Shown piece by piece: positions 1 to 64,000 of a DNA stretch of 64,000 bases (its first letter is position 1; every line of letters starts with the position of its first letter). This DNA is from Bacteroides sp. (lineage in GTDB: Bacteria > Bacteroidota > Bacteroidia > Bacteroidales > Bacteroidaceae), in contig JAGBWA010000062.1 of NCBI GenBank assembly GCA_017630035.1, positions 39,355 through 103,354 on the forward strand, in the 5' to 3' direction. The position numbers were made by a program, and so were the translations under genes. The notes under the pieces are model-generated. The model searched no databases. It was not told the origin of the DNA and saw nothing but the letters and a program-made list of their open reading frames with translations.

Positions 1-1773
1 AGCCAACAATTGGCGTTGTGTGCGATCTTTTTGACGATTAACAAGGTCGACAAACACATCGCTTGTCTCTTCGCTAAATTGTTGTGGATAGGTGTTCAAC
101 TTATAAGCCGGCACATCTTGCAATGTAATTGGGAAAGTGAAAGGAAGTTTGCCCGATGGAGAAACCTCGCCAAGCAACACATCAGCCAAAGCTAAACCAC
201 CCATTGAGCCATTAAACCACGACACGAGCATTGCGTCGGAAATAGGTTCGATAGGATAAAGTTCGATGGGTGCACCAGTTACTAATACGGTAACAAGATT
301 AGGATTAGCTTGCTTCAAAGCGGCGGCAAGTTGAGCTTGTCCCATGGGCAAAGCAATGTTATCTCGGTCGGAGCCTTCGGTTTCAATTTCACGATTATTA
401 CCTGCTACGAAGATTACCAAATCCGACTCAGCAGCTAAAGCTACGGCCTCCTTCATCAATTCTTTATCAGCCTCTTGAATAGGCGAAATACCTCTATAAC
501 GTTCCATGCGAGTATAAGTGGGATATCCTTGTGCATAGCGCACCTCGGCCTTATCGCCAATGCGTTGCAACAAGCCTTCGAGCGGTGTAATTTCCACCAA
601 AGCCTTCACACCTGCACCTACGCCACCTTGCGCTTGCTTGGCCACGGCATTAGCACCAATAACGGCAATTTTCTTTGACTTATTCAAGTCGATTGGAAGC
701 AATTGATTCTTGTTCTTCAGCAATACGATAGAGCGCTTAGCCACTTCGTAAGCGGTTTGTTGTTGTTCGGGTTGCGATGCCATCTCTTTGTTTGCTTCGC
801 TTGCCGGTATAGGCTCGATGGCTAAACGCACACGCAAGATATTGCGCACACGTTTGTCAATAATACTTTCGGAAATTACACCTGCCTTAACCGAGTCGAG
901 CAATGCCTGACCAAGATATTGAGAACCTGGCATTTCCACCTCCAAACCATTAACGGCGGCTTGCACAGAGTGTGTACCTCCCCAATCGGAAATAATCATA
1001 CCTTTGAATCCCCACATATCGCGCAAAATCTCTTCTTGAAGCATGTAATTTTCCGAGCACCAATAGCCAGCAACCTTATTGTAAGCGGCCATCACACCGT
1101 ATGCGTCAGCTTTGCGAACAGCATCTTCGAACGGGCGAAGGTAGAGTTCGTGCATTGCACGAGGAGAGACTTGTACGTCCACATATCCACGATGATTTTC
1201 TTGATTGTTCAGTGCGTAGTGCTTCAAACAAACGGCTACACCATTATCTTGCACACCTTTTGTATAGCCTACGGCCAATGCACCCGCCAACAAGGGGTCT
1301 TCGCTGAAATATTCGTAAGTACGTCCACCGGTAGGTATGCGTTGAATATTGATAGCAGGGCCAAGAATCATATCCTTACCACGACGACGAGCTTCCTTAG
1401 CCATGCCTTCGCCATAAAGGTAAGCCATATCTGTACTCCATGTAGCAGCTAAAGCCGAACCAGTAGGGAAGAATGTAGCCGAATCGGTAGCTAAATTCAA
1501 TGGATTCCAACTATGCGGCTCCATCTCTTCGCGAATACCGAAAGGACCATCAGCATACTCCATATCGGCTATTCCCAAGCGCTCAACACCTGCTGATGAA
1601 AACATATTCTTTCCATGCAGCATGTTCACTTTCTCTTCGAGCGTCATCTCATTAATAATCTCTGTTATACGGGCTTCGTTCTTCATCAAAGCCGATTCGG
1701 GTTGTTTTTCACCCGAGCTACAAGCACATAACATGCATGTCGATGCTAATAAAAGGTAGTGTAACTTCTTCAT
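1..1773 (-). CDS. GH3 beta-glucosidase, probable lipoprotein (3' end runs off the window)
   Basis: Not in the ORF track because it has no stop in the window. Manual translation from ATG at 1773 gives MKKLHYLLLASTCMLCACSS..MTLEEKV..DGPFGIR..FPTGSALAATW..KHYALNNQE..ISDWGG, which are the GH3 motifs including the nucleophile SDW. Confidence 0.9.
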   Translation of the reverse strand, partial: MKKLHYLLLASTCMLCACSSGEKQPESALMKNEARITEIINEMTLEEKVNMLHGKNMFSSAGVERLGIADMEYADGPFGIREEMEPHSWNPLNLATDSATFFPTGSALAATWSTDMAYLYGEGMAKEARRRGKDMILGPAINIQRIPTGGRTYEYFSEDPLLAGALAVGYTKGVQDNGVAVCLKHYALNNQENHRGYVDVQVSPRAMHELYLRPFEDAVRKADAYGVMAAYNKVAGYWCSENYMLQEEILRDMWGFKGMIISDWGGTHSVQAAVNGLEVEMPGSQYLGQALLDSVKAGVISESIIDKRVRNILRVRLAIEPIPASEANKEMASQPEQQQTAYEVAKRSIVLLKNKNQLLPIDLNKSKKIAVIGANAVAKQAQGGVGAGVKALVEITPLEGLLQRIGDKAEVRYAQGYPTYTRMERYRGISPIQEADKELMKEAVALAAESDLVIFVAGNNREIETEGSDRDNIALPMGQAQLAAALKQANPNLVTVLVTGAPIELYPIEPISDAMLVSWFNGSMGGLALADVLLGEVSPSGKLPFTFPITLQDVPAYKLNTYPQQFSEETSDVFVDLVNRQKDRTQRQLLA

Positions 1774-1883
1774 TCGTAATTTACTTAGGATGTTATTTGG
1801 GTGTAAAAATAAGTATTTGCATTAAGACCTACAAACAAAATTAACGACATGCAAAAATTATACCATCTTTTGATAACAAAATA

Positions 1884-1917
1884 TAATGGGGCACACCCTT
1901 CCGAGTATGCCCCATTA
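1884..1917 (-). terminator. Intrinsic terminator after eno
   Basis: Inverted repeat taatggggca...tgccccatta just downstream of the eno stop. Confidence 0.6.
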
Positions 1918-1945
1918 CTATAAAACACTTAATATTTACCGATTG

Positions 1946-3229
<1,284 letters not shown>

Positions 3230-3271
3230 TTAATGTACTATTTGGATAACATTGCCACGAAGGAAAAGTTC

Positions 3272-4435
3272 TTATAGCAACACGATTTCTTCGGGAGCAT
3301 TTGTCAATTTCTCCACACCATCGGGGGTTACAACCCATGTATTTTCAATGCCTAAAGGTCCTACGCCGGGCAATACAATCTTTGGTTCGAGCGCAAACAC
3401 CATGCCAGGCTCAAGTTTAGTAGCAATGCGCGAAGCAATAACAGGCGATTCGTTAATCTCAAGGCCTACACCATGCCCAATGAACAGAGCTTTCTGCTCC
3501 ACGCCCATAAAGTAATCGGCAAAGCCAGCTTGACGCACACGCTCCAAAGCCATTTGATAAAGTTCTTCGCACACCACGCCCGGCTTTACATGGTCTGCAA
3601 TCTCGTTTTGTATATCGATGCACACTTGGTGAGCTTTGTAAGCCTCATCCGATAATGAGCCAATGGCATACACACGACTCATGTCGCTCATGTATCCAAA
3701 GTAATTGCCACCCATATCCACCATAAATGTTTCACCCTCCTTCAGCAAAGAGCCATTTGCACCACCCGGTATCGAAGGGTCTAATCCTTCGCCACCCAAC
3801 GCAAAATCGTAAGGAGAAGGTGTAGCTGCATTATCGCCCGCCAAGAGGCTTCCCATGAAGATTTCCATGCTTTGGCCAAACACGCGGAAGATGCCCAAAC
3901 AACCCGTTTGACGCATCAAGCGCTCCACTTCGATAGACAATTCTCTATCGGTCATTCCTGCACGATACACTTGGGGGATTTGCGCATAAGCATCGGCATG
4001 CAACTTACCCGAACGGCGGAAAAGCTCTACCTCGAATGGCGTTTTAATGCTTCGCGCTTCGCGAACAAGCGCAGTAGCACATGGCAACACCTCTACATTG
4101 GGGAAGCAAGCGGCCAAGCGTTGATACTCACGATAGGTCAATTCATCGCCCTCCAAGGCCAAGCGAGTGGGTGCAGGCAATCCACACTGAGCAATCAACT
4201 CGGGCAATTGCTCTGGCTTACGAATAGAGCGTACATTTTCGCCCACCACCGTATTAGGGCGTTTCACGAACAGGTACGATGGGGCATTTAAGGGGATATA
4301 AAGATAGCCGCTGACCATCGAGCCATTGGCATATATCATATTAACATTGGTAGCTATCAATAGCGCATCAATCTCTTTTTGCAACATTAAGCGGCGGATT
4401 TTATCCCGACGATTTTTCAATTCAATAGAAAGCAT
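3272..4435 (-). CDS. Xaa-Pro (M24) peptidase family protein
   Basis: Creatinase-like N-terminal domain, then D..SD, GHGVGLE.E.P, EPK and GIENT metal-ligand motifs. Confidence 0.9.
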   Translation of the reverse strand: MLSIELKNRRDKIRRLMLQKEIDALLIATNVNMIYANGSMVSGYLYIPLNAPSYLFVKRPNTVVGENVRSIRKPEQLPELIAQCGLPAPTRLALEGDELTYREYQRLAACFPNVEVLPCATALVREARSIKTPFEVELFRRSGKLHADAYAQIPQVYRAGMTDRELSIEVERLMRQTGCLGIFRVFGQSMEIFMGSLLAGDNAATPSPYDFALGGEGLDPSIPGGANGSLLKEGETFMVDMGGNYFGYMSDMSRVYAIGSLSDEAYKAHQVCIDIQNEIADHVKPGVVCEELYQMALERVRQAGFADYFMGVEQKALFIGHGVGLEINESPVIASRIATKLEPGMVFALEPKIVLPGVGPLGIENTWVVTPDGVEKLTNAPEEIVLL

Positions 4436-4587
4436 ATTTTTACTGTTTTACTTATTTCAGGGGACAAAGATAGAAATAATTTATAAATAAATGTGCCGCC
4501 CATACCTTCACAGGCGCGGGCGACACCAACCACAAATACAAATACAACTAAACAAAGTATTATTTTACATGCTCGAAAGCAAATAAT

Positions 4588-5925
4588 CTAAACAATTCCT
4601 TGCGCCATCATGGCATTGGCCACCTTCATGAAGCCAGCAATATTGGCACCTTTCACATAATTAATGTAGCCACTTGGTTCGGTTCCATACTTCACACATT
4701 GCTCGTGAATGCCGTGCATAATGGTGTGTAGCTTTTCGTCCACCTCTTCGGCGCTCCAGCTGATGTGCATAGCGTTTTGGCTCATTTCCAATCCGCTTGT
4801 TGCTACCCCACCAGCATTTACCGCCTTACCTGGTGCATACATTATTTGGTTTTCGATAAACAAATCAATTGCTTCGGGTGTGCATCCCATGTTCGAGATT
4901 TCGCCCACACAAGTCACTTGATTTGCAATCAGGTTGCGTGCATCCTCGCCGTTCAATTCGTTTTGAGTGGCACAAGGCAACGCTATATCCACTTTCACTT
5001 CCCACGGACGTTTACCTGCCACGAAAGTAGCTTCAGGGAATTCGTCTGCATAAGGAGCAACAATATCATTGCCCGATGCACGAAGTTCAAGCATATAATC
5101 AATTTTTTCGCCACTGATGCCTGTTGGGTCGTAGATGTATCCATCAGGACCAGAGATAGTAACAACCTTAGCCCCCAACTCAGTAGCCTTCAGTGCAGCT
5201 CCCCAAGCCACATTGCCAAAGCCTGATATAGCCACGGTTTTACCTTTGATATCGATGCCCTTATGCTTGAGCATATCGTTCACAAAGTATAAACCACCGA
5301 AGCCTGTAGCTTCCGGACGGATGAGCGAGCCACCAAAGTCCAACCCCTTGCCGGTGAATGTGCCGGTAAATTCGCGGGTTAGTTTTTTGTACATGCCAAA
5401 CATATAGCCCACTTCGCGAGCGCCCACACCTATATCTCCGGCGGGCACGTCCATATCCGGACCTAAATGGCGCCACAATTCTAGCATAAAGGCTTGGCAG
5501 AAGCGCATTACTTCGGCTTGGCTCTTTCCGCGCGGTGAGAAGTCCGAACCGCCTTTACCACCGCCCATTGGCAATGTTGTCAATGCATTCTTAAAGGTTT
5601 GTTCAAACCCTAAGAACTTCAAGATAGAAAGGTTTACGGAAGCGTGGAAGCGAATGCCGCCTTTGTAAGGGCCAATGGCATTGTTAAATTGCACACGATA
5701 ACCTAAATTAGTTTGCACTTCGCCCTTATCGTCCACCCATGTAACACGGAAGGTGAAGATGCGGTCGGGTTCTACCAAGCGCTCTATAATCTTAGCTTTT
5801 TCAAACTCGGGGTGTTCATTATAAATATCTTCGATAGACAACAACACCTCTTTAACGGCTTGGAGATATTCCAATTCGCCTGGATGCTTTGCCTCTAATG
5901 AGGACATTATTCGTTCAATATTCAT
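4588..5925 (-). CDS. gdhB: Glutamate dehydrogenase (resembles the NAD-specific Bacteroides GdhB)
   Basis: GPYKGG, GGGKGGSDF, DVPAGDIG, RPEATG and GFGNV motifs. The N-terminus MNIERIMSSLEAKHPGE matches the B. fragilis GdhB type as I recall it. Confidence 0.9.
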   Translation of the reverse strand: MNIERIMSSLEAKHPGELEYLQAVKEVLLSIEDIYNEHPEFEKAKIIERLVEPDRIFTFRVTWVDDKGEVQTNLGYRVQFNNAIGPYKGGIRFHASVNLSILKFLGFEQTFKNALTTLPMGGGKGGSDFSPRGKSQAEVMRFCQAFMLELWRHLGPDMDVPAGDIGVGAREVGYMFGMYKKLTREFTGTFTGKGLDFGGSLIRPEATGFGGLYFVNDMLKHKGIDIKGKTVAISGFGNVAWGAALKATELGAKVVTISGPDGYIYDPTGISGEKIDYMLELRASGNDIVAPYADEFPEATFVAGKRPWEVKVDIALPCATQNELNGEDARNLIANQVTCVGEISNMGCTPEAIDLFIENQIMYAPGKAVNAGGVATSGLEMSQNAMHISWSAEEVDEKLHTIMHGIHEQCVKYGTEPSGYINYVKGANIAGFMKVANAMMAQGIV

Positions 5926-6172
5926 AACTACTCAAATTTAGGTTACTTAGGTTATCAACAAAACGCTGTTAAGAGCATTTTGTTATTAAATAGCACTGCA
6001 AATATAGATATTCTTTTTATACTTCCAATCTTTTTTGCAAATATTTTCTTTCGGGCAGAATAAAAAGTAAGTTTTGTGCGTAAGCATTTTCGCCCAATTT
6101 AATGATAATTTGAAAACAAATAATAAAGTTGGTTGTTATGTTGTTTGTAAAATTAACCAAACCATTAGCTTT

Positions 6173-6673
6173 ATGAAAGATTTAAAAATTTTATTTTTTG
6201 TGATTATGTGCGCTGTTGGGCAGGCATCATTTGCCATCGAAGTGCCTTCCCCTGTAACGAATGCATTTAAGGAAGCGTTTCCCCTAGTAGCCGATGCAGC
6301 ATGGTCGGCCGACGAGGGATATTATGTAGCCACCTTTACGCAAAACGAATTCGAAACCCGTGTTTGGTTCGATGCGCAAGGCCATTGGGTGATGGAGCAA
6401 ATAGATTGGCAAACCCTATCGGAGGCACCATCGGCCATCTTCAATGCTTTTTCGCAAGGCCAATATGCGCAGAACGAGGTGCAAGATGTGGTGCAGATAC
6501 AATATCCCGAGCAGGCCACGTTGGTGGCTATATTAGTGGGCATGCCCAACCAGGAGAATGGCTATATGCTACTCTACAACGAGCATGGCGAACTTATTGA
6601 TAGCAACGAGTTGGCCAACTTCAACCATTGCTTAGGCGCATGCAGCATGCTTCAAGCCACTACTGTTCAATAG
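6173..6673 (+). CDS. Periplasmic PepSY-like/BLIP-like (DUF2874-type) protein
   Basis: Signal peptide, then VP..V..AFK..FP....W...YYVATF...WFD..G.W pattern. Start moved to the ATG at 6173. Confidence 0.7.
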   Translation: MKDLKILFFVIMCAVGQASFAIEVPSPVTNAFKEAFPLVADAAWSADEGYYVATFTQNEFETRVWFDAQGHWVMEQIDWQTLSEAPSAIFNAFSQGQYAQNEVQDVVQIQYPEQATLVAILVGMPNQENGYMLLYNEHGELIDSNELANFNHCLGACSMLQATTVQ

Positions 6674-8096
6674 GCTTCAGCCCCATTTTCGCAGCCTTTT
6701 CCAGCATATACGCCCTTGCGGGTTCGTATTCGTTGGGGATAATGCCATCGAGGATTGCATCTTTGATGGCACTTTTTATAGCGCCCACTTGCTGGCAAGG
6801 CGCCAGGCCAAATGTTTCCATAATCTCTTCGCCGCTGATGGGTGGTTGGAAGTTGCGTATGCGGTCGCGCTCTTCCAGGTCTTTCAGCTTTTGGCGCACC
6901 AGTTGGAAGTTGTTCAAGAAGCGTTGCTTGCGCTCCATGTTCTTCGAGGTAATGTCCGCCTCGCACAGCAGCATCAGGTCGTCTATATCGTCGCTTGCCT
7001 CGAACAGCAGTCGGCGTACGGCCGAGTCTGTTACCTCCTCGTCGGCAATTACTATGGGTCGCATGTGCAAGCTTACCATTTTTCGCACATACTTCATCTT
7101 TTCGTTCATGGGCAGTTTCATGGTGCGGAAGATGTTTGGAATCATCCGTTCGCCCACGAAGTTGTGGTTGTGGAAAGTCCACCCCACTTTGGGTTCCCAG
7201 CGTTTGGTTGCCGGCTTGGCAATGTCGTGCAGCAAGGCCGCCCAGCGCAGCCACAGGTTGTCGGTTTGTTGGCTGATGTTGTCCAGCACCTCCAGCGTAT
7301 GATAGAAGTTGTCCTTGTGCGCCCGTCCATTCTTTGTTTCCACCCCTTGTAGGGCCGACAGTTCGGGGAAGATAAGCGGCAGCAATCCCGAGCGATCCAG
7401 CTCCACGAATCCTTTGGATGGTGTGGGCGAAAGGATAATTTTGTTCAGCTCGTCGGCAATACGCTCTTTCGAGATAATGCCAATGCGCTCCACATTGCGG
7501 CTCAGCGATTCGAACGTTTCATCGTCGATATAGAAATTGAGTTGCGTAGCAAAGCGGATGCATCGCATCATGCGCAGGGGGTCGTCGCTAAAGGTAATAT
7601 CAGGATCGAGTGGTGTGCGAATAATTCGTTCGCGCATATCGGCCATCCCGTCGAAAGGGTCCACCAGCTGGCCATAGCGTGCATTGTTTAGGCACACGGC
7701 CAGTGCGTTGATGGTGAAGTCGCGTCGGTTTTGGTCGTCCTCCAGCGTGCCATTCTCCACAATTGGTTTGCGGCTATCGTGCGTGTACGACTCCTTTCGT
7801 GCGCCCACGAATTCCACCTCTGTGCCTCGATACTTCAGCTGTGCCGTACCAAAGTTTTTGAATACCGACACATGCGCACCCTTGCCCAGTCGTTTGCCCA
7901 GTGCTTCGGCAATGGCAATGCCGCTTCCCACTACCACCACGTCGATGTCCTTCGATGGTCGTTCCAAGAAGATGTCGCGCACATATCCGCCCACTACATA
8001 GCATTCCATGCCCAGCTCGTCGGCTATCTCGCCTATTTGTTTAAATATCTTTTGGCTGAATCGTTCTTTCAGCTCGTCGGGAGTCAATTCTATCAT
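6660..8096 (-). CDS. cca: CCA-adding tRNA nucleotidyltransferase with HD domain
   Basis: VGGYVRD..DID, RRDFTINA, DDPLRM.R and LLHDIAK motifs. Confidence 0.93.
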   Translation of the reverse strand: MIELTPDELKERFSQKIFKQIGEIADELGMECYVVGGYVRDIFLERPSKDIDVVVVGSGIAIAEALGKRLGKGAHVSVFKNFGTAQLKYRGTEVEFVGARKESYTHDSRKPIVENGTLEDDQNRRDFTINALAVCLNNARYGQLVDPFDGMADMRERIIRTPLDPDITFSDDPLRMMRCIRFATQLNFYIDDETFESLSRNVERIGIISKERIADELNKIILSPTPSKGFVELDRSGLLPLIFPELSALQGVETKNGRAHKDNFYHTLEVLDNISQQTDNLWLRWAALLHDIAKPATKRWEPKVGWTFHNHNFVGERMIPNIFRTMKLPMNEKMKYVRKMVSLHMRPIVIADEEVTDSAVRRLLFEASDDIDDLMLLCEADITSKNMERKQRFLNNFQLVRQKLKDLEERDRIRNFQPPISGEEIMETFGLAPCQQVGAIKSAIKDAILDGIIPNEYEPARAYMLEKAAKMGLKPIEQ

Positions 8097-8174
8097 ATAT
8101 TTTTCGTAAGCGGGGACAAAGATACAGATATTATTTCTATTTTTGCCCCCTGAAACAATAAGAACCCTATAAAA

Positions 8175-8999
8175 ATGAAAAATGTACTCCTATTTATCGG
8201 CCTTTGCCTGGCCTGCCTGGCCTGCACAGACGTAGAAAAACAAGCTGCCGAACGACTGAACATGGCTCAACAAGCCTTTGCCGCAGGCGACTATAACGAA
8301 GCCAAACTGCAGATAGACAGCATAAAGATACTCTACCCCAAAGCATACAATGCTCGCAAGGCGGGCATCGGACTGATGCAAGAGGTGGAGCTAAAGGAGC
8401 AAGAAAAGACATTGGCCTACCTGGATAGCCTGCTGAGCACCAAGCAAGCGGAATTCAACGCCATGAAGGGAAAGTTTGTACTGGAAAAGGACCAGGAGTA
8501 CGAAGCCATAGGCCGCTACTTGCACCCATCGCAAGTAATCGAAAAGAACCTGAACCGCTCGTTCCTACGCTTCCAAGTGGACGAACGGGGCGCCATGAGC
8601 ATGACCAGCATCTACTGCGGCAGCCGAAACATTCACCACACTGCCGTAAAAGTGAGCACCAACGACAGCTTTGCGCAAACACCACCATCGGCCGACAGCT
8701 ACGAAACAAGCAACCTGGGCGTGCAGATAGAGAAGGCCGACTATAAACTGGGACAAGACGGCAACGTAATAGGCTTTATCTGCCTGAACAAGGAGAGAAA
8801 CATAAAGGTGGAGTTCGTGGGCGAACGTAGCTACTCCACACAAATGACACAAGCCGACCGCCAGGCAGCCGACTTGGTGTATCGTTTATCGCAAACGCTA
8901 TCGGCTATCACACAGCTAAACAAGGAGATAGACGAGGCGAAGCAAAAGATTGCTTTCATTGAAAAGCGCATGGAAGAGCGCGCTCACCACACTAATTGA
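8175..8999 (+). CDS. Conserved hypothetical lipoprotein
   Basis: Lipobox LAC, helical N-terminus and coiled-coil C-terminus. A TATTTTTG promoter box lies upstream. Confidence 0.75.
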   Translation: MKNVLLFIGLCLACLACTDVEKQAAERLNMAQQAFAAGDYNEAKLQIDSIKILYPKAYNARKAGIGLMQEVELKEQEKTLAYLDSLLSTKQAEFNAMKGKFVLEKDQEYEAIGRYLHPSQVIEKNLNRSFLRFQVDERGAMSMTSIYCGSRNIHHTAVKVSTNDSFAQTPPSADSYETSNLGVQIEKADYKLGQDGNVIGFICLNKERNIKVEFVGERSYSTQMTQADRQAADLVYRLSQTLSAITQLNKEIDEAKQKIAFIEKRMEERAHHTN

Positions 9000-9382
9000 G
9001 GGATGTACTTGCTGACGGTGTTGCGCAACACTTGTATGGTAATGGGCTTCACCAGCACTTCATTGGCACCTGCCTCGAGGGCATTGTCGCGGTCGCTGGC
9101 AAAGGCATAGGCCGTTTGCATCACAATGGGTATCTGCTTGTCCATCTCGCGGATGTTCTTCGTAGCCATCAAGCCATTCATATCGGGCATCTTAATGTCC
9201 ATCAATATCATCTTGGCCTCGCCGCGGTGTTGCTTGTACATCTCTATGATTTCGAGCCCCGTGTGCGCCCAAACCAATTCGCATCGCTTACTAAGGATGG
9301 CCTTAATCAGTTTGAAGTTGCTCTCATCGTCTTCGGCAACAAGCACCAGGGGTTTTATGCTATCGTTCATTGTATTATTCAT
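8984..9382 (-). CDS. Stand-alone response regulator receiver protein
   Basis: LVAEDD, ILMDIKMP, QTAYA and KP motifs. Start is 9382 or 9370. Confidence 0.9.
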   Translation of the reverse strand: MNNTMNDSIKPLVLVAEDDESNFKLIKAILSKRCELVWAHTGLEIIEMYKQHRGEAKMILMDIKMPDMNGLMATKNIREMDKQIPIVMQTAYAFASDRDNALEAGANEVLVKPITIQVLRNTVSKYIPQLVW

Positions 9383-9473
9383 TTTGCTAAATCTATGTAA
9401 AGGTGTTAGGATGTGCAAAGGTAAACATTTCTTTCACATTTTAAGACGCTACTCCTTAAAAAAATATATAAAA

Positions 9474-9505
9474 TTTGCATAAAATTCCATCAAATATTAT
9501 CTTTG
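9474..9505 (+). promoter_or_regulatory. Bacteroidetes primary-sigma promoter for the uORF-czc operon
   Basis: TTTG (9474-9477), 20-nt spacer, TATCTTTG (9498-9505). This fits the -33/-7 consensus. Confidence 0.65.
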
Positions 9506-9525
9506 CGCAGGAAAATACACATAGA

Positions 9526-9930
9526 ATGACGAAACGGAAATACATATCCTATCTATTGCTTTTATTCAGCATGCTGATGTTGACCATACCTGTTATGCCC
9601 CATCATCACCATGCCAACGGCCAGATATGTATGAAGGACGATGTGCATACCGATTGTTGCCATCAGCACAACGACGATGCGAAAGAGCATAATCATGGTT
9701 GTGAAGATACGGGATGCATCACTACACATTTCTTTCAACAACTTCCCTCGAACAACGAACACGAATCGCACATTGTCGATGTTCAACCTGTTGAGTATAT
9801 ATTATCTTATATACCAATTTTATTCGCGCTCGAAAATCCAAAGAACCATATTGATTACGGCTATCGAGAATCGTTACATGACACACGCATTCTGTTTGCC
9901 AAAGGGCTTCGTGCGCCTCCTTGTGTATAA
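9526..9930 (+). CDS. His/Cys-rich membrane-anchored or secreted small protein with C-terminal RAPP motif (DUF6769-like); putative arrest/leader peptide
   Basis: Hydrophobic N-terminus, PHHHH..C, CCHQH, HNHGC...C, ending GLRAPPCV*. It is the first gene of the efflux operon. Confidence 0.8.
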   Translation: MTKRKYISYLLLLFSMLMLTIPVMPHHHHANGQICMKDDVHTDCCHQHNDDAKEHNHGCEDTGCITTHFFQQLPSNNEHESHIVDVQPVEYILSYIPILFALENPKNHIDYGYRESLHDTRILFAKGLRAPPCV

Positions 9931-10003
9931 TACACTTGCATAAAAATAGAGCACTATTGCTTTATTTATATTCCTCTTTTGTAAAATCAAAAAACATATA
10001 AAT

Positions 10004-11281
10004 ATGAAGAAGCATCTCTTTATGGGAGTAATAGGCTTGTTCCTATTAGGCTCCTGCACCGGTAAGCATGCACACCACGACCATGAGGGTCATAACCACG
10101 AAGCGCATGCACACCACGACCACGAAGGTCATAATCATGAACACGAAGGTCATAATCATGAAGGACATCATCATGAAGAGCATCACGACCACGAAGGCCA
10201 TAATCATGAAGGACATCATCATGAACACGAAGGCCATGAACACGCACACGAGGGCCATGGCGATGAAATAGCACTATCGGACAGCAAGGCGCATGCAGCT
10301 GGCGTAGAGGTAGGCGTGGTAGAGCCAAGCTCGTTTCATCAAGTAATAAAATGTAGCGGACAGGTATTGGCCGCACAAGGCAACGAAAGCACCGTAGTGG
10401 CCAGCATTGCGGGCGTGGTGAAGTTTAACGGCAAGCTCACCGAAGGCATGAAGGTGGGTCAAGGCGCCACGCTGATGACACTCTCGGCAAAAAGCATTGC
10501 TGCGGGCGACCCCGTAGAGAAGGCGCGCGTGGCCTACGAAACAGCCAAGGCGGAATACGAACGCATGGAGGCACTTGTGGCAGACAAAATTGTATCGGCC
10601 AAAGCCTTTGCACAAGCAAAAGAGGCGTACGAAAATGCACGCATTGCCTACGAAGCCGTCAGCCGAAACAATGCAGCAAGCGGCACATCCATCACAGCCC
10701 CACTGGGCGGATATGTAAAGAACCTATTGGTGAAGGAGGGCGACTATGTCAGTGTGGGTCAACCCCTGGTAAGCATTACGCAAGACCAACGCCTTTCGCT
10801 CCGCGCCGATGTGCCCCAACGCCACTATCAAGCCCTGAGCAGCATGGAAAGCGCCAACTTCTGCACACCTTATAATAAAGAGGTGTACGAGCTGAAAGCG
10901 CTGAACGGCCGACTGCTGTCGTATGGCAAAAGCGCAAGCGAAAATGGCAACATGATTCCCATAACCTTCGAATTCGATAATCGCGGCAAGGTAATGCCCG
11001 GCTCGTTTGTCGAAGTATATCTCTTAGGCGCTGCACAAGCGGATGCTATAGCCCTACCCCTAACGGCACTGACCGAAGAGCAAGGAAGCTACTACATCTA
11101 CAAGCAAGTGCACCCCGAACGATACATGAAGCAACTCGTCAGCCTGGGCGCATCGGATGGCACACGCGTACAGATTCTATCGGGCGTAAGCGCCGGCGAT
11201 AAGGTTGTGATGCGCGGAGCATATCAAGTGAAACTGGCCAATACAAGCAATGCCATACCGGGGCATAGTCATGAACATTAA
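10004..11281 (+). CDS. Heavy-metal RND efflux periplasmic adaptor (CzcB/CusB-like), lipoprotein
   Basis: Lipobox LGSC, long His-rich linker, lipoyl-type VKEGDYV motif and C-terminal GHSHEH. Confidence 0.92.
   Translation: MKKHLFMGVIGLFLLGSCTGKHAHHDHEGHNHEAHAHHDHEGHNHEHEGHNHEGHHHEEHHDHEGHNHEGHHHEHEGHEHAHEGHGDEIALSDSKAHAAGVEVGVVEPSSFHQVIKCSGQVLAAQGNESTVVASIAGVVKFNGKLTEGMKVGQGATLMTLSAKSIAAGDPVEKARVAYETAKAEYERMEALVADKIVSAKAFAQAKEAYENARIAYEAVSRNNAASGTSITAPLGGYVKNLLVKEGDYVSVGQPLVSITQDQRLSLRADVPQRHYQALSSMESANFCTPYNKEVYELKALNGRLLSYGKSASENGNMIPITFEFDNRGKVMPGSFVEVYLLGAAQADAIALPLTALTEEQGSYYIYKQVHPERYMKQLVSLGASDGTRVQILSGVSAGDKVVMRGAYQVKLANTSNAIPGHSHEH
10067..10262 (+). repeat. Imperfect coding tandem repeat encoding HEGHNH/HEGHHH units
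   Basis: Recurrent cacgaagg(t/c)cataatcatgaa and gaaggacatcatcatgaa units. Confidence 0.85.
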
Positions 11282-11293
11282 TAGTGCTGAGTT

Positions 11294-14200
11294 ATGCTAA
11301 ATAAAATCATACATTTCTCACTACACAACCGCATCTTGGTGCTTGTAGCAGCCGTGCTGCTAATGCTGGGCGGCACATACACCGCCATGCACACCGATGT
11401 GGATGTATTCCCCGACCTTACCGCCCCCACGGTGGTAGTAATGACCGAGGCAAACGGTATGGCTGCCGAAGAGGTGGAGCAACTGGTTACCTTCCCCATC
11501 GAAACAGCCGTGAATGGCGCTACACACGTGCGCCGCGTACGCTCATCATCCACCAACGGATTCTCCATCTTGTGGGTGGAGTTTGAGTGGGACACAGACA
11601 TCTACCTGGCGCGCCAAATTGTGAGCGAGCGTATTGCCATCGTAAACGACGAACTGCCCGCCGGTGTGGGTAAACCTACCTTGGGGCCGCAATCGTCCAT
11701 CCTGGGCGAAATGATGATTATAGGCCTTACCGCCGACTCTACCTCGATGCTCGACCTACGCACCATAGCCGACTGGACCATCCGCACCCGCCTGCTCTCT
11801 ACGGGCGGTGTGGCGCAAGTATCCGTAATCGGGGGCGATATCAAAGAGTATCAAGTGCTGCTCAGCCCCGAACGCATGCGCCACTATGGCGTAAGCATGG
11901 ACCAAGTGCTTGCTGCTACACGCGGCATGAACCTGAATGCCAACGGCGGAGTGCTGTACGAATATGGCAATGAATACATCCTACGCGGACTGGTTTCTAC
12001 CCAACGCATCGAGGAGATAGCCGAAAGCGTGGTGCGTGGAGGCGAAGGGGGCATCGTAACCCTGGCCGACATTGCCGATGTAAAGATAGGCAGCAAAGTG
12101 CCTAAGCTGGGTACTGCATCGGAGAGAGGGAAACCCGCCGTATTGCTCACCGTAACCAAGCAACCCGGTACCAGCACCCTTGAACTGACCAGCAAAATAG
12201 AAGAGGCTTTGAAGGATGTGCAAAAGAATCTGCCGCACGATGTTCGCATCAGTACAGACATCTTCCGCCAAAGCCGATTCATCGAGAGCTCTATCAACAA
12301 CGTACAACGCTCGCTCATCGAAGGGGGCGTATTTGTAATTATCGTACTCTTCCTCTTCCTGGGCAATGTGCGCACCACCATCATATCGGTAGTAACCATC
12401 CCCTTGGCTTTGATTGCATCGCTCTTGGCGCTCCACTTCATGGGGTTAACCATCAACACGATGAGCTTGGGCGGTATGGCTATTGCCATAGGCTCGCTGG
12501 TGGACGATGCCATTGTGGACGTGGAAAACGTGTATAAACGCTTACGCGAAAATCGCCTACTACCCGCCGAACAACGCCTACGCATAAAGGATGTGGTGTT
12601 CAACGCCTCGCGCGAGGTGCGCATGCCTATCCTAAACTCAACGCTCATCATCGTGGTGAGCTTTGTGCCCCTCTTCTTCCTCAGTGGCATGGAGGGACGC
12701 ATGTTAGTGCCGCTGGGCATTGCCTTCATCGTGGCGTTGTGTGCCTCTACACTGGTGGCCCTCACCCTTACACCCGTTCTTTGCTCCTATCTTTTAAATA
12801 AGAAGAAAAACGATGCAGACAGCCCTTCGGAAGGCGAATCCATCGTGGCGCGTTGGATGAAGAAGCACTACGAAAAGGCGCTTGCCTTTGCCTTGAAGCA
12901 TGGACGCATGGTAATAGGTGGCACAGCCCTTCTCTTCATCGTGGCGTTGGGTTGTTTCTTCACCTTGGGCCGCTCATTCCTTCCACCTTTTAACGAAGGT
13001 TCGTTCACCATCAACATCTCTTCCCTACCGGGCATCTCGTTGGAAGAGAGCGATGCTATCGGCCGAAGAGCCGAAGAGCTATTGCTGTCCATACCCGAAG
13101 TGCAAACTGTAGCCCGCAAAACGGGTCGAGCAGAGTTGGCTGAGCACTCGTTTGGCGTAAATGCATCGGAGTTGGAAGTGCCCTACGAACTGAAGGATAG
13201 AAGCCGCAGAGAGGTAGCTGCCGAAGTGCGCGAAAAGCTTTCTACACTGGTAGGAGCAAACATCGAGATTGGTCAGCCCATCAGCCACCGCATCGATGCT
13301 ACGCTATCGGGCAGTAAGGCAAATATTGCCATCAAGCTGTTTGGCGATGATTTGAATCGTCTATTCTTGCTGGGCAACGAGATAAAGGCTGCCTCGATGG
13401 ATATTGAGGGCATTGCCGACTTGAACGTGGAGCAGCAAATAGAGCGTCCGCAGCTCACCATCTCACCTCGCCGTGAAATGTTGGCTCGCTATGGCATTAC
13501 CATCCCGCAATTTGCCGAGTTTGTGCGTGTAGCCTTGGCGGGCGAAGCTGTATCGCAAGTGTACGAAAAGGGTAAGACGTTCGACCTCACCGTGAAGGTG
13601 GACGATGATAATAAGCAGCAGGCAGAAAGCATTGCCGACTTGCTCATCGATACGGCCAATGGCGATCAAGTTCCCCTAAGCCATGTGGCCGAGATTCGTT
13701 CGACCATGGGGCCTAATAGCATCAGCCGCGAAAATGTGAAGCGCAAAGTAGTGGTGAGCGCCAACGTGGATGGACGCGATTTGCGCAATGTTGTTAACGA
13801 CCTTAAAGAGGTTATCGATACGCAAATCTCCCTGCCCGAAGGCTATCATGTGGAGTTTGGCGGACAATTCGAAAGCGAAGAGGCCGCAAGCCGCACGCTG
13901 TTGTTCACCTCGTTCATCTCTATCATCGTAATTTTCCTACTCATCTACCACGAGTTTCACGATTTGAAGGAGAGTGCCATTATCTTGCTCAACCTGCCTT
14001 TAGCATTGATTGGCGGTGTGTTCACCCTGCTATTCACCTCGGGCGAGATTAGTATTCCGGCCATCATCGGATTCATCTCACTCTTTGGTATTGCCACACG
14101 CAATGGTATGTTGCTTATCAATCGCTATAAAACATTGCAACACGAAGAGGGAAAGACGCTTATCGAAAGCGTAATGCATGGCTCGCTCGACCGTCTGAAT

Positions 14201-14395
14201 CCTATCTTAATGACCGCCCTAACATCGGCCTTAGCCCTTATACCATTGGCGGTGAACGGCGATTTGCCAGGCAATGAGATTCAAAGCCCTATGGCGCAAG
14301 TCATCTTGGGTGGTTTGCTCTCATCTACCCTACTCAATGGATTTATTGTACCTATCGTTTATCTTTGGATGGCTAAAAAAGAGACTAAAGCATGA
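11294..14395 (+). CDS. CzcA/CusA-family heavy-metal RND permease
   Basis: 1033 aa with DVFPDL, GSLVDDAIVDVEN, GIATRNG and RLNPILMTA motifs. Confidence 0.95.
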   Translation: MLNKIIHFSLHNRILVLVAAVLLMLGGTYTAMHTDVDVFPDLTAPTVVVMTEANGMAAEEVEQLVTFPIETAVNGATHVRRVRSSSTNGFSILWVEFEWDTDIYLARQIVSERIAIVNDELPAGVGKPTLGPQSSILGEMMIIGLTADSTSMLDLRTIADWTIRTRLLSTGGVAQVSVIGGDIKEYQVLLSPERMRHYGVSMDQVLAATRGMNLNANGGVLYEYGNEYILRGLVSTQRIEEIAESVVRGGEGGIVTLADIADVKIGSKVPKLGTASERGKPAVLLTVTKQPGTSTLELTSKIEEALKDVQKNLPHDVRISTDIFRQSRFIESSINNVQRSLIEGGVFVIIVLFLFLGNVRTTIISVVTIPLALIASLLALHFMGLTINTMSLGGMAIAIGSLVDDAIVDVENVYKRLRENRLLPAEQRLRIKDVVFNASREVRMPILNSTLIIVVSFVPLFFLSGMEGRMLVPLGIAFIVALCASTLVALTLTPVLCSYLLNKKKNDADSPSEGESIVARWMKKHYEKALAFALKHGRMVIGGTALLFIVALGCFFTLGRSFLPPFNEGSFTINISSLPGISLEESDAIGRRAEELLLSIPEVQTVARKTGRAELAEHSFGVNASELEVPYELKDRSRREVAAEVREKLSTLVGANIEIGQPISHRIDATLSGSKANIAIKLFGDDLNRLFLLGNEIKAASMDIEGIADLNVEQQIERPQLTISPRREMLARYGITIPQFAEFVRVALAGEAVSQVYEKGKTFDLTVKVDDDNKQQAESIADLLIDTANGDQVPLSHVAEIRSTMGPNSISRENVKRKVVVSANVDGRDLRNVVNDLKEVIDTQISLPEGYHVEFGGQFESEEAASRTLLFTSFISIIVIFLLIYHEFHDLKESAIILLNLPLALIGGVFTLLFTSGEISIPAIIGFISLFGIATRNGMLLINRYKTLQHEEGKTLIESVMHGSLDRLNPILMTALTSALALIPLAVNGDLPGNEIQSPMAQVILGGLLSSTLLNGFIVPIVYLWMAKKETKA

Positions 14396-15624
14396 AGCGT
14401 ATGAAAAGTTTTTTACTACTAATAGCGTTGTTCGCCGCCATAAACACCCACGCACAAGAGGGTGCTATCGAGGCTATTTTAAACAAAATAGAGGCAAACA
14501 ACCCACAACTGAAAGCCAATAGCGAGGCTATAAACGCGCAAAAATTGCAAAACAAAGCCGATAACAACCTGCCCGACCCTACACTGACCTATGCCCATCT
14601 GTGGGATTCGGACAATAGCGAACGAACAGTAGGCGAATTGGTTGTGGCGCAAAGTTTCGACTTCCCCACACTTTACATCAGCCGTGGAAAGATGAATCGT
14701 TTGCGTACAGGTGCACTCGATGCGCAAGCACAAGCCTTCCGCCAAGAGGTGCTACTACAAGCGCAAGAACTTTGCTTGGACATCATCATGTTGCATCAAC
14801 AACAAGCGCTGCTCAACGTACGCTTGAAGAATGCCGAAGAGCTGGCCGCCATGTACACCAAACGCTTGGAAGCCGGCGATGCAAATGTATTGGAAACAAA
14901 CAAGATAAACCTTGAATTGCTGAACGTACGCACTGAAGCTCGCTTGAACGATGCAACCTTGCAAGCCAAACTAAAAGAGCTATCCGCCCTGAATGGCGAA
15001 GAGCCGCTTGGCGCTGGTCGTCCACTGGCCGATGGTGCGCCTTATGGTGCTGCTGCATTAGGATTAACCTCCTACCCCAACACACCGATGCCGCTCGACT
15101 TCGAGCCGCTTTGCAACGAATTGCTAAGCCTATGCCCCACCCTCCAATCGCTCAGCAGCGAAGGTCAGGCTATGCGCAAGCAACTCTCCATCAACAAGCA
15201 AGGATGGATACCTAAATTGCAATTAGGCTATCGTAGAAACACCGAATCGGGACATCCATTGAACGGCGTAGTAGTAGGTTTCTCTTTCCCGCTTTTCGAA
15301 AATCGTAGCAAGGTAAAGATAGCCAAGTCCGAGGTAAGCATGATGGAGTATCAACAAGATAATGCCCGCATGCAAGCCACTACCAAACTTCGAAATCTTT
15401 ACGAAGAGGCCTACCAACTCAATACCTCAATCAAGGAATACCAACAAGTATTTGCCCAACAACAAGATTTAGAATTGCTTAAAAAGGCGCTTATCGGAGG
15501 CGAAATCAGTATGATAGAGTACTTCGTGGAAGTGGGCATCGTCTTCCAAAGCAAAGCCAACCTTATCAATTTGGAAAACCAATACCAAAAAACAATGGCT
15601 CGCTTGTATCAAAACAAGCTATAA
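14392..15624 (+). CDS. TolC/CzcC-family outer membrane efflux protein
   Basis: Signal peptide and OEP repeat pattern (NPQLKA..QSFDFP..GFSFPLF). Third gene of the RND operon. Confidence 0.9.
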   Translation: MKRMKSFLLLIALFAAINTHAQEGAIEAILNKIEANNPQLKANSEAINAQKLQNKADNNLPDPTLTYAHLWDSDNSERTVGELVVAQSFDFPTLYISRGKMNRLRTGALDAQAQAFRQEVLLQAQELCLDIIMLHQQQALLNVRLKNAEELAAMYTKRLEAGDANVLETNKINLELLNVRTEARLNDATLQAKLKELSALNGEEPLGAGRPLADGAPYGAAALGLTSYPNTPMPLDFEPLCNELLSLCPTLQSLSSEGQAMRKQLSINKQGWIPKLQLGYRRNTESGHPLNGVVVGFSFPLFENRSKVKIAKSEVSMMEYQQDNARMQATTKLRNLYEEAYQLNTSIKEYQQVFAQQQDLELLKKALIGGEISMIEYFVEVGIVFQSKANLINLENQYQKTMARLYQNKL

Positions 15625-15648
15625 ATAGGCTAATTTATAGCTCTATTT

Positions 15649-17091
15649 TTACATTAATAGCTTTATCTCTTCCGGTAAATGCCCTGTGCGGATGCGCCAC
15701 TCTTGCGGATAGAGGTTGTTTGCTCGATTGCCTATATTCTTCACAAAGCCGATAGGAGCATCTTTGTAGGTAAGTAGCAGATAACCGCGAGGTGCATCGG
15801 GCGGCAAAACAATGGCCTCTTTGCGTAAGTAGGCTATGGCTTGTTCGTAGGGCACTTCCACGCGAGGGAAAGCATCGGATGAAAGCAAGTTGCTCACGGC
15901 CAAAGCATGCTGAGGCAAGAGGTCTTTTCCTTTTGCCTCGGCCAATGGGCAACCTGCATAAAGAATACGTAGGCGAGCTTCGCGCAAAGCAGTAAGTTCG
16001 TCTGTCCATTGCTTAGAGAAAGCGGTAAGCACGCCTTGCATGGGCAAGAGTTCATATCCTTCGTTCTTTATCCATCGACTCACTTCAGACAATTGTTCTT
16101 TGCTAAAGGTGGGCTGCATAGGTTTACCTTTCGCTTTCCGTTCCCTTACTGGGAAACGCTCGTTTCCTAACGAGGAAACGCGAGTTTCCTTACTAGGGAA
16201 CGCATCTCTCTTCCGTAGTACGGCCAAGAAGAGGCCTTCGCCTTGCGCTTTGTGTGGAAGGAAGCGATAGACGGGGAAGGCGGCATCGGGCAGTAGATTG
16301 CTTGTAATCCCCCACCCGGCATCGATGTTTAGCGGAAGGATGTCTGCGCCAAGTTCATCGGCTATCCAACGCACATTTTCTTCGTTTTCTTGTGTGTTGT
16401 AGGTGCATGTACTATAAATGAGCAAACCGCCCTCCTTCAACGATGGCCAAATATCTGCGAGGATGCGGCGTTGGCGTTGCCAACATATCTCGACATTGTC
16501 CGTGCTCCATTCGCTCACGGCCACTTCATCTTTACGAAACATTCCCTCGCCCGAACAAGGTACATCGGTAAGGATAACATCGAACATATCGGCAAGCTGA
16601 GTGAAATCGGCAGGGTCGTTATTCGTAACAATCACATCGGGATGCCCCCACTTAGTTAAGTTTTCGGCCAAGACTTGTGCGCGTTGACGCATCACTTCGT
16701 TGGCCACAAGCAAAGAGCCTTGCGGCAACACACTACGAGCAAGGGTGGATTTACCACCGGGTGCCGCACAGAGGTCGAGCATCAGCACCGGCGAATGGAC
16801 GTATTGCTTCAGTGCTTGCTCTACAAACATCGAGGAGGCCTCTTGCACATAGTAAGCACCGGCATGAAACAGGGGGTCGAAGGTAAAGGTGGGGCGATGG
16901 TCAAGATAGCATCCCGTAGCACACCAAGGCACCTTATTATATATAGGGGCAGACGAGAGGTTTGGCACTTTATCTTCGTTCAAACGAATGCTGATGGGTT
17001 GCTCGGCAAGCAAGGCATTCAGTAGTTGTTCGCCCTCTTCGGCACCCAGCAAGCGGTGGATATTCTCTATAAATGGTTGGGGTAATTGCAT
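15649..17091 (-). CDS. rsmF: RsmF/RsmB-NOP family rRNA m5C methyltransferase
   Basis: YYVQEASSM, LDLCAAPGGKS, DVPCSGEG and YSTCT motifs, plus a C-terminal PUA-like region. Start moved to the ATG at 17091. Confidence 0.88.
   Translation of the reverse strand: MQLPQPFIENIHRLLGAEEGEQLLNALLAEQPISIRLNEDKVPNLSSAPIYNKVPWCATGCYLDHRPTFTFDPLFHAGAYYVQEASSMFVEQALKQYVHSPVLMLDLCAAPGGKSTLARSVLPQGSLLVANEVMRQRAQVLAENLTKWGHPDVIVTNNDPADFTQLADMFDVILTDVPCSGEGMFRKDEVAVSEWSTDNVEICWQRQRRILADIWPSLKEGGLLIYSTCTYNTQENEENVRWIADELGADILPLNIDAGWGITSNLLPDAAFPVYRFLPHKAQGEGLFLAVLRKRDAFPSKETRVSSLGNERFPVRERKAKGKPMQPTFSKEQLSEVSRWIKNEGYELLPMQGVLTAFSKQWTDELTALREARLRILYAGCPLAEAKGKDLLPQHALAVSNLLSSDAFPRVEVPYEQAIAYLRKEAIVLPPDAPRGYLLLTYKDAPIGFVKNIGNRANNLYPQEWRIRTGHLPEEIKLLM
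16139..16204. repeat. 3 x 22-bp palindromic repeat inside rsmF
   Basis: cgttcccttactgggaaacgct / cgtttcctaacgaggaaacgcg / agtttccttactagggaacgca. Confidence 0.8.
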
Positions 17092-17137
17092 AATCTTGAC
17101 TATTTTCCTTGCAAAGATGAAAAAAATATCTTCTCTT

Positions 17138-17167
17138 TGCAACTTTCTTCCATGTTACTTACGTCTA
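17138..17167 (+). promoter_or_regulatory. Putative ECF-sigma promoter
   Basis: TGCAAC-N18-CGTCTA upstream of an operon that encodes an ECF sigma. Fits the general AAC...CGT ECF pattern. Confidence 0.45.
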
Positions 17168-17203
17168 ACGCACAAAGAACAATAAAAATAAACTGATATA
17201 AAC

Positions 17204-17830
17204 ATGAAACAAGTAATTATTACATTGATTGCCGTATTGACCTTAACTACTGCTTACGGCAAAAACAGAGTGGAAATTGAAAGAGATAGTATGGGTAATA
17301 TCCAACGCATCATCGAGCTGAACGACACGGCTATTGGCGGAAAAGATGTATCTGATACGTTGAGCGTTACAACCTATCACGGCGAATCGGGCGTTTCGTT
17401 CGAGGATGAAAAGCATCAAATTGACATCGCCGTGGAAGGGTTGCTAAGCAAGCAAATGAATGGCTTAATGGATGGCTTTAAAGGCATTGTATGGATAAGC
17501 ATCATCACCATCATCAGCATTTTTGCACTTCCCGCCATTATCATCTTTTTAGTACTAAACTATCGTAGCAAAAAGCGTAAAGAGCGCTATCAAGTAATAG
17601 AGAAAGCTATCGAGTCGGGACAACCTCTGCCCGAAGAGTTCGTTGAGAAAACGAAGGAAGAAGACGACGCCATCCGCGTGAAAGGTATCAAGAACATCTT
17701 CTTAGGATTGGGATTGGCCATCTTCTTCTATACCATGAGCGGTGCTATATTTCTAGCCAGCATTGGATTGCTGATTATGTTTAACGGCATCGGACAACTC
17801 GTTATCTTCTATACACGCCCTCGTAGATGA
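17204..17830 (+). CDS. Membrane protein (DUF6249-like)
   Basis: Signal peptide, TM helix, R..R...IEKAIE.G..LP motif, then two TM helices. Confidence 0.75.
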   Translation: MKQVIITLIAVLTLTTAYGKNRVEIERDSMGNIQRIIELNDTAIGGKDVSDTLSVTTYHGESGVSFEDEKHQIDIAVEGLLSKQMNGLMDGFKGIVWISIITIISIFALPAIIIFLVLNYRSKKRKERYQVIEKAIESGQPLPEEFVEKTKEEDDAIRVKGIKNIFLGLGLAIFFYTMSGAIFLASIGLLIMFNGIGQLVIFYTRPRR

Positions 17831-18375
17831 GTCAACTCAACGACATATCGTTGATAGCGCAAGTTGTGATGTTCGGCAACAATCGCGCCTTCGACCAGTT
17901 GGTGAAGAAGTATCAGTCGCCCATCCGGCGCTTCTTTCTTCACCAAACCTGTGGCGATGGCCCGTTGAGCGACGACCTAGCACAAGACACCTTTATCAAG
18001 GCATACACCAGTCTATCGTCATTCAAAAACCTATCGAATTTCTCAACCTGGCTCTTCCGCATTGCATATAACGTTTTTTATGACTACATTCGCACCCAGA
18101 AAGAGACGGAAGAGATAGATTCCGCTCAAGTGGATGCCAACTATCAAGTAGAGCAAAACGACGTGGGGAAGGAAATGGACATCTACCAAGCCTTAGGCAA
18201 ACTGAAGGAGGTAGAGCGAACGTGCATCACCCTATTCTATATGGAAGACTTGAGCATGGAGAAAATTGCCGGGATAACGGGATTGCCGCCAAACACCATC
18301 AAAAGTCACTTAAAAAGAGGAAAAGAGAAATTGGCAACTTACTTAAAAGGAAATGGATATGATGGAAAACGATGA
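17827..18375 (+). CDS. ECF sigma-70 factor
   Basis: DDLAQDTFIKAY and FSTWLFRIAYN (region 2); IAGITG...TIKSHLKRG (region 4). Confidence 0.95.
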   Translation: MSQLNDISLIAQVVMFGNNRAFDQLVKKYQSPIRRFFLHQTCGDGPLSDDLAQDTFIKAYTSLSSFKNLSNFSTWLFRIAYNVFYDYIRTQKETEEIDSAQVDANYQVEQNDVGKEMDIYQALGKLKEVERTCITLFYMEDLSMEKIAGITGLPPNTIKSHLKRGKEKLATYLKGNGYDGKR

Positions 18376-18688
18376 TAGATTAATAAAACAATTCTTTACA
18401 GAGAATAAGCACGAAATTGCAGACAATGGTTTCAGCAAACGCGTCATGCAAACTCTGCCCGAGCGCCGCAACCATTCGGTGGAAGTGCTCAATGCTATAA
18501 CCATAGCCGCATGCATCATACTCTTTACCCTGGCCGATGGTTGGCAAATACTATGGGGCAACTTGCAAGGATTCTTCATTGCCATCATCAAAACAGGTGC
18601 GGTAGAGGTAGAACCTATGGCGCTGATTGGCACCGGTGTGGTATTGGTGTGCCTACTATACAATAAAATTATGTCGATGGAGTATTAA
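18353..18688 (+). CDS. Putative anti-sigma membrane protein (DUF5056-like)
   Basis: FF..NK.EIADNGFS.RVM..LP followed by two TM helices. Overlaps the sigma gene stop. Confidence 0.75.
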   Translation: MDMMENDDRLIKQFFTENKHEIADNGFSKRVMQTLPERRNHSVEVLNAITIAACIILFTLADGWQILWGNLQGFFIAIIKTGAVEVEPMALIGTGVVLVCLLYNKIMSMEY

Positions 18689-18854
18689 TTTTCCATTGAC
18701 ATCGCTATGCTAAAACAAACGAATCATTGTCCTATTAAGCGCAAAACAAGTTCTTATACAGAAGACAAGAAACTTTCGAAAGAAAAAAACGAATAAATTG
18801 AATTTTCTTCGCTTAGCTTTTTCTATCTTTGCACGTCACAAAAACGAAAGCAAC

Positions 18855-20108
18855 GTGTATAAGGTATATAAAATAATTGTTTCAACGCTCCTCATGTTCC
18901 TCTTGGCGTGCATTCCTACCCAAGAGATACTATCACAAAGCAATAGCGATTCCACTCTTTTGGCCTATTTCCAAAAGGAAGAATTGCCTGTTACACAAGC
19001 CAATCAAGTTACACTATTAACCCGAGGAGAATATAAATTCGAAGATTTGTTCGAAGCCATCAAACAAGCACATCATCACATCCACTTAGAATATTTCAAC
19101 TTCCGCAACGATTCCATTGCCAATGCACTATTCGACCTCTTAGCAGAAAAAGCCGCCGAAGGTGTAGAGGTAAGAGCCATGTTCGATGCGTTTGGCAATA
19201 GCTCAAACAATCGTCCTCTTAAGAAAAAGCATCTAAAAGAAATTCATAAACGAGGCATAGAGATTGTTAAATTCGACCCTATACGTTTTCCATGGATTAA
19301 CCACGCGTGGAGTCGCGACCATCGGAAGATTGTAGTAATTGATGGCATTGTAGGCTATACAGGCGGAATGAATATTGCCGACTACTACATTCATGGCCTG
19401 CCCAAAGTTGGAGAATGGCGCGATATACACATTCGCATAGAAGGTAATGCTGTACGATACTTGCAAAGCATCTTCTTGGATATGTGGAACAAAGAAACCG
19501 GGCAACATATTGGAGGGCCAAAATACTTTCCAAACTATCATGAGCCATTAGATGCCATTGCCGAACCGATAGTTATCGTCGACAGAAAACCCAACGAAAC
19601 GCCTTCGAGCATACGCGATGCTTACTCTAAAGCCATAGAAAGCGCTGAAAAGAAAGTGCAAATCATTAACCCCTACTTTGTCCCTATAAAAAGCATAAGA
19701 AAATCCATCGATAGAGCCTTGGCTAAAGGAACGGAAGTGGAGATAATGATTTCTGCAGAATCGGATATAGCCTTCACTCCCGAGGCTTCATCCTACGTCG
19801 CACATAAATTAATGAAGAAAGGGGCAAAAGTATATCTATATAATGGAGGCTTTCATCACTCAAAAGTAATGATGATAGATAGTACGCATTGCACCGTTGG
19901 TACTGCTAATCTTAATAGTCGTAGTCTAAAATACGATTACGAAACAAATGCGTTCATCTTCCATCCACACACCACTGGCCAGCTCATCGATTTATTCGAA
20001 AAAGATAAGCTAAATTGCACTCCTATGACGCCCGAGTTATGGAAAAAACGCTCTACATGGAAGAAGTTTGTTGGATGGGTGGGCAACCTACTCACTCCAT
20101 TCTTGTAA
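18855..20108 (+). CDS. cls: Cardiolipin synthase (phospholipase D family)
   Basis: Two HKD motifs (HRKIVVID, HSKVMMID). The start is uncertain; GTG 18855 was chosen because it follows the TATCTTTG box. Confidence 0.9.
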   Translation: MYKVYKIIVSTLLMFLLACIPTQEILSQSNSDSTLLAYFQKEELPVTQANQVTLLTRGEYKFEDLFEAIKQAHHHIHLEYFNFRNDSIANALFDLLAEKAAEGVEVRAMFDAFGNSSNNRPLKKKHLKEIHKRGIEIVKFDPIRFPWINHAWSRDHRKIVVIDGIVGYTGGMNIADYYIHGLPKVGEWRDIHIRIEGNAVRYLQSIFLDMWNKETGQHIGGPKYFPNYHEPLDAIAEPIVIVDRKPNETPSSIRDAYSKAIESAEKKVQIINPYFVPIKSIRKSIDRALAKGTEVEIMISAESDIAFTPEASSYVAHKLMKKGAKVYLYNGGFHHSKVMMIDSTHCTVGTANLNSRSLKYDYETNAFIFHPHTTGQLIDLFEKDKLNCTPMTPELWKKRSTWKKFVGWVGNLLTPFL

Positions 20109-20176
20109 AATTCAGCTAACAAAATGCTATTATTTACAGACTTTCCATTATCTTTGCTGCATAATAGAAAGTTATC

Positions 20177-20971
20177 ATGAAGCAATATCTCGACCTACTA
20201 AATAGAGTGCTTACCGAAGGTACTGAGAAAAGCGATCGTACCGGTACAGGCACTATCAGCGTTTTTGGACACCAAATGCGCTTTAATCTGGAAGAAGGAT
20301 TTCCTTGTTTAACAACAAAGAAACTACATTTAAAATCAATCATTCACGAACTGCTTTGGTTCTTGAATGGCGATACAAATGTTCACTATTTACAAGAAAA
20401 TGGTGTACGTATTTGGAACGAGTGGGCCGACGAAAATGGCGAATTAGGACATATCTATGGCTATCAATGGCGCTCATGGCCCGACTACAAAGGAGGCAGC
20501 ATCGACCAAATAAGCCAAGTGGTAGAAACATTGAAGAACAATCCCGATTCAAGACGTATCATTGTAAGCGCATGGAACGTAGCTGATATTGAAAACATGA
20601 ATCTCCCACCTTGCCATGCTTTCTTCCAATTCTATGTAGCCGATGGCAGATTAAGCCTACAACTCTACCAACGCAGTGCCGACATCTTCCTTGGTGTGCC
20701 ATTCAACATTGCTTCATATGCACTCCTTCTGCAAATGATGGCGCAAGTAACCGGACTAAAGCCTGGCGATTTCGTACATACATTGGGCGATGCTCACATC
20801 TACCTAAACCATTTGGAGCAAGTAAAATTGCAACTTTCACGCGAACCGCGTGCACTTCCCCAAATGAAAATCAATCCAGATATCAAGAGCATATTCGACT
20901 TTAAGTTCGAAGATTTCGAATTAGTCAATTACGATCCACATCCACACATCAAAGGAATTGTTTCTGTATGA
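20177..20971 (+). CDS. thyA: Thymidylate synthase
   Basis: DRTGTGT, LPPCH and [18 protein letters not shown] motifs. Confidence 0.99.
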
Positions 20972-21456
20972 TACACATCATCGTAGCAACTGATAGAAAT
21001 ATGGCAATAGGTTACCAAAACAAACTATTGTTTTGGCTTCCTAATGACCTAAAACGCTTCAAGGAATTAACCACAGGTAATACCATCATCATGGGGAGAA
21101 ATACCTTCTTATCATTACCTAAAGGCGCATTACCTAATCGCAGAAATATCGTATTATCCACTCGCAAGGATGCCTCTTTTCCTGGCGCAGAAACCTATGC
21201 TTCATTAGAAGAAGCTATAAAGGGGTGCAAAGAAGACGAAAAGATTTACATTATCGGTGGAGCAAGTGTATATAAACAAGCCCTACCCTTAGCCGATGTA
21301 CTTTGCATAACAGAAATCAATGCAGAAGCACCAGCAGCGGATACCTATTTCCCCACCATTGATCACACAATATGGAAAGAAAATAGCAGAGAATCTCATC
21401 CTACCGACGAAAAGCATGCCCATCCTTATGCATTTGTTGAGTATATCCGTAGATGA
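20968..21456 (+). CDS. folA: Dihydrofolate reductase
   Basis: AIG...[23 protein letters not shown] and IIGGA motifs. Confidence 0.97.
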
Positions 21457-21466
21457 TTAACATAAC

Positions 21467-22003
21467 ATGATCTCCATCATACCAATAAAAGATAGCGAGC
21501 ATCCGCTTTACACATATAGCGAAAAGATATTAGTCGAATCATTCCCCAAAAACGAATACAGAGACTTACCTCAACAAAAAGAGAATGTCAACTCGAATAC
21601 ACTCTTTAGCTGCAATATCATCATTGCGAATGAAAATCCTATTGGCATCATCAATTATTGGACATTTAACGACTTCTGCTACATTGAGCATTTTGCTATA
21701 GATTCAGTAAAACGAAATCAAGGATATGGCAAAAAAGCCTTAGATAGATTTAAAGAGAAAATAGGGAAACCATTTGTCCTCGAAGTAGAAACGCCCAATA
21801 ATGAAATAGCAATTAGGCGTGTTCACTTTTACGAAAGGGCAGGTTTAAAGTTATACAATAAGCCATACCTACAACCACCATTTCGGAAAGGAGATGATTT
21901 TATTCCTATGCGCATAATGGCATATGGTAAAGAACTTACAGATGAAGATTTTTCATTAATGAAGCAAATAATCTACAAAGAAGTTTATGATTATATAGAA
22001 TAA
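21467..22003 (+). CDS. GNAT family N-acetyltransferase
   Basis: YIEHFAI...RNQGYG, LEVE and RR..FYER.G motifs. Confidence 0.88.
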   Translation: MISIIPIKDSEHPLYTYSEKILVESFPKNEYRDLPQQKENVNSNTLFSCNIIIANENPIGIINYWTFNDFCYIEHFAIDSVKRNQGYGKKALDRFKEKIGKPFVLEVETPNNEIAIRRVHFYERAGLKLYNKPYLQPPFRKGDDFIPMRIMAYGKELTDEDFSLMKQIIYKEVYDYIE

Positions 22004-22044
22004 AACAAAAGCGGATACCGATTAGCATCCGCTTTTTGTTTTTA
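22002..22044. terminator. Bidirectional intrinsic terminator
   Basis: aaaacaaaagcggat...atccgctttttgttttt between convergent genes. Confidence 0.85.
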
Positions 22045-22060
22045 TAGTTGAATTAACTAA

Positions 22061-22525
22061 TTACTGACGCAAAGTTGCAGAATAGTTAATCTTCAAAGCA
22101 TAAGCTTTACGCAAAGCTTCCTTGATATCTGTTACGATACCCATCTTTGTGTCTTGGTCAACTTTCAAAGAAACTGTCATCAATGGTTGATCTGATTCGC
22201 TCATACTTGCGCGTTCACCAATGATGTAGTCTTGAATATCCGCAGTTTCAGCGAAAGCGTCGTTCAATTGGATACGGCTTTCAGCACCAAGTTGTTTGCG
22301 GAATTCAGCAGTTGGTTTACCTACATAGATATAAGTTACCAATGATTTCTTTTCAAGTTTTTCCAACTCTGTAGCTTGCGGAACCTTAAACTCAACCTTC
22401 AAAGTAACTTCACGCATAGTTGTTACCATCATAAAGAAGAACAACAATGTGAAAATCAAGTCAGGAAGAGAAGAAGTGTTCAACGCCGGCATTCCTTTTT
22501 TTCCGGTCTTATTAAATTTTCCCAT
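22061..22525 (-). CDS. exbD: ExbD/TolR family protein
   Basis: SSLPDLIFTLLFFFM TM helix carrying the conserved Asp. Confidence 0.88.
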   Translation of the reverse strand: MGKFNKTGKKGMPALNTSSLPDLIFTLLFFFMMVTTMREVTLKVEFKVPQATELEKLEKKSLVTYIYVGKPTAEFRKQLGAESRIQLNDAFAETADIQDYIIGERASMSESDQPLMTVSLKVDQDTKMGIVTDIKEALRKAYALKINYSATLRQ

Positions 22526-22527
22526 AC

Positions 22528-23115
22528 TTATTTCTCTCCATACTTTTTAGGTTGTGCTTCAGAAATCTTTTGAGGATAGATTTCACGAATAGCTTTTTGT
22601 TCGTCTTCACCCAACTCTTTATATTCTCTACCAAACTGTGACATGGCGAGTTCATTACGCAACTCATTGTAAGCTGCTACCAACTCGTTTTGTACAGCCA
22701 AGTAAACGCTATATGAAGAACCGCGGTCGCAACGCAAAGAGATTACGTGATTCTTAGTTACCATTACATTGCCAAAGAATTCTACATCGATAGCAAATTT
22801 TTCTGGTAAGTTTTCCTCATCATTAGGGTTCGCAATAAATTCTTTTGCTCTTTCACGAACTTCATCTACAGTGATTACGTCATCGCCGCACATCAACTGG
22901 TCGTATAAGTTCAAGAAGATAGGCAACATATTGCGTTCCTTAATCTCAATATCGTCTTTTTGTTGGTTTTCTTCAGGCGGTGGTGGCAACTGGCGCGCCA
23001 AACCACGGTCTGTATCCATTGATGTTGTAATCAAGAAGAAGATTAGCAACAAGAATGCGATATCCGCTGTAGAGCTCGAGTTTACCTCAGGAACTTCTCT
23101 TTTCTTTCTTGCCAT
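22528..23115 (-). CDS. exbD: ExbD/TolR family protein
   Basis: SSTADIAFLLLIFFLITT TM helix. Confidence 0.88.
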   Translation of the reverse strand: MARKKREVPEVNSSSTADIAFLLLIFFLITTSMDTDRGLARQLPPPPEENQQKDDIEIKERNMLPIFLNLYDQLMCGDDVITVDEVRERAKEFIANPNDEENLPEKFAIDVEFFGNVMVTKNHVISLRCDRGSSYSVYLAVQNELVAAYNELRNELAMSQFGREYKELGEDEQKAIREIYPQKISEAQPKKYGEK

Positions 23116-23152
23116 TTTTTAAAGCTTTTTTTAATTGAGATTATTCCCAATG

Positions 23153-23626
23153 TTACGATAAAAGTTTCTTAACGCTACCAATTAGAATTGACAATACTGC
23201 AATTGCAAAAAGAGCGTAAACTGAATAGATAAGCATATCAGCTGCTTGACTCCAGAAACCAACGTTGCTTGTTCCTTCGTAACCTAAGATTTCTACTTTT
23301 TCAGGGCTACCCAAGAACCAGCATACGCCAAGTACGATGATTGAGCCAGCCAATACGTACAATGAACCTGCAGAAGCCTTTGGGTTACATACCATGAAAT
23401 ATACGAAACTTACTACTGCTGCAACAGCTGCGATAATGAACAATGCATAGTTCAAATAAAGCAAGAAGTCAGCATTGGCAGGTTGCCAAATTTCTGGATC
23501 TACATTTGTAAGTCTTGCTGCGCCTTCTGCGTCACCTCCAATGAAGAAGAGGACTACTACGGCAATAATTGCAGCAAAAAGAGCATACAATACGTAGTAT
23601 GATATTTTATAAGATAATTTAGCCAT
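23153..23626 (-). CDS. Conserved 4-TM membrane protein in the exbB-exbD operon
   Basis: Four hydrophobic segments and its position in the operon. Confidence 0.75.
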   Translation of the reverse strand: MAKLSYKISYYVLYALFAAIIAVVVLFFIGGDAEGAARLTNVDPEIWQPANADFLLYLNYALFIIAAVAAVVSFVYFMVCNPKASAGSLYVLAGSIIVLGVCWFLGSPEKVEILGYEGTSNVGFWSQAADMLIYSVYALFAIAVLSILIGSVKKLLS

Positions 23627-23632
23627 TGTTTA

Positions 23633-24397
23633 TTATTTTTTGAATTTCAAATCATATTTAATAACTAAGTCTAACAATGTAACAGAAGAATCTTCCATTT
23701 CGCTAGTCAAAGCTTCAATCTTAGACAAGATATAGTTATAGAATACTTGAAGAATCAAAGCAACAACCAAACCGAGGATAGTTGTCAACAAAGCCACCTT
23801 CATACCACCAGCAACAACTGTTGGAGAGATATCACCTACTTGTTGGATCTTATCGAATGCTTGAACCATACCGATTACAGTACCCATAAAACCGAGTGAT
23901 GGAGCCATAGCGATGAACAATGTGATCCAAGAGCAACCTTTTTCCAAGTAACCAGCTTGAACGCCACCGTAAGAAACTACAGACTTTTCAACTACGTCTA
24001 CACCTTGATCCAAACGCATCAAACCTTGGTAGTAGATAGAAGCGATAGGACCGCGAGTGTTACGTGCGATTTCCTTAGCACCTTCTACATCACCCTTGCC
24101 CAAAGCTTCTTCGATAGAAGCAACGAACTTCTTAACATTAATTTCTGCCAAGCTCAAATAGATAATACGTTCGATACAGAAAGCCAAACCGATAACCAAT
24201 GCGATAGCAGGCAAAGACATGAAGAGAGCGTCACCTTCGATGAACTTAGTCTTCAAAGTTTTGTGGATACCACCTTCTACATCAGCGGCTACTACTTCTG
24301 TTTGGTCAACTGCAGGAGCATCTTGAGCCATAGCTAATTCAGTTGTGCCAAATGTCAAGGCACCAATCACAGCAACAATTGCAAATAACTTTTTCAT
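23633..24397 (-). CDS. exbB: MotA/TolQ/ExbB proton channel protein
   Basis: APSLGFMGTVIGM and ALLTT motifs. Confidence 0.92.
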   Translation of the reverse strand: MKKLFAIVAVIGALTFGTTELAMAQDAPAVDQTEVVAADVEGGIHKTLKTKFIEGDALFMSLPAIALVIGLAFCIERIIYLSLAEINVKKFVASIEEALGKGDVEGAKEIARNTRGPIASIYYQGLMRLDQGVDVVEKSVVSYGGVQAGYLEKGCSWITLFIAMAPSLGFMGTVIGMVQAFDKIQQVGDISPTVVAGGMKVALLTTILGLVVALILQVFYNYILSKIEALTSEMEDSSVTLLDLVIKYDLKFKK

Positions 24398-24493
24398 TGT
24401 GTGTCTAAATTTTAAGATTAATTAATTAATTAAATTACTATTATTGTTTATTATTTATTGTTTCAGTTTTCACTTTCAGTTTTCATCTCCATG

Positions 24494-24581
24494 CGGAGAG
24501 ACGGGGATTCGAACCCCGGATACCCTTTTGGGGTATACACGCTTTCCAGGCGTGCCTCTTCAACCACTCGAGCACCTCTCC
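24494..24581 (-). tRNA. tRNA-Ser(GGA), CCA not encoded
   Basis: Reverse complement GGAGAGGTGCTCGAGTGGTTGAAGAGGCACGCCTGGAAAGCGTGTATACCCCAAAAGGGTATCCGGGGTTCGAATCCCCGTCTCTCCG. It has anticodon GGA, a long variable arm and a TTCGA T-loop. Confidence 0.97.
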
Positions 24582-24744
24582 AATAGGCACTTTTCTGAAA
24601 TCGGGTGCAAATTACGAAAAAAATACGATATAGCAGCGATTTCAGCTACAAATGTATTCTTTTTTTTTCGCTTACACACCATATCTTTGTTTTTTATATC
24701 AAATAAAAACCAAAAATTAATAAACTTTAAAACCTTTGAGGGGT

Positions 24745-25527
24745 TTACTGACCTTTTTCGAAGAGTTTTAAAGCATTTGTCGAGGTTATTTCGGCCACTT
24801 TTGCGGGTGACGCTTGATAAATCTCGGCAATTTTATTCAACGTATCTTTTACGTATGCGCTTTCGTTTCGTTTTCCCCTATTGGGTACCGGCGTTAAGTA
24901 GGGCGCATCGGTTTCTATTAGCAATCTTTCCATCGGTGTATGTTTCAACACATCGGATAAATTCGACTTTTTGAAAGTTACCACCCCGTTTATGCCGATG
25001 TAGAAGTTGGTAAACTCTAACAGTTGCTTCATTTCTTCCATATTCCCGGTAAAGCTATGAAAGACTCCTTTCAATGCCGTTTGGCGATATGGTTTTAACA
25101 CCTTATATATATATTCGAATGCATCACGCACATGAATAACAATTGGCAGATTGTATTGCAATGCCCACTCTATTTGTTGTTCGAAGGCTATCAATTGTTC
25201 GTTCAAGTAGGTTTTGTCCCAATACAAGTCTAAACCTATTTCGCCAATGGCTACATAGCGTTTTGCATTTTCTTCCAACTGGCGATGTACTATTTCCAAT
25301 TCTTGAAGATAGTTTTCATCGACCGACGTTGGATGCAACCCTATCATTGGATAGCAATAATCGGGAAACATATCGCATGTTTTCAATAGCGGTTCGATAG
25401 TTGTGCTATCTATGTTTGGCATAAAAATATGCGAAACTCCCGCTTGTTTTGCTCGTTGTATTACCAATGGCAAATCTTCGGCAAATTCTTCCAGAAAGAG
25501 ATGAGCATGCGAATCGATTAAGTTCAT
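24745..25527 (-). CDS. tatD: TatD family hydrolase
   Basis: DSHAH, GLHP, GEIGLD, HSF and ETDAPYL motifs. Confidence 0.95.
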   Translation of the reverse strand: MNLIDSHAHLFLEEFAEDLPLVIQRAKQAGVSHIFMPNIDSTTIEPLLKTCDMFPDYCYPMIGLHPTSVDENYLQELEIVHRQLEENAKRYVAIGEIGLDLYWDKTYLNEQLIAFEQQIEWALQYNLPIVIHVRDAFEYIYKVLKPYRQTALKGVFHSFTGNMEEMKQLLEFTNFYIGINGVVTFKKSNLSDVLKHTPMERLLIETDAPYLTPVPNRGKRNESAYVKDTLNKIAEIYQASPAKVAEITSTNALKLFEKGQ

Positions 25528-25529
25528 CT

Positions 25530-26231
25530 TTATTCTGGTTTAGTTTCACCTGTTCTATAATAATATACCAACCCATAATCCCTACACATATCCAATCGTT
25601 TTTCGTTGGGAGTTATGTTTTCGTATTTCTTTTCCACTTGATTCCACACATCCAAGATTAGTGCATCGGCCTCTTCGCGCATAGCAGCAAGTGTTTCCAA
25701 GCTACGTGTTGTAGCCAATTGCAAATCTTTCTGCTTTTCGTAGCTTTGCATAAAGATGTCGAAATGCACTTTTACCTTCGCTATTGTTGGATTGTAGATA
25801 GGCACACCTCCTAAAGACATACGTTTTTGTTCGCCAGCAATCACCTTTGTGCCCCACTCTGCCATATTAGCATCGGTAGTTAAATCGGGAACAATATGAT
25901 TTCGCACATCCAATCCGTAATAGTCTTTATGAGCGGCTTTAATCTCCGCACGTATAACAGCTAAGTTTAGCACTTGAATGAAATGGGATAGGTACAATCG
26001 TGCCATCTTCGCGTTAGCCGCATGCTTACGGCCGGCTTTCGATTGTTGTTCGAAGCACTCTACATAAAAGGTATGAGCTGCGTCGAATTTAGTCAGAAAA
26101 TTGCGTACCAACGAAAGCGACTTCAACGAGAAAGCCAAATCGTACACATTAAGGGTTTCCCCTTTTTGTACGATGGCACTCAGTGCTCTTATTCGTGCTT
26201 GGTCGGTATTTGGCAATCGTCTGTATGGCAT
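25530..26231 (-). CDS. Conserved hypothetical protein
   Basis: 233-aa ORF tightly packed in the operon. MPYRRLPNTD N-terminus recognised from Bacteroidales hypothetical proteins. Confidence 0.8.
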   Translation of the reverse strand: MPYRRLPNTDQARIRALSAIVQKGETLNVYDLAFSLKSLSLVRNFLTKFDAAHTFYVECFEQQSKAGRKHAANAKMARLYLSHFIQVLNLAVIRAEIKAAHKDYYGLDVRNHIVPDLTTDANMAEWGTKVIAGEQKRMSLGGVPIYNPTIAKVKVHFDIFMQSYEKQKDLQLATTRSLETLAAMREEADALILDVWNQVEKKYENITPNEKRLDMCRDYGLVYYYRTGETKPE

Positions 26232-26240
26232 ACGGATAGA

Positions 26241-27215
26241 TTATACTTCTCTATTCATCAAATCATTCATCAACTGTCTGATTTGTTGTTTATTAGACTC
26301 GGGCACATTTAATGCGGCAAGTCTTTTTTCGGCTTGCAACGTATAAGCCAATATGCGTTGTTCGCACATTGCTTTCACACCTATTTGATTATAGAGTGAG
26401 GTTACAGCTTCAATTTTTTGTTTGGGGTCATAGTTTTCTTTGGCAATCCACTCGTTGAGTTGTTGCAACTGAGTATCATTTGCATTTGCCAAAGCTTGAA
26501 TTAAAAGATAGGTTTTCTTGTTGCACAAGATGTCGCCACCGATATTTTTTCCAAATACAGTAGTATCACCGTAAACATCCAACAAGTCATCTTTCAATTG
26601 GAAGGCCAATCCTAAGTTGAGGCCAAAATCATATAGGCTATCGGCCTCTTCATCGGAAGCGCCAGCCATAATTGCACCAATCTTCATGCTTGCGGCCAAC
26701 AAAACAGATGTTTTCAAACGAATCATTTCCAAATATTCGTTTTCGTCAACATCGTTACGTTGTTCAAACTCCATATCCATCTGCTGCCCTTCGCAAATCT
26801 CCAATGCTGTTTGATTGAAGATATCCATCAGTTTCTTCAGATGCTCTGTGGGGCATTGAGCCATGTATTGATAGGCCAATACTAACATTGCATCGCCCGA
26901 AAGGATAGCAGCATTATCACCCCAAATGCGATGAACGGTTTCCTTACCACGGCGCTTGTCGGCTCTATCCATCAAGTCGTCGTGTAGCAACGTATAGTTA
27001 TGATACACCTCGATAGCTGTTGCCGGTGCATATACCGCTTCTACATCATCGCGATATAGGTTGTAGGCCATCATCATCAGCACTGGGCGAATGCGTTTTC
27101 CGCCCAAAGCGAGAACATAGCTTATCGGATCGTACAAACCTTGTGGGGGACGTACATATTGCAGATTGGCAATATGGGCATTGATTTTTTCGAGCAATTG
27201 GTTGGGTGCGAACAT
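26241..27215 (-). CDS. Polyprenyl diphosphate synthase (IspA-like)
   Basis: GGKRIRP, LLHDDLMD..RRG and FQLKDDLLD motifs. Confidence 0.94.
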   Translation of the reverse strand: MFAPNQLLEKINAHIANLQYVRPPQGLYDPISYVLALGGKRIRPVLMMMAYNLYRDDVEAVYAPATAIEVYHNYTLLHDDLMDRADKRRGKETVHRIWGDNAAILSGDAMLVLAYQYMAQCPTEHLKKLMDIFNQTALEICEGQQMDMEFEQRNDVDENEYLEMIRLKTSVLLAASMKIGAIMAGASDEEADSLYDFGLNLGLAFQLKDDLLDVYGDTTVFGKNIGGDILCNKKTYLLIQALANANDTQLQQLNEWIAKENYDPKQKIEAVTSLYNQIGVKAMCEQRILAYTLQAEKRLAALNVPESNKQQIRQLMNDLMNREV

Positions 27216-27249
27216 AGAAATGTCTTGCAAATAAGAGTTGTAATATGAA

Positions 27250-27277
27250 GAGAGGCTGCTTTTGGGGGCAGCCTCTC
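27250..27277 (-). terminator. Hairpin or terminator after tonB
   Basis: gagaggctgc...gcagcctctc 10-bp stem. The U-tract is weak. Confidence 0.5.
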
Positions 27278-27294
27278 AACTTATTATTGTTTTA

Positions 27295-27987
27295 TTACTG
27301 CAATCTGAACATTACAGGTACAGTGAAGCGACAACGTACAGCTTTACCTTGTTGCTTACCAGGTTTCCACTTAGGCATACCTGCGATTACGCGGAGAGCT
27401 TCCTTATCCAAGTAAGGGTCAACACCACGCATTACCTTTGCATCTACGATACTACCGTCGCGGTTTACAACGAATTGTACGATTACACGACCTTGAGTAC
27501 CATTTTCTTGTGCAATAGGAGGATACTTGATGTTCTTGCTCAAGTATTGCATCAAACCAGACATACCGCCGTTAGGGAATTCGGGTTGTTCTTCTACAAC
27601 CTCGAAAATCACGTTTTCTTCTGGTTCTTCTTCCTCTTCAACAGGAGCAACATATTTAATTTCCACTTGTTGACCCAATTCTTCGGTAGAAGCGATAGTA
27701 GTTTCTTCTACTTCAGCATCGTTTTCTACGATAGTCAACTCTTCAACCACTTGTTCCTGTGGTGGTGGAGGTGGAGGTGTTACCTCTTCTGGTTGTTCTG
27801 TGATAGGAATTTCAATTTCCTCTTCAATCACAAGATCGGAAAGCGCACCGCTCAAGTCAACCTTCACATCACGTTTCGACCACTCGAAAGCGACGAACAT
27901 AATGCCCAAGATGATGACATAACCGATGAGCATCCATGTAGACTTTTTGTTCTCCAAGTCTGCCTTTTTGGTTTTTTTAATTTCCAT
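27295..27987 (-). CDS. tonB: Energy transducer TonB
   Basis: N-terminal TM helix, Pro/Glu-rich linker and C-terminal YP..A..G.QGRV domain. Confidence 0.95.
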   Translation of the reverse strand: MEIKKTKKADLENKKSTWMLIGYVIILGIMFVAFEWSKRDVKVDLSGALSDLVIEEEIEIPITEQPEEVTPPPPPPQEQVVEELTIVENDAEVEETTIASTEELGQQVEIKYVAPVEEEEEPEENVIFEVVEEQPEFPNGGMSGLMQYLSKNIKYPPIAQENGTQGRVIVQFVVNRDGSIVDAKVMRGVDPYLDKEALRVIAGMPKWKPGKQQGKAVRCRFTVPVMFRLQ

Positions 27988-28189
27988 AGTTTATATTATT
28001 TAATTTTTTAGTGTTTCTCATTTGGGAACAAATATAGGACTTTTCTGACAAATGTCCATACCTAAATGGATTTTTTACACAAATAAGGCTATATTTTTAT
28101 TTTTTTTAATTCTTTCCAAGCAAACTTTTGCTTTTTGTGCCCACAAATGTAGTGAGATATTTTAAAATTCGCGTATCTTTGGCCAAAAT

Positions 28190-28255
28190 ATTTTCTGTTA
28201 AGGGAAAAATAATTTTCTGTTAAGGGAAAATAGATTTTCCTTGAAGCATATATAT
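28190..28255. repeat. 22-bp-period palindromic repeat (2 full units + 1 degenerate)
   Basis: attttctgttaagggaaaaata / attttctgttaagggaaaatag / attttccttgaagcatatatat. Confidence 0.75.
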
Positions 28256-28285
28256 AATAAGGTGTAAAATTAAAAATCTTCAAAT

Positions 28286-29011
28286 ATGAAAAAAATAACG
28301 ATTGCAATCGATGGTTTCTCATCGTGCGGCAAAAGCACAATGGCCAAAGACTTGGCGCGCGAAATAGGATACATTTACATTGATAGCGGCGCCATGTATC
28401 GTGCCGTCACACTCTATTGCATTGAAAACGGCCTGGTCGATGGCAAGGATATCAATACAGACAAGTTGCGCGAAGCGATGAAGGATATCCGCATCAGCTT
28501 CCAATTGAATGCAGAAACCGGACGCCCCGACACTTACTTGAATGGCGTGAACGTAGAAAGCAAGATTCGCACCATGGAGGTTTCTTCACTCGTTAGCCCC
28601 GTAGCCGCCCTCGACTTTGTGCGCGAAGCCATGGTTGCCCAACAACAAGCCATGGGCAAAGGAAAAGGCATCGTAATGGACGGACGCGACATTGGCACAA
28701 CCGTCTTCCCCGACGCCGAATTGAAGATATTCGTTACCGCATCGGCCGAGATTCGTGCTCAACGCCGCTATGACGAGTTAAAAGCAAAAGGCCAAGAAGC
28801 AAGCTACGAGGAGATTCTTGAAAACGTAAAAGGACGCGATTTCATTGATCAGAATCGGGAGGTGAGCCCATTGAGAAAGGCAGACGACGCGATACTATTG
28901 GACAATAGCAACCTCACCATTGCCGAGCAAAAGGAGTGGTTGAAGAAACAATTTGAGTTTGCAATTGGCGGCGTAGATAAGCTGATAGAAGCATGGCAAG
29001 GATTGAAATAG
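28286..29011 (+). CDS. cmk: Cytidylate kinase
   Basis: [20 protein letters not shown] and DGRDIGT motifs. Confidence 0.97.
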
Positions 29012-29868
29012 ATGAAGGTTCGGGCTTCTGCTTTGGTGTGACAACGGCCATTAAGAAAGCCGAAGAAGAGTTGGCAAAGGGCGGTATCCTATACTGCTTG
29101 GGCGACATTGTACACAATAGCCGCGAGGTTGAACGCTTAAAGGAGATGGGGCTAATAACCATCAACCATGAAGAGTTCAACCAACTACAAAATGCCAAAG
29201 TATTGCTTCGCGCTCATGGCGAGCCGCCCGAAACCTATGCTATTGCTCAACGAAACAATATCGAAATTATCGATGCTACCTGCCCCGTTGTGTTGCGCCT
29301 ACAAAAGCGCATCAAGCAAGAGTACGACTTGCCGCAAGTGGGCGAAGAGAAGCAAATCGTTATCTATGGCAAGAATGGCCATGCCGAAGTATTAGGATTG
29401 GTGGGACAAACCGCTGGTAAAGCCATTGTTATCGAGAAGTTGGAAGAGGCTAAGCTGCTCGACTTCAGTCGTAGCATCCGCCTATACTCGCAAACGACAA
29501 AGTCGCTCGAAGAGTTTCAACGCATCGTGGCATACATCCAAGAGCACATCTCGCCCAACGTAACCTTCGAGTATTACGACACCATCTGCCGACAAGTGGC
29601 CAACCGCATCCCAAACATCCGCAAGTTTGCCGCCTCGCACGACGTAATACTCTTCGTAAGTGGCAAGAAGAGTTCGAATGGAAAAATCCTCTTCAGCGAA
29701 TGCCTCAGCATAAACCCTAACGCACATATCATGGATAGTGCAGAAGAGATAAACCCCGCTTGGTTTCAGAATGCTCAAAGCATAGGCATCTGTGGGGCTA
29801 CTTCCACCCCCAAATGGTTGATGGAAGAGATTTATACCGCCGTCAATCATTTGCTGAACAACGAATAG
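28993..29868 (+). CDS. ispH: 4-hydroxy-3-methylbut-2-enyl diphosphate reductase
   Basis: GFCFGV, IVHN, RAHG, DATCP, TIC and SSN motifs. Confidence 0.97.
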
Positions 29869-29971
29869 ATTATGGCTGATATGGGGTAATGGCTCATCAA
29901 AACTTCATTTTCATTTGCATTTCCCCTCAACTTCATGTAATTTTGCACCATATTTATAAAAAAGACAAACT

Positions 29972-30952
29972 ATGGCAAAGATAAATTGTATCGGTATCTT
30001 GACTTCGGGCGGCGATGCCCCCGGCATGAATGCCGCTATCCGTGCCGTCACCCGTGCGGCTATCTACAATGGATTAAGTGTTAAAGGCATCTATCGTGGA
30101 TACAAAGGTTTGGTAACCGGCGAAATCAAAGAGTTTAAAAGTCAAAACGTAAGTAACATCATCCAACAAGGCGGCACCATCTTGAAAACCGCTCGTTGCA
30201 AAGAGTTTACCACACCCGAAGGACGAAAGATTGCCTACGACAACATGAAAGCCGAAGGCATCGACGCATTGGTAGTAATTGGTGGCGATGGCTCGCTAAC
30301 CGGCGCTCGTGTCTTTGCCGAAGAGTATGACGTGCCTTGCATCGGCCTTCCCGGCACTATCGACAACGACCTGTATGGCACCGACACCACTATAGGATAC
30401 GACACAGCTTTGAACACTATCCTCGATGCCGTGGATAAGATTCGCGACACGGCCACCTCGCACGAACGTCTCTTCTTCGTAGAGGTAATGGGACGCGATG
30501 CTGGCTTCTTGGCATTGAATGGTGCTATTGCAAGTGGTGCCGAAGCCGCTATCATCCCCGAGTTTAGCACCGACGTTGACCAATTGGAAGATTTCATTAA
30601 AAACGGCTTCCGCAAGTCGAAGAATAGTAGTATCGTACTTGTAGCCGAAAGTGAGCTAACCGGTGGTGCTATGCACTATGCCGAGCGCGTAAAGAAAGAG
30701 TATCCCGAATACGATGTACGTGTAACCATCCTTGGTCACTTGCAACGCGGTGGTAGCCCAACGGCACACGACCGTATCTTAGCAAGCCGCCTAGGTGCTG
30801 CTGCTATCGATGCTATCATGGATGGCCAACGCAATGTTATGGTGGGTGTTCATCACGACGAGATTGTTTACGTCCCCTTCAACAAGGCCATTAAGAACGA
30901 CAAGCCTATCAAGAAGGAGTTAGTAAACGTGCTTCGCGCACTTTCTATTTAA
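29972..30952 (+). CDS. pfkA: 6-phosphofructokinase
   Basis: [28 protein letters not shown] and GHLQRGG motifs. Confidence 0.98.
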
Positions 30953-30955
30953 TGT

Positions 30956-31021
30956 TGAGTGCTGAGTTATGAGTTGTGAGTTAATTTAGCACTCAGCACT
31001 CACAACTCAGCACTCTTTTTT
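30956..31021. repeat. Inverted arrays of ACTCAnn heptamers forming a long hairpin/terminator between convergent genes
   Basis: tgagtgc tgagtta tgagttg tgagt ... actcagc actcaca actcagc actc, followed by a T-run. Confidence 0.8.
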
Positions 31022-31889
31022 ACCACCAAATCGTCATACCGGCCGAGAAGCCTCGGAAGTCAGGGCCAAAGTCGGTATTCAGCACCTTGCAAGGTGAATA
31101 CTTGGCATAAATTCCTATCGAGCCAACACCAAAGGTAGCAAGCAAATCCACCGTTACGCGGTTTTGATGCAAATCCTTAGCCATCTCTTTTTCCTTTTTT
31201 CCATCGAGTACATAGCGTGTCTTAAGGCTGGCGTGTGTATTGAAGTTCAATACCGGGCCAAAACTGAAATCAATCTTGCGGTTAAAGTCGTAGTTTAGCA
31301 TAAAGGGCATTGTCCAACTGAACACCTTCAAGCGCGAAAACTTCACCTCTGCACCTTCGGGATAATCCGCCAATTTCACTTGATTATCCTCTTTCACAAA
31401 ACGTGTCAATCCCGTCATGCGGTAGTTTTTCCAATTCAACCCAACACCCCACGAAAAACTAAGGCCGGTATAGTTGGGATAGTATCGCCACTCTAAACGC
31501 GGCCCCATAAATTCATACGAAGCCCCCATATCTACATTCATGCCTTCGGGTGCATTCAAGGCGGTTACCCAACCAATGCCAAGGCCACCAAGACGTGCTT
31601 CATTGCGATGACGACGCACTGGCATCTCTTTCTTCACAAAGGGGATATTGAAATCCCAATCCTTCGTATGTTTCTCTATCACAACGGGGTCATCGTAAAC
31701 CGACATCTCAAAGCTTGTACTTTTACTATCTTCGCTCTTTTCCACCACCACTTTTCGTATTTGATCGTTATAAGTACCTATAATTACCTTATCGGGATGT
31801 TCAAAAACAATGGTATCTAATTGTTGTGCATTCAGTTGCATGGCCATAGCCATCATGGCTACCATCAGCCAAAAGTTTCTTGTTTTCAT
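31020..31889 (-). CDS. Outer membrane beta-barrel protein
   Basis: Signal peptide, amphipathic beta-strand pattern and aromatic C-terminus. Last gene of the ECF operon. Confidence 0.7.
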   Translation of the reverse strand: MKTRNFWLMVAMMAMAMQLNAQQLDTIVFEHPDKVIIGTYNDQIRKVVVEKSEDSKSTSFEMSVYDDPVVIEKHTKDWDFNIPFVKKEMPVRRHRNEARLGGLGIGWVTALNAPEGMNVDMGASYEFMGPRLEWRYYPNYTGLSFSWGVGLNWKNYRMTGLTRFVKEDNQVKLADYPEGAEVKFSRLKVFSWTMPFMLNYDFNRKIDFSFGPVLNFNTHASLKTRYVLDGKKEKEMAKDLHQNRVTVDLLATFGVGSIGIYAKYSPCKVLNTDFGPDFRGFSAGMTIWW

Positions 31890-31904
31890 TATCGTTCGTA
31901 TTTT

Positions 31905-32351
31905 TTATTTAAACATTTTTTCTATTTCATCGAGGGTGGCATAGCCTTCCATATAGACAAGGGTTACCTCATTGCTTTTAGCATCTTTCTTAGCATTGGT
32001 ATTGCGATAGAAGATATATCGTAATTTATCGTTAGCGCGAGGAGGCAAGCAATAGAAACCAAAGTACAATCGTTTACCCCAGGAAGCCGATTTCATCTCT
32101 ACGGCATCCTCAGCATCCTTCAACAAGCGTTCTTCTATTTCAATGGCTTTATCGGACGCATTTTTCAATGTAATGCTTCGGAAGAGTGTCAAATTATAGG
32201 GTTTCAACTTTTTCCCTTTTACAACAACTTCGTTCACATCTCTCCAATTGTGGAAATCTTGATCAAAGCAAACATTTATCAGCAACCCCTCTTGTGCTTG
32301 CATGGATAGCACAAGCATTAGGGTAAACAGGGTTAAATAGAGTCGTTTCAT
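31905..32351 (-). CDS. Secreted protein (DUF6108-like)
   Basis: Signal peptide, LTLFRSIT and VTLVYMEG motifs. Confidence 0.65.
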   Translation of the reverse strand: MKRLYLTLFTLMLVLSMQAQEGLLINVCFDQDFHNWRDVNEVVVKGKKLKPYNLTLFRSITLKNASDKAIEIEERLLKDAEDAVEMKSASWGKRLYFGFYCLPPRANDKLRYIFYRNTNAKKDAKSNEVTLVYMEGYATLDEIEKMFK

Positions 32352-32368
32352 ATCGTTCAGTTTTAGTT

Positions 32369-32821
32369 TTATTCTATGGTTTGAAAAAGGTTACTCAGTT
32401 GCTTTTCCATAATCGTTTCCGGTTCTTCGTCGTTAATGGCCAACAACGTTTCTTTCATCAAACGCATCACTTCATCGTCATCGGTCAGGCGTTCACCATT
32501 CACATAAGCCACACAAATGTTTTCTTGTTGGTATTGCCATTGGTGGTATCCCCACGGCAATGCTATCAAGAGGAAGATAGCGGCGGCGGCCACACGAGTA
32601 TAAAGCGCAATGCGACGAGTGGCGGTTTGCTTTGTGCATGCTTTGCTTGCCGCATGTTGCTTGCGTCCTACGGCCAAGTAGCCCATCACGGCACGTAGCT
32701 CGTCGAAGTCGGGGTCGGTAGTCGATGCGGCAAATACTTTCAATGCCTCCTCTTCTTTACGAGTAGTTTCAGCATTGAAGTATCGTTCGGTCAGTGCCTT
32801 CCAGTATGCTTTATCCTTCAT
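32369..32821 (-). CDS. Putative anti-sigma factor
   Basis: RYFNAETT..EE..L N-terminal motif and a single TM helix. Overlaps the ECF sigma stop. Confidence 0.75.
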   Translation of the reverse strand: MKDKAYWKALTERYFNAETTRKEEEALKVFAASTTDPDFDELRAVMGYLAVGRKQHAASKACTKQTATRRIALYTRVAAAAIFLLIALPWGYHQWQYQQENICVAYVNGERLTDDDEVMRLMKETLLAINDEEPETIMEKQLSNLFQTIE

Positions 32822-33326
32822 ATATTGTTCTCCTTTCTTGATATGCTTCTCTTATTCGTTTTCTTGCTCGCGATAGGTTTACGCGTATATTTTCCGGTGT
32901 CATCCCCACCCTTTCGGCTATCTCGTTCATTTCCAACTCTTCGTATTCGCGTAGGTGAAGTATCTGTTGTTGCACGGGCGATAGCTCTTTTTCGATGAGT
33001 AGTTTCAGTTGTTCGTATCGTTCTTGCCTTTCTATCTCCTCCACCGGCGATTCGCTTAGTCGGGTGTCGCGTTCGGCATCAAACTCCACCTCTTCGCGCG
33101 TCGTGCGTCGTCGCCATTCGTCTATGCTGAGGTTGCGCACCGTTGTCACGGCCATCGCTTCTGCCACTTGCGGCGTATCCAAGCTATCGGCACGCGGCCA
33201 TAGTCGACAGAAAGCATCTTGCAACACATCATCGGCGTCGTACGACGAGTGTAAATAGCTTGTAGCCAAGTGCAACAAGCGTTTACGCAAGCGGTCGAAA
33301 GTCGATATTAGGGTTTCTTCACTCAT
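32811..33326 (-). CDS. ECF sigma-70 factor
   Basis: ADDVLQDAFCRLW and VRNLSID (region 2); EIAE..GM....RVNLSRARK (region 4). Confidence 0.93.
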   Translation of the reverse strand: MSEETLISTFDRLRKRLLHLATSYLHSSYDADDVLQDAFCRLWPRADSLDTPQVAEAMAVTTVRNLSIDEWRRRTTREEVEFDAERDTRLSESPVEEIERQERYEQLKLLIEKELSPVQQQILHLREYEELEMNEIAERVGMTPENIRVNLSRARKRIREAYQERRTIYEG

Positions 33327-33351
33327 CTATTCGGGTGTCTGTTCATAAGGG

Positions 33352-33379
33352 TAAACGAAGCAATTGCTATTTTGTAACA
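33352..33379 (-). promoter_or_regulatory. Putative ECF autoregulatory promoter
   Basis: Minus strand TGTTAC-N16-CGTTTA, 25 nt upstream of the sigma ATG. Confidence 0.4.
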
Positions 33380-33410
33380 AAGATAGTGAAAAAAATTGTA
33401 TCTTCGCACC

Positions 33411-35306
33411 ATGAAAGCAACGGAAACCAATAGCCCCATCCTTCATTTGCAACAACAACAGCTGTTGCTACGCATGGAGTATGAGTATGAAAAGGAGGAA
33501 TTCAAACGCCAAACGGAAACGATGGGCGTGGCGCGCAAGGTGAAACGAGGCCTCTGTTGGTATCCAGTCAGCACAGGACGAAGCTATTACAACTCGCTGA
33601 ATCAGTTAGTGTTGGAGGTCAACCGCTCGGAAGACCTCGACATTGAGCACAACTTTGAATATGGCCGCCCGGTGTGCTTCTTTCGCCAAAGTGCCGATGG
33701 TAGTTTAACCTACTATAACTTCACCGCCACGGTGAGCTATGCCGACGAAACACGCATGGTGGTAGTGATGCCAGGGGCTGGTAGTATTGTAGATGTACAA
33801 GCTGCCGAGCGATTGGGCGTACAACTTTTCTTCGACGAAACATCCTATCGCACCATGTTCGAGGCACTGGCCGATGTGCTACGTGCCAAAGGCAATCGCC
33901 TGGCCGAACTTCGCGACATACTTTTAGGTAGTAACCTTAAAGCCGGTTTTCGTGAGCTATACCCCGTACGCTTTCCGTGGTTGAATACAACGCAAGAGCA
34001 TGCCGTGAATCGCGTACTTTGTGCACGCGATGTAGCCATTGTACATGGCCCTCCCGGCACAGGCAAGACAACTACGTTGGTAGAAGCCATCTACGAAACC
34101 CTTCATCGCGAGCCGCAAGTATTGGTGTGTGCACAAAGCAACATGGCGGTGGATTGGATATCGGAGAAGTTGGTAGATAGAGGTGTAAACGTATTACGCA
34201 TAGGCAACCCCACGCGCGTAAACGACAAGATGCTATCCTTTACCTACGAGCATCGATTCGAAAGTCACCCCTCCTATCCTGAGCTTTGGAGTATCCGCAA
34301 AGAGCTACGCCAATTGGGCGGACAAGGGCGAAGAGGGAGTTATAGCGAACGCGAAGCATTGCGCAACCGCATGAGCCGATTGCGTGACCGCGCCACCGCA
34401 CTCGAACTACAAATAAACACCGAATTGTTCGACTCGGCACACGTCATAGCCTCCACACTGGTAAGTAGCAATCACCGCCTGCTTGGTGGGCGACGTTTTG
34501 GCACACTCTTCATCGACGAGGCAGCACAAGCACTCGAAGCAGCTTGTTGGATAGCCATCCGCAAGGCCGATCGTGTAGTGTTGGCGGGCGACCATTGTCA
34601 ATTACCCCCAACCATCAAATGCTACGATGCCGCACGAGGTGGCCTTGATTGCACACTAATGGAGAAGATTGCATCGAACAAACCCGGTTGCGTATCGCTA
34701 TTAAAGGTGCAATATCGCATGCACGAGGCCATCATGCGATTCTCCTCGCAGTGGTTTTACGACAACCAAGTAGAGGCCGCGCCTGATGTAAAACACCGCG
34801 GCATCTTGGATTGGGATAGGCCTATCACGTGGATAGATACTTCGGAAATGGAGTTTAAGGAAGAGTTTGTGGGCGATAGCTTTGGACGCATCAACAAATC
34901 GGAAGCCGACTTGCTTATCGACAAGCTACAAGCCTATATCGAGCGTATTGGCGGAAAACGCATCTTGGACGAGCGCATCGATTTTGCCATCATCTCGCCC
35001 TACAAGGCACAAGTGCAATACCTACGCGGAAAGGTAAAAAACAGTGCCACCCTACGCCCCTATCGCCACTTGCTTACCATCAACACCGTGGATGGTTTTC
35101 AAGGACAAGAACGCGATGTAGTGTTCATCTCGTTAGTACGTGCCAACGAACAGGGACAGATAGGTTTCTTAGGCGATTTACGACGCATGAATGTAGCCAT
35201 GACTCGCGCACGCATGAAGTTGGTCATTTTGGGCGAGGCCGCTACCTTAAGTCATCATCCATTCTATAAAACATTAATCCATTACATCAACACCCTCGAT
35301 ACATGA
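33411..35306 (+). CDS. SF1 Upf1/IGHMBP2-like helicase
   Basis: HGPPGTGKT, IDEAAQ, GDHCQLPP, QYRM, TVDGFQGQE and NVAMTRA motifs. Confidence 0.93.
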   Translation: MKATETNSPILHLQQQQLLLRMEYEYEKEEFKRQTETMGVARKVKRGLCWYPVSTGRSYYNSLNQLVLEVNRSEDLDIEHNFEYGRPVCFFRQSADGSLTYYNFTATVSYADETRMVVVMPGAGSIVDVQAAERLGVQLFFDETSYRTMFEALADVLRAKGNRLAELRDILLGSNLKAGFRELYPVRFPWLNTTQEHAVNRVLCARDVAIVHGPPGTGKTTTLVEAIYETLHREPQVLVCAQSNMAVDWISEKLVDRGVNVLRIGNPTRVNDKMLSFTYEHRFESHPSYPELWSIRKELRQLGGQGRRGSYSEREALRNRMSRLRDRATALELQINTELFDSAHVIASTLVSSNHRLLGGRRFGTLFIDEAAQALEAACWIAIRKADRVVLAGDHCQLPPTIKCYDAARGGLDCTLMEKIASNKPGCVSLLKVQYRMHEAIMRFSSQWFYDNQVEAAPDVKHRGILDWDRPITWIDTSEMEFKEEFVGDSFGRINKSEADLLIDKLQAYIERIGGKRILDERIDFAIISPYKAQVQYLRGKVKNSATLRPYRHLLTINTVDGFQGQERDVVFISLVRANEQGQIGFLGDLRRMNVAMTRARMKLVILGEAATLSHHPFYKTLIHYINTLDT

Positions 35307-35911
35307 AACGCACCTTATTTATCATAGCATCGTTTCTCTTGCTTGTGGCATGCAAACAAGAAACAACCATCGAGCAAGCTATCGGCAGACAGATGGCGAG
35401 CCATCCAGCATCTACGTTGCAAGATTTGTATAAGAACTTCTTCCAAGAGCAATTCGGGCCGGGTCATTTAGTGCCCGACACCACATCGGCCGCACGCTAT
35501 TTGCGCTATGAGCTACAAACAATGAATAGCGAAAGCCAAACGCTATACGAGCCTATTGGCGTAGAGGGACGTTTTGTGCGCGTAAACCTTGATGTTATTA
35601 AACGCGGATATGTTGATTTCGACACCTTCCTCGATGCTTTTTTGCGAAGTGCTACATGCTTTGAGCTACCCGCTATCAATGATTGGAAAATACGTTGGAA
35701 AGAGATAGAAGATACGATAATAAAGATGGGATTGAGCAAGACACTTCCCCGCTTTGAAAGCGATAGCCAAGCCATCGAAGCATTACTTAATCAAGGCGAA
35801 TATGTGATGCACCATAGCCCCGAATATTCGGAAACCTACCAACCGCACTATCGGTTGATTGAACGAACTATCTTTGAAGAAGAAATCCTGCCAAAAATAA
35901 GTGCTGAGTAA
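35303..35911 (+). CDS. Hypothetical lipoprotein
   Basis: Lipobox LVAC, QDLYK..FQ..FGPGH and HHS..Y...Y.PHYR motifs. Confidence 0.75.
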   Translation: MKRTLFIIASFLLLVACKQETTIEQAIGRQMASHPASTLQDLYKNFFQEQFGPGHLVPDTTSAARYLRYELQTMNSESQTLYEPIGVEGRFVRVNLDVIKRGYVDFDTFLDAFLRSATCFELPAINDWKIRWKEIEDTIIKMGLSKTLPRFESDSQAIEALLNQGEYVMHHSPEYSETYQPHYRLIERTIFEEEILPKISAE

Positions 35912-35913
35912 AC

Positions 35914-36378
35914 TCAGAACTTGTTTACCAATTGCTCTAAATAGTATTGGTCGGTGGCATCGAAGGTGGCCAAGTGTTCGCTATCAATATCAAGAACAGC
36001 AATCACTTGACCATCTTTGTATAAAGGCACTACAATCTCGCTACGCGATGCCGAGCTACAAGCAATATGTCCAGGAAACAATTCAACATCGGGCACAACT
36101 TGCGTAACGCCCTCCTTCCAAGCCGTGCCACACACGCCACGTCCATACTTAATGCGCGTGCATGCCAAAGGGCCTTGAAAGGGGCCAAGCACCAATTCGT
36201 CGGCTTGCACACGATAGAAGCCCGTCCACCAAAAGTGAAACGTTTCATGAAGCATAGCACTCACGTTGGCCATGCGTGCAATCATGTCGGGCTCGTCTTG
36301 AAAAAGCGCATCGACTTGGCGAAGCAACAATGCATACTTATCAGCTTTGCTTCCGGTAGCTATTTGTAGATGCTCCAT
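35914..36378 (-). CDS. msrC: GAF-domain free methionine-R-sulfoxide reductase
   Basis: W.GFY, LGPFQG..AC, GVCG, HIACS..SRSEIVVP and LDIDS motifs. Confidence 0.88.
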   Translation of the reverse strand: MEHLQIATGSKADKYALLLRQVDALFQDEPDMIARMANVSAMLHETFHFWWTGFYRVQADELVLGPFQGPLACTRIKYGRGVCGTAWKEGVTQVVPDVELFPGHIACSSASRSEIVVPLYKDGQVIAVLDIDSEHLATFDATDQYYLEQLVNKF

Positions 36379-36384
36379 AGTGAG

Positions 36385-36885
36385 TTATTTCAAAGCTTTA
36401 AGCAATTGTGTTTTCATTGTTTCGGCACCAGGGAAGCCCACTTGCGTAAACACCACCTTACCCGACTTATCAACGATAAAATAGGTAGGCACGCCCTGCA
36501 ATCCCAACTCGTTGCCCAACTTCTTCCATTGAGCAGCAGTGACGCGATAGTGGTCGCCACCCAACGAAGGAATCATCTGTTCCCAAGTGGCAAGGGGCGA
36601 TGTTTCACCGGTAACATACAAGTACACAATATCCTTATCCTTCAATTCCTCCTTCACTGGCTTCATAGCCGCATTGGCTTGTCGGCAAGGGCCACACCAA
36701 GTAGCCCATATATCTACCAGCACCGTCTTTCCACGGAAGGGCAACAGCAAGGCGTCGAACAATGGGGCATCGGCCACGATTGTAGGATTTTCATGCACTT
36801 TATGCGTTTGCTTTGTCGATTGTGCTTGCACGCCACCTACACACATCAAAGCAGCCACAAGCATTATAAAAAAGGTTTTCTTCAT
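36385..36885 (-). CDS. TlpA-like thioredoxin-fold disulfide reductase
   Basis: Signal peptide, WATWCGPC active site and the GVP cis-Pro motif. Confidence 0.9.
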   Translation of the reverse strand: MKKTFFIMLVAALMCVGGVQAQSTKQTHKVHENPTIVADAPLFDALLLPFRGKTVLVDIWATWCGPCRQANAAMKPVKEELKDKDIVYLYVTGETSPLATWEQMIPSLGGDHYRVTAAQWKKLGNELGLQGVPTYFIVDKSGKVVFTQVGFPGAETMKTQLLKALK

Positions 36886-36962
36886 AAATAATTGGTATTA
36901 AGTTTGGATGCAAAGATAACATAAATTGCTTACACGCTCCTTCGTAACAATCTTAAATAAAC

Positions 36963-36992
36963 AAAAAAGGCCCACACCGATGGGTGTAGGCC
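36963..36992 (-). terminator. Terminator of the ilv operon
   Basis: Minus strand ggcctacacc...ggtgtgggcc followed by tttttt. Confidence 0.8.
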
Positions 36993-37018
36993 ATATATAA
37001 GCGAGTTAAAATAACCGA

Positions 37019-38062
37019 TTAGTTGTTTTCAGGACGAAGTTTGCGCACAGTAACAGCTGTTTGCCACATTTCGCTTTCACGCAATGCCTTCAACTCCTCT
37101 TCCAACTTTTCGCGATAGTCGGGTTTTGAGTTGCTATCGATAGAGATTTGAGCTTCGTTACCACACTTCACGTTGGCATAAAGCTTTTCTACTACCGGCT
37201 TGATAGCATCGTGGAAGGGGCCCATCCAGTCGAGCGCACCACGTTGAGCTGTAGTCGAGCAGTTAGCATACATCCAATCCATACCATTCTTAGCGAAGAG
37301 AGGCATCAACGATTGTGTAAGTTCTTCTACTGTTTCGTTGAAGGCTTCCGAAGGAGTGTGTCCATTTTCGCGCAACACTTCGTATTGAGCCAACAACAAG
37401 CCTTGAATAGCACCCATCAACGAGCCGCGTTCGCCAGTCAAGTCGGAAGTAGCTTCACGGATGAAGGTAGTTTCGAACAAGTAGCCCGATCCGATACCAA
37501 TACCCAATGCAATAGTTCTATCCATAGCCTTACCTGTTGCATCTTGATAGATAGCATACGACGAGTTCAATCCGCGTCCTTCGAGGAACATAGTGCGAAG
37601 TGAAGTACCCGAGCCTTTAGGTGCCACCATGATAACGTCGATATCAGTTGGAGGAACTACGCCAGTGCGATCGTTCCAAGTAATCGCAAATCCGTGTGAG
37701 AAGTAGAGTGCCTTACCTGGTGTGAGGTATTGCTTCAATGTAGGCCATACGCTCATTACGGCTGCATCCGAAAGCAAGCACATTACGATGCTACCCTTTT
37801 CTGCTGCCTCTTCAATGCTAAACAATGTCTCGCCTGGTACCCAACCATCTGCAATTGCTTTTTCATAAGTCTTACCTGGACGTTGACCAACAATTACATT
37901 GAAACCATTGTCGCGCAAGTTGCATGCTTGACCTGGGCCTTGTACACCATAACCGATAACGGCAATTGTTTCATTTTTCAATATCTCACGAGCCTTTTCT
38001 AAAGGAAACTCTTCGCGGGTCATTACATTTTCAATAACCCCGCCAAAATTCATTTGTGCCAT
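37019..38062 (-). CDS. ilvC: Ketol-acid reductoisomerase
   Basis: IGYGVQG, FSHGF, APKGSG, SDLTGERG and CSTTAQRG motifs. Confidence 0.96.
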   Translation of the reverse strand: MAQMNFGGVIENVMTREEFPLEKAREILKNETIAVIGYGVQGPGQACNLRDNGFNVIVGQRPGKTYEKAIADGWVPGETLFSIEEAAEKGSIVMCLLSDAAVMSVWPTLKQYLTPGKALYFSHGFAITWNDRTGVVPPTDIDVIMVAPKGSGTSLRTMFLEGRGLNSSYAIYQDATGKAMDRTIALGIGIGSGYLFETTFIREATSDLTGERGSLMGAIQGLLLAQYEVLRENGHTPSEAFNETVEELTQSLMPLFAKNGMDWMYANCSTTAQRGALDWMGPFHDAIKPVVEKLYANVKCGNEAQISIDSNSKPDYREKLEEELKALRESEMWQTAVTVRKLRPENN

Positions 38063-38102
38063 AATTCGTTTGATTTATGATTTATTATTTATGATTTATA
38101 TA

Positions 38103-38855
38103 TTATATCAACACTACTTTTGAACGGCAAATAACTTCTTGAGTATCGCCATTTTGTTTTCTGATTTCGATATCGAACGAGCCATCCTCTTTCTCTTCCT
38201 TAAAGAACAATAAGGTATCGCCATAGTAGCTTTCGGCCACGTAGGCAATTTCGAAGCGACGAATATTCTTCGCCTCGAAGGTTTCCATAGGGAAGAGGTT
38301 GAGCACATGTTCAATGTACTTTATGCTATTCACATGCCCATTTATGTCGATGTCGCTATACTTTGTCACATAGTCGGCCACAGGCTCGTCTTGTGCCACC
38401 TTGATGCGTCCCGGCTTTTCGATGGGGCACTCTCTGTCGCACACATAATCGCCCAATGCATCGCCGTGCAGCGCTATCAAATCGGCCGGCTTGCGTGTCT
38501 CCATGCTCATCATCGCCCACACCGAGCGTGCATAGCCAATAGTTTCACCATCCTTGTTCACCAATGCAAAGTCGCGATCGGTAAAGAGGCGATAGACACT
38601 CTCCACCCAGGTTTCAATGCTGAATGGTTCGTACCTACGCGGCATATCGTTCAACTCGATAGCAAGGCGCGACAACACCCACGTATAGTGGTTTTCGTTC
38701 AGCTCGGCAATGCCAAATCCTCTATCAGCCGCATGAAAGCCGGCACAATTCAACAAGTGATTGCCCAACACGCCCATGGTGAGCTTTCCGGTAAAATCCA
38801 CATGAAAAGGCTCGGCCACGAAGTTGTATACACCTATTTTATTATCTTTACTCAT
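38103..38855 (-). CDS. Acyl-ACP thioesterase (FatA/B-like)
   Basis: Double hotdog fold with WVLSR and DIDINGHVNS..Y motifs. Confidence 0.9.
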   Translation of the reverse strand: MSKDNKIGVYNFVAEPFHVDFTGKLTMGVLGNHLLNCAGFHAADRGFGIAELNENHYTWVLSRLAIELNDMPRRYEPFSIETWVESVYRLFTDRDFALVNKDGETIGYARSVWAMMSMETRKPADLIALHGDALGDYVCDRECPIEKPGRIKVAQDEPVADYVTKYSDIDINGHVNSIKYIEHVLNLFPMETFEAKNIRRFEIAYVAESYYGDTLLFFKEEKEDGSFDIEIRKQNGDTQEVICRSKVVLI

Positions 38856-39410
38856 TTACAGTCCTTTACTTCGTTGATATTTCGCCTCACGTTCGGCCAA
38901 GAATTCGTTCACACGCTCAAAGCAACTGGTGGTAATGGCCACACGTCCCGAGCGCACAAATTGTAACACACATTCTTGCGCTTGCAACTCCTCGTACAAG
39001 TAGGAAATCTCCTCGCTCATGCCGTTTTTCTCGACGATAGAGAAGACAGGATTCACCTCTACGATGCGTGCAGCATACTTGCGTATAATCTTCGACACCT
39101 CGGGTTTTCCCTCCAACACGGGTGTAGCCAATTTATACAACGCAATTTCGTGTTGATAGATTTGCTCGTCAGTAAAATAGTTTGCCTGCAACACATCAAT
39201 CTTCTTGCTTATCTGTTTGGTCACCTTCTCGATGGTGTCCTCATCCGCCCATGCGGTGATGGTATATTTATGCACTCCTTCGATAGAAGATGCCGACACG
39301 TTCAAGCTCTCGATATTGATTTGTCGGCGTGTAAACACTGCAGTTACCTGATTCAGCAAACCCGCAAAGTTTTCCGAATGTACGATTATCGTATATAATT
39401 TTTTCTCCAT
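38856..39410 (-). CDS. ilvN: Acetolactate synthase small subunit
   Basis: ACT domain EN.AGLL....VFTRRQINIESL and C-terminal RSG. Confidence 0.94.
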   Translation of the reverse strand: MEKKLYTIIVHSENFAGLLNQVTAVFTRRQINIESLNVSASSIEGVHKYTITAWADEDTIEKVTKQISKKIDVLQANYFTDEQIYQHEIALYKLATPVLEGKPEVSKIIRKYAARIVEVNPVFSIVEKNGMSEEISYLYEELQAQECVLQFVRSGRVAITTSCFERVNEFLAEREAKYQRSKGL

Positions 39411-39412
39411 AC

Positions 39413-41110
39413 TCAGCACTCTAAAAGCATTTGATTCACCGAGCCACCCGGAGGTGTCATCGGCAATACATTACCCTCTTCCATGATGCAAGCCTCCAGT
39501 AAGAAGGGGCCATCTGTAGCAAGCATTTCTTGGATAGCATCGGCCAGCTCTTCGCGCTTCATCACCCTGCGCGAAGGGATGTTATACGCTGCAGCTATCT
39601 GCATATAGTCGGGATTCATCATCGGTGTAAACGAGTATCGTCCGCCAAAGAACATCGCTTGCCATTGGCGCACGTTGCCCAAGTAGTTATTGTTCAGCAA
39701 AATCATCTTCACCGGTGCTTGTTGCTCCATAATGGTGCCCAACTCTTGAATATTCATTTGCAAGCCACCATCGCCCATAAACACACACACGGTGCGGTCG
39801 GGGCGTCCAAAGGTGGCACCAATAGCCGCCGGCAATCCAAATCCCATTGTGCCAAGTCCGCCCGATGTAACGATGCTACGCTCTTTGGTAAACTTAAAGT
39901 AGCGTGCCGACATCATTTGGTTTTGTCCCACGTCGGTCACCAAGATGGCCTCGTTTTGAGTAGCTTCGCTCACGGCACGCACCACCTCGCCCATGCTCAG
40001 TTCATCGCCTTCGGGATGCAATTCACGGTCGATAACGGCCGTTTTCTCCTGTTGTTCGTAGGGAGTAAAGCTCTCTATCCACGCCTTGTGCGTAGCCGGT
40101 TTCAGCAATTCGGTCACAGCCGCCAGTGTTTGCTTACAATCGCCCAGCACCGCCAAGTCGGTCTTCACGTTCTTGTCTATCTCGGCAGGGTCAATATCGA
40201 AGTGAATAATCTTTGCCTGCTTGGCATAGGTAGCCAAGTTGCCCGTCACGCGGTCATCGAAACGCATACCCACGGCAATCAGCACATCACAGTTATTGGT
40301 ATTCACATTGGGGCCCAGGTTGCCATACATACCCAGCATACCCTTGTTCAGCGGATGGTCGGTAGGCAAAGCCGATAGTCCCAGCAAGGTGCGTCCCACG
40401 GGCAAATCAGCCTTTTCGATAAAGGCACGCAATTCCGCTTGGGCATTACCCAATTCAACGCCTTGTCCGGCCAATACCAACGGGCGTTCAGCTTCGTTTA
40501 TCAGTTGTGCGGCCTGCTTAATGGCCTCCATATTCATTTCGGGTACCGGCAAGTAGCTGCGCACAAAATCCACCTTAGCGGGTGTATAAGCCACCTTCTC
40601 CACCTGTGCATTCTTGGCAAAGTCAAGCACTACGGGACCAGGTCGTCCGCTTTGTGCAATGTAGAAGGCGCGTGCCACTGCCCACGCCACATCCTCAGCG
40701 CGACGTATTTGGTAGCTCCACTTCGTGATAGGTTGCGTAATGCCTACGAGGTCCACCTCTTGAAAAGCATCTGTACCCAAGAAACCGGTACCCACCTGTC
40801 CGGCAATCACCACAATCGGTGTGCTGTCTATCATGGCGTCAGCAATACCGGTAATGGTGTTTGTAGCACCCGGGCCACTTGTCACGAGGCAGACACCCAC
40901 CTTTCCCGACGAGCGTGCAAAGCCCTGTGCGGCATGTGTGGCACCCTGTTCGTGGCGCACCAAGATATGGTTCAATGTATCGCGATGGTCGTATAGCGCA
41001 TCGAACACCGGCATAATACTTCCGCCGGGGTATCCGAATAGCGTTTTCACGCCCTCATGCTCTAACGAACGCATCAATGCTTCAGCACCTGTTATCATAT
41101 TGTCAGTCAT
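39413..41110 (-). CDS. ilvB: Acetolactate synthase large subunit
   Basis: FGYPGG, RHEQGA, TSGPGATN and the GDGG..N TPP-binding motif. Confidence 0.97.
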   Translation of the reverse strand: MTDNMITGAEALMRSLEHEGVKTLFGYPGGSIMPVFDALYDHRDTLNHILVRHEQGATHAAQGFARSSGKVGVCLVTSGPGATNTITGIADAMIDSTPIVVIAGQVGTGFLGTDAFQEVDLVGITQPITKWSYQIRRAEDVAWAVARAFYIAQSGRPGPVVLDFAKNAQVEKVAYTPAKVDFVRSYLPVPEMNMEAIKQAAQLINEAERPLVLAGQGVELGNAQAELRAFIEKADLPVGRTLLGLSALPTDHPLNKGMLGMYGNLGPNVNTNNCDVLIAVGMRFDDRVTGNLATYAKQAKIIHFDIDPAEIDKNVKTDLAVLGDCKQTLAAVTELLKPATHKAWIESFTPYEQQEKTAVIDRELHPEGDELSMGEVVRAVSEATQNEAILVTDVGQNQMMSARYFKFTKERSIVTSGGLGTMGFGLPAAIGATFGRPDRTVCVFMGDGGLQMNIQELGTIMEQQAPVKMILLNNNYLGNVRQWQAMFFGGRYSFTPMMNPDYMQIAAAYNIPSRRVMKREELADAIQEMLATDGPFLLEACIMEEGNVLPMTPPGGSVNQMLLEC

Positions 41111-41133
41111 ATTATTCTGTTCTTTATGCTTAT

Positions 41134-41184
41134 GCGGACGCAGCACGCTACGTCCCTACATGGGTAGGCAAACCCTGCCCCTAC
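41134..41184 (-). repeat. Two tandem GTAG-type REP-like palindromes
   Basis: Minus strand GTAG-GGGCAGG-gtttg-CCTACCC and GTAG-GGACGTAGC-gt-GCTGCGTCC. Confidence 0.7.
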
Positions 41185-41188
41185 ATTT

Positions 41189-41223
41189 CTACTTGACTAC
41201 TTGACTACTCACTACTTGACTAC
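41189..41223. repeat. CTACTTGA octamer tandem repeat
   Basis: ctacttga ctacttga ctactca ctacttga ctac, abutting the ilvD stop. Confidence 0.8.
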
Positions 41224-43025
41224 TAATCAATAATCCTCACTCCCCCTTTATCTGCCGAGCTAACGCTTTGCGCATATGCTCGTAGCGATTTGCTCACCAC
41301 GCGGTTGCGTTTCAGCGGTTGCATGGGGCGTGCCGCCAGTTCCTCGTCGGTCAGCTTCACGTTGATGGTGCGGTTAGGGATGTCAATCTCGATGATGTCA
41401 CCATCCACCAGCTTACCAATGTTTCCGCCAGCTGCAGCTTCGGGACTGATGTGTCCGATGCTCAATCCCGATGTGCCGCCCGAGAAGCGTCCGTCGGTAA
41501 TCAGCGCACACTCCTTGCCCATGTGCATACTCTTTATATAAGAGGTAGGATACAACATCTCTTGCATGCCAGGGCCGCCTTTCGGACCTTCGTGCGTAAT
41601 CACCACCACGTCGCCCTTTTGCACCTTTCCACCCAAGATACCTTCGCACGCATCCTCTTGCGAGTCGAACACCTTGGCTGGGCCCGAAAACTTCCAAATG
41701 CTTTCGTCCACGCCCGCTGTCTTCACCACGCAACCATCTTGCGCAATGTTTCCAAAGAGCACCGCCAATCCACCATCCTTGGTGTAGGCATGCTCCAACG
41801 AGCGGATGCAGCCGTTGGCGCGGTCGGTGTCGAGGGTTGGCCATGTGCAGCTTTGCGCGCCCAGCTTGTTGCAGAAAACATCGGCCGGTGCAGTGCCATA
41901 GATGCGAGCCGCCTCCTCGTCTATAGTATCCTTAGTAATGTCATATTTCGCAATATCCTCGCCCAGCGTAGCGCCATCTACACGCTTGCAATCCAAGTGA
42001 AGCAAGTCGCCCTTAGCCAGTTCGGCCAGGATGCCCAAGATGCCCCCTGCGCGTCCACAATCCTCTACGCTATACTTCACCGTGTTGGGTGCCAACTTGC
42101 ACAAGCAAGGCACTTTGCGGCTCAAGGCGTTGATATCGTTCATCGTAAACTCAGCCTCCGCCTCTTGTGCCACCGCCAGCAAGTGCAGGATAGTGTTGGT
42201 GCTTCCGCCCATGGCAATGTCCAGCGTCATGGCGTTAAGGAAAGCCTCGCGGGTAGCAATGCTACGCGGCAACACACTCTCGTCGCCCTCTTCGTAGTAG
42301 GCAAAGGCATTCTTCACAATCTGTCGTGCCGCCTGCTTCATCAGCTCTACGCGGTTGGTGTGCGTAGCCAGAATGGTACCGTTACCCGGTAGCGACAAGC
42401 CAATAGCCTCGGTGAGCGAGTTCATCGAGTTGGCGGTGAACATACCCGAGCAACATCCGCAACCCGGACACGCACGATTCTCTATCTCGGCCAACTCCTC
42501 ATCACTTACGCTTGCATCGGCACCCTTCACCATGGCAGCAATCAAGTCCAGCTTTTCGCCACGCCACTTGCCCGCCTCCATCGGTCCACCCGACACAAAC
42601 ACGGCAGGAATGTTCAATCGCATGGCGGCCATCATCATGCCCGGTGTAATCTTGTCGCAATTGCTGATGCAAATCATCGCATCCGCCTTGTGTGCATTTA
42701 CCATATACTCCACCGAGTCGGCAATAATATCGCGGCTGGGCAATGAGTATAGCATGCCGTCGTGACCCATAGCAATACCATCGTCAATGGCAATCGTATT
42801 GAACTCCGCCGCATAGCACCCCATCTTTTCAATCTCGGCCTTCACAATCTGTCCAGCCTCGTGTAGGTGGGTATGCCCCGGTACGAATTGCGTAAACGAG
42901 TTCACAATGGCAATAATCGGCTTGCCAAACTGCTCGCGTTTCATGCCATTGGCCACCCAAAGGGCACGCGCTCCGGCCATTCGTCGGCCTTCGGTACACA
43001 CTGCACTGCGTAATCGATGTTTCAT
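41223..43025 (-). CDS. ilvD: Dihydroxy-acid dehydratase
   Basis: [31 protein letters not shown] and TDGRFSG motifs. Confidence 0.98.
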
Positions 43026-43040
43026 ATTCTTCTCTTTATT

Positions 43041-43074
43041 AAAAAAGGCTTCCTCAACATATTGAGAAAGGCCT
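43041..43074 (-). terminator. Attenuator terminator upstream of ilvD
   Basis: Minus strand AGGCcTTTCTCAA-tatg-TTGAGGAAGCCT-TTTTT, ending 15 nt before the ilvD ATG. Confidence 0.85.
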
Positions 43075-43118
43075 ATATACCATTTACAATTGCGCTACAC
43101 AACACATATACACCTTTC

Positions 43119-43193
43119 TCACACCCCGGGCACCACGACCACGACGCGACCAATGTGTAAGACTGATAGGTTAATATTAACGTGTAGCATCAT
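43119..43193 (-). CDS. ilv operon leader peptide MMLHVNINLSVLHIGRVVVVVPGV
   Basis: 24 codons, 13 of them Val/Leu/Ile including five consecutive Val. It lies between the promoter and the terminator. Confidence 0.85.
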   Translation of the reverse strand: MMLHVNINLSVLHIGRVVVVVPGV

Positions 43194-43218
43194 TTTAGCT
43201 CTTTATTATAAACAGCTG

Positions 43219-43249
43219 CAAAGGTAAGTCATTTTTTAATATTAGCAAA
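43219..43249 (-). promoter_or_regulatory. Promoter of the ilv leader and operon
   Basis: Minus strand TTTG-N19-TACCTTTG. Confidence 0.7.
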
Positions 43250-43397
43250 CAATTTGATGAAAAAATCACGAATAAACTTAAAAAAAGCGATAAAATCAAG
43301 GTCGAATAGTGTTAATTTATCACATACGCACCAAATTCAAAAAATATTCGTACCTTTGCGCCAAATCAAAAAAACATAAATTATAAATCATAAATCA

Positions 43398-43976
43398 ATG
43401 GAACATAAGTACATCACCGTAGCCTACAAGCTATACACCATCGAAGAGGGCGAACGCGACTTTGCCGAAGAAGCACCTGTCAATCACCCCTTCCAATTCA
43501 TTTCAGGTTTAGGTCTCACCCTCGATTCGTTCGAAGAGCAAGTGCGCGATTTGAACAAAGGCGATAAGTTCGACTTCACCATTCCTTGTGCCGAAGCCTA
43601 TGGCGAATACGACGACGAGCACGTGTTCGACCTCCCCAAGCACATCTTCGAGATAGATGGCAAGTTCGATACCGAGCACGTAGTGCCAGGTGCCGTCATT
43701 CCGTTGATGACCGCCGAAGGTCAACGCGTAAACGGTAGCGTAGTAGAAGTAAAAGCCGATGCAGTAGTAATGGACATGAACCACCCTATGGCAGGTTGCG
43801 ACCTCAACTTCGTGGGCGAAATCGTAGAGAGCCGTCCGGCTACCAACGAAGAGCTTGCCGAAATGGCACGCTACATGAGCGGTGGTGGATGCAGCTGCGG
43901 ATGCGATAGCTGCGGTGGCGGTTGTGGCGACCACGAACACGGATGTGGCGGTGGTTGCTGTGGCGATTGCGAATAA
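43398..43976 (+). CDS. slyD: FKBP-type peptidyl-prolyl isomerase SlyD
   Basis: EAYGEYD and DMNHPMAG..L.F motifs, with a Cys/Gly/His-rich tail. Confidence 0.92.
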   Translation: MEHKYITVAYKLYTIEEGERDFAEEAPVNHPFQFISGLGLTLDSFEEQVRDLNKGDKFDFTIPCAEAYGEYDDEHVFDLPKHIFEIDGKFDTEHVVPGAVIPLMTAEGQRVNGSVVEVKADAVVMDMNHPMAGCDLNFVGEIVESRPATNEELAEMARYMSGGGCSCGCDSCGGGCGDHEHGCGGGCCGDCE

Positions 43977-43993
43977 TGGCACTACACACACAT

Positions 43994-44037
43994 AAGAAAA
44001 AGGGTTATGTTCCGACGACATAACCCTTTCTTTGTTT
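43994..44037 (+). terminator. Terminator after slyD
   Basis: aaagggttatgt...acataacccttt followed by ctttgttt. Confidence 0.8.
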
Positions 44038-44104
44038 ATGCATATTGTATTAAAGAATTACCATTTTCACTCCATTTCTTATAAAAAGCTGCACTGAACA
44101 ATTA

Positions 44105-44170
44105 TTTTTTCCTCGTGAGAGAAAAAATTTTTCCTCGTGAAGGCTATATATTTCTCTCACGAGGAAAATT
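44105..44170. repeat. 3 x 22-bp palindromic repeat
   Basis: ttttttcctcgtgagagaaaaa / atttttcctcgtgaaggctata / tatttctctcacgaggaaaatt. Positions 44107-44124 and 44151-44168 are exact reverse complements. Confidence 0.8.
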
Positions 44171-44233
44171 TCATAGAGGTATTTCACGAACAACAAATTA
44201 AATGTTCAAAAAAATAACCACAAAAGGGATGCA

Positions 44234-45514
44234 TTACTTGGATGTCATGATATCCAGCACAAGGTTGTCGGTTTCGTTCATGCCGCACGAGCCGATCTTG
44301 GTGAGGTTGCGAATGCTTTGATCTACATCGGCATCGATGATGCCCTCGACCGAAGTGACGCAACGGCCGTTCATAGCCATAACGGCGGAGAGGACGGCGG
44401 TGGATACACCGGTGGTGACCTTCAACGCGCAGCTGGGCTTGGCACCATCGCAAATCATGCCGGTGAGGTTGGCTATCATGTTTTGTACGGCAAAGCTGAC
44501 TTCTTGGTATTCTCCACCCATCAGCCAGGTGATGCCGCACGACGAGCCGGTGGCGGCTACTACGCATCCGCACAAAGCAGAGAGGCGGCCAAGGCTTTCC
44601 TTGATGTAGATGACGGTGAGGTGGCTGAGCATAAGGGCACGGATGAGTTGTTCTTCGCTCTTGCCATTTTCTTCGGCATAGATGACTACGGGCATGGTGG
44701 CTGAGATGCCTTGGTTACCGCTACCGGAGTTGCTCATAACGGGGATAAGGGCACCTGCCATACGGGCATCGCACGCACCCGAGGTATAGGCCAGGATGTG
44801 CGAGAAGGTGTTGTTGCCCATGAGTTGCTGCACCTTGCCATCGCCAAACAAGCGGCCAAGGCCGTGGCCGTAATCGCCGGTAAAGGATTGCTCGGCGGCG
44901 GCTTTGTTCAGGCGGGCGGTGTCGAGGATGAAGCGTATCTCGTCCAAGGGTGCGGTGGTGGCAAAGTCGTACACCTTGCGCAGGGTGAGCTGAATGGCAT
45001 CGCGCGACTCTTCTTGTGCAGCGGGGGTGCGATTGTCCAACAACACGATTTCGTTCTGCTGCACATAGACAAACGTGGTGTGGCCGCCGGCAATGATGGC
45101 GGTGGCTTGTTGCTCGCCTGCCTGGCAGGTGACTTCGATGTATAGCTTCTCGGCGGTGTCGCTCTTCAGGGCGATGTGTATGCGCTTCTGGGCAATGTAT
45201 TGTTTGCCTTGCTCTACGGCCTCGGGGGTAATGTCTTTCAACACTTCGAGCTGATAGGCGGACTTGCCGATGAGCGAGCCGAGGGCGATGGCAATGGGGA
45301 GGCCTACCATGCCGGTGCCGGGGATGCCTACGCCCATGGCGTTTTTCAGCACGTTGGCACTAAGCTTTACGGATATGTGGGTAGGTGTCTGACCAAGGGT
45401 TTCGGTGGCGCGTGCCACACAGAGGGCTACGGCGATGGGTTCGGTGCAACCAATGGCGGGCACTACTTCGCGTTTTACAAGGGAGATGAGTGGTTCTCTT
45501 TCTTCTTTTGTCAT
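44234..45514 (-). CDS. L-cysteine desulfidase (CdsB/YhaM, serine dehydratase alpha family)
   Basis: PAIGCTEP, DARMAG, SNSGSGNQG, LSALCG and ICDGAKPSCALK motifs. Confidence 0.88.
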   Translation of the reverse strand: MTKEEREPLISLVKREVVPAIGCTEPIAVALCVARATETLGQTPTHISVKLSANVLKNAMGVGIPGTGMVGLPIAIALGSLIGKSAYQLEVLKDITPEAVEQGKQYIAQKRIHIALKSDTAEKLYIEVTCQAGEQQATAIIAGGHTTFVYVQQNEIVLLDNRTPAAQEESRDAIQLTLRKVYDFATTAPLDEIRFILDTARLNKAAAEQSFTGDYGHGLGRLFGDGKVQQLMGNNTFSHILAYTSGACDARMAGALIPVMSNSGSGNQGISATMPVVIYAEENGKSEEQLIRALMLSHLTVIYIKESLGRLSALCGCVVAATGSSCGITWLMGGEYQEVSFAVQNMIANLTGMICDGAKPSCALKVTTGVSTAVLSAVMAMNGRCVTSVEGIIDADVDQSIRNLTKIGSCGMNETDNLVLDIMTSK

Positions 45515-45586
45515 AGGAATGTAGGTTAATTGGCACAAAGATACTGCTTTTTTTTTGCTGTATAAAATAAACTATCTATATTTGTA

Positions 45587-45640
45587 TGAGTTTTGAGTTA
45601 ACTCATAACTCACAACTCATAACTCACAACTCATAACTGA
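45587..45640. repeat. ACTCAnn heptamer array in the aroC 5' UTR
   Basis: tgagttt tgagtta actcata actcaca actcata actcaca actcata actga. Confidence 0.85.
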
Positions 45641-45644
45641 TTTC

Positions 45645-46715
45645 ATGTTCAACTCATTTGGAAATATATTTCGCCTAACCACTTTCGGAGAAAGTCATGG
45701 CAAAGGCATTGGCGGCGTGATAGATGGCATGCCGGCCGGTATTGTGGTAGATGAAGCGTTTATTCAAGCGGAACTTGACAGACGACGCCCGGGACAATCG
45801 GCACTGACCACTGCCCGCAAAGAGGGCGACAAGGTGGAGTTCCTATCGGGCATCTACGAAGGGATAACTACTGGGTGCCCCATCGGCTTTATTGTGTGGA
45901 ACGAGAATCAGCACTCGGCCGACTATGACAACATGAAGGATGTGTTCCGTCCATCGCATGCCGACTATACCTACACGGCTAAGTATGGTGTGCGCGACCA
46001 TCGTGGCGGCGGACGCTCGTCGGCACGCGAAACCATCAGCCGCGTGGTGGGCGGTGCGCTGGCGAAACTGGCGTTGAAGCAACGAGGCATTGAGGTGACG
46101 GCCTATACCTCGCAAGTGGGCACTATCTGCTTGGAGAGTGATTATACGGCATACGATTTAAGCCTCATCGAGAGCAACCCTGTGCGTTGTCCGGATACCC
46201 AGAAGGCGGAGGAGATGGCGGCACGCATAGCCGAGGTAAAGGCGGCTGGCGACACGATAGGTGGCGTGGTGAGCTGTGTCATCAAAGGGTGTCCCGTAGG
46301 ATTGGGCAATCCTTGCTTTGGCAAGTTACATGCAGCCTTGGGAGGCGCTATGCTTAGCATCAATGCGGCTAAGGGATTTGAATATGGTCAAGGTTTTGGC
46401 GGCATGGAGCTTACCGGCTCGCAACAAAACGATATTTTCTATAATAACAATGGTAAGATTGCACTACGTACCAATCGCTCGGGTGGCATACAGGGGGGCA
46501 TCAGCAACGGGGAGGATATTTACTTCCGCGTGGCGTTTAAGCCGGTGGCTACCGTGCTGATGGAGCAACCTACCGTGGACAAGGATGGCAACGAAACCGT
46601 GTTGAAAGCGAAAGGTCGTCACGACCCTTGTGTTTTGCCGCGCGCAGTGCCCATTGTGGAGGCTATGGCGGCTATGACGATTTTGGATTACTGTTTGTTA
46701 GCTACTAGCGATTAA
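45645..46715 (+). CDS. aroC: Chorismate synthase
   Basis: [32 protein letters not shown] and RHDPC motifs. Confidence 0.98.
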
Positions 46716-46741
46716 GAACTCAGAACTCACAACTCAGAACT
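46716..46741. repeat. ACTCAnn heptamer array filling the aroC-dipeptidase spacer
   Basis: gaactcaga actcaca actcaga act. Confidence 0.8.
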
Positions 46742-48091
46742 ATGAAAGATTATATAGCAAAGAACGAAACAAGGATATTGGACGAGCTTTTCAGCCTCAT
46801 CCGCATACCAAGTATTAGTGCGAAACCTGAACATAAAGCGGACATGTTGGCGTGTGCCCAACGCTGGACAGAGTTATTAATGGATGCCGGTGCCGACAAG
46901 GCGGTAATCATGCCGTCGGCCGGTAACCCCATTGTGTATGGCGAAAAGATGGTGAACCCCGATGCAAAAACGGTGCTTATCTACTCGCACTACGACGTAA
47001 TGCCCGCCGAGCCGCTTGAGTTGTGGAAGAGCAACCCTTTTGAGCCGGAAGTGCGCGACGGACGCATCTATGCACGCGGTGCCGACGACGATAAAGGGCA
47101 GGCGTTTATACAGGTAAAGGCGTTCGAATACTTGGTGAAGAACAACTTGCTGACGCACAATGTGAAGTTTATCTTTGAAGGTGAAGAGGAGATTGGCTCG
47201 CCCAGCTTGGAGGGCTTTTGCCAAGCAAACAAGGAGTTGCTGAAGGCGGACGTTATCTTAGTGTCGGATACCAGTATGCTTGGCGCCGACCTACCCTCGC
47301 TCACTACCGGCTTGCGCGGATTGGCTTATTGGGAGATTGAGGTGACAGGGCCAAATCGTGACCTTCACTCGGGCCACTTTGGCGGTGCCGTGGCCAACCC
47401 CATCAACGTGCTTTGCCAAATGCTGAGCCAAGTGGTGGATGCCAACGGACGCATCACCGTGCCGGGCTTCTACGACGACGTGGAGGAGGTGCCTCAAGCC
47501 GAGCGCGAAATGATTGCAAGCATACCATTCGACGAAGCGAAGTACAAGCAAGCCATCGGTGTAAATGCGCTATTTGGCGAGAAGGGCTATAGCACTCTTG
47601 AACGAAATAGTTGCCGCCCATCGTTCGATGTTTGTGGCATTTGGGGTGGATACACAGGCGAAGGCTCGAAGACGGTGTTGCCATCGAAGGCGTTTGCCAA
47701 GGTGTCGTGCCGCTTGGTGGCCCACCAAGATCATCATAAGATTTCGCAATTGTTTGCCGACTACATACAAAACATTACACCCGACACCGTGCAGGTGAAG
47801 GTGACGCCTATGCATGGCGGACAGGGATATGTTTGTCCCATCTCGCTACCTGCCTACAAAGCTGCCGAAAAGGGGTTTGAAAAGGCGTTTGGCAAGAAGC
47901 CATTGGCCGTGCGTCGTGGCGGAAGCATACCTATCATTGCTACGTTCGAAGAGGTACTGGGCATTAAAACGGTGCTCATGGGCTTTGGCCTTGAAAGCAA
48001 TGCCATCCACTCGCCCAACGAGAATATGCCACTCGACATTATCCGCAAGGGCATCGAGGCTGTGGTGGAATTTCATTTGAATTATGAGTGA
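46742..48091 (+). CDS. M20 family dipeptidase
   Basis: HYDVMP, RGADDDKG, EGEEEIGS and HSPNE motifs. Confidence 0.92.
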   Translation: MKDYIAKNETRILDELFSLIRIPSISAKPEHKADMLACAQRWTELLMDAGADKAVIMPSAGNPIVYGEKMVNPDAKTVLIYSHYDVMPAEPLELWKSNPFEPEVRDGRIYARGADDDKGQAFIQVKAFEYLVKNNLLTHNVKFIFEGEEEIGSPSLEGFCQANKELLKADVILVSDTSMLGADLPSLTTGLRGLAYWEIEVTGPNRDLHSGHFGGAVANPINVLCQMLSQVVDANGRITVPGFYDDVEEVPQAEREMIASIPFDEAKYKQAIGVNALFGEKGYSTLERNSCRPSFDVCGIWGGYTGEGSKTVLPSKAFAKVSCRLVAHQDHHKISQLFADYIQNITPDTVQVKVTPMHGGQGYVCPISLPAYKAAEKGFEKAFGKKPLAVRRGGSIPIIATFEEVLGIKTVLMGFGLESNAIHSPNENMPLDIIRKGIEAVVEFHLNYE

Positions 48092-48133
48092 TGAGTTAAC
48101 TCAGCACTCAGAACTCACAACTCAGCACTCACC
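48085..48133. repeat. ACTCAnn heptamer array between convergent genes
   Basis: tgagtga tgagtta actcagc actcaga actcaca actcagc actcacc. It contains both stop codons. Confidence 0.85.
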
Positions 48134-50279
48134 CAAAGTTCTTCCTAAACGTACATCCATTGCGCCACTCCGAGCAGCCATAGGCGGTATTACCTTTAAT
48201 AATGGTGCCCTTGCCACATAGCGGACAAGGGGTGCCAACGAGGTTGTCGGAGGCGGTGGCGACGGGTTGCGGTTTCTCGGCCGCCTTGCGTGGGGCACGC
48301 TTCTTGGGCTTATCTGCCGATGGTGTGCTTTTTGCTGTCTTCTTCTCTTTTTTCTCCTCGACAGCCTCTTGGATAGTGATGTGGCGATTGCTATAATCGG
48401 TTTTCACTGTTTGCACAATCTCGGCCACCATCTGCTTCATCTCTTCCAAGAATTGCGCAGCACTATAGGTTTTTTGCTCAATTTGGCGTAGTTTCTTTTC
48501 CCAAAGGCCGGTTAGCTCGGCCGATTTCAACAACTCTTCGTGGATGATGCCTATCAGCTCGACACCCGTGGGGGTAGCTACCAAGTTTTTACGCTCGCGG
48601 CGGATGTAGTTACGCTTGAACAGTGTTTCGATGATAGCCGCACGGGTAGATGGGCGGCCAATGCCGTTTTGCTTTAATGCCTCGCGCAGCTCGTCGTTAT
48701 CCACCAACTTACCTGCCGTTTCCATAGCACGTAGCAGGGTGGCTTCGGTATAGGGTTTGGGTGGTTGTGTCCAACGCTCAATCAACTCGGGAGTATGTGG
48801 GCCACTTTCTCCCTTGACAAACGCGGGGAATTGGCGGATTTCCATCTCTTCGTCTTTCTCCTCTTGGGTAGTATTGCTAAACACGGCACGCCATCCAGGC
48901 TCTTGTATCTGCTTGGTAGAGGTTTTAAAGGGTATCTCATCCACCACTCCTTGCACAGAGGTGGTCACCACCTTACAATCGGGATAGAAGGCAGCAATGA
49001 AGCGACGAGCAATCATGTCGAACACGCGCTTCTCCATATCGGTCAGGTTGGTAGGTGCTTGACCGGTGGGGATGATGGCGTGGTGGTCGGTCACCTTTGA
49101 ATTATCGAACACGCGCTTCGATTTGGGCAATTTGATACCATCGAGCGGTGCGGTATAGGTTTCGTAGCCACGCAATCCTTTCAAAATGCCAGGGCATTTA
49201 GGGTAAATGTCGTCGCTTAAGTAGGTGGTATCTACACGCGGATAGGTGGCTATCTTCTTTTCGTATAGTGATTGGATGATACGCAATGTATCCTCGGCCG
49301 AGTAGCCAAACTTCTTGTTACACTCCACTTGCAACGAGGTAAGGTCGAACAGGTGGGGGGCATACTCTTTGCCGGGTTTCTTCGACACGTCGGTGACGAT
49401 GAAGGGCAACGGGCGAATGCTTTCGAGCAATGCCTCTCCTTTTATGCTATCGGGGATGGGGTCGATGCCTGGGTTATCGGCCTCGAGTTGCTTCATTGCC
49501 TCAGCGGCATCGAATGTATTGCCAGTTTTCTCGGCTTTCTCTTTCAGTTTCTCTACCTCCAACGCCAGCTCTTCGTCGCTTTTGCGTATCACTGCCGAGA
49601 AGGTGACATCGCGATAGGTGGTTTTCAACTCCCAATATTGCTTGGGCACAAAGTTTTCTATCTCTTGTTGGCGGTTTACGATGAGCGCCAACGTAGGTGT
49701 TTGCACACGCCCGATGGAGAGTACTTGCTTGTTTTGACCATACTTCATGGTGTATAGGCGGGTGGCATTCATGCCTAATAGCCAATCGCCAATGGCACGC
49801 GAAAGGCCTGCCTCGTATAGTGATTGATATTCACCGGCATCGTGCAGCTGACGGAAGCCCTCGCGGATAGAATCTTCGGTCAACGACGATATCCACAGAC
49901 GCTTTACCGGACAATGGGCACCGGCTTTTTGCATTACCCAACGCTGAATCAATTCACCTTCTTGGCCGGCATCACCGCAATTCACAATCATATCGGCTTG
50001 TTGCATCAGTCCTTCGATGATGCGAAATTGCTTTTCGTAGTAGGGGTTACTGATAAGCTTGATGCCAAAACGTGGTGGCATCATGGGCAGATAATCCATA
50101 CGCCACGACTTCCAATCGGGGGTATAATCGTGAGGTTCTTTCAAAGTACAAAGGTGGCCATACGTCCACGTCACTTGATACCCATTTCCCTCGATATATC
50201 CCTCTTTCTTCGTCTTAGCCCCTAAAACATCGGCTATTTCGCGAGCCACAGCAGGTTTTTCGACAATGCAAACAATCAT
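48129..50279 (-). CDS. topB: DNA topoisomerase III
   Basis: TOPRIM EKP and DAGQEGE, GRVQTPTL, catalytic TYPRVD, GRPSTRA and a C-terminal Zn ribbon. Confidence 0.94.
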   Translation of the reverse strand: MIVCIVEKPAVAREIADVLGAKTKKEGYIEGNGYQVTWTYGHLCTLKEPHDYTPDWKSWRMDYLPMMPPRFGIKLISNPYYEKQFRIIEGLMQQADMIVNCGDAGQEGELIQRWVMQKAGAHCPVKRLWISSLTEDSIREGFRQLHDAGEYQSLYEAGLSRAIGDWLLGMNATRLYTMKYGQNKQVLSIGRVQTPTLALIVNRQQEIENFVPKQYWELKTTYRDVTFSAVIRKSDEELALEVEKLKEKAEKTGNTFDAAEAMKQLEADNPGIDPIPDSIKGEALLESIRPLPFIVTDVSKKPGKEYAPHLFDLTSLQVECNKKFGYSAEDTLRIIQSLYEKKIATYPRVDTTYLSDDIYPKCPGILKGLRGYETYTAPLDGIKLPKSKRVFDNSKVTDHHAIIPTGQAPTNLTDMEKRVFDMIARRFIAAFYPDCKVVTTSVQGVVDEIPFKTSTKQIQEPGWRAVFSNTTQEEKDEEMEIRQFPAFVKGESGPHTPELIERWTQPPKPYTEATLLRAMETAGKLVDNDELREALKQNGIGRPSTRAAIIETLFKRNYIRRERKNLVATPTGVELIGIIHEELLKSAELTGLWEKKLRQIEQKTYSAAQFLEEMKQMVAEIVQTVKTDYSNRHITIQEAVEEKKEKKTAKSTPSADKPKKRAPRKAAEKPQPVATASDNLVGTPCPLCGKGTIIKGNTAYGCSEWRNGCTFRKNFG

Positions 50280-50359
50280 AAATTATTCTTTTAGCATGCA
50301 AAGGTACAAAATTGCAATTATATTCACTACTTTTGCCACGAATTTGTCAACTCATCGTT

Positions 50360-51586
50360 ATGAAACAAGACCCACGTCATATACGCATTAGCGACTATAA
50401 CTATCCGTTACCCGACGAGCGCATAGCCAAATTTCCGCTTGCCGAACGCGACCAATCGAAATTGTTAGTATATAAAAAAGGTGTAGTAGTACAAGATTGC
50501 TTCACCTCGCTACCTTCGTTGCTACCCAAAGGGCCGCTGATGGTGTTCAACAACACCAAGGTGATTCAAGCACGCCTGCACTTCCGCAAAGAGACAGGCG
50601 CACTTATCGAAGTATTTTGCTTGGAGCCTATCTTGCCCAACGACTATGCACTGAACTTCCAACAAACGGAGCATAGCGCGTGGCTATGCATGGTGGGCAA
50701 CTTGAAGAAGTGGAAAGGGGAAGCACTGAAGCGCGAAATGGTGGTGAAGGGCGAAACCATTACACTAACCGCCGAACGAGGCGAGTGTCGCGGCACAAGT
50801 CATTGGATAGATTTTCGTTGGGATAACCCCAGCATCACCTTTGCCGACATCCTTGAGGTGTTTGGCGAGCTACCTATCCCACCCTACTTGAATCGCGAGA
50901 CACAAGAGAGCGACAAGCAGACGTACCAAACCGTCTATTCAAAGATTAAAGGTTCGGTGGCTGCACCAACCGCAGGCTTACACTTCACACCACGCGTATT
51001 GGATGCCTTGCAAGAGGTTGGCATTGAGAAGGATGAGGTGACATTGCACGTGGGTGCTGGCACCTTCAAGCCGGTAAAAAGCGAAGAGATTGAGGGACAT
51101 GAGATGCACACGGAGTACATCTCGGTGAATCGCTCAACCATAGAAAAGCTGATTGCACATGGCGGTGAGGCCATTGCTGTGGGCACTACATCGGTGCGCA
51201 CATTGGAGAGCCTTTATCACATGGGGGCTGCCCTTATTCAACACGGCGAATTGACGGAAGAGCAACTGCACGTCACCCAATGGCAACCCTACCAAGAGGG
51301 TGTTGTATGGCCAAGCACCGTCGATGCCTTGCAAGCGTTGCTTAGCCACCTTGACAAACACCACTTGGAAGCACTACATAGCAGCACGCAAATCATCATT
51401 GTGCCAGGCTACGAATACCGCGTAGTGAAGGCCATCGTCACCAACTTCCACCAACCGCAAAGCACCTTATTATTATTAGTATCGGCCTTTGTGAAAGGCG
51501 ATTGGCGCACGATATACGATTATGCCCTTGCCAACGACTTCCGTTTCTTGAGCTACGGCGATTCGTCACTATTAATAAATGAATAA
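50360..51586 (+). CDS. queA: S-adenosylmethionine:tRNA ribosyltransferase-isomerase
   Basis: PIPPY, AAPTAGLHF, LHVGAGTF, TNFHQP and FLSYGD motifs. Confidence 0.96.
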   Translation: MKQDPRHIRISDYNYPLPDERIAKFPLAERDQSKLLVYKKGVVVQDCFTSLPSLLPKGPLMVFNNTKVIQARLHFRKETGALIEVFCLEPILPNDYALNFQQTEHSAWLCMVGNLKKWKGEALKREMVVKGETITLTAERGECRGTSHWIDFRWDNPSITFADILEVFGELPIPPYLNRETQESDKQTYQTVYSKIKGSVAAPTAGLHFTPRVLDALQEVGIEKDEVTLHVGAGTFKPVKSEEIEGHEMHTEYISVNRSTIEKLIAHGGEAIAVGTTSVRTLESLYHMGAALIQHGELTEEQLHVTQWQPYQEGVVWPSTVDALQALLSHLDKHHLEALHSSTQIIIVPGYEYRVVKAIVTNFHQPQSTLLLLVSAFVKGDWRTIYDYALANDFRFLSYGDSSLLINE

Positions 51587-51601
51587 CGATTATAGAATAA
51601 C

Positions 51602-52120
51602 ATGAATTGCGACAATAACAACGAAATGTTCCCTTTGGTAGATGAAGAGGGTAACATCTTAGGAGCTGCCACACGCGGTGAGTGTCACAACGGTAGCCGC
51701 TTGCTACACCCCGTAGTGCATCTGCACGTATTCAACAAGCAGGGCGAGTTGTATCTGCAAAAGCGCCCCATGTGGAAGGATATCCAACCGGGCAAGTGGG
51801 ATACAGCCGTAGGCGGACACATGGATTTGGGCGAAAGCGTGGAGATGGCCTTGAGGCGCGAAGTGCGCGAAGAGCTTGGCATTACCGACTTTACACCCGA
51901 AGAGTTGATGCACTACGTTTTCGACTCGGTGCGCGAACGTGAGTTGGTTTTTGTCTATAAAACCGTTTACGATGGCCCCATTACCCCCAGCGAAGAGACC
52001 GACGGAGGCCGCTTTTGGAGCATGGAAGAGATTAAGGAAAGCATAGGCAAAGGCATCCTTACCCCCAACTTTGAAACGGAGATTCAGAAAGTGGTGGAAG
52101 AATTAATAATTAAAAGTTAA
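51602..52120 (+). CDS. NUDIX hydrolase (IDI-like)
   Basis: LHPVVH, LQKR, PGKWD and the GGH...GE......REVREELG Nudix box. Confidence 0.9.
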   Translation: MNCDNNNEMFPLVDEEGNILGAATRGECHNGSRLLHPVVHLHVFNKQGELYLQKRPMWKDIQPGKWDTAVGGHMDLGESVEMALRREVREELGITDFTPEELMHYVFDSVRERELVFVYKTVYDGPITPSEETDGGRFWSMEEIKESIGKGILTPNFETEIQKVVEELIIKS

Positions 52121-52124
52121 AATA

Positions 52125-52159
52125 AAACGCCCCTTATGCTTGGAGCATAGGGGGCGTTT
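52125..52159. terminator. Bidirectional terminator
   Basis: aaacgccccttatgct...agcatagggggcgttt between convergent genes. Confidence 0.8.
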
Positions 52160-52181
52160 AGTATCTATAAACGGGGGCTTA

Positions 52182-53570
52182 TTATTTTGCTAACTCTTCG
52201 ATAACCGCCATTACTTGTTGGCCAATCTCTTCGGCTTCAGCAGGCGAGAAGGCTTCGCTATATACGCGGATGATAGGCTCGGTGTTACTCTTGCGCAAGT
52301 GTACCCACTTGTCGGGGAAGTCAATCTTCACACCATCGATATCGTTAATCTCTTCGTTCTTATAGATTTCCTTAACCTTAGCAAGAATAGCATCAACATC
52401 GGTTTCGGGCTTTAAATCAACACGATTCTTTGCCATGTAGTATGCAGGATAGGTGGCGCGAAGTTCGCTTACCTTCTTGCCTTCGTGTGCCAAATGGCTG
52501 AGGAAGAGAGCAATACCCACCAATGCATCGCGGCCGTAGTGACTTGCAGGATAGATAACACCACCATTGCCTTCGCCACCAATCACGGCACCTACCTCTT
52601 TCATCTTGGTAGTTACGTTTACTTCGCCTACAGCTGCAGCCGAGTAGGTTTGATCATACTTAGCAGTTACATCGCGCAAGGCGCGTGTCGAGCTAAGGTT
52701 GGACACGGTGTTACCTGGGGTGTGCTTCAACACGTAGTCGGCCACGGTAACAAGGGTATATTCTTCGCCATACATCTTGCCATCTTCGCAAATCATGGCC
52801 AAGCAGTCAACGTCAGGATCGACTACAAATGCTACATCTGCCTTGCCGCCTTTCATCAACTCCATAATGTCGCCAAGGTTCTTTTCCAATGGCTCGGGGT
52901 TGTGTTGGAAGTCACCGGTAGGCTCGCAATATAGTTTTTCGATAGATTGTACGCCAAGTGCCTCGAGCAATTGTGGAAGGATAACACCACCTACTGAGTT
53001 GACGCAATCGATAGCCACACGGAAGTTAGCTTTCTTAATAGCCTCAACATCCACCAAATCGAGCGCCAATACGCTATCAATGTGTTTCTGGTTGTACGAC
53101 AAATCTTTGCGATAGCTACCAAGTTTATCTACTTCGGCATATTCAAAGGCCTCAGCCTCGGCAATGCGGAGCACTTCTTGACCTTCGGCCACATTGAGGA
53201 ATTCGCCTTTTTCGTTGAGCAACTTCAATGCATTCCATTGGCGTGGGTTGTGCGAAGCGGTAAGAATGATACCACCATCGGCACCTTCCATTGTAACGGC
53301 AAGCTCGGTGGTAGGTGTAGATGCGAGGTCGATATCAACAACATCCCATCCCATACCCATGAGGGTGCCAACTACGATATTCTTCACCATTTCGCCCGAT
53401 AGACGTGCATCGCGTCCAACGACGATTTTATTGCTTTTTACAGTAGATGTTTGACGGATAAGGGTGGCATAGGCCGAGGTAAACTTAACGATATCCAACG
53501 GATTGAGGCCTTCGCCCACTTGTCCGCCAATAGTACCACGGATGCCCGAAATAGATTTGATTAAAGCCAT
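52182..53570 (-). CDS. glmM: Phosphoglucosamine mutase / phosphohexomutase
   Basis: SGIRG, TASHNP, DPDVD, GEGNGG and RKSNTEP motifs. Confidence 0.9.
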   Translation of the reverse strand: MALIKSISGIRGTIGGQVGEGLNPLDIVKFTSAYATLIRQTSTVKSNKIVVGRDARLSGEMVKNIVVGTLMGMGWDVVDIDLASTPTTELAVTMEGADGGIILTASHNPRQWNALKLLNEKGEFLNVAEGQEVLRIAEAEAFEYAEVDKLGSYRKDLSYNQKHIDSVLALDLVDVEAIKKANFRVAIDCVNSVGGVILPQLLEALGVQSIEKLYCEPTGDFQHNPEPLEKNLGDIMELMKGGKADVAFVVDPDVDCLAMICEDGKMYGEEYTLVTVADYVLKHTPGNTVSNLSSTRALRDVTAKYDQTYSAAAVGEVNVTTKMKEVGAVIGGEGNGGVIYPASHYGRDALVGIALFLSHLAHEGKKVSELRATYPAYYMAKNRVDLKPETDVDAILAKVKEIYKNEEINDIDGVKIDFPDKWVHLRKSNTEPIIRVYSEAFSPAEAEEIGQQVMAVIEELAK

Positions 53571-53644
53571 AAATTTTATGATTTATGATTTATGATTTGT
53601 GATTGCTGATAGAAATTCATAATTCATAATTCAAAATTAAACTA

Positions 53645-54259
53645 TTATCTCCAAAATTGAATCTTGCGTAAGTCATAGAAATAGGGATATACATTGCTAA
53701 GTGCCCTGTCGTGTCCCATCTTATGGGGTACGATGAGTTTTACGTGTGCACCATCGCGAATGTATGCCAAAGCAGCAAGCCATCCAGCAGGTACGGTGGT
53801 TGAGCCATAATAGTAGTACATAGCACCAACGGTAGCTGTTGAGAAGATACCTGCGATAGATGAAGAGGTAACGGTATAACGGAATTCATCCACCATGTAG
53901 GGAGTTTCTAAATTGGAAACTGTAACCATTTTGTCGTAAAGGCTATATTCCGAGAATCGCACCAATACAACTTCGTTTGGACGAATGGTGTCGGCAAGGT
54001 TTTCCGAACCATTATCAACAATTTGCATATACACACCGCTAGCCAATTGTACGTATTCGTTCTTGCTTACGTCGGTAACAGAGTCGTTGGCATAAAATTC
54101 GCTTTGCGATATTACGGTGATGCTGCTATCACGAATAAAAGCTTCGATGGCATTGTCCTCCTCTTCCATCTTTTCAGCGTATGTTTTTGTTTCGTCGCAA
54201 GCACAGAAGATGGCCGAGACTGCCATCAATGCAAAAATGAATGGTAAAATTTTCTTCAT
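53645..54259 (-). CDS. Lipoprotein (DUF4827-like, FKBP-like fold)
   Basis: Lipobox CAC, TYA, SGVYMQIVD.G, VPAGW and VKLIVPHKMG motifs. Confidence 0.75.
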   Translation of the reverse strand: MKKILPFIFALMAVSAIFCACDETKTYAEKMEEEDNAIEAFIRDSSITVISQSEFYANDSVTDVSKNEYVQLASGVYMQIVDNGSENLADTIRPNEVVLVRFSEYSLYDKMVTVSNLETPYMVDEFRYTVTSSSIAGIFSTATVGAMYYYYGSTTVPAGWLAALAYIRDGAHVKLIVPHKMGHDRALSNVYPYFYDLRKIQFWR

Positions 54260-54357
54260 TGGTTATGTTTGTTCGTATTTTGGGTGCAAAAGTATTCTAT
54301 TTAATTGAAAATAAGAAGGAGAAAGGGAGAAAGTTCGTATCTTTTAACCTTTCTATG

Positions 54358-55407
54358 CTATTTTTTCTCGGCATAGCAAGCTAAAAGTTGCGGTTTGAAC
54401 TTCTCGATAGCCTCTTCGAAGCGTTGTTTGGCCTCCTCCATGGTGCCGTAAAACTCACCGCCCGACGCATTCAAGTGGCCACCTCCGTTAAAGAATTCAG
54501 CAGCAAGTTGGTTGCACGGGAAGCTACCTACCGAGCGCAATGACACTTTAATCATCGGTTTCTCGGTATCTTCGCGTAGGAAGCACGAACAAACAACGTT
54601 GCGTATGCTAAGCGGCATGTTTACAAAGCCTTCGCTATCGCCACGGATGTAGTTGAAGCGGCTTTGCTCTTTCTCGGTGAGCGAGATAAGGGCAGTGTGA
54701 TGCTTGCGATAGACATACATGTGCGAAAGGACATACCCCATCAAGCGCAAGCGGCTTTCGGAATAGGTATTGAACACCTTGCGATAGATAGCATCTTTGT
54801 CGATGCCCTTCGAAAGCAATTCGCTAATGATGAAATATACCTCGCGGTTGTTCGAGTTGAAGGTGAAACCACCTGTATCGGTCATCATGCCGGTGTAGAT
54901 ACATTCGGCCGCCTCCTTAGTAATGTCGTCGAAGCAACCCAAACGGCATATCAAGCGGAAAACCAACTCGGAAGTAGAAGCCATTTCGGGATGCGAGATG
55001 ACTATTTTACAAAAGTCACCAGGATTCAAGTGGTGGTCGATAAGGATTTTGCGAGCAGGTGATGCTAAAACGGCATCGGCCATCTCGTCGATGCGGCTGA
55101 TGACGTTGAAGTCGAGGCAACAGATAACGTCGGCTTCGGCTATCAATTTATCGGCCTCTTCACGCATACTATCGTAGAGAAGCACGCCTTTTGTTCCGGG
55201 CATCCACCGAAGGAAATCGGGAAAAGCGTTGGGCGTAATGACGTGTGCCTCCTTGCCTTGCAACGACAGGAAGTGCCACAAGCCAAGCGATGAGCCAATG
55301 GCATCGCCGTCGGGCGATACGTGCGATACGATTACAAACTTCTCTCCATTTTCGAGCCACTTTTCAAAACGGTCAATCTTATTTTGGTCGATTATCTTTG
55401 TCAGCAT
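54358..55407 (-). CDS. nrnA: DHH family oligoribonuclease/PAP phosphatase
   Basis: HVSPDGDAIGS, IDHH, TDTG.F and GGGHLNASG motifs. Confidence 0.92.
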   Translation of the reverse strand: MLTKIIDQNKIDRFEKWLENGEKFVIVSHVSPDGDAIGSSLGLWHFLSLQGKEAHVITPNAFPDFLRWMPGTKGVLLYDSMREEADKLIAEADVICCLDFNVISRIDEMADAVLASPARKILIDHHLNPGDFCKIVISHPEMASTSELVFRLICRLGCFDDITKEAAECIYTGMMTDTGGFTFNSNNREVYFIISELLSKGIDKDAIYRKVFNTYSESRLRLMGYVLSHMYVYRKHHTALISLTEKEQSRFNYIRGDSEGFVNMPLSIRNVVCSCFLREDTEKPMIKVSLRSVGSFPCNQLAAEFFNGGGHLNASGGEFYGTMEEAKQRFEEAIEKFKPQLLACYAEKK

Positions 55408-55523
55408 ATAGTGATAGTTTCTTAATTGAACGTGCAAAAATAAGAAAAAGGTTTGAGCACAGAAAAAATATATTTGTTTATTTCGGCAGGTTGTAGTATC
55501 TTCGCACTACAATTAGCGTAAAT

Positions 55524-56492
55524 ATGGAAAAGAAAGATTTAAGAATTGTATATATGGGGACACCCGACTTTGCCGTCGAATCCCTCCGTTGCCTCGTGGA
55601 AGGCGGATATAATGTAGTAGGTGTAATCACCATGCCCGACAAACCGGCCGGACGCGGACACAAGGTGCAATTCTCACCCGTGAAGCAATATGCATTGGAG
55701 CAAGGATTGCCATTGTTGCAACCCGAACGATTGAAGGACGAGGCGTTTATCGAAGCACTACGTGCCTGGCAAGCCGACTTGCAGATTGTGGTAGCCTTCC
55801 GCATGTTGCCGCAAGTAGTGTGGGACATGCCACGATTGGGCACCTTCAACCTGCACGCTTCGCTCCTACCCCAATATCGCGGTGCAGCACCCATCAACTG
55901 GGCGGTAATGAATGGCGACACCGAAACGGGTATCACTACCTTCTTCCTACAACACGAGATTGACACCGGCGAAGTGATTCAACAGGTGAAAGTGCCCATT
56001 GCCGAAACCGACAACGTGGGCATTGTACACGACAAACTGATGATGCTGGGCGGAAAGTTGGTTGTGGAAACCGTCGATGCCATCTTGAACGGAAGCGTAA
56101 AGAGCATACCGCAAGAGGAGATGGCCGTGGTGGGCGAACTGAAGCCTGCACCCAAAATCTTTAAAGAGACATGCCGCATCGATTGGACAAGAAGCGCTAA
56201 ACAAGTATATGACTTCATCCGCGGCCTATCACCCTACCCTGCCGCCTGGACAGAACTTCACCAACCCGAAGGCGATGTGCTTACCTTAAAGGTATTCGAA
56301 AGCGATCGCATCGAAAAAGCACACAACAACCCCGTAGGCGCTATCGACACCGATGGTAAAAACTACCTACACGTTGCCGTATCCGATGGTTGGATTGCCA
56401 TAAAATCGCTACAATTACCCGGAAAAAAGCGCCTAAAAACAGACGAATTGCTTCGAGGATTCAAGATAAACAACGATTTTTGCGTTAAATAG
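55524..56492 (+). CDS. fmt: Methionyl-tRNA formyltransferase
   Basis: MGTPDFA, PDKPAGRG and NLHASLLPQYRGAAPI motifs. Confidence 0.98.
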   Translation: MEKKDLRIVYMGTPDFAVESLRCLVEGGYNVVGVITMPDKPAGRGHKVQFSPVKQYALEQGLPLLQPERLKDEAFIEALRAWQADLQIVVAFRMLPQVVWDMPRLGTFNLHASLLPQYRGAAPINWAVMNGDTETGITTFFLQHEIDTGEVIQQVKVPIAETDNVGIVHDKLMMLGGKLVVETVDAILNGSVKSIPQEEMAVVGELKPAPKIFKETCRIDWTRSAKQVYDFIRGLSPYPAAWTELHQPEGDVLTLKVFESDRIEKAHNNPVGAIDTDGKNYLHVAVSDGWIAIKSLQLPGKKRLKTDELLRGFKINNDFCVK

Positions 56493-56535
56493 AAAGTTTT
56501 TCCTACATTTGTAGCACAAATAAACAACGTTTCCT

Positions 56536-57183
56536 ATGAAAACTCTCGTGTCACCCTCTATACTATCGGCCGACTTCGGTAACTTGCAAGCCGACATTGA
56601 AATGCTAAACCGTAGCGAAGCCGATTGGATTCATGCCGACGTCATGGACGGTGTGTTCGTGCCAAACATCTCATTCGGTTTCCCCGTACTGAAGGCGGTA
56701 GCCAAGGTTGCACAAAAGCCACTCGATGTACACCTGATGATTGTACAACCCGAAAAGTTTATCCCCGAGGTAAAGGCGTTGGGCGCATACATCATGAATG
56801 TACACTACGAAGCATGTCCACACCTACATCGCGTGGTACAACAGATTCGCGAAGCAGGTATGCAACCGGCCGTTACCATCAACCCTGCTACACCCGTATC
56901 GTTGCTGAAAGACATCATTAAAGATGTCTATATGGTGTTGGTAATGAGTGTAAACCCTGGCTTTGGCGGACAAGAGTTTATCGAGCATAGCCTTGACAAG
57001 ATACGCGAACTGAAAGCGTTGATTAAGGAAACCGGCTCGACTGCACTTATCGAAGTGGATGGCGGTGTGAACATGGAAACCGCACCCCGACTGATTGAAG
57101 CCGGTGCCGACGTGCTTGTAGCAGGAAGTGCCGTATTCAAAGCCGCTTCGCCCGAAGAAGCTATCCGTAACTTGAAGCAATAA
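56536..57183 (+). CDS. rpe: Ribulose-phosphate 3-epimerase
   Basis: PSILSADF, HADVMDG.FVPN, DVHLM, MSVNPGFGGQ and VDGG motifs. Confidence 0.98.
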   Translation: MKTLVSPSILSADFGNLQADIEMLNRSEADWIHADVMDGVFVPNISFGFPVLKAVAKVAQKPLDVHLMIVQPEKFIPEVKALGAYIMNVHYEACPHLHRVVQQIREAGMQPAVTINPATPVSLLKDIIKDVYMVLVMSVNPGFGGQEFIEHSLDKIRELKALIKETGSTALIEVDGGVNMETAPRLIEAGADVLVAGSAVFKAASPEEAIRNLKQ

Positions 57184-57187
57184 CAAC

Positions 57188-58762
57188 ATGCAAACGGGGT
57201 TGCACCGACATCCCTTCTTATGGTTTCTACTCCCACTCGCTTTGGGAATTGTGTGCCGTGAGTACACAACATTATCGTTTAGCCCAGCCACAACGATAGC
57301 TATTCTTATTGCCCTCGTCTTATGGATGTGTTTATGTTATCGACGCTTTTCTCGTTGCTTCGTAAGCGCATTCATGGCATTGCTATTTGTGTTGGGCATG
57401 GGTTGTTTGTCGCTACACTACCGCTCGCTCACCTTTCCTTTTACCAACGATAAGCAAGTTTGTCTAATTAAGATAAGCGACAATGCCGAAGAGAAACAAC
57501 GCTCGGTGCAATACAAAGTCGACATCTTAGCTTACCTACAAGGCGATTCGCTCATCGCCCTACCGCATCATCCCACATGCTTACTCTACTTTCCTAAAGA
57601 TTCAATCAGCTATACCCTACAACGCGGCGAGCAATTGGCTATCAATGCGCGCATGCAACCACCCCAAAACTTTGGCGACATTGTTTTTGACTATGCCCGA
57701 TACTTGAAGCGAAAAGGCATAGCCGCTACGGCCTATGTACCCGCGAATAGTTGGAAAATTATTGGGAAAGATAGCCTCAACAATTGGCGCGAGAAGGCCA
57801 ATCGCTATCGGGAAAAGATAGCCAATTATTACTATAGTTTAGGTTTTAGTGGCGATGAATTGGGAGTATTAACAGCTTTGACTATAGGCGAAAAAGAGCA
57901 TTTGAGCGATGAGATTCGAGAAACCTATTCGGTGGCAGGCGCAAGCCATGTGCTTGCGTTATCGGGCTTGCATGTGGGGTTATTGGCTTGGTTGTTGATG
58001 GTTTGCTTTGGCCTGCTTATCCGTTATTGGCCAGCACTTCGCCCCTTACTTGTTTTACTCACCCTTTGCTTATTGGGTGGCTTTGCCTATTTTACCGGTC
58101 TTTCACCATCGGTGGTGCGCGCAGTTGTCATGTTTTCGCTTTTAGCCATTGTACGTTTGTGGCGCAACGAGCCACTGACCTTGAACGTAGTAGCCTTTAC
58201 GGCTTTCATCATGCTCTGTTTCAAGCCTATTTGGTTGTTCGATGTAGGTTTTCAGCTATCTTTTTCGGCCGTATTTGCCATTTTGCTATTCTTCCCTCGT
58301 TTGAATGCACTATGCCCCACCCGTTCGTTCGTCATCAAGAGGATATGGAGTCTGATGGCCGTTTCGATAGCGGCTCAGCTGGGCACGGCACCATTAGTGA
58401 TATACTACTTTGGCCGTTTCTCCACCCACTTCTTGCTAACCAATCTTTGGGTTATTCCATTAGTTACCTTGGTGATGTATTTGGCCGTTGCCTTGCTATT
58501 GATTGCACCCTTCCCCCTCCTTCAAGGTTGGGTTGCATTGGCACTTCAAAAGTTGTTGATGATACAACACAAAGGGTTGCATTGGATAGAGTCTCTTCCG
58601 TATGCATCGTTCGATAACATTGCAATTGGCTGGGTAGATGTGCTATTGCTCTACTTGCTATTGCATGCCATATACCTATATATACAAGGCTTTTCGCTAT
58701 CGCGCTTGCGATGGCTTTGTGTCATAGGTATAGTGGTGGCAGTCTTTGTTCTTATAGGATAA
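57188..58762 (+). CDS. comEC: ComEC/Rec2 competence family membrane protein (no beta-lactamase domain)
   Basis: DUF4131-like N-terminal region, HVLALSGLHVG, PSVVRA and GFQLSF motifs. Confidence 0.88.
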   Translation: MQTGLHRHPFLWFLLPLALGIVCREYTTLSFSPATTIAILIALVLWMCLCYRRFSRCFVSAFMALLFVLGMGCLSLHYRSLTFPFTNDKQVCLIKISDNAEEKQRSVQYKVDILAYLQGDSLIALPHHPTCLLYFPKDSISYTLQRGEQLAINARMQPPQNFGDIVFDYARYLKRKGIAATAYVPANSWKIIGKDSLNNWREKANRYREKIANYYYSLGFSGDELGVLTALTIGEKEHLSDEIRETYSVAGASHVLALSGLHVGLLAWLLMVCFGLLIRYWPALRPLLVLLTLCLLGGFAYFTGLSPSVVRAVVMFSLLAIVRLWRNEPLTLNVVAFTAFIMLCFKPIWLFDVGFQLSFSAVFAILLFFPRLNALCPTRSFVIKRIWSLMAVSIAAQLGTAPLVIYYFGRFSTHFLLTNLWVIPLVTLVMYLAVALLLIAPFPLLQGWVALALQKLLMIQHKGLHWIESLPYASFDNIAIGWVDVLLLYLLLHAIYLYIQGFSLSRLRWLCVIGIVVAVFVLIG

Positions 58763-58806
58763 ACCTACCACCTCCTTCCCGAAGGAGGAGAATAAAATGT
58801 AACAAT

Positions 58807-60597
58807 TTAATCTTCAGAGAAGTGTACCAATACCTGACGATAAGAATTGAAAATCTTCGATTTGGATACAAAGCCTAAGTAATGCCCCTCTTCATCCACC
58901 ACCGGTAAGTTCCATGCATTGGTATCATCGAACTTCTTCATTACATTCTCCATACTGTCCGTACTAAGCAAACGAGCCGGTGCCGAGGTCATGAAACGTT
59001 TTACATTGAAGCGATGGTACAACTCTTGACGGAACATAATGTTGCGAATATCGTCGAGCAACACAATGCCTATCAGTTTGTTCTCACTATCGGTTACGGG
59101 GAAGATATTACGTCGCGAAGAAGAGATGGCCTTAACCACATCGCCCAAATCCATTTCCGGATGAACGGTAACGAAATCGGTTTCCACCACCTTGTCCAGA
59201 TGCATCAATGTTAAAACAGCTTTATCTTTATGGTGGGTAAGCAGTTCGCCCTTCTTGGCCAAACGCATAGAGTAGATACTATGCGGTTCGAAGATAATAA
59301 TAGTGAGGTATGAGCTAACCGACACAATCATCAACGGCAGGAAGAGGTCATATCCACCGGTAAGCTCTGCAATCAAGAACACACCGGTAAGCGGTGCATG
59401 CATCACACCACTCATCACACCGGCCATACCCATCAAAGCAAAGTTTTTCTCTGGCAGGTAGGAAGTAATCGAAAGGTCGTTGCTGAAATGTGCAAAGACA
59501 AAACCCGATATACATCCCAAGAAAAGCGAAGGTGCAAAAATACCACCGCATCCACCACCACCATTTGTAGCACTCGATGCAAATACCTTAAAGAGCACAA
59601 TCAAAAGCAGATAGACTAACAACAATTCGCTATAGCCATAGAACAGCGAATTGTTCATAACGCTCTCCCAATGTTCGTTGGACGAACCATTCAGCAAGAG
59701 TTCGATTGTATCGTAGCCTTCACCATAGAGTGGTGGGAAGATAAAAATCAATATACTCAGCATGATACCACCGACAATCAACTTTCGCCCTGGGGTTAAT
59801 AAGCGGGCAAACCATCCCTCGGCAGTGTTCATGGCGCGGGTAAAGTAGAGCGACACCAAGCCACAGAAGATACCCAATAAAATAACATAAGGAATACGTT
59901 CCAATTCGAAGGGTTGATCCAAGTGGAACTTAAACATTGCATCCGTACCACTGGTGATATAGGAAACGGTAGCAGCGGTTACGGCCGAAATGAGCAACGG
60001 CAAGAGTGACGACATGGTTAGGTCTATCATCAACACTTCGAGTGTAAAGACCAAACCGGCTATCGGAGCCTTGAAGATACCGGCCACGGCACCGGCAGCG
60101 CCACAACCCACAAGCAACATCAAGGTACGATGTTCCATCTTAAAGAGGCTACCCAAATTCGAGCCAATGGCCGAACCCGTCAGTACAATCGGTGCTTCGG
60201 CTCCTACCGAACCACCAAAGCCGATGGTAATGGAACTGGCTACGATAGACGACCAAGTGTTATGACGTTTAATGCGACTTTTACGGCTCGAAATAGCATA
60301 AAGAATCTTTGTTACACCGTGCCCGATATCATCCTTCACCACAAAGCGCACGAACAATCCGGCCAAAGCAATACCAATAACGGGATAAAGCAAGTAGAGG
60401 TAGTTGACCTCGGTAGTAGAGAAATTTTCGGTCAAAAAATGTTGAATAGCGTGTATCATCCACTTCAACACAATAGCAGCAATGGCCGTACCGATACCCA
60501 CCAAGAAGCTGAGCACCAAGATGAAGTGTTTCTCTTTTATGTTATTCTCGCGCCAAATAATGAAGCGCTGTAGCCAACTTTCTTTTTCTCCTGCCAT
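58807..60597 (-). CDS. ClC chloride channel protein with CBS pair
   Basis: GGSVGAEAP, FKAPIAG..F.LE, GGIFAP and C-terminal CBS domains. Confidence 0.93.
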   Translation of the reverse strand: MAGEKESWLQRFIIWRENNIKEKHFILVLSFLVGIGTAIAAIVLKWMIHAIQHFLTENFSTTEVNYLYLLYPVIGIALAGLFVRFVVKDDIGHGVTKILYAISSRKSRIKRHNTWSSIVASSITIGFGGSVGAEAPIVLTGSAIGSNLGSLFKMEHRTLMLLVGCGAAGAVAGIFKAPIAGLVFTLEVLMIDLTMSSLLPLLISAVTAATVSYITSGTDAMFKFHLDQPFELERIPYVILLGIFCGLVSLYFTRAMNTAEGWFARLLTPGRKLIVGGIMLSILIFIFPPLYGEGYDTIELLLNGSSNEHWESVMNNSLFYGYSELLLVYLLLIVLFKVFASSATNGGGGCGGIFAPSLFLGCISGFVFAHFSNDLSITSYLPEKNFALMGMAGVMSGVMHAPLTGVFLIAELTGGYDLFLPLMIVSVSSYLTIIIFEPHSIYSMRLAKKGELLTHHKDKAVLTLMHLDKVVETDFVTVHPEMDLGDVVKAISSSRRNIFPVTDSENKLIGIVLLDDIRNIMFRQELYHRFNVKRFMTSAPARLLSTDSMENVMKKFDDTNAWNLPVVDEEGHYLGFVSKSKIFNSYRQVLVHFSED

Positions 60598-60600
60598 ACG

Positions 60601-61164
60601 TTATTTACGGATAATTTCTATTTCGGCACCTTTGCCCAACTTGATGATGCTGCTTGGCGCGGGTGCTTGTGTTTCTTCTTGACGATAATCTACAATGTAA
60701 TCGACAGCAGCCTTTATCTCTTCGCTTATCTCGCAGAAACATTTTGGCGAAGGCATGCCACTAATGTTGGCCGATGTAGATACGATGGCTTTACGGAATT
60801 GTTGGCATAGACGCTTCGAAAAGGTTTCGTCCGTCACTCGAATGCCCACACTTCCATCTTCGGCCAAGAGGTTTCCTGCCAAGTTTCGCGCACCTTGATA
60901 GATAATGGTAAGCGGCTTATCGGTCAGCTCAATCAAGTCCCAAGCAATATCGGGCACATCTTGCACATAGAAATCGACCTTCACAGGCGAATCGACCAAC
61001 ACCAACAGCGCCTTGCTATCAGCACGTTGTTTTATTTCGTACACCCGCTTTACAGCCTCTTCGTTTGTGGCATCGCATCCAATGCCCCAAATCGTATCGG
61101 TGGGATAAAGGATTACGCCACCCTCTTTCAGTACCTGACACGCTTTTTTAATCTCTTCGTTCAT
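60601..61164 (-). CDS. tsaC: L-threonylcarbamoyladenylate synthase (Sua5/YrdC)
   Basis: YPTDTIWGIGC, K.R and STSANISG motifs. Confidence 0.93.
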   Translation of the reverse strand: MNEEIKKACQVLKEGGVILYPTDTIWGIGCDATNEEAVKRVYEIKQRADSKALLVLVDSPVKVDFYVQDVPDIAWDLIELTDKPLTIIYQGARNLAGNLLAEDGSVGIRVTDETFSKRLCQQFRKAIVSTSANISGMPSPKCFCEISEEIKAAVDYIVDYRQEETQAPAPSSIIKLGKGAEIEIIRK

Positions 61165-61254
61165 ACTCTTTGCGTCGATTAGGTTGCAAAGATGGCATTT
61201 TTTTTTGGTAAGCCAAAGAAGTTAATTAACTTTGCTACCTGAAAACCTCATAAT

Positions 61255-62352
61255 ATGACAAATATGAAAAGATTCGCTACAATAGTACTATGTATAATGG
61301 CTGTGGCCACGATGAAAGCACAAACAGAAGTTACAGCCGGCATCATGCGAGGCAAGGATTATGGCGTTACGTATATGTTGCCACAAACAGAAATTATAAT
61401 CAATGTGGAAACAACCAAGCACACCTATACGCCCGGCGAGCTATGCCGATATGCCGAACAATTCTTACGCATGAACAATGTATCGTCAGAGCCAAGCAGC
61501 TATTGGAGCATCGACAACATTTCGATAGAGTTGGCTGGTGTACCCGATAAGGAGAAGGTATATTTTGTAAAGATGAAGGAGAAGACAAGTGCCCCTATGA
61601 TGGAACTAACCGAAGAGGGCATTATTCGCTCCATCAATATGCCTTTCAGCGGAAAGAAGGCACCGCAACAAGCCGTTAGTCAACAACCGGCAACCAACAA
61701 CAATGCCATTACGTTCGATGCAAGCAGCTATCTTACCGAAGAGATTTTGATGGCCAATTCGAGTGCCAAGATGGCCGAACTGATTGCTAAAGAGATTTAC
61801 GAAATCCGCGAAAGCAAGAACGCCTTAGTTAGAGGCGAATCGGACAACCTACCACAAGATGGAGCGCAATTGAAGTTGATGCTCGACAACTTAAACCACC
61901 AAGAGCAAGCCTTGATGGCCATGTTTATCGGTAACAGAACCGAAGAGAAAAAGAGCCATACCATCCGTTTCACCCCATGCGAAGTAAAGAATGCCATTGC
62001 TTTCCGTTTCTCCACTAAACTGGGTATGGTAGAGAACGACAACTTGGCCGGTGCGCCTGCCTACATCACAATCACCGACTTAAAGAACCCCGAAATTCCC
62101 GTTGTCGCTCCCGAAGAAGAAGGTAGTAAGAAGAAAGAAAAGACATTGAGCGGTATTGTTTACAACGTACCCGGCCGTGCACATATTGCATTGACATACA
62201 ACAACCAAGTGATTTTCGAAGACGAACAACCCGTGTCACAATTTGGCGGCATCGAATATCTATCGCCCGTTCTCTTCAATAAAAACTCCGGCACCCAAGT
62301 GCTGTTCGACACTGCTACCGGTGGATTACTAAAGGTTCATCGGGAGAATTGA
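61255..62352 (+). CDS. Secreted protein (DUF4831-like)
   Basis: Signal peptide, GVTY.LP.T, PGE..RYAE and YEIRES motifs. Confidence 0.75.
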   Translation: MTNMKRFATIVLCIMAVATMKAQTEVTAGIMRGKDYGVTYMLPQTEIIINVETTKHTYTPGELCRYAEQFLRMNNVSSEPSSYWSIDNISIELAGVPDKEKVYFVKMKEKTSAPMMELTEEGIIRSINMPFSGKKAPQQAVSQQPATNNNAITFDASSYLTEEILMANSSAKMAELIAKEIYEIRESKNALVRGESDNLPQDGAQLKLMLDNLNHQEQALMAMFIGNRTEEKKSHTIRFTPCEVKNAIAFRFSTKLGMVENDNLAGAPAYITITDLKNPEIPVVAPEEEGSKKKEKTLSGIVYNVPGRAHIALTYNNQVIFEDEQPVSQFGGIEYLSPVLFNKNSGTQVLFDTATGGLLKVHREN

Positions 62353-62376
62353 TTTAGAATTACTCCAATAAATAAT

Positions 62377-62412
62377 ATGGGGCGCACAACAAGTTTGTTA
62401 TGCGCCCCATTT
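62377..62412. terminator. Terminator between convergent genes
   Basis: atggggcgca caaca..tgtta tgcgccccat. Confidence 0.75.
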
Positions 62413-62445
62413 CTATATAATCCCCTAATGGATTGATTACCGCTT

Positions 62446-63063
62446 TTAGAAATAAATACCAAGATTTAATTGTAAAGCCCCGAATTTACCTGCTATTTTA
62501 TTGTTATTGGTTTTCACTTCACCAGTTTTGGTAATATCGGCACTAAATGCAAGAGACAACTCTAAATGCTTAAAAAGCGTTGTGCCAACACCAAAGTTTG
62601 CACCAAGATTGAAGTTATTATGCGACCAATTTCCATCTTCTTTTTTTATATCTTTCCCTTCGAGAACAATTCCCAATTGAGGTCCTGCAAAGAGATAGAA
62701 TCCTAAATTATCCTTAAACAGGCTGAATCCAAGACGCAAATTGGCAGGTATAAGAAGTTGCTTCTGCTCAATATTATAAAAATTATAATATCCGCCACCA
62801 GAGGCATTAAAAACCTCAACGTGCGATTCTTTATAGTCATACAAAACTCCAGCCTCAATGTCTAAACACTTTATTGGCAATGCAAACTTTACAACAGGAC
62901 CAACATAGTAATTCCAATCAGGATGTTCAGAACCATAATCTTTGTCATCAAAGGACATGGAAGTTAAACTTACTCCCGTCTTTATACCAAACTCAACTTG
63001 GGCAAAACTTTCTGTGTTTACAAATACTAAACATAGAAATAATGGAATCAAAATCTTCTTCAT
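62446..63063 (-). CDS. Porin-family / outer membrane beta-barrel protein
   Basis: Signal peptide, FGIKTG, L.IP.NL, FAGPQ and C-terminal LGIYF BAM signal. Confidence 0.8.
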   Translation of the reverse strand: MKKILIPLFLCLVFVNTESFAQVEFGIKTGVSLTSMSFDDKDYGSEHPDWNYYVGPVVKFALPIKCLDIEAGVLYDYKESHVEVFNASGGGYYNFYNIEQKQLLIPANLRLGFSLFKDNLGFYLFAGPQLGIVLEGKDIKKEDGNWSHNNFNLGANFGVGTTLFKHLELSLAFSADITKTGEVKTNNNKIAGKFGALQLNLGIYF

Positions 63064-63200
63064 ACGTTTGTGTGTTTTAATTGTTCAACAATATACATTT
63101 CTATCTATTAGACGCAGAAAGTGTGATTTTACTGCATAGAAAAGAAGATTTTTTTATTTTTTCTTTCTACCGCCGAAATCGAAGCCAATGCCGACAGTCA
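63061..63200. repeat. Direct repeat copy A (intergenic spacer plus 3' end of the upstream paralogue)
   Basis: Aligns with 63595-63733. The core agacgcaRaaagtgtgattttactgcat is 27/28 identical (63110-63137 vs 63642-63669). Confidence 0.85.
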
Positions 63201-63597
63201 ATCCCCCATCACCTTCACCATCCATCAAGTATCCAACTTTTACATTAAAATGCTTAAAACGATAGCCGACTGAAGGGTGAATATTAAATTCGTAATCTTT
63301 TTCAATATAGGTGTTAACATCAATGAACGGAGTAAATCTGTCTTTGATAGTGGCATCGTATCGAAAATTTGCAAGACCGGCCCAATCAGACCCTCCCATC
63401 CAAGATATACCAACAACACCCACACCGACAAATATATTCGGATTGAATTGATAACCATGAGTAGTAGAAATACCAGGAAGACCCACTTCTACAAATCCGC
63501 GATACCCGCTTCCTAAACTCTTCTTACCTTCTTGCCCCATTACATTTGTCGCCAATGAGAGAAGGAGCAACATCGTTGCAATAACTTTTACTTTCAT
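63154..63597 (-). CDS. Small putative outer membrane beta-barrel protein
   Basis: Signal peptide, GYRGFVE, THGYQFNP.IF.G.G and GIGFDFGGRKKK. Confidence 0.75.
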   Translation of the reverse strand: MKVKVIATMLLLLSLATNVMGQEGKKSLGSGYRGFVEVGLPGISTTHGYQFNPNIFVGVGVVGISWMGGSDWAGLANFRYDATIKDRFTPFIDVNTYIEKDYEFNIHPSVGYRFKHFNVKVGYLMDGEGDGGLTVGIGFDFGGRKKK

Positions 63598-63733
63598 ATT
63601 GTTTGTGTTTTAATTGGTTAGTAATATCATTCCTATATATAAGACGCAAAAAGTGTGATTTTACTGCATGGGAAAGAAGAAAATTTTTATTTTTTCTTTC
63701 TTCCGCCGAAATCGAAGCCGATGCCGATAGTAA
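63595..63733. repeat. Direct repeat copy B
   Basis: Aligns with 63061-63200. Confidence 0.85.
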
Positions 63734-64000
63734 AGATTCCGTCTGCATTCTTAACCTTCCAATAACCGGCCTTAACATTTATATGATTGTAACGGCAACC
63801 AATAGAAGGATGAATATTAAGTAGGTAATCATCTTTAGGCAAAATATAGGTTTTCACATCTAAGAATGGAATAAACTTACCTTTGGTAGTAGCATCAATT
63901 CGAACGTTAGCATTGAGGTTCCATTCATCGCCTGCAATGGAAGCCATATAGGTAACACCGGCACCGGCAAAGATATGGGGATTGAATTGATAACCATGAG
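63687..64000 (-). CDS. Paralogue of 63154-63597 (5' end outside the window)
   Basis: The frame stays open to the window edge: HGYQFNPHIFAGAGV...NIHPSIG.R..H.NVK.GY...GIGFDFGGRKKK. Confidence 0.8.
   Translation of the reverse strand, partial: HGYQFNPHIFAGAGVTYMASIAGDEWNLNANVRIDATTKGKFIPFLDVKTYILPKDDYLLNIHPSIGCRYNHINVKAGYWKVKNADGIFTIGIGFDFGGRKKK

What the first reader, a model, noticed from the sequence alone, without database searches (positions are those of the whole stretch)
9526..9930. Candidate metal-sensing ribosome-arrest uORF (C-terminal RAPP) heading a CzcCBA-like efflux operon
Seen in the sequence: a 134-aa ORF with an N-terminal signal/TM segment, then PHHHH-x5-C, CCHQH and HNHGC-x4-C, ending GLRAPPCV* (RAPP at 9910-9921). 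It carries the only recognisable promoter (9474-9505). I see no TAnnTTTG in the 73 nt before the adaptor gene, so the pump probably depends on readthrough. Established: RAPP/RAGP-type C-terminal motifs stall ribosomes in secretion-coupled arrest peptides (SecM, ApdA, ApdP). Bordetella CruR (DUF2946; signal segment, metal motif, RAPP) controls a downstream copper transporter post-transcriptionally. Inference: this is a Bacteroidales analogue. The nascent His/Cys domain is exported while the ribosome is stalled, and periplasmic Zn/Co/Ni/Cd binding changes arrest release, tuning efflux expression. No MerR/ArsR or CzcRS regulator is adjacent; the neighbour is only a stand-alone receiver domain. 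I know of no characterised example controlling a metal exporter in Bacteroidetes.
Basis: partly seen in the sequence, partly recalled or inferred. Interest (0 to 1): 0.88.

Follow-up and report, generated by a model that had tools for sequence, protein, structure and literature searches.

The report
Ribosome-stalling leader of metal efflux pump
A small gene in front of a heavy-metal export pump ends in a ribosome-stalling motif kept in nearly all its relatives, and it likely acts as a metal sensor that lets the pump genes be read; a published survey already lists this family, but we found no test of it.

Summary
9526-9930 encodes a 134-aa DUF6769 protein: hydrophobic N-terminus, PHHHH, a His/Cys cluster, and GLRAPP two residues before the stop. 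It heads a CzcBAC-like heavy-metal RND operon. All 104 complete homologous loci end in RAPP or RGPP, and all 98 with room have the adaptor gene next. The layout is conserved like a ruler: last Cys about 66 residues and a hydrophobic segment about 29 residues before the Arg. Stalling is very likely; metal sensing is likely; neither was tested. The closest model is Rhodobacter CutF (metal induces the stall, detox gene on), not CruR. The output is more likely transcription readthrough than unmasking of the czcB start. One correction: many Bacteroides relatives also carry an operator and promoter in the gap, tied to a Fur-family paralogue. The window lacks both, so readthrough probably holds here but not family-wide. 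Novelty is limited: EMBO J 2025 source data already list DUF6769 as RAPP uORFs before RND adaptors, and a 2023 paper predicted CutF-like proteins in Bacteroidota. New here are the ruler, a covarying hairpin just before RAPP, and the Fur-paralogue layer. New member of a known kind; interest 0.5.

The parts
9474..9505 (+). Bacteroidetes-type promoter: TTTG 9474-9477 and TATCTTTG 9498-9505; start of transcription predicted near 9510
   Evidence: sequence; a TAnnTTTG box lies within 130 nt upstream in 81 of 95 homologous loci with an assignable start; consensus recalled, spacing to the start by analogy with rows of a published start-site table
9526..9930 (+). DUF6769 (PF20558) uORF, 134 aa
   Evidence: E 8e-32, 111 bits, cut-off 27
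9541..9597 (+). Hydrophobic signal or anchor segment, residues 6-24
   Evidence: KD 2.0; helix 3-23; conserved across the family; cleavage not testable
9598..9630 (+). PHHHH-x5-C motif, predicted metal site; PHHHH lies a median 105 residues before the Arg of RAPP
9646..9729 (+). His/Cys cluster, residues 41-68; last Cys (C64) 65 residues before the Arg (family median 66)
9772..9831 (+). Marginally hydrophobic segment, residues 83-102; in the family it ends a median 29 residues before the Arg; predicted pulling handle
   Evidence: role inferred
9862..9921 (+). Extended arrest motif Y-x-E-x-L-H-x3-I-x2-A-x-G-L-R-A-P-P (RAPP at 9910-9921; predicted P-site Pro 9916-9918)
   Evidence: position frequencies in 185 sequences; stall register from ApdA/ApdP and CruR
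9880..9900 (+). 7-bp RNA hairpin inside the coding sequence, ending 10 nt before the Arg codon; 5 of 7 pairs kept in the window
9944..9967 (+). AU-rich 10-bp hairpin in the gap, followed by a broken U-tract; weak terminator or pause candidate
   Evidence: z -3.45 for the gap; also predicted in L036; did not reach the -7 kcal/mol terminator cut
10004..11281 (+). CzcB-like RND periplasmic adaptor with a His-rich N-terminus
   Evidence: TIGR01730 over cut-off
11294..14395 (+). CusA/CzcA-family heavy-metal RND transporter
   Evidence: TIGR00914, 817 bits, cut-off 701; best solved relatives CusA and ZneA
14392..15624 (+). Outer-membrane efflux protein
   Evidence: PF02321
8984..9382 (-). Divergent stand-alone receiver domain; a neighbour, not a conserved part of the unit
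   Evidence: found within the fetched flanks in 26 of 104 loci, mostly 2-6 kb away

Best explanation
The ORF is a DUF6769 leader gene whose nascent protein likely stalls the ribosome at RAPP, likely senses periplasmic divalent metal through its His/Cys domain, and would thereby let transcription run on into the downstream czcBAC-like pump genes. Step 1 (shown): one promoter, uORF first, pump genes next, no second promoter in this genome. [quoted passage not shown] Step 3 (inferred, about 0.7): the N-terminal segment threads the chain into Sec; at arrest the His/Cys domain, 65-105 residues away, is just outside the membrane and the hydrophobic segment sits at the tunnel exit, so export pulls the ribosome free when metal is low. 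Step 4 (inferred, about 0.6): bound Zn/Co/Cd/Ni removes that pull and prolongs the stall, as Cu does for CutF. Step 5 (inferred, about 0.55): a released ribosome leaves naked RNA and transcription ends in or near the 73-nt gap (Rho or the weak hairpin); a stalled ribosome blocks this. The coding hairpin may pause RNA polymerase at RAPP to couple the two machines.
For: R[AG]PP 2-8 residues from the stop in 104 of 104 complete loci, in 16 of 19 weaker family matches with one-letter variants in the other 3, against 3 of 4559 own ORFs. Downstream adaptor in 98 of 98, CzcA in 67 of 67 and outer-membrane factor in 60 of 61 loci with room. Fixed spacing over an unconserved linker: last Cys to Arg median 66 (quartiles 64-66; 63-68 in 29 loci of the order-wide search), PHHHH to Arg 105, hydrophobic segment ending at -29. 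RAPP arrests resist EF-P, and CruR stalls at RAPP in vitro (PMC12992588). In SecM, CruR and CutF the stall turns the downstream gene on. In relatives the pump shares an operator with Cd/Zn P1B-ATPase genes, which points to a detox role. RAPP/RGPP is kept in all 13 examined genomes that lack the Fur paralogue. Covarying coding hairpin. Terminator-like hairpins in 12 of 37 operator-less gaps against 2.3 expected. Rho is encoded in the own genome.
Against: No stall, metal binding or export was measured. The C>G skew of the linker equals its synonymous-codon expectation (0.089 against 0.086), so there is no sign of selection for a Rho site. The window's gap hairpin is weak (-6.0 kcal/mol), and 25 of 37 operator-less gaps have no terminator-like hairpin at -7. 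Cys number and pattern vary (0-10 Cys within 55 residues of PH) and the model of the domain is low-confidence (pLDDT about 56-63). In B. thetaiotaomicron the pump genes rise 2.5-3.3-fold under the chelator dipyridyl (PMC10434189), which on its face is the wrong direction; cadA and its regulator rise too. Many relatives can bypass the uORF through an internal promoter. CruR does not need its signal peptide. The own genome is 78% complete, so a regulator could be missing from the assembly. Loci are related and not independent.
Confidence: 0.45

Rival explanations
1. Same metal-induced stall, but the output is translational as in CutF and SecM: the stalled ribosome opens structure over the czcB start.
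For: The gap folds better than shuffles (z -3.45). Blocking the ribosome footprint opened the czcB start region by more than 0.1 in 23 of 91 loci and closed it in 4. CutF works this way.
Against: The mean change is small (0.52 to 0.57) and nil in the window (0.51 to 0.50). The window's hairpin starts 14 nt after the stop and ends 36 nt before the ATG. Gaps run from 40 to over 400 nt with no shared fold.
Confidence: 0.17
2. Opposite logic, as in CruR: metal binding releases the stall, so the operon is on when metal is scarce, or a stalled ribosome represses it.
For: CruR has the same RAPP and this logic. BT2038-40 rise under dipyridyl.
Against: The pump is CusA/CzcA-type and is co-regulated with Cd/Zn ATPase genes in relatives. 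The Cys cluster lies 65 residues from the Arg, not 45 as in CruR. The dipyridyl rise can go through the internal promoter.
Confidence: 0.15
3. The product is mainly a periplasmic or membrane-anchored metal buffer or chaperone (CzcI-like); RAPP only meters its own export or monitors secretion, without metal sensing.
For: The nearest named clusters by language-model features are CzcI and DUF2946 (0.93, low shared counts, a lead only). RAPP is kept even where an internal promoter exists.
Against: Spacing is conserved while linker sequence is not, which fits a nascent-chain ruler better than a folded protein. No confident fold and no structural match. CzcI lacks the proline motif.
Confidence: 0.15
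4. In this genome the pump is run by an unseen promoter or transcription factor and the uORF is incidental.
For: An operator and promoter exist in the gap of many relatives. The assembly is 78% complete.
Against: The window's gap has no -7 box and at least 5 mismatches to the operator. No Fur paralogue or cadA was found in the own genome. The uORF is intact with the full extended motif.
Confidence: 0.08

Closest known systems
CutF of Rhodobacter capsulatus (PMC9973294; bioRxiv 10.1101/2025.02.05.636593)
   Same: Small first gene with export signal, Cys/His metal motif and C-terminal proline stall motif, upstream of a metal-detox gene; periplasmic metal induces the stall and turns the next gene on.
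   Different: CutF is DUF2946, uses CxxxC and a PPP motif rescued by EF-P, senses Cu, and opens a hairpin over a Shine-Dalgarno site. Here: DUF6769, PHHHH plus a variable Cys cluster, RAPP, an RND pump, and no conserved start-site hairpin.
CruR of Bordetella pertussis (PMC9426467)
   Same: C-terminal RAPP three residues from the end, conserved spacing to a metal motif, first gene of the operon; the stall permits transcription through the gap.
   Different: CXXC 45 residues from RAPP, signal peptide dispensable, Cu releases the stall and shuts an importer. Here there is no CXXC, spacing is 65-105 residues, and the target is an exporter.
RAPP/RGPP uORF survey (PMC12992588, Fig. 4B source data)
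   Same: Lists DUF6769 proteins as RAPP uORFs: 45 occurrences in the held part of the file; of 29 rows seen, 28 precede an RND adaptor and 1 a CusA/CzcA gene. The class 'efflux RND adaptor' has 620 RAPP against 148 AAPP uORFs, 16-fold enriched.
   Different: The main text has no occurrence of DUF6769, RND or efflux; I saw no test of this family in the passages read.
SecM, ApdA, ApdP (PMC10951233)
   Same: Export signal plus RAG/P or RAP/P arrest; G-L before the Arg and I at -7 resemble SecM's WIxxxxGIRAGP (SecM sequence recalled).
   Different: They monitor secretion and regulate sec genes; no His/Cys domain.
CzcI of Cupriavidus metallidurans
   Same: Small exported protein gene in front of czcCBA, proposed metal sensor; nearest named cluster by features.
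   Different: Lacks the C-terminal proline motif; no Pfam match, whose library copy may predate the CzcI model.

Membership tests
DUF6769 (PF20558) | Score above the curated cut-off | tested here: met
   111 bits against 27, residues 4-132
RAPP-type arrest peptides | R-A/G-P-P near the C-terminus, conserved | tested here: met
   104 of 104 complete loci
RAPP-type arrest peptides | Small protein with an N-terminal localisation signal | tested here: inconclusive
   conserved hydrophobic helix; no signal-peptide predictor was available, cleaved or anchored is unknown
RAPP-type arrest peptides | First gene with a conserved downstream target | tested here: met
   adaptor in 98 of 98 loci with room; upstream -7 box in 81 of 95
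RAPP-type arrest peptides | Arg-dependent ribosome stall; acts in cis | not testable with these tools
   needs toeprinting and reporters
DUF2946 / CruR | PF11162 match | tested here: not met
   none at E 0.1; 3 of 128 relatives match weakly, best E 0.0013
DUF2946 / CruR | CXXC about 45 residues before RAPP | tested here: not met
   Cys at 35, 44, 45, 59, 64 and 133; no CxxC; last domain Cys 65 residues before the Arg
DUF2946 / CruR | Rho-dependent termination through a C>G region | tested here: inconclusive
   C>G skew present in 74-88% of loci over the 3' half but equal to the synonymous expectation; Rho present
CutF-like proteins (rule set of PMC9973294) | Under 150 aa, PP within the last 15 residues, N-terminal signal | tested here: met
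   134 aa, PP at 131-132, hydrophobic N-terminus; rules; their member list was not among the held supplements
CutF-like proteins (rule set of PMC9973294) | Stem-loop over the downstream initiation site, opened by the stall | tested here: not met
   no change in the window, small mean change in 91 loci; prediction only
CutF-like proteins (rule set of PMC9973294) | Periplasmic metal induces the stall | not testable with these tools
   needs experiment
CusA/CzcA heavy-metal RND pump (target) | TIGR00914 above cut-off, with adaptor and outer-membrane factor | tested here: met
   the metal carried is not determined

The most novel reading that the evidence does not exclude
DUF6769 is an order-wide nascent-chain sensor for a metal other than copper (Zn, Co, Cd or Ni) that switches on an RND exporter by transcription attenuation, timed by a pause hairpin inside the arrest codons. 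It is the ancestral control, and the only one in lineages such as this that lack the Fur paralogue, while most Bacteroides have added an operator-gated promoter on top of it.
Probability: 0.3. Interest if true: 0.75.

Novelty: new member of a known kind. Interest (0 to 1): 0.5.

Why it matters
The tested metal-sensing arrest peptides seen in the papers read here respond to copper in Proteobacteria. A family present in 120 of 138 genomes of this gut genus, in front of a heavy-metal RND pump, would extend the mechanism to another phylum, probably another metal, and an exporter. It gives a function to an unannotated Pfam family. It also sets up a clean comparison: B. thetaiotaomicron BT_2037-2040 for genetics, and relatives without the operator and Fur paralogue, where the uORF should act alone.

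Tried and rejected
Rho site: the C>G skew looked supportive but vanished against synonymous shuffles. Start-site hairpin switch: not found. Antiterminator in the window: the gap hairpin stays formed when the ribosome footprint is blocked. Palindrome as an RNA stem: the core is invariant with no covariation, so it is read as a DNA operator, although flanks pair in one clade and TransTermHP called a terminator there in B. thetaiotaomicron with no coverage drop. Structure: pLDDT 67.7, pTM 0.41, no Foldseek match at E 0.001. Expression: one search offered contigs only for locus L159. Of 8 RNA runs laid, 4 had one contig across the uORF and adaptor; in 4 (X20, X21, X22, X23; three studies) contigs stopped inside or just after the uORF (1547, about 1800, 1839, about 1862; stop at 1857) with the adaptor patchy or on a lower-depth contig. 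The ends differ, no DNA run was laid and contig depth cannot rank genes, so this is not counted as evidence. Published start sites: no primary or secondary start for BT_2037, BT_2038 or BT_2512 in the rows returned, which neither confirms nor excludes repressed promoters. Riemerella ZntR is MerR-type and is not the operator's regulator. The one paper naming DUF6769 in its text uses it for a Salmonella T6SS candidate, with no evident link. The generic sigma-70 scan was uninformative. No earlier scan findings. Searches found no description of the operator and no mutant phenotype for the pump.

Full report
1. The observation. The window holds a 134-aa ORF at 9526-9930 that ends GLRAPPCV*, with RAPP at 9910-9921. 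A Bacteroidetes-type promoter (TTTG 9474-9477, TATCTTTG 9498-9505; consensus recalled) lies 20 nt before the ATG, and the 73-nt gap has no TAnnTTTG. Downstream are an RND adaptor, a CusA/CzcA-family transporter above the TIGR00914 cut-off, and an outer-membrane factor. The ORF is Pfam DUF6769 (E 8e-32) and single-copy in the assembly.

2. Conservation. Of 108 loci examined, 105 held a family ORF; 3 weak Pfam hits (L006-L008) did not and were dropped. One of the 105 is cut by a contig end. The other 104, the window included, all end in RAPP (97) or RGPP (7), 2-8 residues from the stop. The 73 loci were found with patterns from the N-terminal half. To reduce selection on the motif I fetched 20 weaker Pfam matches, most covering only the N-terminal part. 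One is the unrelated L007 locus again; of the other 19, 16 end in RAPP or RGPP and 3 in RAPD, RPPP or RGSP. Of 160 proteins from the protein searches, 143 carry R[AGS]PP in the last 20 residues; the 17 others look frameshifted, truncated or read through by eye, which I did not check on DNA. In the own genome 3 of 4559 ORFs end this way. The adaptor follows in 98 of 98 loci with room, CzcA in 67 of 67, the outer-membrane factor in 60 of 61. A match was found in 59 of 301 genomes of the order, 120 of 138 of the genus and 8 of 401 of the phylum, some of them weak. These loci are related, so the counts are not independent trials.

3. Anatomy. In 185 roughly dereplicated sequences, selected for carrying the motif, the arrest region is Y(-16, 76%), E(-14, 81%), L(-12, 86%), H(-11, 71%), G(-2, 78%), L(-1, 91%), then RAPP; the window matches all of these. 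The upstream part is weaker outside Bacteroides. PHHHH is nearly invariant and lies a median 105 residues before the Arg; the last Cys lies 66 before (quartiles 64-66), and 63-68 in 29 loci of the order-wide search. A marginally hydrophobic stretch ends 29 residues before the Arg (quartiles 27-31). The linker sequence itself is not conserved. From recalled dimensions of the exit tunnel (30-35 residues) and the Sec channel, a ribosome stalled at RAPP would hold the hydrophobic stretch at the tunnel exit and the His/Cys domain just outside the membrane. That is inference. The predicted structure is confident only for the N-terminal helix and matched nothing.

4. RNA features. Folding 91 loci with and without a ribosome footprint changed accessibility of the czcB start little (0.52 to 0.57; window 0.51 to 0.50; opened in 23, closed in 4). 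The 3' half of the uORF is C-rich, but no more than its amino acids predict. The window's gap holds a 10-bp AU-rich hairpin at 9944-9967 (z -3.45), too weak for the terminator cut; 12 of 37 operator-less gaps pass that cut against 2.3 expected from crude shuffles. Rho is present. A 7-bp hairpin sits in codons -10 to -4: in 51 sequences (the window and 50 Bacteroides-like loci) 79% of cells pair, all 7 pairs show changes on both sides, 0 of 500 shuffles reach the covariation score, and slid controls pair at 23-48%. The structure was derived from these sequences and they are related, so the test leans in its favour; a synonymous-shuffle test also peaks at this place (mean z -1.15 in 60 loci). 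The window keeps 5 of 7 pairs. Its distance to the Arg codon resembles a polymerase pause hairpin (recalled).

5. A second layer in relatives. In 31 of 104 loci, and 27 of 30 further genus loci, the gap holds TGCAA-N5-TTGCA, mostly followed 12-13 nt later by TAnnTTTG. The same element heads Cd/Zn P1B-ATPase genes in 3 of 5 genomes searched, and in G639 it heads both a Fur-family paralogue and the DUF6769 gene right behind it. The paralogue was found in 120 of 137 other genus genomes. Of the 17 without it, 13 have the uORF; none of the 13 has operator plus promoter (one keeps the palindrome alone) and all keep RAPP or RGPP. Of 9 paralogue-positive genomes fetched for comparison, 4 have both, 1 the palindrome alone, 4 neither. 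I infer that the paralogue binds the palindrome; this is untested. In B. thetaiotaomicron BT2038-40 and BT2511-12 (regulator, cadA) both rise under dipyridyl, and BT2037 does not occur in the text (PMC10434189). The window lacks the operator, and neither the paralogue nor cadA was found in its 78%-complete assembly.

6. Mechanism. Stalling at RAPP is likely (about 0.9): RAPP arrests resist EF-P and CruR stalls there in vitro. In SecM, CruR and CutF a stall turns the next gene on. For an exporter the metal should then prolong the stall, which is the CutF logic: periplasmic Cu binding to the nascent chain removes the pull that frees the ribosome. The output is least certain. Readthrough of transcription is preferred because no start-site switch was found and CruR offers the precedent, but no Rho site or strong terminator is shown. 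Joint confidence is 0.45; rivals are translational output (0.17), opposite logic (0.15), chaperone or secretion monitor (0.15) and incidental uORF (0.08). The metal is not determined; Zn, Cd or Co rests on the co-regulated ATPase and the His-rich motifs.

7. What is known. It works like CutF or CruR but is not DUF2946. PMC9973294 reports CutF-like proteins in Bacteroidota and neighbours that include CusB/CzcB, CusA/CzcA and outer-membrane factors (passages); its member list was not among the 3 held supplements. PMC12992588 lists DUF6769 proteins in the source data of Fig. 4B: 45 occurrences in a file that is cut, 29 rows seen, 28 before an RND adaptor, including B. thetaiotaomicron BT_RS10320; one further file was not searched. 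Its main text does not mention the family, RND or efflux. Searches for DUF6769, RAPP uORFs, CutF and BT2037-2040 found no experimental study of this family; subscription papers are outside the library. Seen: PMC9426467 abstract and sections 9-11; PMC9973294 passages; bioRxiv 2025.02.05.636593 abstract, introduction and passages (supplements closed); PMC12992588 section 13, passages and source-data rows; PMC10951233, PMC10434189, PMC11960050, PMC11078008, PMC12119571 and PMC11669294 passages; PMC7366714 and PMC10994844 supplement rows only.

8. Verdict. A real and well-conserved candidate arrest-peptide leader of a heavy-metal pump. It is a new member of a known kind, already listed but apparently untested. 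The ruler, the coding hairpin and the Fur-paralogue layer are additions that make it directly testable. Interest 0.5.

Noticed in passing
L139:1501-1535, L131, L132, L133, L134, L141; gaps of L037-L087 and L145-L172: Operator TGCAA-N5-TTGCA 12-13 nt before TAnnTTTG, heading the czcB gene, Cd/Zn P1B-ATPase genes and a Fur-family paralogue; probably an undescribed metal-efflux regulon of Bacteroidales. No description found.
   Followed up: partly
G000:C38, about 4649-4990 (-), outside the window: A second small ORF ending SLRAPPYCVSI with an HSH-rich middle, 51 nt before a 761-aa ORF that looks like a TonB-dependent receptor by eye; not scanned against families.
   Followed up: no
L007 and L136: A different leader type in front of other genes: L007 is a HYC_CC_PP family protein and L136 has a similar-looking Cys-rich ORF with no family match before an operator-headed TonB receptor; neither ends in RAPP.
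   Followed up: partly
L113, L115, L125, L117, L124, L128: DUF6769-like leaders with other next genes: a 145-155-aa membrane protein, a TonB-receptor-like protein, or a CzcA-like gene directly (read by eye).
   Followed up: no
window 10070-10260: The adaptor's N-terminus is a long His/Glu repeat (HEGHNH-like units); its length varies among homologues.
   Followed up: no
window 9921-9943: A predicted stem spans the stop codon, and L036 can form a shifted stem with changed letters; a stalled ribosome would cover its 5' arm.
   Followed up: partly
L042, L044, L047, L062, L068 gaps: Long repeat or inverted-repeat insertions in the gap, up to 479 nt, with RAPP kept.
   Followed up: no
window 63566-63580: A one-mismatch copy of the palindrome at the start of one of two similar tandem outer-membrane-like ORFs; probably chance.
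   Followed up: no
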